64,000 nt of DNA from Phaeosaccion multiseriatum (GCA_965112735.1 OZ218950.1:7316001-7380000); one strand, 5' to 3'. Counted from the first letter of the stretch, positions 1 to 64,000 are shown. The notes: generated by a model not told the origin, from the sequence alone. Made by a program: numbers and translations.

Positions 1-309
1 GAAGGAGGTGGCAGTCCTCCCACCCAGGATGCCGCCTCGTCCGTCCTTCTTCCCCGCAGCTTTGTCCTTGGTGGTGGCCTGCTTCTTCTTCTTCTTCACG
101 TCCTCTCCTCTCTCTCCGTCTTGCCTCCTCCTGCTGACATCGCTGCTACCGCCTGGCTTCTTGCCCCTCCCCTTCACCTTGCTCCCCCCTTGCTCCTGTT
201 GCTCATGCTGGTCCTGCCCCTCGTCCTCATCCCAGGGCATCTGCACCTCACCCCCCCCTTCATCTCCCTTTCTGCTGCTGCTGCTGCCGCCGCCACCAGG
301 GGCCACCAT
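1..309 (-). CDS. 5' part of an unknown charged low-complexity protein, running off the window edge
   Basis: ATG at 309 with an in-frame stop just upstream. It opens 103 codons to position 1 (MVAPGGGGSSSSRKGDEGG...DVKKKKKQATTKDK...), with an NLS-like basic cluster. It lies head-to-head with the fibrillin gene. No domain recognised. Confidence 0.5.
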   Translation of the reverse strand, partial: MVAPGGGGSSSSRKGDEGGGEVQMPWDEDEGQDQHEQQEQGGSKVKGRGKKPGGSSDVSRRRQDGERGEDVKKKKKQATTKDKAAGKKDGRGGILGGRTATSF

Positions 310-656
310 GCTTCAGGGTGTCCGCGATGCCAATAGGATCTCACCCGCTGCTCTTGGGTGCTTTGCCTGCCTCCTTGATCATTCCATCGCAGCTTTCCAC
401 CGCTACTTCGGCCCCTGGAGCTTCTCCTCACACTTCTTCTGCTATGGCTCTGCGGATGCGTCTCGCTGCTGCCGTTGAGAGGCTGTTTGGCTGCTCAACC
501 CACAATGAGGTAAATAACGATATCAAATAACGGAAAATCTTCGAGTCGATACGATACGTAATGATGAATTTGAATTTCAGACTCCCTTCTTCCCGCCCCG
601 GATCCCCGCCGCCACGCCAATCCTGCCTGCCAGCACGTTAGAGAGAGAAGAGAACG

Positions 657-993
657 ATGAATGCTATCGCATTTGGAGCTGCGGCCATGCTGATGGTATC
701 GGCAGCCTCCGCCTTTGCCTTTGTGCCCTTCTGTGCCCCCTCAGGCCTCACAAAAAGCCCTGGAAGGCCTCTTGTCGCGGAGCACCAACACTCTCAGCAG
801 AGCGGTGGAAGGCCAAGTAGATGGAGCGGCTTGCGCATGTCAGACGATGGGATGGACTACCCGAGTGACACAGGTGTGGGGGAGGCCTACGAGCCGCCAC
901 GGGAGCAGAGCGCGGAGGCCAAGATGGAGCTGACCAAACTCAAGGTAGGCCTCAGCAAGAAAGGATAAAGGCGGGAGGATCCGCTGCTGCCGG

Positions 994-1024
<31 letters not shown>

Positions 1025-1860
1025 TGCTTGGAAGGGGGGGTACAGCTCTTAGGCGTGGGCAAAGGGATGGACAGAGAGGCTCTGGAGGTGAAGAGACGGG
1101 GGCGTGCGGGGAGTATAGCCCGCACTTGGCGAGGGATTGCGTGGGAATATGTGCTGGAGTGCTGGTGAACAAGCCCATGTGGGGGTGGTTTGCTGCAGTG
1201 AGTGACAAAGCAAAATATCCGCGTCTGCTCCTTCCTCTAAGTCGCCGCGCAGTCCTCCTTCCTAACTCTCTCCCTCTCTCTTTTCCATCCCGCCTCACAA
1301 CAGGTGGAGCTGTTGCGCCTCGCGGCCGCGACGGACCGGGGACAGCTCATGAACACGGAGAGCGGGGCCGCCGACAAGGAGCTCGTGAACGACATCCTCT
1401 ACTCCATGGAGTCGCTCTCCCCCATCCACGAGACCGCGGGCAGCTTCGAGCTCAAGGCGAGTCAAGAGGAAGGGTCGGTGGCAGGGTGTGTGTGTAACAT
1501 CCCGGCAATCACCCCCTTCTCACACCCGTCGCTAGCTTATGCTCTCTAGTCGTAGCCAGAGAGGATGGTGTGCACGTCGGAGGCGTATGTGCTGTGTGCG
1601 TACACCTCCGTCCCCAACCTTCGCTTTGCCTCCCCTTGAGTACGTATCAGTAACCTCCTGCCCCCTGCCCACTCACACAGGGCAAGTGGCTGCTGGTGTA
1701 CTCTTCCGACGATATCACGCGGTCCTCTCCCTTCTTTTGGACGTGGCGCAAGGTGTCAGAGAGCCTCAACACCGCCACTGCCACAGACGCCATTTTTGCC
1801 CTCACAGACAACATCCCCGTCAAGCACATCGGACGGGCCATGCAGGTATGGGCGTGTGTA

Positions 1861-1904
<44 letters not shown>

Positions 1905-2620
1905 TGTGTCCGGGTGTGTGTGTGTGTGTGGGTGCGTGTGTTGTGCTTTACGTGTGCTGTCACACACCCCTGGAGCTCCTTCTTTTCACCCCACAAGAAT
2001 GAGCTAAATGGTTTTCCCACATTTTAACCGCCCCCCTCTCTCCCTCATTTTATCGGTGGGTCCCTCGTTGTTGATTGGGTTTCTGCGGCTGGCGTGTGTG
2101 TGTGCCCCAACAGACTATCGATGAGGACACTCTAGTGAATGAGGTGGAGATCTTCGCAGGCAGCAAGGGCGGCAAGCTCTCTCTGGGCAGCAAGATGACC
2201 ACAACTAGCGAGGCCTGGCCCAAGGGCATGCAGGAGACAGAGCTCAAGGTAAGCTGGGGTGGTGTAGTGTAGGGCCTGGCAGGCTACGCAAGCGTCACAG
2301 GGTATGGTACGCTCTGAGCCAAACAGGCACAGGCCGATTTTAAGAATGCTCCCGCGTCTCGCCTCCCATGGCACGTCGTATGGCTGAAACGGCTGAACAA
2401 GTGCTGCTACTCTACCCACCCCACCCACCGCATGACCTGACTCCCATCGAATGACCGCCATTGCACGACACAGGCCACCAAGACGCAAGTTGTGGACAGC
2501 AGCATCGGCAAGCTCCTTGCGCCCATCTTCTCAGTGGATGACTTGGCCTTCCCCACCGACACCTTCTTCGAGGCTGTGGGCAGGCTCAAGGGCATCGGGG
2601 GGGGGGGCAGTGGGGGGGAT

Positions 2621-2658
<38 letters not shown>

Positions 2659-4532
2659 GGGGAAGGAGACGGTGACCATGACCACAACCTTCTTGGACGA
2701 GGACATGCGCGTGTCGAGGTGAGAGAGACAAGTGGAGGGCGCCACCAAGCAAAACATGGAGGGGGCATTGAGTCCCGTTGCGGTGTATCCTTACGAAGCT
2801 TTGGTCTGTCTCCTCTCCTCTCTTGCTCTTACGAAGCTTTGGTCTGTCTCCTCTCCTCTCTTGCTCTTACAAAGCTTTGGTCTGTCTCCTCTCCTCTCTT
2901 GCTGTCACAAAGCTTTGGTCTGTGTCCTCTCCTCTCTTGCTCTTACGAAGCTTTGGTCTGTCTCCTCTCCTCTCTTGCTCTAACAAAGCTTTGGTCTGTC
3001 TCCTCTCCTCTCTTGCTCTAACAAAGCTTTGGTCTGTCTCCTCTCCTCTCTTGCTCTAACAAAGCTTTGGTCTGTCTCCTCTCCTCTCTTGCTCTCACGA
3101 AGCTTTGGTCTGCCTCGTCTCCTCTCTTGCTCTTACGAAGCTTTGGTCTGTCTCCTCTCCTCTCTTGCTCTAACAAAGCTTTGGTCTGTCTCCTCTCCTC
3201 TCTTGCTGTCACGAAGCTTTGGTCTGTCTCCTCTCCTCTCTTGCTCTTACAAAGCTTTGGTCTGTCTCCTCTCCTTGCTCTTACGAAGCTTTGGTCTGTG
3301 TCCTCTCCTCTCTTACAAAGCTTTGGTCTTGTCTCCTCTCCTCTCTTGCTCTAACAAAGCTTTGGTCTGTCTCCTCTCCTCTCTTGCTCTTACAAATCTT
3401 TGGTCTGTCTCGTATCCTCTCTTGCTCTAACAAAGCTTTGGTCTGTCTCCTCTCCTCTCTTACAAAGCTTTGGTCTGTCTCCTCTCCTCTCGCTCTAACA
3501 AAGCTTTGGTCTGTCTCCTCTCCTCTCTTGCTGTTACGAAGCTTTGGTCTGTCTCCTCTCCTCTCTTGCTCTTACGAAGCTTTGGTCTGTCTCCTCTCCT
3601 CTGTTGCTCTAACAAAGCTTTGATCTGTCTCCTCTCCTCTCTTGCTCTCACGAAGCTTTGGTCTGTCTCCTCTCCTCTCTTGCTCTAACAAAGCTTTGGG
3701 CTGTCTCCTCTCCTCTCTTGCTCTCACGAAGCTTTGGTCTGTCTCCTCTCCTCTCTTGCTCTAACAAAGCTTTGGTCTGTCTCCTCTCCTCTCTTACAAA
3801 GCTTTGGTCTGTCTCCTCTCCTCTCTTGCTCTTACGAAGCTTTGGTCTGTGTCCTCTCCTCTCTTGCTCTAACAAAGCTTTGATCTGTCTCCTCTCCTCT
3901 CTTGCTCTCACGAAGCTTTGGTCTGTCTCCTCTCCTCTCTTGCTCTAACAAAGCTTTGGTCTGTCTCCTCTCCTCTCTTGCTCTAACAAAGCTTCTCTCC
4001 TCTCTTGCTCTAACAAAGCTTTGGTCTGTCTCCTCTCCTCTCTTGCTGTCACGAAGCTTTGTTATGTCTCCTCTCCTCTCTTGCTCTTACGAAGCTTTGG
4101 TCTGTCTCCTCTCCTCTCTTGCTCTAACAAAGCTTTGGTCTGTGTCCTCTCCTCTCTTGCTCTAACAAAGCTTTGGTCTGTCTCCTCTCCTTGCTCTAAC
4201 AAAGCTTTGGTGTGTCTCCTCTCCTCTCTTGCTGTTACGAAGCTTTGGTCTGTCTCCTCTCCTCTCTTGCTCTTACGAAGCTTTGGTCTGTGTCCTCTCC
4301 TCTCTTACAAAGCTTTGGTCTGTCTCCTCTCCTCTCTTGCTCTAACAAAGCTTTGGTCTGTCTCCTCTCCTCTCTTGCTCTAACAAAGCTTTGGTCTGTC
4401 TCCTCTCCTCTCTTGCTCTCACGAAGCTTTGTTATGTCTCCTCTCTTGCTCTGTGTCTGTGCTGTGCGTGTCCCGCCCGTCCTCCGCAGGAACGAGTTCA
4501 ACGAAGTGTTTGTGTACGTGCGGGAGGACTGA
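657..4532 (+). CDS. Plastid lipid-associated PAP/fibrillin family protein, 6 exons (657-944, 1304-1456, 1681-1845, 2114-2248, 2474-2718, 4490-4532)
   Basis: Signal peptide followed by the ASAF heterokont plastid motif (MNAIAFGAAAMLMVSAASAFAF). Fibrillin motifs AATDRG, LKGKWLLVYSS and C-terminal TTFLDEDMRVSRNEFNEVFVY join in frame. Intron 2 has a GC donor. Confidence 0.88.
2789..4452 (+). repeat. 38-bp intronic minisatellite, roughly 44 copies (AAGCTTTGGTCTGTCTCCTCTCCTCTCTTGCTCT[TAC]AC[AG])
   Basis: AAGCTT recurs at 38-bp spacing (2796, 2834, ...), with occasional short deleted units. It fills fibrillin intron 5 and has no unique spacers. Confidence 0.97.
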
Positions 4533-4709
4533 GCACGGCAATGAGCACGGCAAAGTTGTCATTCAGTAGCGTGGCTATCAAGTTAGCCAGCAGGAGGCTG
4601 TGAGCGCCTTCTTGTGTGGGACGAGGTTCAGCTGCCCTGCCGTGTCTGGAACATGTTGCTGCCCATGCTGCCACAGCTGCAGCTGCTGCTGTAGAGAATG
4701 GCGTGGTGG

Positions 4710-4965
4710 TGACAGTGAGCCGGGGCAAGGTATTGCTGCTGCCCCACTGCCACAAAGAGGATGGGGGCCAGCGTGGAGAGCACGATCTGAGGCTTTGTGG
4801 CTGCCTACCACCGCTATCGCTCAGGAGGAGCAGGGGGGGATGATGATGACGACAAGCTGAAGGAGGAGTGGGCGGTGCTGGAGGAGAGCATGGTTGCGGC
4901 GAGTGAGAGCAAGCGGCGCGGACGGACGGCGCTGCGGGCGTGCGAGCGTGTGGAGGGCCCTGCTG
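4710..4965 (+). repeat. Dispersed repeat family, copy A (related to 58870-59110, 61376-61600, 61985-62160)
   Basis: Shared core GGGCGGTGCTGGAGG(A/G)GAGC(A/G)TGGT(T/G)GCGGCGAG(T/C)GAGAGCAAG plus flanking GATGATG and GCTGCCCCACTGC blocks. Confidence 0.8.
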
Positions 4966-5075
4966 CTCATCCACAAGTTGGGGTTTGATATTTACTGACT
5001 TACTGACGCCAATCCGTGATCGCACTCCTCCGTCCGATGGCCATCCCTTCGTACTGGGTGCAAGGGTTGAGGGGG

Positions 5076-5180
5076 GCCGATTACAGTTAATTTAAAATTG
5101 AGCCGATTACACACAATTTGAGTTATTTTAAAATTGAGCCGATTACACACAATTTGAGTTAATTTAAAATTAAAATTAAC
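5076..5180. repeat. AT-rich 36-bp tandem repeat (~2.5 copies) between convergent genes
   Basis: AAAATTGAGCCGATTACACACAATTTGAGTTA(A/T)TTT repeated, forming an AT-rich island in GC-rich DNA. Confidence 0.85.
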
Positions 5181-5392
5181 ATCGCAAAAGTGTGCGTGTT
5201 CCTTGACAGGCAAACAAGCCTTCCAGCCTCCAAGTCATTACATGCCGATTAATAATAAGCGGCTCACGTCCACAGCTCCACCCCAGGCTAAGGCTTCGCT
5301 TTGCCAAAGCCCCGTCTACTGCCGTTGTGCCACAGTGTACAAAATGTTTCAGTTTTTTCAAGATCAAGTGAGTCAAGAAGGAAGGAAGGATG

Positions 5393-7285
5393 TCAAAAGA
5401 AGTCCGTGAGTCGCCTTGGTGCCTTCTCCTTTGGAGTCTCTTCAACCCTCTCGCTGCGCCCCCGCGGCCGGAGGACATCAGGGGCTTCCCAGTCCACCCC
5501 GGGGGGCGCCGCGGCATCGCTCAAGCAAGGAAAGAGAAGTCCGGGGGTCGCCGCGCTGCCCTCTGTGCCCTCTGTGCCCTCTGTGCCATCTGTGCCTTCT
5601 CTGCCCTCTCCATCGCCCGTGGAGTCCCCCCGGGTCCCGCCAGGCTCGTCGTCGCCAGCTGCAGCCCCGTCGGCCGGGGTCTCCTCCTTTGGCTCCTCCG
5701 GCCCTTTGGCCTCTGTGTCAGCCCCTGACCCCTCCTCCCCCTCCTCAGCCTCTGCAGCCCCCTCACTTTCATCCTCAGTCTCATCTGCCGCTTCCTTCGC
5801 CTCAGTCCCCGCCCCGGCCTCAGAGGGGGGCACATCTTCAGAGGGGGGCACATCCTCAGCCTTCCCCTCCCCCTCCGCTCCACTTCCCTTGTCGTCGTCG
5901 GGGCCTTGCACGCTCTCTCTGGTGAGTACCTCAGCCGCCGCCAACCCCTCGCCCCCACCTTTATTGGGCAGGCTCTCCAGGCTCTGCAAGCTCTCCCTGC
6001 CCAGCACGTCTGCCCCCTCCTGCAGCGTCTCCTCCAGCGTCAACTTGCGCGCTTCCTCCGCCAGGGCCGCCAGAGATCCCCCACTGCCGCTCGACGGTCG
6101 AGAGTGGGAGGATCCCCCCGAGCTTCCTGACCCTCCCGTGCTCCCCCGGGCCGCGCGGCCGTGCAGCCTCCGCCTCGCCTCGCTGTGCATTCGGAAGGAG
6201 GCAGGCCGCTTGCCGCAGATCATGTCGATCTCCGCCTGCACAAGTGAGCGGGGCCGAGTGGGGAGGGACGAGTAGGAAAGGCAGGTAGGTGAGTGAGCCA
6301 AGCGAGCATGAGGACGGAGTGGTGAAGAGGCAGACCAGGCCCAAGGGCAGCGAACACCACCACCGGCCCACCGGAGGAGGAGGAGGAGGAGGAGGAGGAG
6401 GACGAGGAGGACGAGGAGGAAACCCATCGCATCGCATCGCACCTGGGATGACTTCTGGTCAGTGCTGAAGGCGAAGCCCCCCACAGAGCCCCCCACAGAG
6501 CCCGACCGGACCATCCGCGAGAGGCGCGGGAGGTCGGGGGGCGGTGTACTCATGTTCATGCGGGAGGGGGGCGGGCCGACATTGCTCAAAGGGGGGGCGG
6601 TGGGCGTGGGGATCGGGGACGCATGGGCCGACGTGGCCGACGCTGGCCAGGGCAGGGCAGTTGGTGATACAGGACAGGGCAGGGGGGAAGGGAGGGCGGG
6701 GCAGAGGGAGCAAGAGGCAGAAAGGGTAGGGAGGGACGGAGCGAAGAATGAATGAGGGTGTAAATACGTCACCCATCCCCTTGAAACAAAATATACACAT
6801 GCTGGAGGGTGATGAACATCAAGTAGTCAAGCCAGTCTAGTTCAAAATAGTCTGATGCCAGTGTAATACCAGAGTGTTGGAAACCGTCCTCCTGCCATCC
6901 TCCTTCCCTGCTGACTAAGTCAGTGACTCAGTCAGTGACTAAGTCAGTGACTCACCTCTCTCTCTGTCGCTTGCCCTGCTGGCGAGGCGGTCTCTGTCGG
7001 GGGTGCTGAGGCGCGAGGAGGGCAGAGCGCCGCTCAAGTTCAGGTGCCGGATAGACTCCATCGTGTGCAGCCTTGGGGGGGGGGGATGGCAGTGGATAGG
7101 GAGGGGAAGAGGAGAAGAGAGAGGACGTTGGAAGAGAGCCGCGCCATGGCCTCCACACAAACAAACATACGCCATGGCCTCCACACAAACAAACATACGC
7201 CATGGCCCCCCAAATGGTCCAACATCCTCTTCCCTCCACCCCGGGGTCTGCCTGCCTGCCTGCCCGCCCGCCAAACTGACTGCTC

Positions 7286-7316
<31 letters not shown>

Positions 7317-9540
7317 CATACGCCTCTCACCTGTTCCTGGAGTCAGCGGCCACAACGTTTCCGATGTTCTCATGTGCCCTGAGAGTCTCCCTCAGCTCCT
7401 CCGGCAGCTCAAACTCATCCTGCAGCCCGCCCTTCTCCGCCTCCAGCAACACGTGGTGCAGCTTGGGTTGGAACCATCTGAGCAATTACACACCACACAG
7501 CAGGGAGATGGAGGGTAAGGCTGTGGGGGATGGCAGGTGATGGCAGGTGGCACCGGACGCCATCTATCCTTCTGCTTCCTCTCCCTCATTCCCCAGGCCA
7601 GATAGACAGAGCGAAAGACAGACAAAATCATTGACATACCTGTGGTAGCCCTTCCACACGAGCTCCCTGAGGAGAATGCCGCTGGTGCCGAGCAGTACGG
7701 TGAGCCAAAAGACGGGGTTGGTGAGCAACTGATCCATGGTGCCGAAGAAATCCCAGCCCAGAGAGATTATGTAGGTCCAGCGGTTGATGGCCACCGCACA
7801 CACGAACATGAGGCTGGTGGAGAGCAGCACCACGACGGCCTCCACCCAGTGCCACCTGGTCATGACGAAGCAGATCTTGATGTTGACCCCGAGGGTCATG
7901 ATGACGAAGGCCGTGGTGCCGAACTCCAGATAGGAGGGTGTGTTGGCTTGCGAGGCGGGGGCCTCCTGCAGCCCGAAGATGCACACCATCGTGACCCATA
8001 CGCCTGGGTATAAAGAGGAGGAGGGGAGGGGAGGGGAGGGGAGGTCGTGTGAGTGCTAGTGCTGTCAGCACCGTCAGAGATTTTGAGTGCTAGTGCGGTG
8101 AGTGCTTACCCTCGAGGACGCCCTGCATGATCCACGACCAAAACACGGAGGGCTTGGCGAAATTGTCCACCCCGGGGAGGCCTGTGCGGTACAGCCAAGG
8201 GTAGCGCAGGGACATGTCCTGAGGGGGAGGGGGAGGGGGGGTGGAGAGAGGAGGGGAGGGGAGGAGGAGAGGAGGGGAGAAGGAGAAAAGGGTGGGGGAG
8301 GGGCTTAGGGTGGGCCGAGAGGAGGCACCTTCGTGTAGGAGTTGAGCACCAAGCCAGAGGACCAAGCCAGAGGACCAGAGCCGCAGGCAGGAAGGCGCGT
8401 GTGTGCGTCCTTTGTCAGGAAGGCTTGCGTGTGTGCGTGTACACTCGACCACGCCCCCACCCACCCATTGACACACTACCCACTGCCATCCACTGCCATC
8501 GACGCACCTGACACACGTCCATGTCGTACACCCCGAAGAGGATGACGGGCAAGCTCGTGTACATGATCGCCCAAAGGTTGGAGTTGATGTAGTCGTAAGA
8601 GAAGGTGCCCGACAGGCCCATCCAGAAGGAGTAGAAGAAGAGCGGCACGGCCCAAGCCACGGACTTGTAGATGAGGTACGTGGTGCTGTAGCTCATGCGC
8701 CAGTAGTTGTAGCGTCCGTGGCACAGCAGCAGCTTCTCAAGGAACCTGTGATGGAGGGATTGGTGATACAGGCGATGGATGCATGCAATCATGATGGAGG
8801 GATTGGTCATACAGGGGATGGATGCATTCAATCATGATGGAGGGATTGGTGATACAGGGGATGGATGCATTCAATCATATTCCATCGAGAGGGCGGGGAG
8901 GTGACGTGAGCGGCGGGGACAGACATTGGCCGCACATTGGCCGCAAGTTGACCGCAACACGTATCCCCCCCCCTTGCCTTGGTAACACCCCTCAGACTCA
9001 GACAGCGTTGCATGCTTGACAGCGTTGCATGCTTGACAGCGTGTATGCTTGACAGCGTGCATGCTTGCTGCCCATACGCCTGCGTGCCTCACCTGAACTG
9101 CGCGAAGCTGTAGTCGCTGGCGTTGGAGGCCTGCAGCCCCTCCTGCCCGCTGATGCCCACCCCAATGTGCGCCGCTTGGATCATGGGCACGTCGTTCGCC
9201 CCGTCGCCAATGGACAGCGTACGCGCCCCCGGCACGTTGTCCTTGACCTGCATACACACACAGAGATAGAAAGAGAAGAGAGAGAAGGGGGGGGGGGAGG
9301 GAGAAAGATGGAGAGAGAGTGAGGGAGATAAGAGATGGAGATACAGAGAGAGGGAGAGAGAAAGAGGAGAGAAAGAAAGAGAGAGAGAGGAGAAAGAGAG
9401 AGAGAGAAGGAGAGAGAGAAAGAGAGAGAGAGAGGGGGGAAAGACAGAAGGGGGGGGAGAAAGAGAGAGAGGGCAGAACGAGAGATAGAGAGGGGAGAAA
9501 GAGAGAGGGAGACAGAAAGAGGAGAGAAAGAAAGAGAAAG

Positions 9541-9576
<36 letters not shown>

Positions 9577-10547
9577 GACGCCACCCGTAAGCCGCTGCCC
9601 CTCTTGTCCCCTCCTTGAGCGTGTCAGCAGCTCCCACTCCTCTTCCCTCCCCTGCCTCCCCTGCCCCACCCACCATGGTGACGAGCTGCTTCTTCTGATC
9701 GGGCGACATTCTGCAGCCCACCACTGCCTGGCAAACACTCGAGAACTTGAGCAGCGCCAGACGAGCACTCTGCTGCTCCAAGCCCAGGCCGGACAGAGAC
9801 TCCACTAGCGACTCGCGCAGCACTGCATCACTCGCTCCGGCACCAGCACCAGCACCAGCACCAGCACCAGCACCAGCACCAGCACCAGCGGCACTGCCAT
9901 TCGCGGTGGTGGCACTCGTCGTGCCCACACTGGAGGTCCCAGTGGCGCTGCCGCGGGAGTCTGGGGAGGCGAGAGACAGAGAGAGATGGAGAGAGAGAGA
10001 CATACACAATGGTCAATGCGGTATTGTATCAACACCAAAGAAGGCAATCAATGGTAAATGTATCAACAACCAAAGGCCGAAGAAGGCCATCCCCGAGCCT
10101 CGACCCCAGTCAAAAGCCCTCCCATTCCCTGCCATTCCCTCCCTCCCCTCCCCCTGCCTTCCTCCCTCTCTCCTCACCCTTGACGGGGCTCTTGACCACG
10201 GCGTTCTCCTTGGCCGCAGCGGCCGCAGCGGTGGCCGCTGGATCTGTGAGTGCGTAGGCCGGCCCGTCGATCACCAACACGCGTGGCTTGGTCGTGCCCC
10301 CCTGGTCCTCCTCCTGCTCCTCGCGGAACCTTTCGTACTCGTACGTAAGGATCTCCTCCATGTCCTTGGCCGTCCTGTACAAGCGTACGGGCAGAGAGAG
10401 GCGTATGGGCAGGGCATGGGTCAAAACCTTCATCTCTCTCTCTCTCCTTCATCTCACTCTCCCTCTCTCTCCATCCCCCCCCCCCTCCCTCCCTTGTATC
10501 ATTCGCGGTATCAACATCCCTCCGCGCCCCGCTCAGAGCACTGGAGC

Positions 10548-10605
<58 letters not shown>

Positions 10606-13391
10606 AGAGAGGGAAGAAGAAAAGGCGACGAGGGGACAAAACACACAGAGAAAGAGAGGGCGCAAGTGCCAAAGAGCGAGCGAGACAGCGAGCCAAAGGC
10701 ATACATACGCATACATACGCATACATACCTGCAGTTCTTGGTGTTGATGATGATGCGCTCCATGCGCTCCTCTGCCCATATGAGCTGACATGCCACACCG
10801 ATGTTGATGGCCGTCTGAGCAGGAGGGGGGCGGTTGCGTCAGTAGTGCCTTTCGGGTTAGGGTTACGACCTTGGGGTTACGACCTTGGGGTTACGATGCT
10901 GCCCCTTCCCTGTTGCCCATCTCATCTCTGCCTTGCCTCGCCTCTACCCCTTACCTCCTCCTTGTCCCCCGTGATGACCCATACCGTGATGCCCCCCCTG
11001 ATGAGCCGCTCAATGGCTCTGCCCACCCCGTCCTGCAGTTTGTCCTCGATGGCCGTGCCCCCCAGCAGGTCCAGCCCCTGAGTTGAGCACACGGAACGGA
11101 AGACATGCGAGAGGGGGGGAGGGAGGGTGGGTGGGTGGGAGGGAGGGAGGGAGATTTCAGCTCGAGGCATACATATGCATACGAGAGGGCAGGCGAGACA
11201 CCTTTGTCCATCCTTCCGCACCCCACCCTGCCTGATACCCCCCCCCCCCATCTGCTGCCATCCACCGCACCCCCCCCCACTGACCTGCTCCACCTCTGCC
11301 ATGAGCTGCTCAATCTTGTTGGGCCTTCCCGCGATGCGCTTCTCCTGCTCGGCCACGTCTGTCGTCGCCAAGTCGTAGAGCCGGTCCCAGACCAGGTACT
11401 GCAGTTGGTGATACAGAGGCGGCAGTGGGGCAGTTGGTGATACAAACAGTAAGGAGCAGACGGGCAGTCATACGTTAGGTCCGACCGACCGGGCAGGAAG
11501 TAGCAGCAGAAGCAGCAGTTGGTGATACAGCAGATACAGCAGTTGGTGATAAAGGAGATGCAATGCAGCAGTTGGTGGTACATCCCACCTCCTCCTCTGG
11601 GATGTCCTTGCTGGCGACGACGAGCGTCCTCAAGCCCTCCTCCGCAGTCTCCTCCAAGTGCTGAATCTAACGGGTGAGAAGAGGTGTAAAGGGAGATCAA
11701 GTCAGTCTCTCAGTCAGTCAGTCACTCACTCACTCACTCAGCCAGTCAATCACTCAAGTCAGTCAATCACTCGTTCAGTCAGTCAGTCAGTCAGTCAATG
11801 AGCAGCTTCGATCAAACTCGTGAGGTGTCAGGTGTGAGGGGGCATCCAGTCAGTAAGTCACACAGCCAAGACGAGAGAGAAAAGAGGGTCGTTGACTTAC
11901 TGTTAAGTCTCTGACGGCCTTCTTCTCGGGCAGGTCCTTGAGTAAGGGCAGCATCGTGGTGTCGGCCCCTTTGGCCAGCAATCGCACCTAACCACAGCGA
12001 GAGGAGGGGAGGACAGGTGTGACTAGGTGAGGTGACTGATGTGATTGACGCCGGTGACCACGGCTTGCTTCCGTTCACAGATGGCGCAAGGCCTGCCTGC
12101 CTGCCTCTCTCACCGTGCCCTCGGGCGTCCTGACGATGACACTCATCCTCTTCCTGACGGAGTTGAAGCCCAAGATGCGCAGCACTTCGTACTCGGAAAC
12201 CTCCTCGCTGCCAAGCACACGCTCCAGAGGCCCTGCCATGTCGCTGAGAGAGGGGGAAGTGAAGAGAGAAGAAGGGGTTGAGGGGAAGAGAGAAGAAGGG
12301 GTTGAGGGGAAGAGAGGAGAGAAGTGAAGTGTAGAAGGGGTGGGAGGGGAAGAGAGGAGGGGGGGAGAGACAAGGGGGAAGAGAGGAGAGGGAGAGAGTG
12401 ACTGACAAGACGGCCCCACACGACCCGACAAAGAGAGGAGAGGGAGAGAGTGACTGACAAGACGGCCCCACACGACCCGACAAAGCCCTCTCTGCCTATG
12501 CCCTCTGCCCCCCCCCCCACTAAGAGAAGCAACAGCAGCTCTTCTCCAAGAGGGGCGCCCCTCCCCTCCCTCTGCCTTGTCAAGACCAAGGCCCTACCTG
12601 GTGGAAATGACGGCGATGTCGTCAATGCGATCAGCGAACTCAAACCCAAAGTACTTGGCCCCGAGCACGAGGGCCTCTTCATCGGGGCTGGAGGCGCTGA
12701 GCTGCATCTCCTCAGAGGGGTCCTCGGAGCGCTCAGGGATGACGGTGTGGCACAGGGCAAGCGCCAGGAAGAAGCCACGAACGCACTCACTGTCCTCGGC
12801 TGCCTTGAGAGAGGAGTCTAGCGGATGGCAGCGGATGGTGTGGGTGCGTGGGTGGGGGAGAGGAGAAGGACCAGCATGGATATGGATTGGAGGCTTCTCG
12901 AGACATTTGCAGGCATACGGGAGACTTGGTCAGGACAGCGCCTCCCCTCCCCATGGCGGTAGCTCCGTCACCAACAACCATTCACATGTGCTCCACCAGC
13001 TGCTATTAGCGATCACCCATCAGCTCCTGTTAACGGTTTGCCCACTCCACCCTCCGTCCCTCGTGACTTACCTCCCCCTCTTGCCACTGGTCTGCCGCTG
13101 CTCATAGCGCTGCTCATAGCACCCTCTCCCCCCTGCGTGCCCCCCCCCCCCCCTGCCCCCCTCCTCGTCCACCTCGCCCTTCTTCGTCTTGCTCTCCTCC
13201 TCGTCCACCTCGCCCTCCTTCGTTTTGCTGCCCCCCCCCTCCTCCCCCTCCTCGCCCCCCCTCCGATATCTTAACACTTGAAAGAGGCGTGGGTCGTAGA
13301 AGTTGACATGATTGGAGGACAGCTCCTTGGCCCTCTCCTCCGCTATCAAAGCCTCCTCGGGGATCGCCTCGCCCTTGACCTAAGCAGTGCC

Positions 13392-13422
<31 letters not shown>

Positions 13423-16400
13423 GGGGTACCGTCAGAGCAGGCACGCTAACCCGTCAAGTCAAGCCAAAGAGTCGGATGGAAGATGGAAGCACTCATTACT
13501 CAACCACAAGAGCCCCCCTCCCTCCCCACCTTTAGAGCGGCGTGGCCGATCTCTGTGAGCCCCTTCCCATACAAGGTCCCATTAATGGTGCACTTGCGGA
13601 AGTCCATGACGTTCTGTGTGAGGGTGCCCGTCTTGTCGGAGAAGATGTGGCTGATCTGCCCCAAGTCCTCGTTGAGGTTCATGGTCCTCACCCTGGCGGG
13701 GGTGTCCGAGGCGGCATGGTACATGTCCAGATCTTGGTTCATGAACCAGCTCTGGGGGGGGGGGGTTAAGTCCAAGGATGGTGGGTGGGTAGGTGGGTGG
13801 AGGTGTGGGTGCCAGAGAGGTGGGGCGAAAACGTCAGTGAGTCAGTGAGTCAGTCAATAGTCGGCTATCCGGCAACGACCGACGCACGACACAGTTGCGG
13901 CAGAGGCCTCCCTTCCCCCCACCCCATCCACTGCCATCCCTTCCCCCAACCCCATCCACTGCCATCCCTTCCCCCCACCCCATCCACTGCTTTCCCTTCT
14001 CCCCACCCCATCCCATCCGCTCACCCACCTGGAAGAAGCGGATGAAATTCTGCGTGACGTAGAGCGAGATGGGGATGAAGCCGTACAGTAGCAGAACGTA
14101 GTAGAAGAACTGCACCACGCAGTCACCCACCAGCGCCCCCGCGCTGTCCAGCGGCAGATCGAGATACCACACCCCGTCTCCTGCCGAGTTGCGGAGGCTC
14201 CACACAGTGCTGCCCACGGAGCCGATGATGCAAAAGCTCAACATGAGGGAGGCGATGCGGCGGATCTCGTAGTTGATGCGACTGTTCAGCGCACTCGACT
14301 TCTCAGGAGGGGTCGACAGCGCCATCATCACCTGTGTGGGGGGGGGGGATGGCAGCGGATGGATAGAGGACGGTGGGTGGCAGCAGAGCGTGAGGGTGAG
14401 GGTGCAGGGCGTACACAGATGCAACTCCTCGCAAGCTCTCCTTCGAGGATCAGGGGAGGACAGCGAGTGCCCCTCTTTCTTTGCTTGGCCCCTCTTGGGC
14501 CCCTCTTGGGCCCCTCTTTCTTTGGTTGGCCCCTCTTGGGCCCCTCTTTCTTTGGTTGGCCCCTCTTGGGCCCCTCTATCTATGGTTGGCCCCTCTTGTG
14601 CCCCTCTTGGGCCCCTCTATCTTTGGTTGGCCCCTCTTGGGCCCCTCTTGGGCCCCTCTATCCGTGAGAGGGGGGTGCCGCTGCCAACAGCTCCTCAGCA
14701 GCTCCTGTGACTGTCCACAGGCCCTGCCCTGTATCACCAACTGCCCTGCCCACCCCACCTTCGTGTCGTGCCCCGTGTTGAGTACGAGGCCGACCGCCCA
14801 TTGACTGTTGCGCAGCACCGTGCCTCTCAGCAGCAAGTTGTCGTGGTTCAAGGGCTCACGCACAGTAATCTTCACAGGGGATTTCCGCCTCGAGCTCGCC
14901 GTCTCCCCTCTCCCCCTCCCGCTCCCCTCGCCTCCCTCCGCCCCTCCTCTACCCCCTTCGGAGCCCGAGTTCGCCGCGCTGACGGTGCCTGCCCCCCCTC
15001 CCTCGCCCCCCCCCCCCTCCCCCTCCTCCAACCCCTCCCCGTGGCTCATCTTCTCTTCCCCTGCCCCGCCCCCCTCGTTGGGCGTCTCGTGGCCCAAGTC
15101 CGAGGCCAAGGAGTTGATGTCCGAAGGGTGCGCTCTGAGCTTGAGAGTGCCTGTGAAGGTGTCGATTGACTTGTTGGGGTGTTCCATCACCACCTAAGGA
15201 GGAGAGAGAGAAGTGAGGAGGGGGGTGCGAGGAGACAGGAGAGAAGAGGGTGAGAGAGGACAGAGGGAAGGAGAGAGGAGAAGAGAGAGAGCGGAGAGAG
15301 AGCACACAGGGGCGGTAGGGTCGATGGCATGGGACAGACACAAACATGTATCGCCCCCTCCCCCCCCTTCTCCCCCTTCTCCCCCTCCCTCCTCTGCCGC
15401 ACCTCCCCCTCGAAACTGGCGGTGTCTGCCCCGTTGAACACCTTGCCAGTAAGGCTCTTGAGTTGGTAGCGGATCTTGAGGTTGGTCTCACCGTCCAGCG
15501 ACTTGGTCTCCACATAGCACACCCCTCCGAAGGAGTCGGGCGCGTAGGGCTCGTGAACGCCCACCACGGCCATGTCAGCAGGCACCTCGTGCCTGGCCAG
15601 TGAAAAAAGGGTTGGAGGTTTGCTTGCTGCTGCCCATATGCCTGCTGCCACTCGATATCGACGACCTCATGGGTGGTACACTAAAACTCAAACCAAGCTG
15701 CAGCTAAGCTGACTCGCTAGCGGGGTTGAAGCGCTGAAACTGAATCTCTTCTCCCCCTCCCCATTCCCAAACATCCCGCACCCCTCTGCCCCGCCCCATC
15801 CTTCTGCCCCCCCCCCCACCCCTCACCTGTTGAACACTTTAACAAAGTCCCCCACGGCCACTTGCCAGCGCTGCACTGTCTTCCAGCCTCCCCGCTGCGC
15901 GTCTGAGGGGGATGGGGGGTGCAGTTGAGGGGTGCAGTTGAGGGGTGCAGTTGAGGGGTGCAGTTGAGGGGTGCAGTTGAGGGGTGCAGTTGAGGGGTGC
16001 AGTTGAGGGGTGCAGTTGAGGGGTGCAGTTGAGGTGTGCACTTGAGGGGTGCACTTGAGGGGTGCACTTGAGGGGTGCACTTGAGGGGTGCACTTGAGGG
16101 GTGCACTTGAGGGGTGCACTTGAGGGGTGCACTTGAGGGGTGCACTTGAGGGGTGCACTTGAGGGGTGCACTTTGAGGTCAGTTCAGTTCAGAGGAGGGC
16201 TTAGGGACGGGGGCAAGGGTAGGGGCGTTTAGGCCTCCACCCTACCTTGCTTCGTTCCCTCCCTCCAACCTGTCAGCCCCCTCCCCCCCCGGCTACCGCC
16301 GCCTCTCTTATGTGGCAAGCTCCTCTGTTCTACCTTCTGCGCCTACTGTGCTGCTATAGTCAGTCAGTCAGTCTGTCTGTCTGTCAGTCAGCCAGTCAGT

Positions 16401-18897
16401 CAGTCATTCAGTCAGTCAGTGAAGTCAGTCAGTCAGTCAGTCAGTGAGTCAGTGAGTCAGTGAGTCAGTGAGTCAGTGAGTCAGTGAGTCAGTGAGTCAG
16501 ACAGTCAGTCAGTCAGTCAGTCAGTCAGTCAGTCAGTCAGTTAGTCTGTGAGTCTGTCAGTCAGTTAGTCCGACAGCCAGTCAGTCAGTTAGTCAGTCAG
16601 TCAGTCAGTCAGTCAGTCAGTCAGTCAGTTAGTCTCTAAGTCTGTCAGTCAGTCAGTCAGTCAGACCGACAGCCAGTCATTCACTCACCCCACACTTTTG
16701 TTGGCGCCGCGTTCGCTTTGGAATCCGCACGGTGCCGTGCAAGGTCCTGACACAGGCAGCAGACAGCATAGGGGCAGCAGGCATATGGGAAGGCAGGTAG
16801 GACGGCAGGAGAGTTAGGTGGGCAGCCGCCCCACCCAAGCACACCCATGTAGGCACAGCCACACACAGCCACACGTCTGCTGCCATCTCACCTCCAGCAC
16901 TGCGAACAACGCGTCGATCATGACGATGATGAGCAGAGGAAGCGCCTGGGGGGAGGAGGGAGGAGGGAGGAGAGGGAAGGGAAGGGAAGGGGACGGATGG
17001 GACGGAGGGGAGAGGCGAGGGGTGAGACACAGACAGACAGACAGAGCCCCCCTCCCCCCCTCTGCCTCTCTGTATGCATACGTGGGCACGAGCATATGGG
17101 CCAAGATGCAAGCCCTGACCCAAGCGATGACGGACTGACTCAAGCCGTGACTGATGCATACAAGCCCTGATCTATCTGACTCAAGCGATGACTCACCGTG
17201 ATGGGCACTCCGAAAGTGTTGGTGATGGCGGGGATGGTCTGCTCATTCAGCGTTGTTACGTAAGGGAGTGGGGCATGAGTGTGTGAGCCACAGACGAGAG
17301 AGAGAGACGGCAGTAGACGGGGGAGGCACCCCACCCCAACCCAGCAAGCAAAAAGAAGCGTCAAGTAACCCAACAAAAGATACAGGCAGAAGAGAAGAAG
17401 CTCTCCCCTTGCCCCACCGGACCCTCTGGCGCGCTCTCTCTCTCTTTCTCTCTCTCACACACACACACACTTGCTGGCCCAGCTTTGTTCTCTCATGTTG
17501 ACCCCCCTCTCCCACCCCCCTCAAACGTCAAGATAGTAGCCCCCTTGCCCTCCTCATGACCTGCATGGCCGCCACACAGAGGAAGTACACGTTGGCGATC
17601 TTCTTGCGCGGGTTGAACTCGAACATCAGGAACTTGGGCAGGAAGGAGTACCACTCATACTTGGACGTCTAAGGATGGCAGCACATGGTGGCACAGGGGG
17701 GTGAGGGAGGGGAGGGGAGATGGCAGAGGACGGGTGTGCGCCTTCCTCACCTTGACGAAGTTGTCTCTGAAGGCGTACTTCTGCGGTGTGTTGACCTGCA
17801 CGATACGGTTGGGCTGAAGGTGCGTTGAAGGTGCATTGTGCGATTGTGTGATTGGGAATGCAGGGGAGGGGAGGGGGGGCGTTTGGTGAGCGTCAGCGGC
17901 TTGTCTTGTCTCGTACAGAGAGAGGGAGGTCCCCTCTTGTGTGCAGAAACGGGTCAGCACCCACCCCAGGCCCTGGCACAAGCAACGGGGACCATCCTCG
18001 AACACGCATGGGTCCCCCCTCCTCCCCCCCTCTCCTCCTCCTCTCTCCCTCTTTCTCTGTCTCTCTCTGCCTCACCCGTTCCAGCAGTACTTCGGGCTTG
18101 GTGGAGTCCGGCCAGCCGCGGGGGTTGGAATGGGGCAGCTCTCCTTTGAAGCAGCACTGCAGACACGACACGGAGCGCAGCATGTCTTTCAGGCCCTTGG
18201 ACCTCCTCTGCTGGATGGACGCCTTCAACACCTTTTGGTCAATGTCGTGCTCCTGACTGGGCATGATCGAAGCCGCGCGGGCCAAGTCAGTGGGGTTGGC
18301 TGGGGTTGGGCTGAGGGAGAGGGACGACATATTGCTCGCCGCCCGACTGCCGCGATTGCTGCCGCCGCCGAAGACCTTCTTTCCGGTAGGGGGGCTCTCG
18401 TGAATGGTCACATGCTTGGAGGCTTATGCGCCACGAGAGACGAGAGAAAGAGGAGGCAAGCCGGCCACCACAAGGATTAGTACTTCGGCGGGGTAGAGGC
18501 ACAGGGAGGAGGAGCGCTTCCCTTCAGCTATCTTATCCTTGTCTCTCGCCCTTGCCGTAAGGAACTTTCTTCAGCCACCGCCCCGACCCTCTTGTCACTC
18601 AGGCAAGCAAAACCTCCCACAGACCCAGCAGCACGGACCCAGCACTACAGCAAAATTCGCATCGCGAGGGCCCAAAACAGCAAAGGAAAGGCTAATGCAG
18701 CAGCAGTGCTGGGCACGGAGAGGCAACGGGGGTGGCGGGAGGAAAAGCCTCCAATCCCCCCCTCTGCCATGGGAATTAACCGCCTCTGCAGGCCCGGTTT
18801 CCAACCAGCCCCTGCATGGATGCTTACCTTTGGGTTTGAGCGAGGAGAGAAGGCCGTCCTCCCCCTGCGCCTCTGACTCTTCTGCTGGAGGCTTCAT
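5393..18897 (-). CDS. P4-type ATPase (phospholipid flippase), Drs2/ATP8A/ALA-like, more than 20 exons; first exon (18828-18897) tentative
   Basis: Spliced motifs in the correct order: [31 protein letters not shown] (P4-specific), [73 protein letters not shown] and the C-tail GFAFS. Long acidic low-complexity C-terminus, stop at 5393. Confidence 0.95.
14485..14660. repeat. Intronic GGCCCCTCTTG-based degenerate tandem repeat
   Basis: Repeated GGCCCCTCTT(G/T)/TTGGTTGGCCCCTC units inside a flippase intron. Confidence 0.85.
15915..16173. repeat. 13-bp minisatellite, 20 copies: 9 x GGGGTGCAGTTGA then 11 x GGGGTGCACTTGA
   Basis: Units counted directly at 15920, 15933 ... 16167, with one variant switch near 16035. 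It lies in a flippase intron next to the acceptor. Confidence 0.97.
16358..16680. repeat. (TCAG)n/(TCAGTGAG)n microsatellite in a flippase intron
   Basis: Direct inspection. Similar tracts at 6910-6955, 11700-11800 and 20895-20948. Confidence 0.93.
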
Positions 18898-19185
18898 TTT
18901 TTTGTTCGTTTGGGCTGAACTGCCAATGAGGCACTTATATCGTGATACGCAAACCGCTCCACACGCGACAGCTTCACGGAAGCATGGCAATGGAGCTCCG
19001 TCCTCCCGACGCTGGAAGGAGCTCTATCTCCCTTGCTCCCTCCTCGCTGCCTTCCCCTTTCTCTGTGACTTCGTAATTGTTTTGAGATGGAGGAGTATTC
19101 CCCCCCGGGAAGATTCGTCTAGTAAGGCAACGAATCAATGGCCCGGCCCGGTTACATGTAAAAAAAAAAGGTTTTCTTTGTGAAG

Positions 19186-19664
19186 ATGGCATCGATGTGG
19201 GAGGACGCGGGGAAGGACGCGCAGGAGCTGATGGCACACATAATGGAAGGTGCAGACCTTTTATTGCCCAAGCTGCTGGTGGGAATCATAGTTGTATTGC
19301 TGGGGATTGTCATGTTGCAGCTGCAGGAGGAGACGACGCCGCCCATGGTGAATCTGTCCATTCGAAAGGAAGAGGCCAAGGTGGTGGACAGCTACACTAT
19401 CAAGGACATCGAGGAGCTCATGGCCAAGGAGGGCAAGGACAAATGCGTCATGTGCAGGTGCTGGAAAAGCGAAAAGGTGGGTGGGTGGGTGGGTAATTGG
19501 CAAGGGTGGCTTCCCACTTAGGGAATAATCTCTCACAACTGCTCTGCCCTCCCCCCCCCCACCCGCGGGTTTCTTACCAGTTCCCCTTCTGCGACGGCTC
19601 GCACGCAAAGCACAATAAGGAGTGCTCAGATAACACGGGCCCCCTCATCATCAGCAAGAACTAG
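19186..19664 (+). CDS. NEET-type CDGSH iron-sulfur protein (mitoNEET/CISD-like), 2 exons (19186-19476, 19581-19664)
   Basis: N-terminal TM helix ([15 protein letters not shown]), [15 protein letters not shown], and spliced CRCWKSEK|FPFCDGSH...DNTGPLII, the 3Cys-1His [2Fe-2S] motif. Confidence 0.93.
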
Positions 19665-20848
19665 TGGGCGTGTCCGGAAGGCAATAAAGGCAGCGCGGTG
19701 TGATATGTATAGGTATCTTATTTATTACTGGAGGTGCGACCACCACTCCCAGTGCGCTTTAGGCTTCCACACCACACAGCACTAACATGTTAACATGTTG
19801 CGCACTGTGGATAGTGTGTTTGATGATGATTGTGCAGGAGCACTGCCCGGGCCGGCCCTCCGCTGCGGCACCGAGCCCCCGTCCTGAGTCGAACAAGGAA
19901 GGGAGGCGGCTCTGAGTGGACAAGGAGCACCAAGCAAGCCTGAAGCCTGTCTTGTGTTGTCAGCGTCACCTTCGATCACCTCACCACGCGCGTCCTCCAG
20001 CCGCAAGTGCCGCCCCCGCCCTCCGCATCACGGACGGAGTGGGCAGCGCACGCAGACAGGAGAGGAAGAGCTTGAGCGGTGGATTGCTGTTCTTGTTGCC
20101 TTCTCGGGCTGGGTGTATGATATACATGGTACTAGAAGTATGTGTGGTGTGTAGCCTCAGGCCTCAGGCATGTGAGCTGAAGTGAAGTGAGCGGAACGAT
20201 GTTCAATAGTCTAATACACTCTTCTACAACGTCACAACCTAAAACCTGCCTGCTCAAGAGTCTGATTACTGCACTCTTCTCCAACGCTACAGTTACAGTT
20301 ACAGTTACAGTAACAGTTGGTGGATTTGGTGTGCCGTGGCTGGGCTGCGCTGCGTGCCGTGCTTGGTTTGTGGTGAGTTGCCCCCCTCGTCCTTGCCCTT
20401 CTCCTTCTCCTTGTCCGCCCCGTGAGTCAACGACAAAGCCTTCCTCCCTCTGTGCTCTGTGTGCCCCATCGATATGGCCTTGCTGCATGTTTCACTCCCC
20501 GACTCGGTCTTTCCTTTCCCAAGGGAAACGAAGTAGACGGAAACGTCGTCACGGTTGCGAATGCCCTTCTCACCCCATTATTGATGCTTCTATTATCCAA
20601 GGCTACTTACAAACGAACGCTTTAGCGCTCTCTCCCTCCCGCTCGCTTCTACAGAGGGCACCTGTCCGCCGCAGCCATTGCCCGGAGAGGCGCCATCCTC
20701 TTTGTTGCTCGTCGTCCTGTCGTTCAGTTTTTCTTCCATTCTCCCTCCCTCCAGCCGCTTCTCCTTCTTCCTCCTGCCGTTACTCCTTCCTCCTGTCGCT
20801 CCCGCGAAGTGGCACAGCTCTCACTGCCCTCACGAATGGCCGTCGCAA

Positions 20849-20900
<52 letters not shown>

Positions 20901-20940
20901 TCAGTCAGTCAGCCAGTCAGTCAGTCAGTCAGTCAGTCAG

Positions 20941-23005
20941 TCAGTCAGTGGGATATTCAGTCTGCCCCTCCCAGCCTGCCAACTCCGGGATGGCTGCGGA
21001 TACGGCGCTCCTCTTGGGAGAGAGGCAAAAAGCGGCCGCAGGCTGAGCAGGCTGAGGGGAGGACGAGCCGCTCCTCCCCCCCCCGCCGCTTCCGACCCGA
21101 CCGCTCCGGCGCTGGTGCTGCAGAAGCCACTGCTGCAGCTGCAGGGCCTTCGCCTCCGACTCTGCCTCTGTCTCTGTCTCTGTCTCCCCTCCTTCAGTCC
21201 ACGATGGCACTGCACTGGAGGACACACGGGATCGTGAGGGGTGCACGCTGGCCAAGAAGGCACGGACGTTGGTGAAGTACTCGTTGCCGGCAAGGACACA
21301 CAAATTGTTGTGCCCCGCACCATCCACAAAGTACGGCTAAGGATAGGGAGGAGAGAGAAAGAGAAAGAGAGAGGGGGGGGGGGCCAAAAGTTTAGAGGGA
21401 GGGAAAGAGAGAGGAGAGAGAGGCAAAGAGAGAGAGAGAGAGAGGAGAGAGCGAGAGAAAGAAAGAGAGAGAAAGTGAGAGGGAGAGAGATCAAGACAGA
21501 GGAGAGAGAAAGAAAGGGACGTAAAGAGGAGAGAGAAACCGATGTACGTAGTGGTGAGTCTCAAGAAGAAAGAGGGTAGGCTCTCTTCGTGTGGACTGAC
21601 ACCAAGTAGCGACTGACCTCGGCTATTTAAAGGTCATATAAACTGAAAAAAACTCACCTCGGCTCGGTACTGCTCCTCGAGGAGGGCGAGAAGCTTGACG
21701 CAATGCGCATGCGGCACCACCTCGTCTCGCAGCCCATGGATCATCATCACGGGGAACTTGATCTGAGGGGTGGTAGCGGCAGGACAGGGCATGTGGGCAG
21801 AGGAGGACAGGGCAGTCAGAGGGAGGCAATCATGGGCAGCTCTTCGGCCAGGGGAGGGGAGGGGAGGGGAGGGAGAGCGGGCAGAGTTCAACAGCGCAAG
21901 GCACGCGTACTGATAGGTAGGCAGACAGGCGGACAGGCAGACAGGCAGACAGGCAGGCAGACAGGCAGACAGGCAGGCAGACAGGCAGACAGGCAGACAG
22001 GCAGACAGGCAGACAGGCAGACAGGCAGGCAGACAGACAGGCAGACAGGCAGACAGGCAGGCAGACAGGCAGACAGGCAGACAGGCAGGCAGGCAGACAG
22101 GCACGTATGGGCACAGGAAGCCGGGCAGGCCTCCTCCCTATCGAACACCTTCTGATGGGTAGGAAGGAGCACTTTGGCCATACAGTGCTTCGACAAAAGC
22201 ACGTACTTACCTGGGGCATCTTGGCCTTGTTGTTGAACACGTCGTGTCTGGGCAGCGCGAAGAGAGGCAGCCCCAGGTCCTGCCCCACGTTAAGGATGGA
22301 AGTGAAGGCCCCTTCAAGAACCACTCCCCCAGGGCCGCCCTGATCAGCCTCGCCCCCTTGAGAAAGTAAAAATGCCAAATTCACTGTTGGACCCGTGCCC
22401 AGGCTGCGTCCGAAGAGAATGATGTTGGCAGGCGCGACCTGGGGAGCACAGGGTGGAGGGGGGGGGGCTGAGCGGCGTGCGGGGACAAGCGATGCGGAGA
22501 CTCCGAAGGGAGGAGGAGGAGGAGCAGCGAGAGGCCTTGGTTCCTCCCTGCTGCCCTCAGTCCTCAGGACTCACAACAAGAAAAAGGGGCATGGACGGTA
22601 CCCTTCCTTCCCCCTTACTCTCCCTTGCCCCCTCCGCTTGCTTACGTTGAGTTCCACGGTCAGTAGGTCCCACGCCGCCTCGATATCCGCATTGCACAGC
22701 TCCTCTGTAGGGGTCGGCTTAACGCCACCCGTCTGGGACACCCCATATCCTGAGTACTCGTAACAGAACATGTTGGCCTTGAGAGACCGGCTAAACCAAT
22801 GCAACAGCCGGCACTTCTGGATCGTGGCCAGGCTCTCGCTCGTCGCGTGGCTGAAAAGGACCCACTGGTCGAAGCCGGCGTTCACCATGAGAGCCCTATT
22901 GCCCGTGGAGAGCCACGCCGTCGTTTCTCCCTCCCCCGCGACAACTTCAGCATCGGCCCCGTCTGCTGGGGGCCTGAAGAGAAACTTCTCCAGTACGGCC
23001 CCCAT
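20941..23005 (-). CDS. ABHD17/ABHD13-like alpha/beta hydrolase (putative depalmitoylase), 4 exons
   Basis: FLFRPP, YEYSGYG, ADIEAAW, IILFGRSLGTGP (Ser), MIHGLRDEVVP (Asp) and GAGHNN (His) form a catalytic triad across GT-AG introns. Confidence 0.9.
21919..22102. repeat. (CAGG/CAGA)n microsatellite in a hydrolase intron
   Basis: Direct inspection of ACAGGCAG units. Confidence 0.93.
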
Positions 23006-23309
23006 GGCCGTCGCTTCCCTCTGCCCTACCGGCGCTGCTACATGTACTCAGACGCGGAACCTGGTCGTAACCCACTATCCTTCCTTTATTTGATGATTTC
23101 TCGCTCGTCGATCCTCGTCGCTCACAGAGGGAGGGGTCTTGCCTACTTTAGAAATCGAGCGCCTCGATATTGGAAAGCCACCTCAGGGCGAACCCCTGGC
23201 GATTCATGACAAGCACGTGAGAACAAAGAGAAGAAGAGCAGGGGCGAAAAGCATACACACTGCGAAGAAGATCAGCCCGTCCCCCTTCCTGGCGTCCCCC
23301 TCATTTCTA

Positions 23310-24915
23310 ATGCGACGGAGAAGAGACGCTGGGCTGGTGGGGGGAGTGCTGGCAGTGCTGGCCATCTCACACCACACGGCGGCCTTCGCCTTCACGGGGA
23401 CAGGGCTGGGGGCCTCTGGAACCGTCGGAGGGGCGGAGGGGGGGGCAGTGCGGCGGGCGGGCTGGTCGGCTTTCTCGGCCGGGCCGGCAGAAGGAGGTCA
23501 CACCGGAAGAAAGAGGTGTGGGCCGCTTCGAGGTTTCTACGACGGCGATGAGGAGGAGGGGGCCGGCGGCTGGTGGGGGGGCGACGAAGAATTGGAGAAG
23601 CTGCAGGAGGAGCAGAGGAGATTGAACGCTGCCAATGCGGAGATTGCGCGGCAGCAGGCGGCGAGCGAGGCGGGCGTGAGCGAGGAGAGGGACGAGGCGG
23701 GCGTGGGGAAATCGACGGCTGAGTTGACGGACTTTGGCGCACTGCGGGAGAGGTTGCTGAAAAAGAGTGCGGTCAATGCGAGCAAGGATAAGGCCAAGAG
23801 CGACAGCAACGATTTTGCGCAGGCGGAGTGGGGGAACATGATGAACCCTTTCTCGGACGTGAGTGTCTTGTCATGATATGTGAAGCGCGGCTCCTGCGTG
23901 TCCCTGCATCCCCTTTTCCTTGTTTGCTCCCACCGCTCACCCCAGTCCTCACCGCCCGATCTCGCATCCCTCTCCCCCTTCCCCCTCACCTCAGCGGGTG
24001 CCGCACGAGTGGTGCCGCCCCATCACATCTGGCGAGCGCCCCCCGGCAGGCTCCATCCTCATGGCCGCCCCGGAGCCGTTCGTGGAGGGTACAGAGGACC
24101 AGTCCATGCTCGAGAAGTTTGGTTTTGCGCAGCCTATCCCCAAGGGCATTGACCCGGACAGGCAGGCGGACCTGCTGCCCGTCATGCTCATTATGGACAT
24201 CAACTCTGACACCACCTCGGCCCTCATGCTCAACCGCCGTACGGGCATGCTCTGCGGGGACCTGGGCGAGCAGATGAAAGCATTTATGATCCAGCCCATC
24301 TGGCTCGGCGGCCACGTGCGCAAGGGAGACAAGGGCATCCTCACCTTCCTCCACCTGTACACGGAGCGGGAGGTGAGCGGCGCCCAGAAGCTCACCGAGG
24401 ACGGCATCTACTTTGGTGGGGACTTCCAATCGGCCGCCAGCCACGTCACCAAGGGGGAGGGCTCGGGCTTCAACTTCCGCTTCTTCATGGAGTTCACCAC
24501 GTGGAAGACCAAGGACCTGCTGAAGGAGCTGGAGGAGGGCAAGTGGGTGCCTGCTCTGGCGGGCAAGCGCAGCCTCATGAAGCCCCGCGACAAGAAGGGG
24601 CCCAACAAGTGCCCGCCCATGTGGACGGACCTCATGACCAAGGCGGCGGACATCAGGCCGGAGTACCAGCGGGCCGTGGACCTCGTGTATAAGGCCAGCG
24701 AGAGTGAGGAGGAGGAGGAGGAGAGCAGCAGCAGCGGCAGAAGCGGCGGAAGCAGCAGCGGCGGTAGTAGCAGCAGCAGTACCAGTAGCAGCAGCAGCAG
24801 CAGAAGTAGCACCAGCAGCAGCACGGGAAGCACAGGAGGGTGGGGCAGCGGCTGGGGCGAGATGGAGGACGACGAGGACGAGTCCAAGGATGAGCGGCCG
24901 CCAAGCCTGTTCTAA
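23310..24915 (+). CDS. DUF179 (YqgE/AlgH-like) protein with probable bipartite plastid presequence, 2 exons (23310-23858, 23995-24915)
   Basis: Hydrophobic leader ending TAAFAF. Motifs WCRPI..PPAGSILMA, ALMLNRRTG, PIWLGG, IYFGGDF and FRFFMEFTTW..DLLKELEEGKW match the DUF179 pattern. Confidence 0.78.
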
Positions 24916-26403
24916 GGGGGCGGCAGAACGGAACAAGAGGGTTGGTTGTACTTACATAGGAATTAAGTTAGGAGTAATTAGGTAAGATTTGGGAGGATAG
25001 ATGAAGCAACAGACTGGTAGGGTAGGGGGCTACACAGAGGGACAGACCATAGGCGTCGTCCCCGAGCTGCACAGCACCAGAGGCACGAGCGCGAAGAGGG
25101 AGGGGGGGGGAGGGAGGGGTGCATACACATACACATACACACGCACACGGCGCTTCTTCGCTTCTTGTTTGGCTTTGCCTTGGCGGACGGTGGTTAGTGT
25201 TCGGGTTAGGGTTACAGTAGGGTTAGGACGGACGGTGACTGCTTGAGCTTGGGCTTGGGTCGGGCTCAGATTGAGGCGGCTGAGGGAGGCGGTTGATAGG
25301 AGACGGCATGGAGAGAGTCGACGGTGGCAGCGCATCGATGGAGGGGCTCAGGGACCGAATGGGACTGATGCACGGGCAGCAGCAGAAGCAGCAGCAGGAG
25401 GAGGAGGAGGAGGAGGAGGAGCTGCGGCGGAGAGGAGAGGGGGGAGACCCCGTTTCCACCAGGGGACTCGCGTGTGCCAGACGCAGCGTGTGCCAGACAC
25501 AGACACAGACACAGACACAGACACAGCTTCCACTTGCTGTCGAGTCGCAGATTAGAAGAGGGTCGAGGGGGTCGAGCGCACGCACCACGCACACGCCCAC
25601 AGGCCCACAGGACCCGCCGTGCATAGCAATGTCAAGTGCAAGCCATCTCAAGCCGAGGGCGCTCGGCTGACAGACAGGCCCCATCCCAAGGGCCTCTACA
25701 AGGGGGCGTCCCACCAGCTCCACTACACTGTCGGTTGAGCTCGGCACGATGTGGTCAGAGTTTCACTGTCCATGCCGCTCCCTTTTGCTGCTGAACAAGG
25801 TCTGACAGAATGTACATGATTTATTTACTGAATTCTTTTTGACGATACATGGCCAGTTATGCAGCGCAGCGCCTTCTCCCTGTCCGGCCCACAAGCACGA
25901 GCAGGCGCCACACCACCGCCACGCCATTCGACACCACGGAAGGGTGTGGAGCAGCGTCAGCGGCAGCTTCCACAGCTTCCACAGCTTCCACACAGCGCTG
26001 GGCAGCCGAATCTCGGCCACGACGTGGAGGCCCAAGCAAACCGACACCCAAACCGATACTCCCCTCCCCCGGGGTAGGAGGAGATAGCCTGAAGCGAAGC
26101 AGTCATTGTTGTATGAAGAGGACGCACCGCGTGTTCAGCGTTGCCAGAGTTGTCGCAAGTACTGAAGAGCTCAGCGCGGTAAGGACAGCAAAGGGGGCAG
26201 CAGCCACCGCGCCGAAGGGGCTGCGGCTGGCAGCGATAGTTTGAAGGTCCCCACCCGCCCCGCCCGGGGGGACTGGTGGGATCATGGGGAATCCAACGGG
26301 GTGGATGGGACTAAGGGCGAGGCTGAGACGCGTCTGCCCCGCCCTTCTCTCGCACCCCCCCCTTACCAAATTAAACAAGGCAAGTATTTGTACGGACTGA
26401 CTG

Positions 26404-26440
<37 letters not shown>

Positions 26441-26654
26441 GAGGCCATGAACCTGAAATGTTGCTGCCTCTAACCTGAATGTTGCTGCCTCTCCCTCTCG
26501 CTCTCGCGGCCAGTGTGCGTGAACCAAACTGTAGTTTTAATAAAAAAAAGAGCGAGCTGAGCTGTTCCTTCCTCAATCAGCCAATCACCCCCCGCTTGAG
26601 TCGTGTGTCTCACTACTGACCCACCGCCAAACGCCTCGGAAAGACGACACAAAA

Positions 26655-26692
<38 letters not shown>

Positions 26693-26706
26693 TGCGGTCT
26701 GCTCTG

Positions 26707-28690
26707 CTACGGAGCAGGCACGACGCTGTTGTAGTGCGCCCCCAGGGCGAAGTAGTGCTCGTGGAAGGACAGCTTGAGGGGCTCCGCGTCGGCCTGCTCG
26801 TACGCCTCGCCCAAGCGGAGCACCGGAGCAGCTGCGGAGAACACCTAAGCACGCGACGCGATATATACACGCATGGAGTAAGCGAGGGAAGCGAGCGGGC
26901 ACGCCGCATTCTTGTCGCATTCTACTGCTGGCCGGCAGCACCCGGGGGGGCCTCCCACGTACCTCGATGGGCAGCTTGAGGCCGTCGGAGAGGGCCCGGA
27001 GCTCCACCTGCCCCCCCCACTCCGCGCTGGTCTCAACCTAGCGGGCAGCAGCAGCACCACGCAGGCACAGGCATATCGACATGACGCAGGCACAGGCATA
27101 CGGGCATACGGGCATACAGCCACGACGGATGGGATGGGGTGAGCCGCGGAAGCAAGAGACGTGCAACTCAACTTCAACTTGATCGATCGAAGGGGGCTCT
27201 GGCTCAGCTCAGGCTCAGGCTTAGTCCCCCACCAACAGCGGTCATGTAGGCGGCCCCTTCCCGCCGGACAATAGCCACCTCTCACACACACATGTACCCA
27301 CGACGTGACCGCCCCCCCAAGGCACACTTGTACTGACCTTGTCGCAGTACTGATCGAAGCTCTCCCCCTCGAGCTCCTCTGCTAGGAAGGCCTCGTACTC
27401 CCCCCTTGCCCCCCTCAGCTGCCGAGCCGCCACCCCCCGCAGCTCCTCGAAGGCCTCCTCGGTGAGGTCAGGCCGCCTGCCGGTTACGCACAGCTGCCGA
27501 GCCACGGCTCTGCAGAGGGAGGGCAGGGCAGGAACAGAGCAGAAGGGCCGAGGGGGAGAGAGGACAGAAAGATTGATATCAGCAAGGCAGCTGGCCAGCC
27601 GGGCTCCGACCTCCCTCTCCCTCTCCCTCTCCCTCCGCCATCCCTCCCACCTGTACAAGCAGTGCCCGTCGCTCTTGATCTCTTCCACCCGCAGGCCCAG
27701 GGCCCTAATGCCTTGCTGAATGGCCTCCAGCTCCACGTCCCTCGGGTCCGGGCCTCCGCTACGGCGCTCCTCCGCGATCCTGTCCTCCCTCTCTCTCTCC
27801 TTGGCTGCCTTCTTGTCTCGCTTGGCTTTTGCCTTGAGTCTCGCCTGCTCGCGGTGGGTTGGTCGGGGCATAGCAACGAGGGTGGGCAGTGTAAGACAAG
27901 CGCCTGGTAGCCTCTCCTCTCTTTTCCCGTGGGTCCACATTCACACTCACGCTCACACGCACGCACGCACGCACGCACCTTCTCGACTTTTTGCCTCGCC
28001 CTGTCCGCCTCGGTCTCCCCGCTGTCTGCGCTGCCTGCACTTTTCTCGTCAGCAGCCCCCTCCCCCGCCGCGTTGGCAGCGATACTGAGCTTCTCCAAGC
28101 TCGCCTGCGCCGCTGCTGCTTCCCCTACAGAGTTGAGGTGCACGGCAGTAGGAGGAGCGAGCGATAGGGCGAGTGACTGCGAGCGCCTCATGACTGGAGA
28201 CTACTGCGTGGCTGATTCCTTCGTGCTCAATCTAAAACGGCGCTTCGGCTCCCTGGCTCAAGCCCTCCCCCACCTCACTTAGTGGTTAGGCGGCCTCTTT
28301 ACCTCGGGCCTCACGTACCTCCGCCGCCCTCCTCTTCTTGACGCTCCTCGCGCTCCTCCAGCTGCTGTAGCTCCTCGCGGTGCCTGGCTTTCATGGCATA
28401 CTCCAGCTGAGAGCAGCGCAAAACAGTCAGAGAGAAATCATCAATTAAGGCTGTATCCTCATGCGCTTTCGTCGCTTGTGTATTTATATGTGTGAGAGGG
28501 GGGGGAGTTCCTCTCCCCCTTTTCTTTTCTCTCTCCTCCTCATTCACTCACTCACCCGCAGGGCCTCGGCCGCGGCCTCCTCCTTCCGGGCCTTACCCTT
28601 GGCCTTCTTCAGAAGCGCCCGGCCCTGCCCCTCTGCCTCCCGGGCCTCCTTCTTGTGCCGCGCTTCGACGTCTCTGTCCTCCATCTTCAT
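26707..28690 (-). CDS. OTU-domain deubiquitinase, OTUD6B/Otu2-like, 7 exons
   Basis: N-terminal ARHKKEARE...MKARHREEL coiled coil, catalytic IKSDGHCLYRAVA, WGGQVELRALS and LSFHEHYFALGAHYNSV, all joined by canonical GT-AG introns. Confidence 0.93.
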
Positions 28691-29064
28691 TAGTAGATAA
28701 TCATCCTTCCTTCCTTTCAGGTTCCCGATTGCTAAAAGACCTTTTATTCGTCATCCGTGTTATTCCCGCTCCCACCTTTTCTTTGTTGTTCTCTCACACA
28801 ACACGAGAAGGATTGCCTCCAGGAGAAGGACAGAGCGAAGGGAAGAGAAGACTGCCAGTAGAGTGAACGATAGGCAGGAATCGTGCCGTTCATCGTCTCG
28901 TCGGCAGCAGCACAAATAGCTACGTGCGGTTACGTGTGCGACTGGGAACAAGAACAACCCCTTACATTTACGCCACCTACGCAGGGCTAGGATTAACAGG
29001 TCTGCTCCTCACAGCAGGCGAGCAGCTGCAACGCACGTGGTGCCGTTGGTTGGTGTAGTGTGGT

Positions 29065-31028
29065 ATGACGATTGGGGGCTCGTTTCGTCCGCTAGACATA
29101 GTTGTTGCAAGTGGCGGCCTCAGCAGCTGCACCAGCAGAGGCAGGGGAGAAAAGGGAGGAAGGAGATACTGGATGCTCAGGGCGCTGCCGCTTATGGTCT
29201 TCATCGCAGCGTACAAATTGGTGCTGCAGCCCATCTCGTCCTTGTCCTACGAGGTGTGGAGGCATGACTGGAGCTTCTCGCAGGGGCTCAAGGGCTATTT
29301 CCGAGCCAGGTGAGCCTTCGAGGTGTGCGGTCCTCGCCCTCCCGGGCCTTGCCCCTTTTGGAGTGACTGCACGAGCATCATCGTTGGGTCTTCCACGCCT
29401 CACTCTCACAACCTCTCCCTCCCCGTCATGGCCTTGTTTGCAGATGCAAGTGCGTGTTTGTGCATCTGCAAAAGACGGGAGGCACGACAGTCGAGGTGAG
29501 AGCCGTGTGGAGGAGATGACACTCGCCGGGCGAGGGCAGCCACAGATGGCAGCAGACGCCATCAACTGCAGAGAGCACTGCTGTGCAGTCTGTGCAGCCT
29601 GTATTGTGCCCCTCTGAACTCTATTTCTCCTGCCCCCCCCCCCCCCTCAGAATCGGCTGTACTCGGTGGCTGGGGTACGGCTGCGCGGGTCCTGCCACGA
29701 TAGGCCGGACGAGATCGAGCAAGGAGACCCGGAGGCGTGGGAAAGGTGAGTCGCCCCATTTCCCGTGAGGCGTTATCGTCGTAAGAGGAGCATTTTCGGA
29801 GTTATGTAGAGGTATATTGTCACCCCCTCCTCTGTGTGCGAGCAACCCAATGCTCCTAATGCCTAACTGACAACCCCGACTCGTCCCCCTCCACCCTCTA
29901 CCCTCCTCCTGACACCAGCTACTTCAAGTTCTCTCTGGTGCGCAATCCCTACGCCGTGCTGGTGAGCACATTTGAGTACGACCGCCAGTTCGAGGGGCAC
30001 CAAAGCTGGAAGGACGCCACCGAGGAGGGACACCAGGACCTTGCAAAGGTTAGTCAGGCGCCGCCATGCACCCAATACACATGGGCAAGCACATGGGCAA
30101 GCACATGGGCAAGCACATGGGCAAGCAGGGACCTCGTGTGGTTGAGGTGCAGGTGTGCTTCCCTGCGTCACTCTCTCCCTCCCTCCCTCCCGCAGATGGG
30201 CACTTCCAAGCATTACGAGGACTTCCGCCGTTGGCTGTCGTCCCCCGAGGGCAGGTGGGGGATGCATGAGCACGAAATGAGCCACGTCCTGTACGGGGAC
30301 GAAGGGGAGCTCCTGGTGAGAGAGGGGGGGGCAGACCACGAGAGAGAGAGGGAGGGAGGGAGGGAGGGACGGAGGGACGGAGGCAAAGAGGGAGAGAGAG
30401 AGCGATGAGGAGAAAGACAGATAGAGTTATCTTTGCTACCCGCTTCCCACCCCCTCTGCCTGCCTTCCTTGCTTACCCTGCCTGTAAAGGTGGACCAAGT
30501 GGTCCGCTTGGAGGAGCTCGATCAGACCTGGAGGGACGTGGTGTGCAAGAAGGTGAGGAGTGAGCGTTGAGGTGGGCAGTGCTGGGCGGGTTGTGAGACA
30601 GACAGTGAGGGCCGAGTGGGTAGGTGCTATGTGCGAAAAGGTGGGGCAGAGTGAGGCCAGCGCGGAGACAGGCAGCCGCTTCCTTCCACGCTGCGTGTGC
30701 CACTGTCGAAGCCGCCCTTCCTTCTGTCCGGGAGGGACAGTGAGGAAGGACAAGGCACTCATCACTAGAATCGCCATCCCTCCCTCCTCAGGCCAGACAC
30801 TTGGACTGTGCGGCGTTCCCCGCCCCCTCCCGCAGCACGTCGCACGGCTTCTGGGGCCTGTACTATGACAGAGAGAGCGCCCTGCTCGTGCAGAGGGAGC
30901 TCAGCAAGGACTTCGAGAACTTCGGGTACCACATTGACAGCTGGAGGGGGGAGGGAGGGGAGGGAGGGGGTGGGGGGGAGCACCACCTCACAGCTGTGAG
31001 AGGTGGTGGCGGCAACGCAGTCCCGTGA
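29065..31028 (+). CDS. Type II membrane (Golgi-type) sulfotransferase, Sulfotransfer_2/CHST-like, 7 exons; start 29065 or 29173
   Basis: Hydrophobic anchor, a small exon 29444-29495 encoding the 5'-PSB loop FVHLQKTGGTTVE, 3'-PB YFKFSLVRNPY..LVS, VDQVVRLEEL and C-terminal DFENFGY. Confidence 0.85.
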
Positions 31029-31702
31029 GTGCGTGTGAGGAGGGACATGAGGCAGACTCGAGTGGGATCTCTCCATCCACTGCCTTCCATCCCTCCCTCG
31101 CGACGGTTGCTTGCATGGCGTGGTCAGTCCGTCCGTTCAGTCCCTGCTCGCCTACGCCTTCCCCAAACACCCACTTCAAGCACCCCAAGCTGATGCACTT
31201 GTTGCGGGTCTCCACTCAGTGGCAAAGAGCTCTGGTAGGTACCTTTTAGTGCGACGATGCGCATCATCATATGCGGAGGAGAGCACAGGCGGGCTCTCAG
31301 CCGCACAACGTCCATCGAGGGCAAGGAAGAGAAGGGCGGTAGGACTGGGGACGGTGGGGCGGGAGATACGGAGGCATACCGAGGCATACGAGGGCCTTTG
31401 CTGCCCTCTTGCCCTCTTGCCCCTCTCAGGCTGTAGATACACACTCGCTTGGCACAGCCATATTCTTTGGGGTAAAGCACTGCTAAGGGTAAAGCACTGC
31501 TGCTACATGTGCACGGGTGATGCACATGACGCTCACGGGATGAGGAAGCGCCACAGGCAGAGGCAGAGGCAGAGGCTCGACGACTTAGTGTAACTGAAAA
31601 CTGAAAATGAATGAGACAGTTACAGGACTTGCCCTCTCAGCCCAGTGACGTCACGCGGTACTTCGGTACTTCCTACTCCGAGGCGTTTCCCTCTCTGCTC
31701 AG

Positions 31703-34700
31703 TCACGCGGCCCACACGGCGATGGCCCTCAGCGGGCGCCGCTCGTCTCGGCCGCCCCTCAGCCCCAGCGTCGAACGCGCGTGGTGCAGCAAACAAGCCC
31801 CCAGCCGCCCCTGCCCATATGCCTGCCCCTGCCCGTTTGACTGCACTACGCCCTCACCCTCTGGACCCCCCCCTCGCCCCTTGTGGCGCCCCCCCCCGGT
31901 GACCATGACGACTCGGAGTCCCCCCTCCCTCAGCGCCTCCTTCCTCTCCACCAAACACACGTGCCTCAGAGCGGCGATGGCCGTCCCCACCGAGAAGCCG
32001 CGTACGTCCATCACGTGCGCACCCTCGCCGCCACCGCTCCCTGCTCCCTCCGTATCACCACCCGCTGCATCATCCCCCCCTGCCGCTGCCCAGTGTTGGA
32101 AGAAGCCCTTCTCGAACCCCTCGCGGTACAGTGCGTCTGCGAACAAGACACGGGGGGAGCCCTTCCCCTCAGAGGCAGTCGGCTGCGAGGCACTCCCGTC
32201 AGAGGCACTCCCGTCAGAGGCACTTCGAGGAGCTTGAGCACCAACATGGTCGTCAGAATGGTCGCCGCCACCGCCCTTGACGACATCGCTGAGCAGCAGC
32301 GCTTCGACGGCGGCCTCCAGCACGCCCTTGCTCAGCACACCGAGCTGGCGCGCGTCCGACACCAGGCCCTCCACGTCTGACACCAGGTGCCGCTCCTCCT
32401 CCTCCTCCTCCTCCTCCCCGGCGGCGGCCGCCTGCCAGGCGCTTGCCGCCTCTCCGCAGGCATGGATCAGCGCCTCGTACGCGAGGGACGACCCACGCAA
32501 GCCCTTACCACGCATCTCCGCCAGCAGCTCGGCACCCTTGACGTGCTCCCCGGCCTTGACACAAGCAAGGACGGCGGTGTCGAGCACGTAGGGGCGGCCT
32601 TTGGGCATGCTGCGGAAGCAGGCAATGGCCCCGTCCGCGTCTTTGGCGTTTCCGTATGCTCGGATCACTTGATTGAACGTCACGGAGTTAGGCTCGAGCC
32701 CCCTCCCCTCCATCTCCTTCATGAGCTCCACGGCCGATACAGAATCTCCGACGGCAGCGAAGGCCCCAATGGCGGCGTTGTAGCACTGACGGTTGGGCAG
32801 GGGCGGCCGTGGTCCTGCAGAGTCCCCCTCTTGCTGCCCCTCCTCCATCCCCTCCATCCCCTCCATCATGCTGTTCAGCAGCTGGCGCGCCTTGCGTGGC
32901 TCCAGGGCCTTTGCACACGCATGAATGGCGGCCCCGTAGCACTTGACTGAGGGCCGCACTGGGGGATGACAGTCAATGGCCATGACCCGCAGCAGCTCCA
33001 ACGCCGTCTCGCTGTCCCCAACCTGCGAGCAGGCCGCAATGGCGCAGGCGAAGGTCTCCGAGTCGGGCTGGAGCGCCCCTCCCTGCTGCTGCATCTCCTG
33101 CAGCAGCTCTAGCGCCAGCCCCTTCTGACCCGCCTTGCCGCACACGCTCATGACGGATGTGTAGCACAACAGGTTGGGCTCCACCCCGTCCGAGCGCATG
33201 TCCTCCAGCAGCGACAGCGCCGTCTTGAAGTCGGGAGGCTGACCCCAACCCTGATCATCCAGACCATCCTGACCGTGAATCTTGTTCTCCCTCCCCACCT
33301 CACCGTCCAGCTGGACCCCCTGCAGCCTTTCAGATCCGCAGCACATAATGGCGAAGTTGTAGACCTGTGGCGAGGGGGCCATGCCCACCGAGCGCATCTC
33401 CTGCAGAAGGCTCAGCACCAGGCGCAGCTGCCCGCCCGCTGCGCACGCCTTGACTACCCCGGCGTAGACTGCCATCGTGGGCGTAGGCCCTCCCTCTGCC
33501 ACCCCTTGCTGCATGCTTGCCAGCAGCCCTAGCGCGGCTTGTGCTCGGCCTCGAGCGGCTTTCGCTTGGGCTTGGGCCCCTCTGTCATGTGCCGTGGGGC
33601 GGGGTGGGAGGGCTTCAGAGGACGCGTGTCTCGCGGCGCACGCTCGCACGGCCGCCGCAAAGCTCATCGCGTCGGGACGAGGATGACGGGACTTCTGCCC
33701 CTCCTCCCCCTGCTGTGCCTGCCACCGCCGCTGCATGTCGGACAGCAGCCACAGGGCCGTGCGGTGCTCCTGCCCGCCGGCACGAGCACACGCGCCGATG
33801 GCGGTGTTGTAGCTTATGGCATCGGGCTGGATCCCCTTGCTGCGCATCTCATCGAGCAGCTGGACGGCTCGCTGCGCCCCCCCTCTGCCGGAGCAGGCGC
33901 GTAGCTGGAGGTTATAGGAGTACGTCCTGGGGTACGACATGCTCTTCCTCGTGCGGTCAACGGCAGCAGCAGCAGCAGCAGCAGAAGGGGAGGGGGCGTG
34001 CACATCCGGCCAAGTCGCGCGTGCCCCGTGCTTGTTTTTGTTGAGCTTTCCCCACATGGGCCCCCGCAGCCCCAGCGCCTCTTCCACGGCTCTTGCTGCC
34101 TCCCCAGCCACCAAATCTTCTGCCGAACCCCCTCTCTGGGAGCCCGAACCCCCCCCCTGCTGCTTGCCCTGCCGCTGGGGCTTCTGACATGCTTGCAGCA
34201 CGGTTTCAGTCACCCCCGGCGGCGGCATCTGCCCCCTCCTTACGAGGTCTGCAAGCAGCTCCAGCGCCAGGTCGACGGCCCCGCTCCTGCTCGCCTCCGT
34301 GATGGTAAGTGCGCAAGTGTCCAGCTCCTGCAAGGAGGTAGAGCCGGCGCCGCTCCAGTCACAGTCACTCGAGCGCGCCTCGGCCAGAATGGCTCGCGCG
34401 CGGTGGAAGCGGCGCTTCTGGACGGCCTCGAGCAATGCGGCGCTGTACAGGGCCCCGTCCGGCTGCTGCAGGCCCTTGTCCTTCACCAGCTCCAACACCT
34501 TCAGTGGGGAGGCGGCTGCAGCAGGAGGGGCACCACCACCACCACCACCACCACCAGCAGCAGCAGCGGTGCTTTCTTCTCTGGTGGTGCCTGTGCTCCC
34601 ACTCATCCCCCTCCTGCTGCTGCTGCTGCCGTGCGCTTTGTGCCTCACGTGCCCATTGTAAGCACACGTAAAGGCGGACCACATGCTGCTCATGCTGCTG

Positions 34701-34852
34701 CTCGCACCGCCCCTTCTACTGGGAATGGCAGTGCTGCTAAACACCCGAACGGTGACTCGGCTCTTGCTGCTGCTACTGCTCCTCCTCCTCCTTCGCAGCA
34801 GGGGTCGAGAGCGGGAAGCTGCATGGCTCAGGCGCTGCACCGAAGCGGGCAT
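31703..34852 (-). CDS. Single-exon P-type PPR protein with C-terminal SMR domain (PPR-SMR)
   Basis: About 1050-aa uninterrupted ORF with many PPR motifs (PDAISYNTAIGACAR, PNLLCYTSVMSVCGK, PNSVTFNQVIRAYGN). C-terminal MDVRGFSVGTAIAAL...VVMVTGGGRH is SMR-like. The N-terminus is Arg/Ser-rich. First in-frame ATG at 34852. Confidence 0.88.
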   Translation of the reverse strand: MPASVQRLSHAASRSRPLLRRRRRSSSSSKSRVTVRVFSSTAIPSRRGGASSSMSSMWSAFTCAYNGHVRHKAHGSSSSRRGMSGSTGTTREESTAAAAGGGGGGGGAPPAAAASPLKVLELVKDKGLQQPDGALYSAALLEAVQKRRFHRARAILAEARSSDCDWSGAGSTSLQELDTCALTITEASRSGAVDLALELLADLVRRGQMPPPGVTETVLQACQKPQRQGKQQGGGSGSQRGGSAEDLVAGEAARAVEEALGLRGPMWGKLNKNKHGARATWPDVHAPSPSAAAAAAAVDRTRKSMSYPRTYSYNLQLRACSGRGGAQRAVQLLDEMRSKGIQPDAISYNTAIGACARAGGQEHRTALWLLSDMQRRWQAQQGEEGQKSRHPRPDAMSFAAAVRACAARHASSEALPPRPTAHDRGAQAQAKAARGRAQAALGLLASMQQGVAEGGPTPTMAVYAGVVKACAAGGQLRLVLSLLQEMRSVGMAPSPQVYNFAIMCCGSERLQGVQLDGEVGRENKIHGQDGLDDQGWGQPPDFKTALSLLEDMRSDGVEPNLLCYTSVMSVCGKAGQKGLALELLQEMQQQGGALQPDSETFACAIAACSQVGDSETALELLRVMAIDCHPPVRPSVKCYGAAIHACAKALEPRKARQLLNSMMEGMEGMEEGQQEGDSAGPRPPLPNRQCYNAAIGAFAAVGDSVSAVELMKEMEGRGLEPNSVTFNQVIRAYGNAKDADGAIACFRSMPKGRPYVLDTAVLACVKAGEHVKGAELLAEMRGKGLRGSSLAYEALIHACGEAASAWQAAAAGEEEEEEEERHLVSDVEGLVSDARQLGVLSKGVLEAAVEALLLSDVVKGGGGDHSDDHVGAQAPRSASDGSASDGSASQPTASEGKGSPRVLFADALYREGFEKGFFQHWAAAGGDDAAGGDTEGAGSGGGEGAHVMDVRGFSVGTAIAALRHVCLVERKEALREGGLRVVMVTGGGRHKGRGGGPEGEGVVQSNGQGQAYGQGRLGACLLHHARSTLGLRGGRDERRPLRAIAVWAA

Positions 34853-34932
34853 TGGTTTGGCAATGACGCCCCTCCTAGGCACTCGTCCTCATCGTGAGGA
34901 AGGAGGCCCCAATGCTCATCAGGGCTTCCTTT

Positions 34933-35047
<115 letters not shown>

Positions 35048-35564
35048 ATTTCCCCGCTCAACCCCAATCCAGTAACTGGTGATAATGAATGACACACGAT
35101 ACTTTCTCTCCTCTAATGAAGCAAGGGTTTGGGGATCTGATGAATTTGAGTTTCACCTCGGATTGGGTTTGGCACGTTGCATTCTCCCCCCTCTTCTCTC
35201 TTTGGTCTGCTCTCTTCTCTCAAGAGGACAGGACTACAACATAAGAGCCGAAGGTAAGAGGACTGCGGAGATCAAAGAGGCGCTGCCGCAGTGCCGCTGC
35301 CGGTCCTGGAAGTAAAGGGCTCACAGAGAGGGGCAGCGAACAAGAGAGGGAAGAAGGGTGGAAGGAAGCGTGGGACGAAGAAGCTTTCACGGCGCCGTGC
35401 ACTCCTCCTTTCTTGGCGTATCGCACAAAGAAGCTCCCCTGATCGTGTCCTGCACACACGTAAGTCTCTGTAGCTCGTTGCAGCTGATGCCATTCCCTCT
35501 TTGCGATTCCACTGACAGTCGGGCACCTCAAGAGCCTTTCCCCCAGTGGCGCCAGCAGGGCAGC

Positions 35565-38500
35565 ATGTCGTCCGCGGTGTCTCGCGTGACCAATGCCACC
35601 AAGTCGGCGCTCAACTGGGTGCAGGACATCGAGCAATCCGAGATGCGGGGCCTGCACAACTTCATCCTCGACATTCGGAACTGCAATAATAGGTCTGTGA
35701 CAACAAGGGGTTTTCTCCCGGGCTCCCGGTGGGAGGGGGGGCGAATCATCTACCGCAGGCACACGATTATAACTGTCTGCTGAACATCGCCCTTCGCTTC
35801 AGTTCTCATCTCCTTCTCGGCGTCCCTCTCCTCCCTCTCTCTCTCTCTCTCTCCCTCTCCCCCTCTCTCTCGCTCCTCTCTTCGCTCTCTGTCCATCTCC
35901 CTCTGTGTGTGTGTCCCTCTCTCTCTGTCTGTATCCCTTTCTCTGTCTCTCTCTATCTCCTCGCGTCGTAGGGAGCAAGAACAGGCTCGAGTGGATAAGG
36001 AGATGGCCAACATCCGAGCCAAGTTCACCAACACCCCCTCCCTCAACAGCTACAGCAAGAAGAAGTAAGTGAGCCTACACGTCCATTCCCTCCACAGCTG
36101 CGCTGCAAAGAAGAAGGAGAACTGTGGCCCATTGGGCCATTGCTTCAGGCGTGTCATCAGGCAGAGGGAGTGCGGCATCGTGGAATGGAATGTGGCACCT
36201 TGGAATGTGGCGGCACCCTTTAGTGGCTGAGGTCACCGCTTCAGAATATGTTCGTTGGGCTGTACCGGAAGGCAAACATGCTGGCGACAGACGGAGGGGC
36301 GAGGGGACATGCGCACGGTCTTCCACTCCTCCACCCCACTCCGTTCCGCCTCCACCAGCAGTGGGCGGGAGAGAGAGAGGGAGAGAGAGAGAGAGAGGGA
36401 GCGAGCGAGCGAGCGAGAGAGAGAGAGAGAGAGAGCTAGAGCGAGAGAGAGAGAGCCAGAGCGAGAGAGAGAGAGAGAGAGAGAGAGCTAGAGAGAGCGA
36501 AAGAGAGAGAGCGCCATGGAGGCATATGGGCAGAGGGGTAGCGTTGGCCGAAGCGAAGCGCTGTGTACCTTTGTCGCTGCTCCCCTTATGGGGCCCTTCT
36601 GGGGGGGTACTCAACTATTGACACCTCACACCTCACACCCACGCCGACATCGTGCCGTTCCTCGGTGTGACGCTTCTTCTCCCATGGCTCTTCTCCACCC
36701 CCTCAGGTACGTGTGGAAGCTTATCTACATGTTCATGCTCGGCTACGAAGTCGACTTCGGCCACATGGTGATGATCTCCCTCATCTCCAGCGCCAAGTTC
36801 AGCGAGAAGAACGTGGGCTACACAGCGGTGTCCTTGCTCGTGCGGCCTGGCGACGAAATGATGACGTTGGTCATCAACACCATGCGCAACGACCTCACCA
36901 GCCACAGGTAGGGTATAGGGTATAGAGTACGGGAATGGGAATGGGGCATGGGGTATGGGGTGTGGGATAGAGCTGCCAAAGGCGAAGGAAGCGCTTGTCA
37001 ACGGCCCCCTCCTCATGTCCATGGACTGCCTTCTCCCTCCCCCTCCCAGCAACCCCTCTCAGACGCTCGCTCTGTCCTCCATGGCCAATCTTGGGGGGGT
37101 GGACCTCGCCACCGCGCTCATGCCAGGTAAGGGTAAGGGCGGGAGTGGGTGTATGGGTGCGTGTGTGGGTGGGCCGGAGCGTCTGACGCAGAGAGACTCT
37201 GAAGAGCGGCTCTGTTGAAGAGAGCCCTGATCTGATCTGAAACGCTTTTGCCCCCCCGTGTCACGCTCTCTTCCTTGACGCAACAGACGTGCAGCGGCTT
37301 CTCTTCTCCTCCACCACGGACCCCTACGTGCGCAAGAAGGCGGCGCTGTGCGTGCTACGCTTCTTCAGGGACGCACCCGACCTCATCGACCACAACGAGT
37401 GGAGCGACAGAATGGCCTCGCTGCTCGAGGACAAGGTAAGGTATATGGGGGGTGTATGGGAGGTGTATGGGCAGGTATATGGGAGGTGTATGGGCAGGTA
37501 TATGGGAGGTGTATGGGCAGGTATATGGGAGGTGTATGGGCAGGTATATGGGAGGTGTATGGGCAGGTATATGGGAGGTGTATGGGCAGGTATATGGGGG
37601 GTGTATGGGCAGGTATATGGGAGGAGTATGGGCAGGTATATGGGAGGTGTATGGGCAGGTATATGGGAGGTGTATGGGCAGGTATATGGGGGGTGTATGG
37701 GCAGGGCCGGCGGCAGGGGGCGCGGAGGAGGGGAGAGAGGGAGGGAAGGAGGGAGAGAGAGGGGGAGAGGGGCGAATGGAGCTGTGGGCTGCAGGGGGGG
37801 GGGGGGGCGGCAAAGACAGAGGCTCCCAACGCCCCCACCGCCCCCCTTCCCTCCTTCCCTCCTTCCCTCCTTGGCTCTTTTATTGACTGTCCTCCCCCTC
37901 ATGTGCGTCTATTCCATCTATTCGGTGTCTCACTTTCACCCCCCCATCCACTGCCACCACCCCCCCGCAGCACCTCGGCGTGGTGACGTCAGTGATGGCG
38001 CTGCTGCTCTCAGTGGCTGGCAGGGAGTCCCCCCCCTACCTGCTGCTCGTGCCCTATGTGATCCACCTCCTCACGCGCCTCGTTGTGCACCGCACCACCC
38101 CGGCCTCTTACAAGTACTACGGCACAGCAAGCCCCTGGCTGCAGGTAAGTCAACAAAGGGAGGGTGGTGGAGGGGCAGTCAGTCAGGGCACTTGCAGAGG
38201 AGGGCTGAGGGGGTAAGCATGCTCTCCATGGGGGGGTCTCCAGGGGGGGTCTCCAGGGGGGGGTCTCCAGGGGGGCTCTCCAGGGGGCTCTCCAGGGCTG
38301 AAGCAGAGAGACCGCACAGCCTCTCATGTGCGTCGCCACTCTCTTTCTCTCTTTCTCTCTTTCTCTCTTCTCTCTCTTCTCTCTCTCCCCTCTCCCTCGT
38401 CGCCGCTCTCTTCTCTCTCTCCTCTCTCTCCTCTCTCTGTCCCTCTTCCTCCCCCCCCTCTCTCTGTATGACCAACAGGTGAAGCTGCTGTCCTTCTTGC

Positions 38501-38739
38501 AGCTGTACCCGTGCCCTCCCGACGCCACGCAGCAGGAGAACCTCAACAAGGTCAGGAGGGAGGGTAGGGGGGGGCTCACGCATACATGCGCGCAAATACA
38601 CACATACACACACAGAGAGACGCACACGCAGAGAGAGATGTTGAGCAGAGTTCCCCACCGACCGATGGAGCGCAGCGCAATAGAGAAGAGGTCAGGTCAG
38701 TCAGTCAGTCAGGCTGTTCGAGTCTCATGTCATGCGGTT

Positions 38740-38775
<36 letters not shown>

Positions 38776-41689
38776 CGTGCGTGTCCCCCGCTCCTCTCAG
38801 GCGCTGGACACTATCCTGGACCGCACTGAGATGAGCTCAGTAGTGAGCAAGCTTCACGCCGACCACTCCATCCTCTTCGAAGCCATCAATCTCATCGTGC
38901 ATTACGGGCAGGGGGGAGGACAGAATGGACAGGATGGCAGCCTAGGGCAGGGCCTGCGTGCCAAGGCCTTTGAGAAGCTCGGCACGTTCATAGGGGCTGA
39001 CGAGGGGGCAGCCGTTAAGGTAGGTGGAGGCATATGGGGGGGGGGGATGAGTGCGTGTGTGTGCTTGTATGCATGTGTGTGAGTGTGTGAGTGTGTGTAT
39101 ATACGCACTTATGTAAGCATGTGTGCGTCCCCTTGGTGCGTGCCCTTGGGTTGTCTCCTCCCTGCAAAGTGTCGAAAGAGCAAAGCAAACGAGTGCTCCT
39201 CTGAAACTGACTGACCACTGCATACCCTCTCAGGAGCCCAACATCAGATACCTGGGGCTGGAGACCATGTCCCGCCTGGCCCGGCTTGAGGGCGGACACA
39301 CCATCAAACAGCACCAGGCCACTGTGACCAAGAGCCTCCGAGACGCCGATGTGAGCGTGTGCAGAAGGGCGTTGGATGTCCTCTTCGTCATGTGTGACGG
39401 AGAGAATGCAGTAGGTGAGTGAGTGAGTGAGTGAGTGAGTGAGTGAGTGAGTGGGTTGAGGGAGGCAGTGAGTGAGTGAGTGAATGAGTGCGTGAGGAGA
39501 AGAGGGAGTGAGTAAGTGAGTGAATGGGTGAATCCGGCAGGATCTCTGTCTATCTATCTATCTATCTATCTATCAATCTATCTATCTATCCATCTATCAA
39601 TCTATCTATCAATCTATCTATCCATCCATCTATCCATCCATCTATCTTCTTTATATATATCTTATCTATCAGTCTATCTGTCGGTCTGTCTGTCCACGGG
39701 CGTAGGCCAAAGGGGGCACAGCGGTGGGGCGAGTTCCTACCCATCTCAAAGGGAAATGACTCTGACTCGCTTCTCATGGTGTGCATCCATCTATCCATCC
39801 ATCCAACTGTGAGTCAGGCATCGTGGAGAACCTCTTGGAGCACTTGGTGGTGTGCGACGAGAGCGTCAGGGAAGAGATGGTGCAGAAGATTGCCATCCTC
39901 GCAGAGAGGTACCAGGGGCAGGGGGAGCAGGGGGAGCAGGGGGGCGGGGGGGACTTGCGCTGGTACGTGGACAAGATGTTGAATATGATCTCCATCGCAG
40001 GGAGCGATGTGTCGCACGACGTGTGGCATCGCATCATTCAAATCGTCACCAACCACAAGGAGCTGCAGGCATACGCCGCAGAGGTGCGTGGGGGGCATGG
40101 AAGGGCATGGGAGAGCATGGAAGGGCATGGAAGGGCATGGAAGGGGTCGTGCTTGGGACTGACTCTTTTCTCTCTCGCTCCTCTCGCTCCCGCCCTCTCT
40201 ATATATCCCTCTCTCTCTCTCCCGCCCTCTCTATATATCCCTCTCTCGCTCCCGCCCTCTCTATATATCCCTCTCTCTCGCTCGCTCGTCTCTCTGCCGG
40301 CGCCCCCCTGCTTGCTCCATGTGTGTGCGTGTGTGCAACAAACAGCGCCTGTACACCGCTCTGCAGGGGGCAGGAGTGCACGAGACCGCCGTTTCCGTCG
40401 GCGGTGAGTCCTTTGAGTCCTTGTCAATCATGGACGCGTTGATGCAGTCGAGCCGTTCGTCAGCCCTGTGAAGGAGCGAAACTCAGGCTCTGCTTGTGCT
40501 AAGGTGTCGTGTTTCCGCTCCCTCGTGCCTCTGTCCTCGGCCATCCATCCCCTGCCACCCCCGCTCAGGGTACATCCTGGGTGAGTTCGGCTACACCATT
40601 GCAGAGCAAATCAGCGGCCAGCAACAGTTCGACGTTCTGCACTCGCACTTCTACTCGGTGAGTGGCCTTATCTTGCCAAGGTGCACATGTTGCACAAACA
40701 TGGAGATGTAGAGCGTCGCCCTGAGTGAGTCCAGCACCGCTCGTGGCTGACTCCTCGTCTACTCCTCTCCTCTCCTCTGCTCCTCTCCTCCCGCCACCCT
40801 CCTGCAGGTCTCAAATGCGACGAAGGCGCTGCTGCTGTCCACGTACATTAAGCTCTCCAACTTCTATCCCGAGGTGAGGGCACATCGAAAAGAAAGTCCG
40901 ACTGGAGAAGCCTACTGTGCTATGCTGTATGCCCAACTGCTGTACCTCTTCCTCTTGCTGTATGCCCAACTGCTGTACCTCTTCCTCTTGTTCTATGCCC
41001 AACTGCTGTACCTCTTCCTCTTGCTGTATGCCCAACTGCTGTACCTCTTCCTCTTGCTGTATGCCCAACTGCTGTACCTCTTCCTCTTGCTGTATGTCCA
41101 ACTGCTGTACCTCTGCCTCTCTCTCAGTGCGTCAGCGCGGCCCTGTCTGTGTTCTCGAAGTTCTCCACTGACCACGACTTGGAGCTGCAGCAGAGGGCGT
41201 GCGAGTACATGCAGGTTGGTTAGCAAAGCATGCCGAACCCGCACATCACCATACATCGCTCAGCACCAAGTCGGATATCCGGACCGGCCGACCCCCCCTC
41301 TCAGACGGCTGGAGTCTTTTGAGTCGATGTCATCTGTAGTACGCCTCTAACATGCCCCTCTCTCCTCAGCTCCTCAGCTGCCTTTCCTGGCCTCTCACCT
41401 GCCCCCCATATGCCTCTAACATGCCCCTTTCTTCTCAGCTACCCCTGCTGGATTCTAATGTGCTTCTAACATGCCCCTCACATGCCTCTAACATGCCCCT
41501 CTATCCTCAGCTGCCCCAGCTGGACTCTGGCGAGCTCATGGAGGAGGTGCTGAAGGAGATGCCCAAGTTCAACGAAGACAGAGAGTCCGGTGAGTCATCA
41601 CAGTACCGTTCAGTACCGTTCAGCACCGTACAGCACAGTCCAAACCTCAGCGCGCTCTCTCTCTCTGCCTCTCTCTGCCTGTCTCTCTC

Positions 41690-41742
<53 letters not shown>

Positions 41743-43997
41743 GTCTCGCTCTGTCTCTCTCTGTCCTCTTTGTCTCTGTCTCTGTCCTCTCTGTCTCTCT
41801 TTTCTCTCTCTGTCCCTCTCTCTCGGTCCCTCTCTCTCGGTCTCTCTCTCGGTCTCTCTCTCGGTCTCTCTCTCTACCTCTTTCCTCCCTCCCTCTGCCC
41901 TCTCTGCCTCTCTCTCTCTCTTCATGGGGATCTCACACCATCTCTCTTTCCTTGCCCCTGCTCTGCTCTGGTCTATGCTATGCTGTGCCCATACGCCTCT
42001 GCTGCATCACCAACTGCTGCATCACCAACCTGTGATGACAGGCCCCGAGGCGGCTCTGAGGCGCAAATTGGAAGAGGCCGAGAAGGGGGCAGGGGCGGTG
42101 GCGGAGGGGGACAACAGAGGGGGAGAGCAGGGGGGGGGCGATGCGGGCAGCGACACAAGTGAGAGTGATGGCTCCGATGAAGGAGACGGGGAGAGGGGCA
42201 GCGGCAGCGGCCAGTACAGCAACGGACAGCAGGTGCGTACATACGTGCGTACATACGTTTGTTACGTAAGCTTAGTGCTGGGGAGCGGCCCTGCTGCCCC
42301 CCCCCCCAAGGGCCGAGGGAAGGCCAAGTGCCAAGCTTTGAGTGCTTACCCCCCTCCCCTTTGAGCGCTTGCCTCCCGCCAACCCGTTTGTTCATGTGAT
42401 TGTTTCTCGTCCTCCCTGCGCAGCTCACGAGCAACGACTTGCTCGGTGTGGAGGACGACTACAGCAGCAGTCATATGGGCAGCAGTCATATGGGCGAGCC
42501 CTTGCCCCCCACTCCGCCTCAACCACAGACGGGCAGCTACTTGGGGGGGGGGTTACCCAACATGGGGGCCATGGCGTCAGTGTCGGGCTATAGCAATGGC
42601 AACGGGGGAGCGCTGCTGGACCAAGGCAATGAGGGGGGAGGGGGGGGCGGAGAGGGCGAAACCGTCGGTGAGTCATCAGAGGAGAGAAAAGAGTGTGCAG
42701 GCTGCCACCATCCACTGCCATCCACTGCGATCCGCTGCCATCCACTAACTGTGCGCGCCCCATCCGTCGGTGTGTGTGTGTGTCCATCCGCTGCCATCCA
42801 TCCTCCTTGTCCAACGAACAGGTGTGCCCGTGAGCATGGTGCCTCAGCTGAAGCGCTGGTTCAACACAGCGAGTGTGAGCGGCAAGGGGCTGCTGTTCGA
42901 GGACGCCTCCTACCGCCTCGGCGTGGTGCACGACTTCATCGGCTCGCAGGGGAGAATCATGCTGTACCACTTGAACAAGACCGACAAGCCGCTAGACGCT
43001 CTCAAGGTGGGGAGGGGGTAGCCTGAAGCTTGCCCCCACAGCTCAGCTCCACCCGCTCACATACTTTTATCCTTTCGTGGACTCCTTTCCCCTCCCCTCC
43101 CCTCCCCCCCTCAGGTGGCCATGCCCCCTGTCGAGTACCTCCGCAGCCAATTCAAGGAGCCGCAGCCCTCCTCCGTCCCCGCCGGGGGCCAAGCGGTGCA
43201 GGAGCTGCGTGTGGAATGCCTCAAGCCCTTCAAGGGTGCCCCGGAGCTTACGGTGTCCTTCGAGTCAGGACAGAGCCACGCATACAACCTCCGCCTCCCC
43301 ATCGTTGCCTCCTCCTTCATGCAGGTGCGTGTGTGTGCATGCGTGTGCATGCGTGTGTGCGTGTGTGTGTGTGCGTGCGTATGCATGCGTGTGTGCGTGC
43401 GTGTGTGTGCGTGCTGTGCGTGCGTGTGCGTGCGTATGTGCGTGCATGTGTGCGTGCGTGTGTTAGTGTGTAGGACCTGACACCTGGTCCCGACCCGCCA
43501 TCCACTGCCATTCCCCAGGCGATGCCTCTCTCCTCTGCGGACTTCTTCTCCCGCTGGGATGGGCTGCAGCACACAGAGCAGCAGGACGCGCTGAGCACGG
43601 AGGGGATGGCAGCGGATGGGGACCTCTCCCTCCTGACTCAGCGCGTGGGCTCCCTGCTGGGGTCGGGTATGCACATGGGCCTGGTGGAGACATCCCCCTC
43701 TGACGGGTCTGACAACACGGCAAGGGCCACGGCCTCCTTCTGCACAGGGTCGGTGAGTGGCCATGACAATTCTCTGTCCTTTATCCTCTGCCCTGTCTGA
43801 CTGTCGCATTTCCCCCCCCCCTGCCCCTCTGACTGCAGGTGGGCCCCTCGGGTCAGAAGATCAGCGTGGGCACCATGGTGTGTGTGTGGGTGGAGGCGCA
43901 GCAGCTGCGCGTGTGTGTGCGCGCCACTCACCCCCAAGTGTCAGAGGCGCTGCTCATGATTCTGAGGGTGCAGCTCAGAGCACTGCTCGACGGCTGA
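35565..43997 (+). CDS. AP2A: AP-2 adaptor complex alpha subunit (alpha-adaptin), about 20 exons
   Basis: MRGLHNFILDIRNC, RVDKEMANIRAKF, KKKYVWKLIYMFMLGYEVDFGH, VRKKAALCVLR, SPWLQVKLL, EPNIRYLGLETM, VWHRIIQIVTN, ELQQRACEY, and appendage GLLFED and LRLPI motifs. Stop TGA at 43995-43997. Confidence 0.96.
37441..37703 (+). repeat. 23-bp minisatellite (~11 copies, GGCAGGTATATGGGAGGTGTATG) immediately after an AP2A donor site
   Basis: Direct inspection. It starts 5 nt into the intron that begins GTAAG at 37436. Confidence 0.95.
40925..41112 (+). repeat. 33-bp minisatellite (~5.5 copies, CTGTATGCCCAACTGCTGTACCTCTTCCTCTTG) in an AP2A intron
   Basis: Direct inspection. It ends just before the acceptor at ~41127, and the units contain no AG. 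Confidence 0.95.
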
Positions 43998-44022
43998 GTG
44001 GACTGAGTGGACATGGCACAAG

Positions 44023-44118
44023 CGGCTGAGTGAGCACGGCTGAGTGAGCACGGCTGAGTGAGCACGGCTGAGTGAGCACGGCTGAGTGAGCACGGCTGAG
44101 TGAGCACGGCTGAGCACG
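44023..44118 (+). repeat. 14-bp tandem repeat (GCACGGCTGAGTGA, ~6 copies) just 3' of the AP2A stop
   Basis: The unit resembles the stop-codon context GACGGCTGAGTGGA at 43989-44002. Confidence 0.9.
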
Positions 44119-44712
44119 GGGGAGTGGGTCGGCAGAGGGGCGACTAAACACACGGCCGAGGGGATGGAGGGTTAGGGCCACACACTGCCGAGGGGATGGA
44201 GGGAGGGCCACACACTGCCGTTACGCTGGGGCAGTGCTCTGCGGGTGTTGATGATACGCATGCCCTCTCCCGTACCCCAATCAGCTGCCCAAGTTGCCTA
44301 AGCAGCAGGAGGCGCGTTAGGAGAGAGGAAGAGAGCCAAGCCCCTGGCACAAGCAAGCAACAAGGCTTTGCTCGACTTTCTCTCTTGCTTTGCTGTCTTC
44401 GACCCCGTCTTTTATTCTTTAGAGACTAAAGACGACCAAAGCAAAGGCCGAGGCCGATCCACACCTCCACACCGACGCGGTGCAGAGATGAGAGACACAC
44501 ACACACATAGTTCAGATGTATTGCAGCAAGTACGTGGAGGAAGTGCGCGCGTGCATGCCGCCGTGTGAGCTTGCGCAGCGACGCCGCAGCTTCGAGCCTC
44601 CCCTTTGTACTTTGTACCCCCCCCTTGGTGCCTGGGTAGGTGCTTCCCACCCATAACCTTACATAATACATGAAAAGACGCCGGCGCACCCCGCCCCCCA
44701 CTGTTTCTTTTG

Positions 44713-47469
44713 TCACTCCTTGTTCGTGGCTTGTGGAGCAATAGCGATGGCCATCCCCTCCACCCAGTGCTTGTCGTCCCCGTTGTAGTACTCGTAGGCG
44801 CGAGAGCTGCTGCCTCGAAACAGCCCGGGAGACGCCGCCAGACAGTCGAAGGAAATCTGCGTAGAGGAAGGTAAGGGCCAAAGGAAGGAGGCAAGGCAAG
44901 AACGGGAGAAAGTCTGTGCTCAGTGCTCAGTCGAAGGAAGGAGCGGGGAGTGGTGCGATGCATTGCTCTCTCGGGCCTCTCTCCATGCCGCTGGACCAAG
45001 ACACCCACAAACACACCCGACCCTGGCCTCGCTGCTGCTCTCACCCCCCCCCCCCTCTCACCCACCTGAATGGTCTGTGCTGGCTCCAGCCCGTCCCAAT
45101 ACAGCGTCACGACATTTCCCTCCCTGACCTCGAAGGCGGCCACTTGTCCTGCCCTCCTGAGCTCAGAGAGCCGGCCCAAGCGTGGCTCCAGACCAAAGGG
45201 GAGCCCAATCTCGGCCACCACCATGCCCGTCCGGCGGGAGGGGGAAGCGTTGTGTATCGCTGCTACAACGTCCACGGCCTCTCCCACAGCGCTGCGGGCG
45301 AAGGTCTCTGTGCCAACCGTGATTCCCCCCTCGGAGGCTTCCTCCTTCTCCTTAGAGGCGTCGCTGCCAGCTGTGAGCAGGTGTGTGCGTAAGTGGACAG
45401 GGGCAGCTCCGGTGGAGGGCGGCAGCAACACACGCCACGAGAGTGCAAGGGACCAAGGCAGTTTCGCCTCTCCCCCAGAAGAAGAAGAGGAAGAGGTCTG
45501 ACGTCTGGCCTCACCCTCGCCCCCCTCCCCCTCCTCCTTGCCCTCCTTCAGCGGGTGGTGGTACAGGCGGAGCGTGTAGGGCATACCCGGCAGCAGCTGC
45601 GGGAGGAGGCCCTCTGTGGGTAGAGGCAAGGGCCTTCCCGCCCTCTCAGCGAGAGTGGCCTTGTCGAGGCGAGTAGAGCTTGATGCCAAGGTGCCTGTGG
45701 CTGCTGCGTCGAGGCTGAGTTCAATCAAAGAAGGGTGGACGTTGCTCGATCTGCGGCGACAAGGCGCGAAGGAGAAGAGGAAGGGAGCGTAATGAGAGAG
45801 AGAGACAGAGACAGAAGCAGCGAGAGAAGAGAGAAGGAGACAAACACAGTATCTGACAGTATCAGTGCCCCCCTCTGAGTGCCCCCCTCTCAGTGGACTT
45901 GGCCCAATGAGCCTCACCTCCTGTCCTCGTAGGCGAGAATGGCCTTGAGGGCGAGCACCGTGCCTTGCGTGCTGCCGAACACTCCACCGCTACACTTGCC
46001 GGCGAGCCATCGCACCCCCTTCTCTGTGGCCTCTACCCACTCGCCCTCCCCCTCCCCCTCGCCCGTCTCCTCCTCCTCCTCGTCCTCCTCGTCCGTGAGC
46101 CAGGCGAGCAGTGCGATGGCCGTGGTCTCAATCACGAGCGGAGTGTTGCGAGAGCTCGTGATGGACGTCTCGGCGCCTGTGAAGAAAGGATGGGAGGGGA
46201 GAGGTGAGAAGAGGGGAGGGGAGAGAGGGGCGAAAGAACAAGACAAAGGAAGAGAAAACGGGTAGAGAGTAGCGAGCGAGGGGGGGGAGAAGCGGTGGCA
46301 AAACATGCCGAGCACACGTTAAGTAAGCAAGGATACGTCCACTGGGGTATGTCCACTTGGGAATGCCCAAGAAAGCTTGAAAGCTTCCCCCCCACCCCCG
46401 ACCGTCGTACCTCCCACGGCCCCGTCCTCTGCCTGCAGGCCCTTGAGTCTCCTTGCGAGTGTGCGTCCCTCCTCCCTCCTCCCATCCGCGAACATGGTGG
46501 CCGCTGCAAGGCCGAGCTCGTACGGGTCCTTGAATGAGAGGGCGTTGACACGCGCCCACAGAGCGTCGATCTCTCGGTCCATCTCTCCGCCCCCCCCCAG
46601 CCCCGCGGACACGAGCGAGTAAATGATGTAGGCATCTGTGAGTCCTGCGGGGGCGTATCCGAACCCGTCAAGCGCCGCCTTGTCCTGCTTGAAGCCGCCC
46701 TCCCCGTCCCTGCGGCCAAGGATCCACTTCTTTGTGCGTTGCACCACCTCGTCCATACCATCCACCACCTGTCCCTGCAACGGGGGTAGGTACGGGGAAA
46801 CGAAGGGTTTGGGTTAGGCTCCCTTGTCAGAGGCGAGATGGGGGACAGCACTCAAGTCATCATCCATCCGCTACCACTCTTGACGGCGCAGACAAGACAA
46901 ACATTACTGCCTCCCCCTCCTCTCCCTCCTCAACGTACCAGGACGGGTACCATGTCAATGAACTGAAGCAAACCGTACGCAGTCAGTGCCTCGTGGGCGG
47001 GCGCCCTCCCAAACCACTCGAAGCCGCCCCCCTCGCTCTCGAAGGCGAGCAGCTTCTTGTACCCCGACTGGAGGTGAGCGAGTGCCCTCTCCCTGAGGCC
47101 TTTGTTGCTCTCGCTCTGGTGCTTGTCGAGGTAGCGCAGCGCTATGACCATGGGGTAAGTTGTGGCGGAGGTCTGCGAAGGGTTGGGGATAGTGCATCAT
47201 AGGGTTGGGGTTAGTGACATAAAGGGAGATGCCTGCCACACAAGGGCTTGCAGTCAACGGTGTATACACAAGAACATGTACGCGAGGATTCAGTCCCACA
47301 CGCCCAGGGCGCATTTCATCCAAAACAACTCATACGGCACGACGCACTGAAGTCACAGATGGCAGCGACACATGAGCGACACACACACACACATACACAC
47401 ACACATACACACACAGACACACACACACGCACACACAGACACACACTCACACACACACACATACACACA

Positions 47470-47512
<43 letters not shown>

Positions 47513-50500
47513 GCTCGAAGCATCCGCTCGGTTCCCTGACGAGCTTCCCCACGGCCTCTTCCAACAGCCCCAGCGGCGACGGATACACACTCGCAGACAA
47601 CGCCAGAGAGCCTGGCACCACATCGGCAGGCACGGTGAAGGAGAAGCTCGAGGAGAGGGACGATGCTGAGGCTGAGGAGGAGGAGAGTTGCCCCCCCGCG
47701 GAAAGTGTCTGAGCGATGCCCCGGGGGCGCACAGTGAGGTGCTGGTGGAGGCCGTCAGCTGCCATCTCCTCCTTTCCCCCTGTCTGGCGTCTCCTTTGCC
47801 CCGCCACGCTCACGTTAGCCAGCACACCCCCGCGGGGGAGGGCGTGAGCGGAGTCGGATAGGGGCGCTGTGATGGGCACCAACAGCGACACGAAGCGCCG
47901 CTCCCGTATCACCAAGTGCTCCTGCTGTGCGCCGACCCCTCCGGCCGCCCCTCCCCCCCCTCCTCCCCCGTCGTACCGCGCCACAAAGGTCGTGCGGCCG
48001 TCCCTCCCCCCCCCCTCCTTGTCCTCCTCTTGTCCCTTCTGCTGCTCCTGCTGCTGCCAGGAGGCGAAGGCCTGCCCCTCTCCTTCGTTGAGCCCCAGGG
48101 CCTTTCCCACCCCCCCCTCCCTCTGCAACTCGTCTTGGCTCATGAGGCCGAGAGGGCCCTCCAGCGACAGCTCAAGCTGCAGGCCGGTCAGAGGTGAAGG
48201 TGAGCCCCCCCCGCCGCTGCCGCCACGGCCCGCACAGCCACTGCCATCGTCACTGTGCTCTTCGGTCCACACCACGGGCAGCAGGACGACGTCCCCCTCA
48301 GTAAGCATGAGCGGAATCGCCGCCTCCATAACCGCTGCCTGCCTCACGAGAAGCGTCTCTGTCCCCGCCCCGAACCGCCCGCTCTCTGTGACGCAGTCCA
48401 CTTGCACTAAGAAGGCACCCAAGGCATCACTCACATCAAACTCAAACTCTACTTCCCCGTCAGGGTCAGTGAGCATCCCCGCATTATAGTACAGTGTGTC
48501 AGCGAAGTCCTGCCTGCCTCCCTGCTGCCTGCCTCCCTGCCCCCCCTCAGCCTCAAGGCGCTCAAGCAGGTCATGTCGCTTGCTCCGGTGCGCGTACACT
48601 CGGAAGTTTTTCCACTGCGGCCCCGGCAGGTGAGGTGCCGCGTCTCTTGTAGCCGGAAAAGCGGGTCTCCGCTTCGCAGCGTTCGCCCCCGCCGCGAAGG
48701 GCTCGACGTCCATGTTCACGTCCTCGTCCTCTCCCCCCTCGACGTCCTCGACCCCTTCCGCCAGCTCCCAGTCTGCCTCCACCCCCCCCTCCTCCCCCTC
48801 CTCCCCCTCCTCTACGACCATGTCCACAGGTCCTGCCTCCGCGGCCCCGGCCGCCGCTGCCATGTCCATACCATCGAGTGCCATCTCTGGCACCCCCCTG
48901 GCGGCCTCCTTGTTCATCATCATCATCAGGGGTTCTCCGTCCTCCATATCCTCCACCCCCGGGAAGGGGAAGGGGGAGCGCAGCACCTCGGTCCCCACGC
49001 CAAGCACTTTCAGCCGCGAAAATGCATCGGTAGACGTGTCTTCAGAGGCTTGCTCCTCCTCCCCTTTGTGCGCTCTCGTTCCATTCTCAATGAAATCCAT
49101 GGGAGACTCAAAGGCGAACCTCCGCCAGCCCTGTGTGTGTGTGCGTGCGTGCGTGTGTGTGTGCGTGTGTGTGTGTATGTATGTGTATGTGTGGTCAGAG
49201 CAGGCCAGAGATTCACATGCGCATGCACACGTACATCATATGGCAGCTGCTGCTCCAGCCAAGGCGACAAAGAGACCGAGAGGTCGCAGCTCTCCCGCTG
49301 AACACCCTCTCAGCCTGCCCCCCCCCCCCCCCCATCCACTGCCACCCCCGCCCCCCGAACTCCGTACCTGTGTGCCCAACAAGTGGTCCACAGCTCCCCC
49401 CCCGTCCCCTGTGTAGTCGAGCAGACTCTCCACCGAGGGGTTGATAGCTCTGATGTCGCTCTCCAGCATGGCCATAGCGTCGAGGCGGGGGGATGACAGG
49501 CCCGACAAGCGCCCCTGTCCGAGGCTGTCCATGCTCACCACCTTCCAGTTTGGGTGCCAGTTTGAGTGGTTAGCGTTAGATCATATCCATGCCAACCCCA
49601 TCCAAGGGCCTTTACTGATAAGCACAAATCACCTTGACATTGACGTGTGTGGGCGTGTGTGTGGCCTTAGCTGAGCCTAAGCCCTCATCATCATCATGAG
49701 GGTGCTGCACTGCCACAGTGAGGCGTACGCTTGTCGAGGGCCTCACAAGGAGGGGCCCCTCGCCACCCCCCTCGCCACCCTCCTCGCCACCCTCTGCATG
49801 GCCACACGCCCTTGTGAGGGGAAGCTCAACTTCCGACGAAGCACCGCCGCCGGACAGAGGGGGCCGCTCCACTTGAACTGCAGAGGACACACACGTTAGA
49901 GGCACATGGGGAGGGGCAGGCAACACGTTAGAGGCACATGGGGAGGGATGAGGTCCTGCTTCCGCTCGAGAGAGAAGCGTCACTTCATGCCGGCATTAGC
50001 GTTCACCTCATACCAGCGTTAGTAGTCACCTCATGCCAGCATTAGCCTTCACCTCATGGCAGCATTAGCATTGGACGACGCCAACGCTCTCTCTACACCC
50101 CACTCCACCACACTGCACACTGAAACTGCGCACTGCACTGCACTGCACTGTACTGTACTGTACCTGCTGTGATGCGAAGGCTCACAGAGGCGGGGGGGTG
50201 TCTGAAGACAAGCCTCTCCGCCACGGGCTTGTCGTCAGGCAGAGAGAAGAGCGTCACCCGCAGCACACCGAAAGCAGGCCCTAAAGCAGGCCCTGAGCCT
50301 GGGGAGGGCGGGGGCTCCTCCAAGATGACGAGCGTGCGATCGCCTGCTGCCAGCGAATCAGGGTCAAGGTCAGGGTCAAGGTCAGGGTCAGGGTCAGGGC
50401 GAAGGGCTACTTGATTCACTCGGGTCCCAGTGGGAGCATCAGATTGAAGGTCCCAGGACTTGAGAGACCCGTGCCAAGCTCAGAGGAGCTCAGCTCCGAG

Positions 50501-52460
50501 GAGACATTCTCGACCCTTCCTCAGACCCCCGCTGCACGACCGCACTGCACTATTGCATGGCTCAAAGCTCTGTCTAGTGCACGGCCCGCCCATACGCCTC
50601 TGCACCATCCGCCACCATCCACTACCATCCACCACCATCATCCACCACCACCCTCTACCATCCACTGCCATCCACTATCATCCACCACCATCCAGCGCCC
50701 ACCTCTGTTGTTGAGGCGCACCCTCACGGAGGCAAGCTCCTCCTCTCTTTGGTACAGCGCCACGCGGAAGAGCCCCCCGGGATTCGCCGCTGCCCATACC
50801 TCCACGGGTTTCCCTGCCGGGGTGGTGCTGGTCACGGCTTGGATCCCCGCCCCCTGGGGCTGCACGGACGGGAGGGGGATACGCTGCTGGGCCAAGTGCT
50901 TTGGTTGGCGCAGACGAAGTTCATACGGGAAGCCCGCAGACAGAGGCGTGAAGACGGAGCTCACACCCCTGCCGAAGGCCTTCGCCGTGACAGTGGCCAC
51001 ACAGCCGGGGGCGGCCCCTGCTGGTCCTTCTGGCCCTGCTGCCCCATCGTCCAGGAGAGGGGCGGAGAGAGGGCAAATGTCCGCCTCCATGTAGGCCTCG
51101 TCCCCTGCGGAGGGGTTGTTGGCGAGGGGTGGCAACAGATGGCAGCAGATTGGGGGGGGGCAAGACGCACGACAGACGAATGTACCGTCAGAGGGAAGGA
51201 TCACACTCACCCATACACCCCTGGCACTCACCCCAGGGCAGCGACGCTTCCACGTACACCCTGCCGGGCACGCCCTGCACGAGGTCCCCGCTCTCAGGGT
51301 ACACGTCCACTGCCATCGAGCGCGAGACGAGCGGCACCGTCACTGTCAGAGCCTCGGAATCACCCCCGTAAGTCGCTTTGAGCGTCAAAGTGCCCACTCC
51401 CTCGGCCCAGGACTCAGGCAGGGGCACCGACACCCTCCGGCCTCCACCCTCCCCCCCCTCGTCAGCCTCATCCTCATGGGCGTGCAGCTCGGCTCGGAAG
51501 CTCTCCTTCCCGTCCACGCGAAGCACGGCCTCGATGTTGGCTCTGAGAAGCGCCTCTGTGGGCAAATTCGCAGCCCGGAGGACGCCGATGGCCGTCTCGC
51601 CGAAGCCGTAGCTATCCTAAGGAGTCCAAAGGGCAGCACAGCACAGCATGGATGATGGTCGTCATGCCAAGTAGAGCAGACACACACAACACAAAGAGAG
51701 AGCCCCCCTAACCTGCGAAAAGTCGAGGCTGAGCACGAGTTTCCTCCTCCTTGCGCGCCGCACGAGGAAGGCTCTCTCAGCGGGTGCGAGCATGGGCCCG
51801 GCGGAGCAGCGCAGCTTGTACTCACCTCCGGACAGGTCTGGCGCAAGCATCACATGCAGCACATGGACGAAACGGTAAGCGCACGGAATTATTGGACTTG
51901 AACACGTGCCATGCCAGCTCTCCCTTTTGCTGACCTTGAGGTATTTCCCAGCGCAGCCCACTGGACGCTCCGCTCGCCCCACCCTTGCGCGGTTGCCCCC
52001 ACAGCCTGACATCTTTCTCGCCCCCCTCCCTTGTTGCCCCTCCTCTCCGGCCCCTGCGCAGAGGGTACAGGTTGGCCTCCACCTGCCCCAGAGGCCCCTC
52101 AACGGTGCAGCCGCCCGTAGGCTCCGATCGGTACCGCCCCCCCGCCGTGGCGAGCACCGGGCGGTGGGCCAGAGTGAGGGTCAGGGTCTGCGCGAGCAGG
52201 ACCTCCCCGGGGCGGTAGCTTGGCCTATCAGTGGAAATGTGCTGAATAGCCCGATCGGAAGAGTTGCCGTACTTCTCGTGAAAGTCGTGAAGCTTGTCCA
52301 GCCCCCGAGGGGGGTTCTGCCCAAAGATCATCTGCCCCAGGAAAGTGGCCACCCCAGCTGAGGGAGGAGCGCTGGCGAACCTGGTGCCCATCCAGAAGGA
52401 GCTGAGTGACACCAAGGCCAGGGCGATCACCGCCCCGAGCAGGAGCGACCTGCCGCCCAT
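44713..52460 (-). CDS. Alpha-2-macroglobulin / thioester-containing protein of bacterial type, about 13 exons, N-terminal signal or anchor
   Basis: Spliced motifs: [13 protein letters not shown] (MG2), [28 protein letters not shown]|GWRRF, an acidic bait-like linker, [24 protein letters not shown]|TSATTYP (thioester), [48 protein letters not shown] and [15 protein letters not shown]. Stop at 44713. Confidence 0.9.
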
Positions 52461-52856
52461 CTTCCCCACACCTGCCTCTGGAGTTCCCCTGGTTGAACAA
52501 CGGGGGGCAATCTTCCTCCCTTCAGGACCTCGCCATGAGCCAGACTGCTGCAGTCACCACAGTGTTAGAGGAAGCTCAGCCTACCCAAGCCATAAACAGA
52601 GAGGGCGGTCAGCCGCGAGGGAAGAAGGGAGAAGATGAAAGACGGGACCGAGCTCCGATAACTCATCCGACCCTTTTTTTTACTTTTATGTTCTTTGTTG
52701 TGTTGTTGTTTTTCCCCCCTCCATCCCATCCTTTCACATCATCAGCTCCGTTTCCTCTGCGGGAGAGAAGAAACGACACGCATTCGTAAAGAACCTCGTG
52801 CTTTATCTAGGCGGTCTCTGTTGTGGTGAGGGTGAGAGGAGCCAGAGCCCTGTTGT

Positions 52857-54566
52857 ATGGTCCCTGCAATGACGGGAATGGGGTGGCCTTGTGGTGTGGA
52901 GGCGCCCAAGCTCTGCCGCAGCACAGTTGGAGCAGCGTTTGTGCTCAGCGGTCCTAGCTTGTTTACGAGAAAGAGCAAGAGGGACAGCGGTAGCGGTAGC
53001 AGCAGCAGGAGGGGCGCGGTGTATGGCAAGGATAGCAAGAGCAGGCGTGAATGGGGGGGGGAGTGGGAGGGCTGGGGGAACGGGCAGAAGGCGGCCGCCT
53101 TTGTCCAAGCGGCGGCACCAGTTGGAGCCGCGGCCACGGCAGCGGAGCTGTTGAAGAAGCGGCAGGTGGGGCTGGTGAAGGAGATTCAGCGGCTGGGGGG
53201 CGGCAAGAAGAGCGGCAGGAAGGGGAAGGACCCAGTGGTGGAGGCGCTTGAGAGGGCCAAGCAGGCAGGGCTCCCGCTCAACACCATCATCTACAACGCA
53301 GCCATCCGCCAGAGCGGTAGCTGGGCGGCATCTCTCGCCCTTCTGCAGGAGCTCAAAGACCACGCAGAGCTTAAACCAGACATTATTAGCTTCGGCTCGG
53401 CCCTGGTGGCGTGCAGCTTGGCGGGGCGCTGGGAGGAGAGTGAGGGGCTGCTGACGGAAATGGAGAAGGAGCACGGGCTGCAGCCAGACGTGCGCTGCTA
53501 CACGTCCCTCATGGCGGCCTACAGCACAGCAGGCAGGTACGACGCCGCGCTAGGCGTATTGGCCACAATGGTGGAGGAGAAGGGACTCAAACCGGATATT
53601 GTCGCGTACAACACCGCCATCACGGCCTCGGGGCAAGCGGGCAGGCCGGACAGGGCCCTGCAGGTGGTGCAAGAGATGGAGCAAAGGGGGCTCAAGCTCA
53701 ATGTCATCTCGTACAGCGCTCTCGTGACGGCTTACGGGAACGCCGGGCAGCACGAGAAGGCCCTTCAGGTAGTGAAGGAGGACATGAAAAGCGCGGGGCT
53801 CAGACCTGACGTCATCACCTACGGGGCCCTCCTATCTGCTTGCGGGAAGGCAGGGGCCCTGACGGCCGCGCGAGACGTGCTGGCGGAGATGCGAGAGAGA
53901 GGGCCCCGCCCTAATGCGGCGTGTCACGTGGCGCTCGTGAGTGCGTGTGTGCGTGCGGGGCAGCTGGATGACGCGGTAACAGCCTGGAGGGGGATGGCAG
54001 CCGAGGGGGGGGGGCTTCTGCCCGACCTCTCTGCGTGCGCCTCTCTCGTGAGTGCGTTGGGCAAGGCGGGTCGCCACGCAGACGGCTTGGAGCTGCTCCG
54101 AGAGGCGCTGAGGTTGGGCTTGAGGCCGGACATGGCGTGCTTCAACAATGCCCTCTTCGCGTGTGGTAAAGCAGGGGACGTGGACGCTTGTTTGTCGGTG
54201 CTAAGAGACATGAAGGCGGAGGGGCGAGTGGAGCCTGATGCGGGGTCTTTGAGCTCCCTGCTCATGGCGTGCGGGAGGGCGGGATCTGCGCAGAAGGCAC
54301 TCAATGTGTTCCGCAAGATGAGAAGCGCGGGCCTCACACCGAGAGAGACCGCATACAACGCGCTGCTGCTGGCCCTGGCAGAGGCTCTGGAGGGGGGGGG
54401 GGAGGGCAGGGGCAAGATGCGCCTCGTGGCAGGGGAGGTCGTGAAGGACATGAAGAGAGTGGGCTTTAAGCCCAGCACTGCAGTGAGCACCGCTTTCGAG
54501 GGAGCGGGCATGCCGCTGGGGCAGGAGGAGAAGGGGGACGAGGAGGAGGAGGAACCAAGCCCGTGA
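52857..54566 (+). CDS. Single-exon P-type PPR protein (about 10 repeats)
   Basis: 569-aa ORF with tandem PPRs (PDVRCYTSLMAAYS, PDIVAYNTAITASG, LNVISYSALVTAYG, PDVITYGALLSACG). The exact start is uncertain. Confidence 0.92.
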   Translation: MVPAMTGMGWPCGVEAPKLCRSTVGAAFVLSGPSLFTRKSKRDSGSGSSSRRGAVYGKDSKSRREWGGEWEGWGNGQKAAAFVQAAAPVGAAATAAELLKKRQVGLVKEIQRLGGGKKSGRKGKDPVVEALERAKQAGLPLNTIIYNAAIRQSGSWAASLALLQELKDHAELKPDIISFGSALVACSLAGRWEESEGLLTEMEKEHGLQPDVRCYTSLMAAYSTAGRYDAALGVLATMVEEKGLKPDIVAYNTAITASGQAGRPDRALQVVQEMEQRGLKLNVISYSALVTAYGNAGQHEKALQVVKEDMKSAGLRPDVITYGALLSACGKAGALTAARDVLAEMRERGPRPNAACHVALVSACVRAGQLDDAVTAWRGMAAEGGGLLPDLSACASLVSALGKAGRHADGLELLREALRLGLRPDMACFNNALFACGKAGDVDACLSVLRDMKAEGRVEPDAGSLSSLLMACGRAGSAQKALNVFRKMRSAGLTPRETAYNALLLALAEALEGGGEGRGKMRLVAGEVVKDMKRVGFKPSTAVSTAFEGAGMPLGQEEKGDEEEEEPSP

Positions 54567-55590
54567 ATGAAGGAAAATGCAGTGAATCAATTATTAATGC
54601 AATGAAGCAGAGTTCTTTCCACAAAGAGCTTCGGGGAGAGAAGTGGCGGCGTCAGCGTGCAGCGCTATTGTTTTGCTCCACTCCTGCGAAGTGCGTGGCC
54701 CCTGCATGTCCTCTGCTGCGCTGTGCCTTCCTTCGTACTCTGCTGGCTTTGCGTGCCTTCATCGGCATTCACGAACAAGGGAATCACAGAGGAATGGAAG
54801 GACCTCCCTCCCCGACTCCCTCCCTCCCTCCCTCTCTGTTGGGAGTCTCGTGCCCCTCCTGCGGGGCTGCTCGTCCTTCGTTGGAGGCTCGGAGCTGCTG
54901 CCTCCTTGCCTCTCACAGCTGCTACTGCTTTCTAAAGGGCCAGACACGCCACAGGGGGCCCTTCTCCACTCCTTTCTCATCTCTTTAGCTCTGTCCATGC
55001 CGCGCAACATGAATGGTGTGCGGCCATGATTGGCATGATTGGGTCCCTGTTGGGCCCCTGCTTAGGCTCTTCCCTTCCACCCCGCTCAGACCGGCTGCAG
55101 CCGCGCCTCCCTTGACTCCTGCGGGGAGTGCATATGTCTGTCTTGAGCGGACGAGTGAGCGAACGAGTGAGTGGGCGGACGCCAGACGCCTCGATGCCCC
55201 TCCTCTTGATATCACCGGCCCTGCCCTGCCCGAGAGAGAGTGAGAGTCGCGCTGCACAGCCTTCTCTGGCCTTGCGCCTTTCCTTCCGTGGTGCGGAGAC
55301 TGTGTACGGTGCAGTCGGCCGGCAAGAGAGAGCCCAGGGCCAACAGATACCCTATACCCATACACTACCCACATGGGGGCCAAGAGGGGGAGGGAGAGGG
55401 AGGAGCATCTTGGAAGCGAGGCTGCTGAGCCGAGCAGGCAGCACCTCTCACTCTGCCGCAAGCCCACGGCCTACCCGGGCTCTCCTCTCATTGCCTCTCG
55501 TGAGGACGCTGCCATGGTATCTAAAGCACGCGTGTGTCTAAACCCCATCGCGCTTCACCTCCACCTGCTGCTACTGCCATCGGGCTACCG

Positions 55591-56499
55591 CTACTCTCCC
55601 TCGTCCTCCTCCTTGCCCTGCTCCTCCTCCTCCTGGACGGGCTGTAAATCCCGAACGGCCTCTCTCAGCACGCTGTCCACGCACCGCCGCGCCATGCCCG
55701 GTTGAGGGAACATGGCAGAGGTGGCCTGGATTGCCGAGCTGCGTACGCACGCCACATCCACGCCCTCTACCCCGTCCCCATCTGCGGCTGCTGACCCGGA
55801 AACACGTGACATACACTTGTCGATCCACGAGCCAAAGGCGGACAATTTGGTCCTGTCCACACGGCACTCCGCCTCCCTCGCCGCTCGCACCTCGCTGTAG
55901 GCCAGCTGTGTGCAGCTGCGGAGGTCTCTCTTCCCCACGCAAATGTCGTAGGCGTGAACGAGCTCGTGGGTGAGCGCCTCCTCCATCTCGCGTCTGTTCT
56001 GGAGGCGGTTGGCACAGAGCGTAATCTCCATGGGCCCCACCTCGAGCAAGGCTCTGGCCGTGCCCTCCGCACCGTCCTCGGAGCAGACGGCGCAGCGAAT
56101 GGGCAACTCGCTCTCGCAGTTGAACAGTTCTGCCGCGGAGCCTACAAAAGCACCGCCAGATCTCACGGCTGCAAAGGGATTCATCTCTCCCTCGCCCTGC
56201 TGCAGCGCTTCCTTTTGCTGCGCCCCGTCTGCTGCTGCCGTTGCTGTTGCTGCTGCTGCTGCTCCTGCTACCGCTGCTCTTCCTCGTGCTGCAGGATTCA
56301 AGCCTGAATGCAAAGAGGTCCTTGCCACCCCTGGTCCTTCCCTGCTGGTGCTGCTGGAGCTGCTCAGGCCTGCGGCCTGCGCGCGCTCCCTAGCTCTCTG
56401 CATGGCGTCGTACAGCTGTTTGCACCGCCCCGGCGCTCGCCGGCCTTCCATCTGATCCATGATGACCTTCAGTGAGGCCTCGCACGTATCGCAGTCCAT
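55591..56499 (-). CDS. ATP23: Mitochondrial inner-membrane metalloprotease ATP23 (peptidase M76)
   Basis: ITLCANRL..MEEALTHELVHAYD (HExxH), CTQLAYSEVRAA and CVRSSAIQAT...CVDSV. Single exon with Ala/Ser-rich insertions. Confidence 0.88.
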   Translation of the reverse strand: MDCDTCEASLKVIMDQMEGRRAPGRCKQLYDAMQRARERAQAAGLSSSSSTSREGPGVARTSLHSGLNPAARGRAAVAGAAAAATATAAADGAQQKEALQQGEGEMNPFAAVRSGGAFVGSAAELFNCESELPIRCAVCSEDGAEGTARALLEVGPMEITLCANRLQNRREMEEALTHELVHAYDICVGKRDLRSCTQLAYSEVRAAREAECRVDRTKLSAFGSWIDKCMSRVSGSAAADGDGVEGVDVACVRSSAIQATSAMFPQPGMARRCVDSVLREAVRDLQPVQEEEEQGKEEDEGE

Positions 56500-57249
56500 T
56501 GTGCAATGGACTAATTAAGGGGGGGCGGCGAGAGCGCCAGCCTTCAGGCTGACATCGTTTTTTTTTTATGTTGTGTTTCGCCAACACTCTTTGGACCCAG
56601 TCCTTCGCCCTTTTATACACTTACTACTTGCTTCTCCCTCGAAAAGGAGCAGGGTTTCCAGATGCCAGACCAAGCCAGATGGAGATGCGCAAGGAAGGAA
56701 AAATCAGTTTCAGTTTCACGGCTGGTTCGCCTCCATTATTCCAATCTCCCCCCCTTGAGAGCTGGTCCGAGGCCGCCAAAGCAATAGACGCATTGGTGTG
56801 CGTCAGGATGCCCTCCCAACTCACTGCTGGGCCTACCTGTTAGGCGGGCGATTGGTTTCGCCCCCGGCGGATTCGTTCGCCCCTCATCCCCCCCCCCCCC
56901 GTTTATCACGTGCTCTGTAGGAAGCCCTGGGAACTGCACGGACAAGGCCCTGTCTTTCAGCCGTGACACGGGGGGGAGAGGGGGGAAGGAGCGACTCAGA
57001 GCTGGTGTGCGGTGCATGGGCGCAGTGCCGATATCTTTTGAGGTGCATTTTTATTCTTTGGTGGGGCATAGTAGGGCGACAAAAGAGAAAGAGGAGAGAG
57101 GCGGGGAGGTGAAGAGGAGGGGAGGGCAAGATAGAGAAGAGGGTGAGTAGAGGAGGGGCAGCTAGAGTAGGGGGGGAAGACGGAAAAAGGGCGAGAGAGA
57201 CATACGAGGGAGACGGGGGGAGAAGAGTGGAAGGGCGATCGGTGCGAAA

Positions 57250-58866
57250 ATGCCACGGAAGAGGTGCCCGTGCAGTGTCGAGGGATGCAACAAGCAGCAG
57301 GTCCAAGGTGGAATATGCGTCGGTCACGGAGCTGTGGGCAGGAGGTGTTCTGTGGAGGGGTGTGAGAAACATCGTGTCCAAGGAGGGCTTTGTGTTGCTC
57401 ATGGTGCTGTGGTGAAGAGGTGTACTACTGAGGGCTGCGAGAAACAGCAGGTGCAAGGAGGACTCTGCGTTGGCCACGGAGCGGTGGTGAAGAGGTGCAC
57501 TGCTGAGGGGGGTTGTGAGAAGCAGCAGGTCCAAGGAGGTCTCTGCGTGGGTCACGGGGCAGTGCTCAAAAGATGTACGGTGGACGGGTGCGAGAAGCAT
57601 CGGATCCAAGGAGGACTCTGCGTTGGTCACGGGGCAGTGATCGTGGTCAAGAGGTGCACTGCTGAAGGGTGTAAGAAGCTGCAGGTCCATGGAGGGCTTT
57701 GTGTTGCTCATGGTGCTGTGGTCAAAAGATGTACTTGTGAGGGGTGTGACAAGCAGCAGGTGCAAGGAGGACTCTGTGTGGGCCACGGGGCTGTGATCAA
57801 GAAGGTTGAGAAAGCTGAGGCAGATGCGAAGGGTGCGAATGGTGCGATTGGTGAGAAGCGTCCACCCAAGAAGCGGGACTATGGAGCTGGGGGTAAGCGG
57901 TGCGCTGTGGAGGGGTGTCAGAAGCATCGGGTCCAAGCCGGACTTTGCGTGAGCCATGGCGCCGTGAAACTGCGCAAGAGGTGTACTGTGGACGGATGCG
58001 AGAAGCATCGGATCCAAGGCGGACTCTGCATGGCTCATGGAGCAGTGGTCAAGAGGTGCACTGTGGAGGGGTGTCAGAAGCTCCAGGTCCAAGGAGGGCT
58101 CTGCATTGGCCACGGCGCGGTGGTCAAGAGGTGCACTGCTGAGGGGTGTGAGAGGCAGCAGGTCCAAGGAGGGCTGTGCATTGGTCACGGAGCTGTTGGC
58201 AGGTGGTGTGAGAAGTATCCGGCCAAATCAGGCCTCGGAGCTGTGAAACCGCGTAAGAAGTGTACATTTGAGGGCTGTGAGAAGCAACCGCAGCAGGGAG
58301 GGCTTTGCGTGGGGCACGGAGGTGTGAAGAAGCACAGGAGGTGCACTGTGGAGGGCTGTGAGAAGCAGTCGAAGCAGGGGGGATTGTGTGTGTCCCATGG
58401 AGCTGTGGTCAAGAGGTGCTCTGTGGAGGGGTGCCAGAAGAAGGCAAAGCAGGGAGGGCTGTGCGTGGGGCACGGAGCCGTGGGCAAAAAGTGCTCTGTT
58501 GAGGGCTGCGAGAAGCACCGGGTCAATGGAGGAGTCTGCATTGGCCATGGCGCAGTGATTGTGGTCAAGAGGTGCAGCGAGGTGGGATGTGAGAAGCAGA
58601 CCCAGAGTGGGTGTGGTGGGATGTGCAGGCGCCACGCTCGAATGAAGATGGAGCAAGGCAGGAAGGAGGAGGAGCTGCTTGCCCAGAGGGCGCTTGCGCT
58701 CAAGCGAGGAGCTGACACCGACATGAATGGGGAAGGAGGGAAGAGGGCAAGGTTTGCCCCTCCACATGAGGGAGGAGAGGGAGAGCAGCGACAGGAGGAA
58801 GTGGTGGACGCAGAGGACGAGGAGCTGGGAGCAAGCTTGCTCGTCGGGCTGCGGCTCAGGAGATAG
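57250..58866 (+). CDS. Cys3His zinc-finger array protein (WRKY19-like repeat, no WRKY domain), 16 repeats
   Basis: 16 units of C-x2-[ED]GC-x-K-x4-GG-x-C-x2-HG, basic NLS-like linkers and an acidic C-terminus ending ELGASLLVGLRLRR. Confidence 0.9.
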   Translation: MPRKRCPCSVEGCNKQQVQGGICVGHGAVGRRCSVEGCEKHRVQGGLCVAHGAVVKRCTTEGCEKQQVQGGLCVGHGAVVKRCTAEGGCEKQQVQGGLCVGHGAVLKRCTVDGCEKHRIQGGLCVGHGAVIVVKRCTAEGCKKLQVHGGLCVAHGAVVKRCTCEGCDKQQVQGGLCVGHGAVIKKVEKAEADAKGANGAIGEKRPPKKRDYGAGGKRCAVEGCQKHRVQAGLCVSHGAVKLRKRCTVDGCEKHRIQGGLCMAHGAVVKRCTVEGCQKLQVQGGLCIGHGAVVKRCTAEGCERQQVQGGLCIGHGAVGRWCEKYPAKSGLGAVKPRKKCTFEGCEKQPQQGGLCVGHGGVKKHRRCTVEGCEKQSKQGGLCVSHGAVVKRCSVEGCQKKAKQGGLCVGHGAVGKKCSVEGCEKHRVNGGVCIGHGAVIVVKRCSEVGCEKQTQSGCGGMCRRHARMKMEQGRKEEELLAQRALALKRGADTDMNGEGGKRARFAPPHEGGEGEQRQEEVVDAEDEELGASLLVGLRLRR

Positions 58867-58869
58867 GGA

Positions 58870-59110
58870 CCTGGGCTGGAGTAAAGTGCTGCTCCTTCTC
58901 CTGCTGCTGCAGCTGCTGCCCCACTGCGGTGTGCGCACGAACAGCAAGAGGGTCAGTGCGGAGAGCCCGATGCTCGGGAGGAGGAGGGGGGATGATGATG
59001 GTGATGGATGAGGAGAAGTGGGCGGTGCTGGAGGGGAGCGTGGTTGCGGCGAGTGAGAGCAAGCGGCGGGGATGGAAGGCGCAGCGAGCTTGTGGAGAGC
59101 TCTGCTAATC
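58870..59110 (+). repeat. Dispersed repeat family, copy B (3' of finger gene 1)
   Basis: Shares the core with 4868-4916 and is near-identical to copy C. Confidence 0.8.
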
Positions 59111-60241
59111 TCTTCTCCTCCTTGCTGCTGATACCTCTTGACTTGAGCTTCCTTGACCCGAGGGCCCCAGGCCGTCCGCCTCCTCGTCTTCGCGTGTATG
59201 TACAATCAGAAAGTTAAGCACTACAAGTACATAATATGATGAGGAAGAGGGAGAAGGCTTTTGAGGCAATGCAAAATGCGGCGTGTATGGAAAGCCCGGC
59301 TCCGGCGCCGTCCGTACGATATTGACGAGGGGTTTCCGCATCTTTCTCTGTTCGCCGCGAGCTTTTCGTAGCTGAAGGGAGGCGTGAGAGCGAGGCCAAT
59401 CAAGACAAGACGTGTACACGGTGTCGTTTACTTTAAGTTCCTGTACCTGGGGCGTCGTTCCCAATCGTTCCGCATTGATTGGGGAGTTTCAGTTTAAGTT
59501 CCTTTGTTCCAATTTGAGCTTGTTCGCCCTCCCTCTGAACAGAAGTCCTCTTTCAAAGAAGGGAGGATTAGTCGCAGTCAAAGGGGACGGGACCCTTTGT
59601 CGTGCGTCGAGGCTAGAGGTCTCTATATCTCACTACGGGGCCTACTTCTTCGGACGAGGGATTGAACTCATCCCGGGGCGAAAAGTTTGACCCGGCTTGT
59701 TCCCCCCACACCTTTTCCCAAGACAGGCAGATACTGCCCCAAACACCGAAGCCCCCTTCGCACCGGCCACGAGAGAGAAGGTGAGGGAGGAACTTTCAGA
59801 GCTGGTGTGTGGCGGGTGGGCGTGAGGAGCTCATTTCCCGAGGTGAGAAACAAAGGAGGTGCAAGCAGGAATGATGAGGAGTGGCATTATGGCCGACGCG
59901 GGGAGATGACCCAACTCACCACCCAAGCTCGGGCACTGCTCTGTTGGTCTTTGACCCCCCCTCCCCCCCCCTGTGACCCCCTTCCTCCTCCTCACCCTTT
60001 GACCCTCTCCATCTCCTCTCGTCTCCTCCCTCCGTCCCCCATCTCCGCCTCCCTCTCCCCCGCCCCCTTCCCTCCTGCCTTCGATTGGCGACATCGTGCC
60101 CAACGCACAAGCAGACATAAACAAAGCACAGTACGCGCTTTCCTCGCGGCAGAGGCGAGCGCCGGGGCGAGGACGGACGAGGACGGAGGCAGCGGAACAG
60201 AGGAGCAAGAAGAGAGGTGGCAGAGAGGAGTTGGTGCGAAA

Positions 60242-61372
60242 ATGCCGCATGAGAAGAGTCCGGGCACTGTCGAAGGATATGACAAGCAGCAAGGGCAAGA
60301 GGGACTTAGTGTGGATCATCAAGCTGTGGGCAAGAAGGATGAGCAGGCTGAGAAGGCGGACAGTCGTGAGAAGGCTGAGAAAGCTGAGAAGGGCGCGAAG
60401 GCTGCGAAGGGTGCGAAGGGTGCGAAGCGTGAGAAGAAGCCGCCCAAAAAGCGAGACTATGGAGCTGGGGGCCAGCGGTGTTCTGTGGAGGGGTGTCAGA
60501 AGCATCGGGTCCAAGGAGGAATCTGCGTGAGCCACGGAGCCGTGAAAATGCGCAAGAGGTGCAATGTGGAAGGGTGCGAGAAGCATCGGATCCAAGGCGG
60601 ACTCTGCATGGCTCATGGAGCAGTGGTCAAGAGGTGCACTGTGGAGGGGTGTCAGAAGCTCCAGGTCCAAGGAGGGCTCTGCATTGGCCACGGCGCAGTG
60701 GTCAAGAGGTGCACTGCTGAGGGGTGTCAGAGGCAGCAGGTCCAAGGAGGGTTGTGCATTAGTCATGGGGCTCTGGGCAAGTGGTCTGAGAAGCAACCGG
60801 TCAAGAAAGGGCTTTACGGCGGCGGAGGTGTGAAGAAGCACAGGAGGTGCACTGTGGAGGGCTGTGAGAAGCAGTCGAAGCAGGGGGGATTGTGCGTGTC
60901 TCATGGTGCTGTGGTCAAGAGGTGCTCTGTGGAGGGGTGCCAGAAGAAGGCAAAGCAGGGAGGGCTGTGCGTGGGGCACGGAGCCGTGGGCAAAAAGTGC
61001 TCTGTTGAGGGCTGCGAGAAGCACCGGGTCAATGGAGGAGTCTGCATTGGCCATGGCGCAGTGATTGTGGTCAAGAGGTGCAGCGAGGTGGGATGTGAGA
61101 AGCAGACCCAGAGTGGGTGTGGTGGGATGTGCAGGCGCCACGCTCGAATGAAGATGGAGCAAGGCAGGAAGGAGGAGGAGCTGCTTGCCCAGAGGGCGCT
61201 TGCGCTCAAGCGAGGAGCTGACACCGACATGAATGGGGAAGGAGGGAAGAGGGCAAGGTTTGCCCCTCCACATGAGGGAGGAGAGGGAGAGCAGCGACAG
61301 GAGGAAGTGGTGGACGCAGAGGACGAGGAGCTGGGAGCAAGCTTGCTCGTTGGGCTGCGGCTCAGGAGATAG
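60242..61372 (+). CDS. Tandem paralogue zinc-finger array protein, 8 intact repeats
   Basis: ATG context GGTGCGAAAATGCC is identical to gene 1. The first repeat has decayed (TVEGYDKQQGQEGLSVDHQ). The 3' half is near-identical to gene 1 at offset 2506. Confidence 0.85.
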   Translation: MPHEKSPGTVEGYDKQQGQEGLSVDHQAVGKKDEQAEKADSREKAEKAEKGAKAAKGAKGAKREKKPPKKRDYGAGGQRCSVEGCQKHRVQGGICVSHGAVKMRKRCNVEGCEKHRIQGGLCMAHGAVVKRCTVEGCQKLQVQGGLCIGHGAVVKRCTAEGCQRQQVQGGLCISHGALGKWSEKQPVKKGLYGGGGVKKHRRCTVEGCEKQSKQGGLCVSHGAVVKRCSVEGCQKKAKQGGLCVGHGAVGKKCSVEGCEKHRVNGGVCIGHGAVIVVKRCSEVGCEKQTQSGCGGMCRRHARMKMEQGRKEEELLAQRALALKRGADTDMNGEGGKRARFAPPHEGGEGEQRQEEVVDAEDEELGASLLVGLRLRR

Positions 61373-61375
61373 GGA

Positions 61376-61600
61376 CCTGGGCCGAAGTAAAGTGCTGCTC
61401 CTTCTCCTGCTGCTGCAGCTGCTGCCCCACTGCGGTGTGCGCACGAACAGCAAGAGGGTCAGTGCGGAGAGCCCGATGCTCGGGAGGAGGAGGGGGGATG
61501 ATGATGGTGATGGATGAGGAGAAGTGGGCGGTGCTGGAGGAGAGCGTGGTTGCGGCGAGCGAGAGCAAGCGGCGGGGATGGAAGGAGTGAGCGTGTGCGC
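61376..61600 (+). repeat. Dispersed repeat family, copy C (co-duplicated with finger gene 2)
   Basis: Near-identical to 58870-59080. Confidence 0.8.
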
Positions 61601-61984
61601 TGTTGCTGCTGATATCTCGGGACTTGAGAGCTTTAGTGGCCAGATCGCCCTACTTCCGTCCGCCTCACAGCGGTGTTTTTGATGTGCGAGGTGAATCATA
61701 AAAGTACTTACTACGCGTAGAGTGAAGTGATGAATTACGCTGTGCCCAGAGGCAGAGAAGAGGCCTTCGGCGTTGTTGATGCTTCCAAACACTCACCACC
61801 AACCCGTGCTATGTGCGGCATTTGGGCATTTGCGCCAGAGCGGCGAGGCAAGTGAGACGCGTCATTGAGGGAATGGCCGGACCAGTCACTGGCAGCCCTG
61901 TGCATATGATTGCGACGAGGGTTTCCGCACTCTATTGTTTGCGGTGAGCTTTCCGTCGCCTGCGCTGTGCGCACAACGGGGGGG

Positions 61985-62160
61985 GGGGGGGGCACGATCC
62001 GAGGCTTTGTGACTGCCCACAACCCCTTCATAAGAGGATGGGATGATGGTGGTGATGAGGAGGAGGGGGCGGTGCTGGAGGGGAGCATGGTGGCGGCGAG
62101 TGAGAGCAAGAGGGGCGGACGAAAGGCGCAGCGAGCTTGTGGAAGGCTCTGCTTCTCTTT
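61985..62160 (+). repeat. Dispersed repeat family, copy D
   Basis: GCACGATCCGAGGCTTTGTGACTGCC matches copy A (GCACGATCTGAGGCTTTGTGGCTGCC), followed by the shared core. Confidence 0.75.
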
Positions 62161-62417
62161 CTGCCTTCACAAGTAGACATTTCGGGACTTGGGGCTCTGA
62201 AAGTGTAATAGTAATGATTGATGACTTACACCCGGCCACAGGAGGCCCACAGGTGTCTGTAGAAAACACTCGCACACGCCTATTTCTGGTGGGCCTTAGG
62301 ATTAGGTCTACATGCCTATATCTGGGGGGCCTCAGGATTAGGTCTCGTACACAGTTTCCTGTAAACAAACACGGTGTCGACAATTCGAACACGACACACG
62401 GGCGTGGGGATGGCAGC

Positions 62418-63647
62418 TCACGAGGAGAAGTCCAGCGCCTGCATGCTGGCGAGGATGGCCACCACCGCCAGCGTCTGTGCGGCGGCCACAGAGCCCAGCA
62501 CCGATACGTACATGGACGAGCCGTAGCGGATGGGCTGGAATGCCTGCACGCCGAATATAACCTTGACGAACAGCCACACCACGGTGGTGACCAGAAACAG
62601 CTCCACCGCGGCGCTGCTGAGCTCGTACAGCATGATCGTCCGGGCCATGGCGGTGGGCATGCCTGCGAAGGACGGGAATCCCGCGCCGCCGCCCACGCCC
62701 TCACGAGTGAGCACGAGCAGGATGAAGAGCGCAAGGAGAGGGTTCACTGTATCGTGCGTCTGTCAGGAGCAGAGGGAAGGGGGAGGCATATGGAGGCATA
62801 TGGTCATAAGGGGCAGCAACCAACAGAGCGTAGGAAGAGCAGGGCGGTCAGGGGGACTCGTGAAGCTTGTGTGAGGTGCCCGTCCCACGTTAGCACGCGC
62901 CCACGTCACCTGCTGCACGAAGAACTGTTGACTGAGGCGGAGGATGCGCTTCGGATCAGCCTCGGCGCGTTCCTTGGCCTTCCGCACTTGGGCTCCCACT
63001 GTCCACCACCACCGGTCCCGCTTGGGGGCCTCTTCCTCCTCTGCCACCGCTGCTGCTGCTGCCGCTGCGTCTGTGTGGGGCTGCTTCTGCTCGTACCCCG
63101 CCAGGGACTCCCTCCTTACCGCCGCCTGCTCCTCCCTCTCCGCCGAGTCCCTCCGCACCACCGCCTTTAGCTCCACCCAGTCCTTGGTCACTTGCGACAC
63201 CCGTCTCCGAGGGGCCACCTCCGTCCCCTGCTGCGAGGGGGGCGAGAGGCCTGGAGAGCCTTCTCCTCGCTCCTCCGTGTCGGGGTACGGTCTTTCGCAC
63301 TCGGTCTCTGACAACTCCAGGTTTGCGTGCTGGCCCCACCCTATCCGCTTGGCTGTTGGCGGGACGGACTCGGCTCCTTCGTCGCCAGCTTGTGATCTCC
63401 GAGACGTCGAAGGGGGCCGCACGTACGGCGAGACCACGTCCGCCTTGCCTTCGTCCTTGCCTTCGTCCTTGCCTTCATCTACCGGGGTCCCCGCGATGCA
63501 CTCCAGTCCCTTCTCTGCCCCACTCTCTGCCGAACCGCCTACCTCCAAGGCCCGCAAGGCCGCCTCGAGCTGGTTCCTTCCATCTGCTTTGCCCTTCGGC
63601 GATTGTCGCTCATCGTCCACCCCGGGGATGATCTTGGACTTGTACAT
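62418..63647 (-). CDS. Unknown membrane protein: disordered charged N-terminus plus ~3 C-terminal TM helices, 2 exons (62910-63647, 62418-62759)
   Basis: ATG at 63647 (MYKSKIIPGVDD). The in-frame GT-AG join FFVQQ|THDTVNPLLALFILL leads to hydrophobic segments and a stop at 62418. Upstream exons cannot be excluded. Confidence 0.6.
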
Positions 63648-63709
63648 CTTGAGACGTGTGTGAGACGCGCTAATGTGCTTCCGCGCACGCTGGATGGGGG
63701 TTGTGCGAG

Positions 63710-63780
63710 ACAGACTGAGCAGACAGAGCAGACAGAGCAGACAGAGCAGACAGAGCAGACAGAGCAGACGGAGCAGACAG
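63710..63780. repeat. 9-bp tandem repeat (CAGACAGAG, ~7 copies)
   Basis: Direct inspection. Confidence 0.9.
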
Positions 63781-64000
63781 GTGCAGGGGAGGGGAAGAAA
63801 GGCGAGGCGTGATAGGACGTTACACTCGTTACATCGGTTCTTCGCGGGGGTAAGGAGATTCGCGTAGGACTGATGCAGACGCCAGGAGAGTCGAGTAAAG
63901 GGGGCAGGGGCAAAGCGTACTGCACATACACGTTCCGCATGCACACACGCACACACGCACACACGCACACACGCACACACACACACGCGCGCGCGCACAG

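Follow-up and report, generated by a model that had tools for sequence, protein, structure and literature searches.

Tandem Zf_WRKY19 finger-array paralogues of Phaeosaccion multiseriatum: anatomy, selection, and a candidate modular recognition surface

The window analyzed here, a 64,000-nucleotide stretch of the Phaeosaccion multiseriatum genome (GCA_965112735.1 OZ218950.1:7316001-7380000), contains two tandem paralogues, gene 1 (57250-58866) and gene 2 (60242-61372), that encode arrays of Zf_WRKY19 fingers; these genes and all features described below lie on the + strand. Membership of both genes in this family, and their anatomy, are almost certain. The favored explanation, held tentatively and with slightly less than even confidence when the proposed mechanism is included, is that both genes are intact and kept by selection, each finger reading one element of what is probably a nucleic acid. 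The finger class is catalogued in Pfam, and the pair belongs to a large lineage-specific family of multi-finger proteins.

The initial annotation recognized the repeat of WRKY19-like proteins, and the Pfam finger PF24906 (Zf_WRKY19) is found in every unit of both genes. Gene 1 scores 264.5 bits over 16 stretches (E 2e-80) and gene 2 146.6 bits over 8 stretches (E 2e-43), the curated cutoff being 27 bits. The only other model found by a Pfam scan of the two proteins is PF18721 (KDZ-transposase CxC6 cluster; cutoff, 27.5 bits), with scores that are sums of weak stretches both in the window proteins (33.6 and 29.0 bits) and in a 15-finger paralogue (78.4 bits). No transposase domain lies within or beside either gene. 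At E up to 1, neither window protein matches the Pfam C2H2 models or the EsV-1-7 model PF19114 (cutoff, 25 bits), which gave a marginal match (E 0.83) to the cap finger of one cluster gene. No Rfam match occurs within 54000-64000. Among searchable papers, the names WRKY19-like, PF24906, and PTHR31827 led to plant expression papers using the name and to no functional study or binding data.

Gene 1 is an intronless open reading frame (ORF) of 538 amino acids with 16 fingers and an acidic, truncated tail. Its finger region has a tandem period of 75 nt, i.e., 25 residues (TRF), and the ligand pattern in both genes is CX4CX9CX2H, with all four ligands kept in 24 of the 24 live units on the finger list. 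Fingers 1 to 7 (57271..57795; first Cys codons at 57271, 57346, 57421, 57496, 57574, 57655, and 57730), the fourth with one additional Gly, are separated from the next block by a linker rich in Lys, Glu, and Ala (57796..57900), which carries a PPKKRDYG basic patch and, in the protein alignment, has its homologue in the gene 2 linker. Fingers 8 to 11 (57901..58197; HRVQ, HRIQ, LQVQ, and QQVQ), the segment modelled with AlphaFold2, precede a second linker (58198..58260), the translation of which (CEKYPAK..GL..GAV, ligands lost) resembles half a finger and probably represents one that has decayed. Fingers 12 to 15 (58261..58557), placed from the finger list and protein alignment, are followed by an atypical cap finger (58573..58635; C-x4-C-x11-C-x2-H, ending in GGMC..HARMK), which paralogue alignments identify as the final finger in every family member.

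Gene 2 encodes 376 amino acids, with eight live fingers and a tail like that of gene 1. Its ORF is open over 59687-61372, and the start was set at 60242, where the ATG is the homologue of the gene 1 start codon. Alignment of both 5′ ends at the DNA level, with translation, reveals a dead first finger (about 60257..60322) in which all three Cys are replaced and the His is kept. A 9-nt tandem repeat (60333..60436; TRF period 9, 11.6 copies) then codes for an EKA/KGA-rich linker. Live fingers 1 to 4 (60479..60775) match gene 1 fingers 8 to 11 with 88, 94, 98, and 89% nucleotide identity, and fingers 5 to 7 plus the cap finger (60848..61141) match gene 1 fingers 13 to 16 with 95 to 100% identity, so that eight fingers are shared. 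Missing from gene 2 are the block of gene 1 fingers 1 to 7 and finger 12 (QPQQ), the latter visible as a 24-residue alignment gap.

For the four residues that follow the conserved Lys, translation of both genes gives exactly the words originally listed, order included. An apparent copying of repeats 5 to 7 as 9 to 11 stands for fingers 5 and 9 (88% DNA identity) but not for 6 and 10 or 7 and 11, which at 79% are no more alike than other units. The broader proposal of array evolution by repeat gain, loss, and shuffling is borne out by the paralogues, which differ by unit gain, loss, and reordering. The 67-Mb genome contains at least 77 genes of this family and at least 909 candidate fingers, and the cap finger plus tail occurs at 77 places. 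Genes 1 and 2 are outlying members of this family. Their closest relatives are paralogues on contig C8 (45 to 56% identity), and their location is subtelomeric (about 27 to 31 kb from the contig end). Among public sequences, identity to the best relative reaches only 46%. Most Zf_WRKY19 relatives consist of fingers and nothing else, and fusions to an HSF DNA-binding domain or to an HA domain also occur.

Variation had initially been placed in the four residues after the Lys. This applies to positions 9 to 11 but not to position 12, which is nearly fixed as Q in the window fingers (0.72 bit). Window variation also extends to positions 7, 2, 3, 17, and 18, and the hot spots are 7, 9, 11, 17, and 18. 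The small vocabulary of words is real: 56 distinct words occur in 226 family fingers, versus 89.5 ± 2.9 when columns are shuffled. There is coupling between positions 10 and 11, R occurring with V or I and S with K, R, or Q. Comparison of close finger pairs from the family, along the lines suggested by the initial annotation, revealed a nonsynonymous excess, with nonsynonymous/synonymous counts in 121 close finger pairs of 30/3 at position 9, 35/1 at position 11, and 22/1 at position 17; ligands and glycines had synonymous changes only. The pN/pS ratio in close finger pairs was 2.52 at positions 9, 11, and 17 versus 0.11 in the scaffold, the hot-spot positions having been picked after viewing the data and the pairs being nonindependent. 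The words are fully conserved between genes 1 and 2, and hypervariability is therefore a property of the family rather than a local one.

In oomycete proteins, positions 9 to 12 and 17 differ among the fingers of one protein. Across orthologues (Phytophthora, Bremia, and Peronospora), conservation at these positions is 0.81 to 0.92, that of the zinc ligands is 0.91 to 0.96, and that of nonfinger sequence is 0.48. This finger-by-finger conservation, nearly as strong as that of the ligands, marks positions 9 to 12 and 17 as specificity residues. The variable residues look like target-recognition positions, and their sequence evolution supports the view that they behave like specificity determinants.

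The acidic tail of gene 1 (58636..58863; pI 4.9) ends in ELGASLLVGL (58819-58848), which occurs at the equivalent place in gene 2. An acidic patch and this motif do terminate both proteins, as first noted, but the motif is not a free-standing corepressor helix, as it aligns with the start of the family C-terminal domain. The gene 1 tail aligns with cluster genes by tblastn as far as GVGLLAGLGL, and on this alignment ELGASLLVGL is a stump, the beginning of an orphan C-terminal domain found throughout the family. The domain, about 120 to 140 residues long, is cut off in both genes by frameshifts. Out-of-frame relics follow the gene 1 stop (58867..59100; ..SKVLLL..LPH..VRT.. and ..EEKWAVLE.S.V.ASE.., in two other frames), and those 3′ of gene 2 (61373..61590) differ from them at 4 of 213 nt. 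A separate relic at 61965..62150 (..TIRGFV.A....EEGAVLEGSMV..; tblastn match, 50.4 bits) is what is left of a third copy. An intron joining the gene 1 ORF to its downstream relic was rejected, as the only plausible GT donor lies beyond an in-frame stop. The family C-terminal domain has no Pfam match, its profile has zero matches in 1.84 billion representative proteins, and no ESM Atlas match exceeded 0.78; AlphaFold2 returned an unusable model (pLDDT 39). A homologous-protein search with the tail alone, limited by its length and blind to full-length kin, gave no match.

These truncations, with pieces of the domain downstream in other frames, would suit an explanation in which both genes are functionless, decaying leftovers and the word pattern is inherited from functional ancestors. 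The loss of all three Cys from the first finger of gene 2, the survival of a third copy only as a relic, and the subtelomeric site point the same way, and both genes may be heading toward decay. That they already lack a function of their own is nevertheless improbable: the 24 other fingers all keep their four ligands, both long ORFs are intact, and the overall dN/dS between the genes is 0.34. Their 3′ halves differ by four synonymous changes, all at third positions, and by no nonsynonymous change, where about eight nonsynonymous changes would be expected under neutrality (P about 4e-4). To judge from these substitutions, genes 1 and 2 remain under purifying selection.

AlphaFold2 predicted four fingers (gene 1 fingers 8 to 11) with a mean pLDDT of 90.3. 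Its pTM is only 0.51, and a fixed array geometry is thus not predicted. In every modelled finger, positions 9 and 12 form bridges and positions 17 to 19 a helical turn; positions 10 and 11 form the hairpin tip, 17 and 18 lie in the CxxH turn, and the four ligand positions form a knuckle plus turn in this metal-free model. From the DSSP string, the variable residues would be solvent exposed. Foldseek against the PDB found nothing at E up to 0.001, VIA-align wide found no Z of 2 or more, and a PDB profile search gave chance-level C2H2 matches only (E 0.1 to 1; YY1 and TFIIIA, E 0.1 to 0.8). Foldseek/BFVD detected likeness to arrays of fingers in proteins of giant viruses, in EsV-1-7, and in phage HNH endonucleases (E down to 9e-7), and the four-finger model matched Ectocarpus virus 1 proteins EsV-1-7 (E 1.8e-5) and EsV-1-115 (E 9.7e-5).

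Nucleic acid is weakly suggested as the ligand by the basic pI of the finger region, the HSF and HA fusions, the CxC6 match above its cutoff, and the resemblance to viral and phage finger arrays. The arrays might instead bind proteins, such as ubiquitin chains or repeated peptide motifs, with the hairpin tips as the contact surface in the manner of A20-type fingers. Among solved structures, good superposition on a single finger is confined to A20 ZF7-ubiquitin complexes (3vux_G, 3vuy_D, and 3vuw_F; rmsd 1.1 to 1.7 Å over 22 to 25 residues, with Foldseek probabilities no higher than 0.44), and the ubiquitin-binding ZF7 finger, as the best local match, points to protein binding. Ligand spacing in the window fingers (C-x4-C-x9/11-C-x2-H) is near the A20 pattern, and conserved specificity residues suit protein and nucleic acid recognition equally. 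Against this, the A20 matches are nonsignificant (E above 2), Pfam zf-A20 has no match at E up to 1, and the finger region is strongly basic (pI 9.4 to 9.6). Very short invariant basic linkers and 5 to 16 fingers in strict tandem are also, we infer, typical of nucleic acid-binding arrays. Protein binding is considered unlikely. Far less credible is that these cysteine-rich proteins buffer metal or play a structural part and lack a specific ligand. The window proteins are about 10% Cys and 4% His, and Pfam recognizes no catalytic or other domain; neither the conservation of finger-specific residues across oomycete genera nor the site-specific nonsynonymous excess would be expected of a bulk metal binder.

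The evolutionary pattern supports modular recognition, and the following mechanism may be proposed. Each 25-residue unit would be an independent zinc knuckle, in which a single zinc ion is coordinated by three Cys and a His, a tight hairpin displays residues 9 to 12, and the short turn from the third Cys to the His displays residues 17 and 18. Units are joined by short basic linkers (HGAVVKRC), and finger identity would be set by residues 7, 9, 10, 11, 17, and 18. Most likely, the ligand is extended and periodic, and each finger reads a single element of it; if this is a nucleic acid, as is most probable, the whole array would recognize a long composite site. Downstream activity might come from the acidic tail or, in full-length relatives, from the orphan C-terminal domain, and the arrays diversify by unit gain, loss, and reordering together with substitutions at the identity positions. 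In this, their evolution is closer to that of vertebrate KRAB-C2H2 clusters than to that of TALEs.

The hundreds of young fingers in this genome constitute a natural experiment in which substitutions single out five or six positions, and positions that vary in the alga stay fixed in oomycete orthologues once a finger has a role. The result is a concrete, testable map of the candidate recognition surface of an unstudied finger class, and the two arrays, with their eight common fingers, are ready pairs for binding comparison. A nucleic acid ligand would make this a new multi-finger recognition scaffold, and a protein ligand would make it a new modular adaptor.

The closest known systems are the PF24906 proteins of oomycetes, diatoms, and plants, the HMM of which matches every window unit. 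They share with the window proteins the C-x4-C-x9-C-x2-H pattern, the tandem layout, and conserved G5, K/N8, G13-G14, and G20. The alga differs in its very large young expansion, its dedicated cap finger, and its orphan C-terminal domain; at position 10 the alga has S, R, Q, or P, where other members of the family have Ala or Val. EsV-1-7 proteins (PF19114), which include IMMEDIATE UPRIGHT of Ectocarpus, are likewise tandem cysteine-rich putative zinc fingers. For both families, expansion into tandem gene arrays is reported in brown algae and sister lineages (Denoeud et al. preprint). The window repeat is shorter, however, and is not matched by PF19114 despite similarity at the fold level; the alga's own EsV-1-7 family occupies 67 other places in the genome, all of them outside the finger clusters.

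A20-type fingers have the pattern C-x2-4-C-x11-C-x2-C. Ligand spacing is similar and local superposition is the best found, although nonsignificant; the window fingers differ in having His rather than Cys as the fourth ligand, a spacer of 9 rather than 11 residues, and a strict 25-residue tandem arrangement that A20 fingers lack. TAL effector repeats are metal-free helical hairpins of 33 to 35 residues, with two variable residues and one base per repeat. The arrays had first been described as TALE-like, a description that does not hold: they match no TALE model, and their units are predicted zinc knuckles of 25 residues, in which five or six positions vary and at least 56 distinct words occur, near-identical tandem repeats differing at a few residues being the sole likeness.

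C2H2 arrays (KRAB-ZNF clusters, PRDM9, and the YY1/TFIIIA-type C-x4-C fingers) have in common with the window family many short fingers, short fixed linkers, tandem gene clusters, finger gain and loss, and diversifying selection at a small number of identity positions. The first half-motif, C..(E/D)GC.K, also occurs in YY1, TFIIIA, and GLI fingers. Classical fingers follow C-x2-4-C-x12-H-x3-5-H with a beta-beta-alpha fold, whereas the second pair in the window fingers is C-x2-H after a 9-residue spacer instead of H-x3-5-H on a long helix. A more specific proposal, which we regard as quite improbable, is that the family is the stramenopile counterpart of KRAB zinc-finger clusters: its fast-evolving arrays would read transposon or giant-virus DNA or RNA via a simple, decipherable finger code. 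Under this proposal, the orphan C-terminal domain would serve as effector, and the window pair, lacking that tail, would represent a derivative with a possibly regulatory or dominant-negative role.

Gene 1 (57250-58866, forward strand) is a long ORF of 538 aa, and gene 2 (60242-61372, forward strand) encodes 376 aa counted from the ATG at 60242, which sits inside a 14-nt block identical to the start region of gene 1. Both lie ~27 to 31 kb from the end of contig C1 (7,404,487 bases). A pattern scan counted 16 C-x4-C-x9-C-x2-H units for gene 1 and 8 for gene 2, Tandem Repeats Finder detected a 75-nt period, and the four-residue words listed in the initial annotation, which follow the conserved Lys, match the scanned units of both genes exactly. 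The Pfam model PF24906 (Zf_WRKY19) covers all units (gene 1, 264.5 bits over 16 stretches; gene 2, 146.6 bits over 8 stretches). The sole additional Pfam match, PF18721 (CxC6 cluster of KDZ transposases), is weaker and summed over stretches, and the Pfam TALE, C2H2, A20, and EsV-1-7 models gave no match to the window proteins at E values up to 1. Family membership and anatomy of the pair are secure. The upstream neighbor (55591-56499, reverse strand) is an intact Peptidase_M76 gene (ATP23-like mitochondrial metalloprotease; Pfam E value of 3e-19, HELVHAYD motif). Coding-like simple sequence occurs as a TG-rich run at ~47420-47440, reading CVCVCV, and as a short microsatellite at 63650-63900, reading QTE or SRQ depending on frame.

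A six-frame search with PF24906 over the 67-Mb genome (22 contigs) returned at least 909 candidate fingers, with 150 of 150 scored candidates above the cutoff. Large clusters occupy C1:0.08-0.77 Mb and C13:3.01-3.17 Mb, and the 200 kb examined from these contained 51 ORFs with 2 to 15 fingers each. Zf_WRKY19 is a catalogued but functionally unstudied family, of which this alga shows a striking lineage-specific expansion. The gene 1 cap finger (the atypical last finger of family members) and tail match 77 places in the genome, and the closest relatives of the window pair are on contig C8, at 45 to 56% identity. Finger number and order vary widely among neighboring paralogues, which supports the proposed evolution of arrays by gain, loss, and reordering of units. 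At C13:3145048-3169534, about ten finger-array genes stand head to tail on the reverse strand, ~2.5 kb apart, the same spacing as that of gene 1 and gene 2. At least nine finger-array ORFs are interrupted within Gly-Cys-Glu/Asp-Lys codons and continue into an identical foreign peptide, MYIRAYGLSIGALEVSCNHV (interrupted loci include L017, L027, L041, L046, L047, L016, and L032/L033, e.g., C1:532489-533550 and C13:3164345-3164947). The pattern fits insertion of a site-specific R2/CRE-like retrotransposon; gene 1 and gene 2 carry no such insertion despite 14 degenerate target sites.

In full-length members, an acidic linker leads from the cap finger into a conserved domain of ~120 to 140 residues, which opens G(V/T)GL(L/I)A(G/R)LGLHVGDE and extends to a WAVLEESMVTASE..GRKALRACVRVEGP block near the C terminus. 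The window proteins align to this region up to ...GASLLVGL and then end, and pieces of the domain lie in two other frames downstream of gene 1 (58867-59100) and of gene 2 (61373-61590). ELGASLLVGL, initially likened to short co-repressor-binding helices, is therefore what is left of a lost C-terminal domain and not a self-standing helix of that kind. A separate further relic lies at 61965-62150, with a run of ~13 G at 61976-61990 just upstream. Within the family, the window pair forms an atypical branch that is truncated at the C terminus; the truncated tail shows no amino acid change between the copies since their last common sequence. The lost domain is an orphan, with no match in Pfam or the ESM Atlas, no relative in 1.84 billion representative proteins, and no usable AlphaFold2 model (pLDDT, 39).

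An AlphaFold2 model of gene 1 fingers 8 to 11, built with an alignment of 67 four-finger family segments, had a mean pLDDT of 90.3 and a pTM of 0.51; a pTM this low indicates that the fingers are strung like beads and do not form a rigid superhelix. In each modeled finger, positions 0, 9, 12, and 15 are isolated bridge residues, and positions 17 to 19 make up a helical turn. The model would place positions 10 and 11 at the tip of a tight hairpin, with the C-x-x-H turn presenting positions 17 and 18.

Variation had been ascribed to the four residues after Lys (positions 9 to 12). This holds for positions 9, 10, and 11, but in the window fingers position 12 is nearly always Q, and positions 7, 17, and 18 also vary: entropy in the window fingers peaks at 10, 9, 7, and 11 (1.5 to 1.9 bits), and variability among 205 cluster fingers is highest at 17, 11, 9, 18, and 7. 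In 121 close finger pairs (partners from different genes, ≤8 nt apart), nonsynonymous/synonymous counts were 30/3 at position 9, 35/1 at 11, 22/1 at 17, 14/2 at 7, and 11/10 at 18, and Cys, His, and Gly positions changed exclusively synonymously. The Nei-Gojobori ratio was 2.52 at positions 9, 11, and 17 versus 0.11 in the scaffold; as these positions were chosen after the counts were seen and the pairs are nonindependent, the excess is consistent with diversifying selection rather than proof of it. The word vocabulary is small, as claimed (56 distinct words among 226 fingers versus 89.5 ± 2.9 with columns shuffled), a contrast inflated by shared ancestry, and positions 10 and 11 are strongly coupled (R with V/I; S with K/R/Q).

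The best public relatives (≤46% identity) are metagenome and diatom proteins and oomycete proteins that carry the name “WRKY19-like zinc finger domain-containing protein”. Two sets of oomycete orthologues, drawn from Phytophthora, Bremia, and Peronospora, keep nearly identical words across species, finger for finger, whereas whole proteins are just 60 to 70% identical. The mean majority fraction is 0.81 to 0.92 at positions 9 to 12 and 0.89 at position 17, compared with 0.91 to 0.96 at zinc ligands, 0.53 to 0.67 at positions 2 to 5 and 7, and 0.48 in nonfinger sequence. Residues that differ between fingers yet are fixed per orthologous finger look like specificity determinants, and no other result supports the central idea of the initial annotation more strongly. 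Array proteins P0008 and P0047, attributed to a stick insect (Timema) and a Zetaproteobacteria metagenome bin, are probably contaminating stramenopile sequence.

Gene 2 fingers 1 to 8 are counterparts of gene 1 fingers 8 to 11 and 13 to 16; counterparts of fingers 2 to 7 and 12 are absent, and a dead finger that precedes these eight in gene 2 has lost all three Cys. Identity of finger DNA climbs from 88% to 100% in the 3' direction, which suggests recent gene conversion, or a younger origin, of the 3' part. Within gene 1, the supposed duplication of repeats 5 to 7 as 9 to 11 is borne out for fingers 5 and 9 (88% identical) but not for 6/10 and 7/11 (79%, no better than against other units). 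Decay of the window genes without function is unlikely, as selection tests on the pair speak against it. Over 331 aligned codons, dN/dS is 0.34, and the 3' half has just four differences, every one a synonymous third position; the adjoining noncoding downstream stretch differs at 4 of 213 nt, from which about eight nonsynonymous changes would be expected in that half under neutrality. Selection therefore maintains both genes. The shared fingers are identical at all 32 word residues, and words are locally not fast evolving in this pair.

Our tentative preference is that each array reads an extended ligand module by module, with nucleic acid the most probable one. This reading is favored by fingers packed in strict tandem and joined by basic linkers that are short and invariant, the basic character of the finger region (pI 9.4 to 9.6), which adjoins an acidic tail, evolutionary dynamics resembling those of KRAB-ZNF clusters, occasional relatives that carry the fingers fused with an HSF DNA-binding or HA domain, and similarity to the cysteine clusters of KDZ transposases, which are predicted DNA binders. 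A serious rival, if a doubtful one, is that the arrays bind protein in the style of A20; solved structures gave no significant match to the finger model, and the best local superpositions were with the ubiquitin-binding A20 ZF7 finger (root mean square deviation of 1.1 to 1.7 Å over 22 to 25 residues, E value above 2). The initial observation is confirmed, and its reading as programmable nucleic-acid-binding arrays is partly upheld, in its modular arrays and specificity-like residues, but not in its co-repressor comparison or TALE-like code.

A literal one-word-per-base code as in TALE proteins has no support, since the units have a different fold, variation covers five or six positions, and words number in the dozens. 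Among predicted viral structures, 17 matches at E values up to 0.001 include giant-virus proteins, phage HNH endonucleases, and the Ectocarpus virus 1 proteins EsV-1-7 and EsV-1-115. EsV-1-7 proteins, a possible new zinc finger class, have expanded as tandem arrays in brown algae and sister lineages, and one of them, IMM, controls early patterning of the sporophyte (Denoeud et al. preprint; Ectocarpus review PMC7457493). The genome's own EsV-1-7 (PF19114) loci lie in 67 other places, with none within the finger clusters; some belong to long ORFs, which reach 1641 aa (loci include, e.g., C1:4970361-4970906, C11:2891796-2899219, and C15:2129512-2131896). EsV-1-7 repeats form a separate family, PF19114 being without a match to the window proteins, but the matches to EsV-1-7 and EsV-1-115 make the window fingers their kin at the level of predicted fold.
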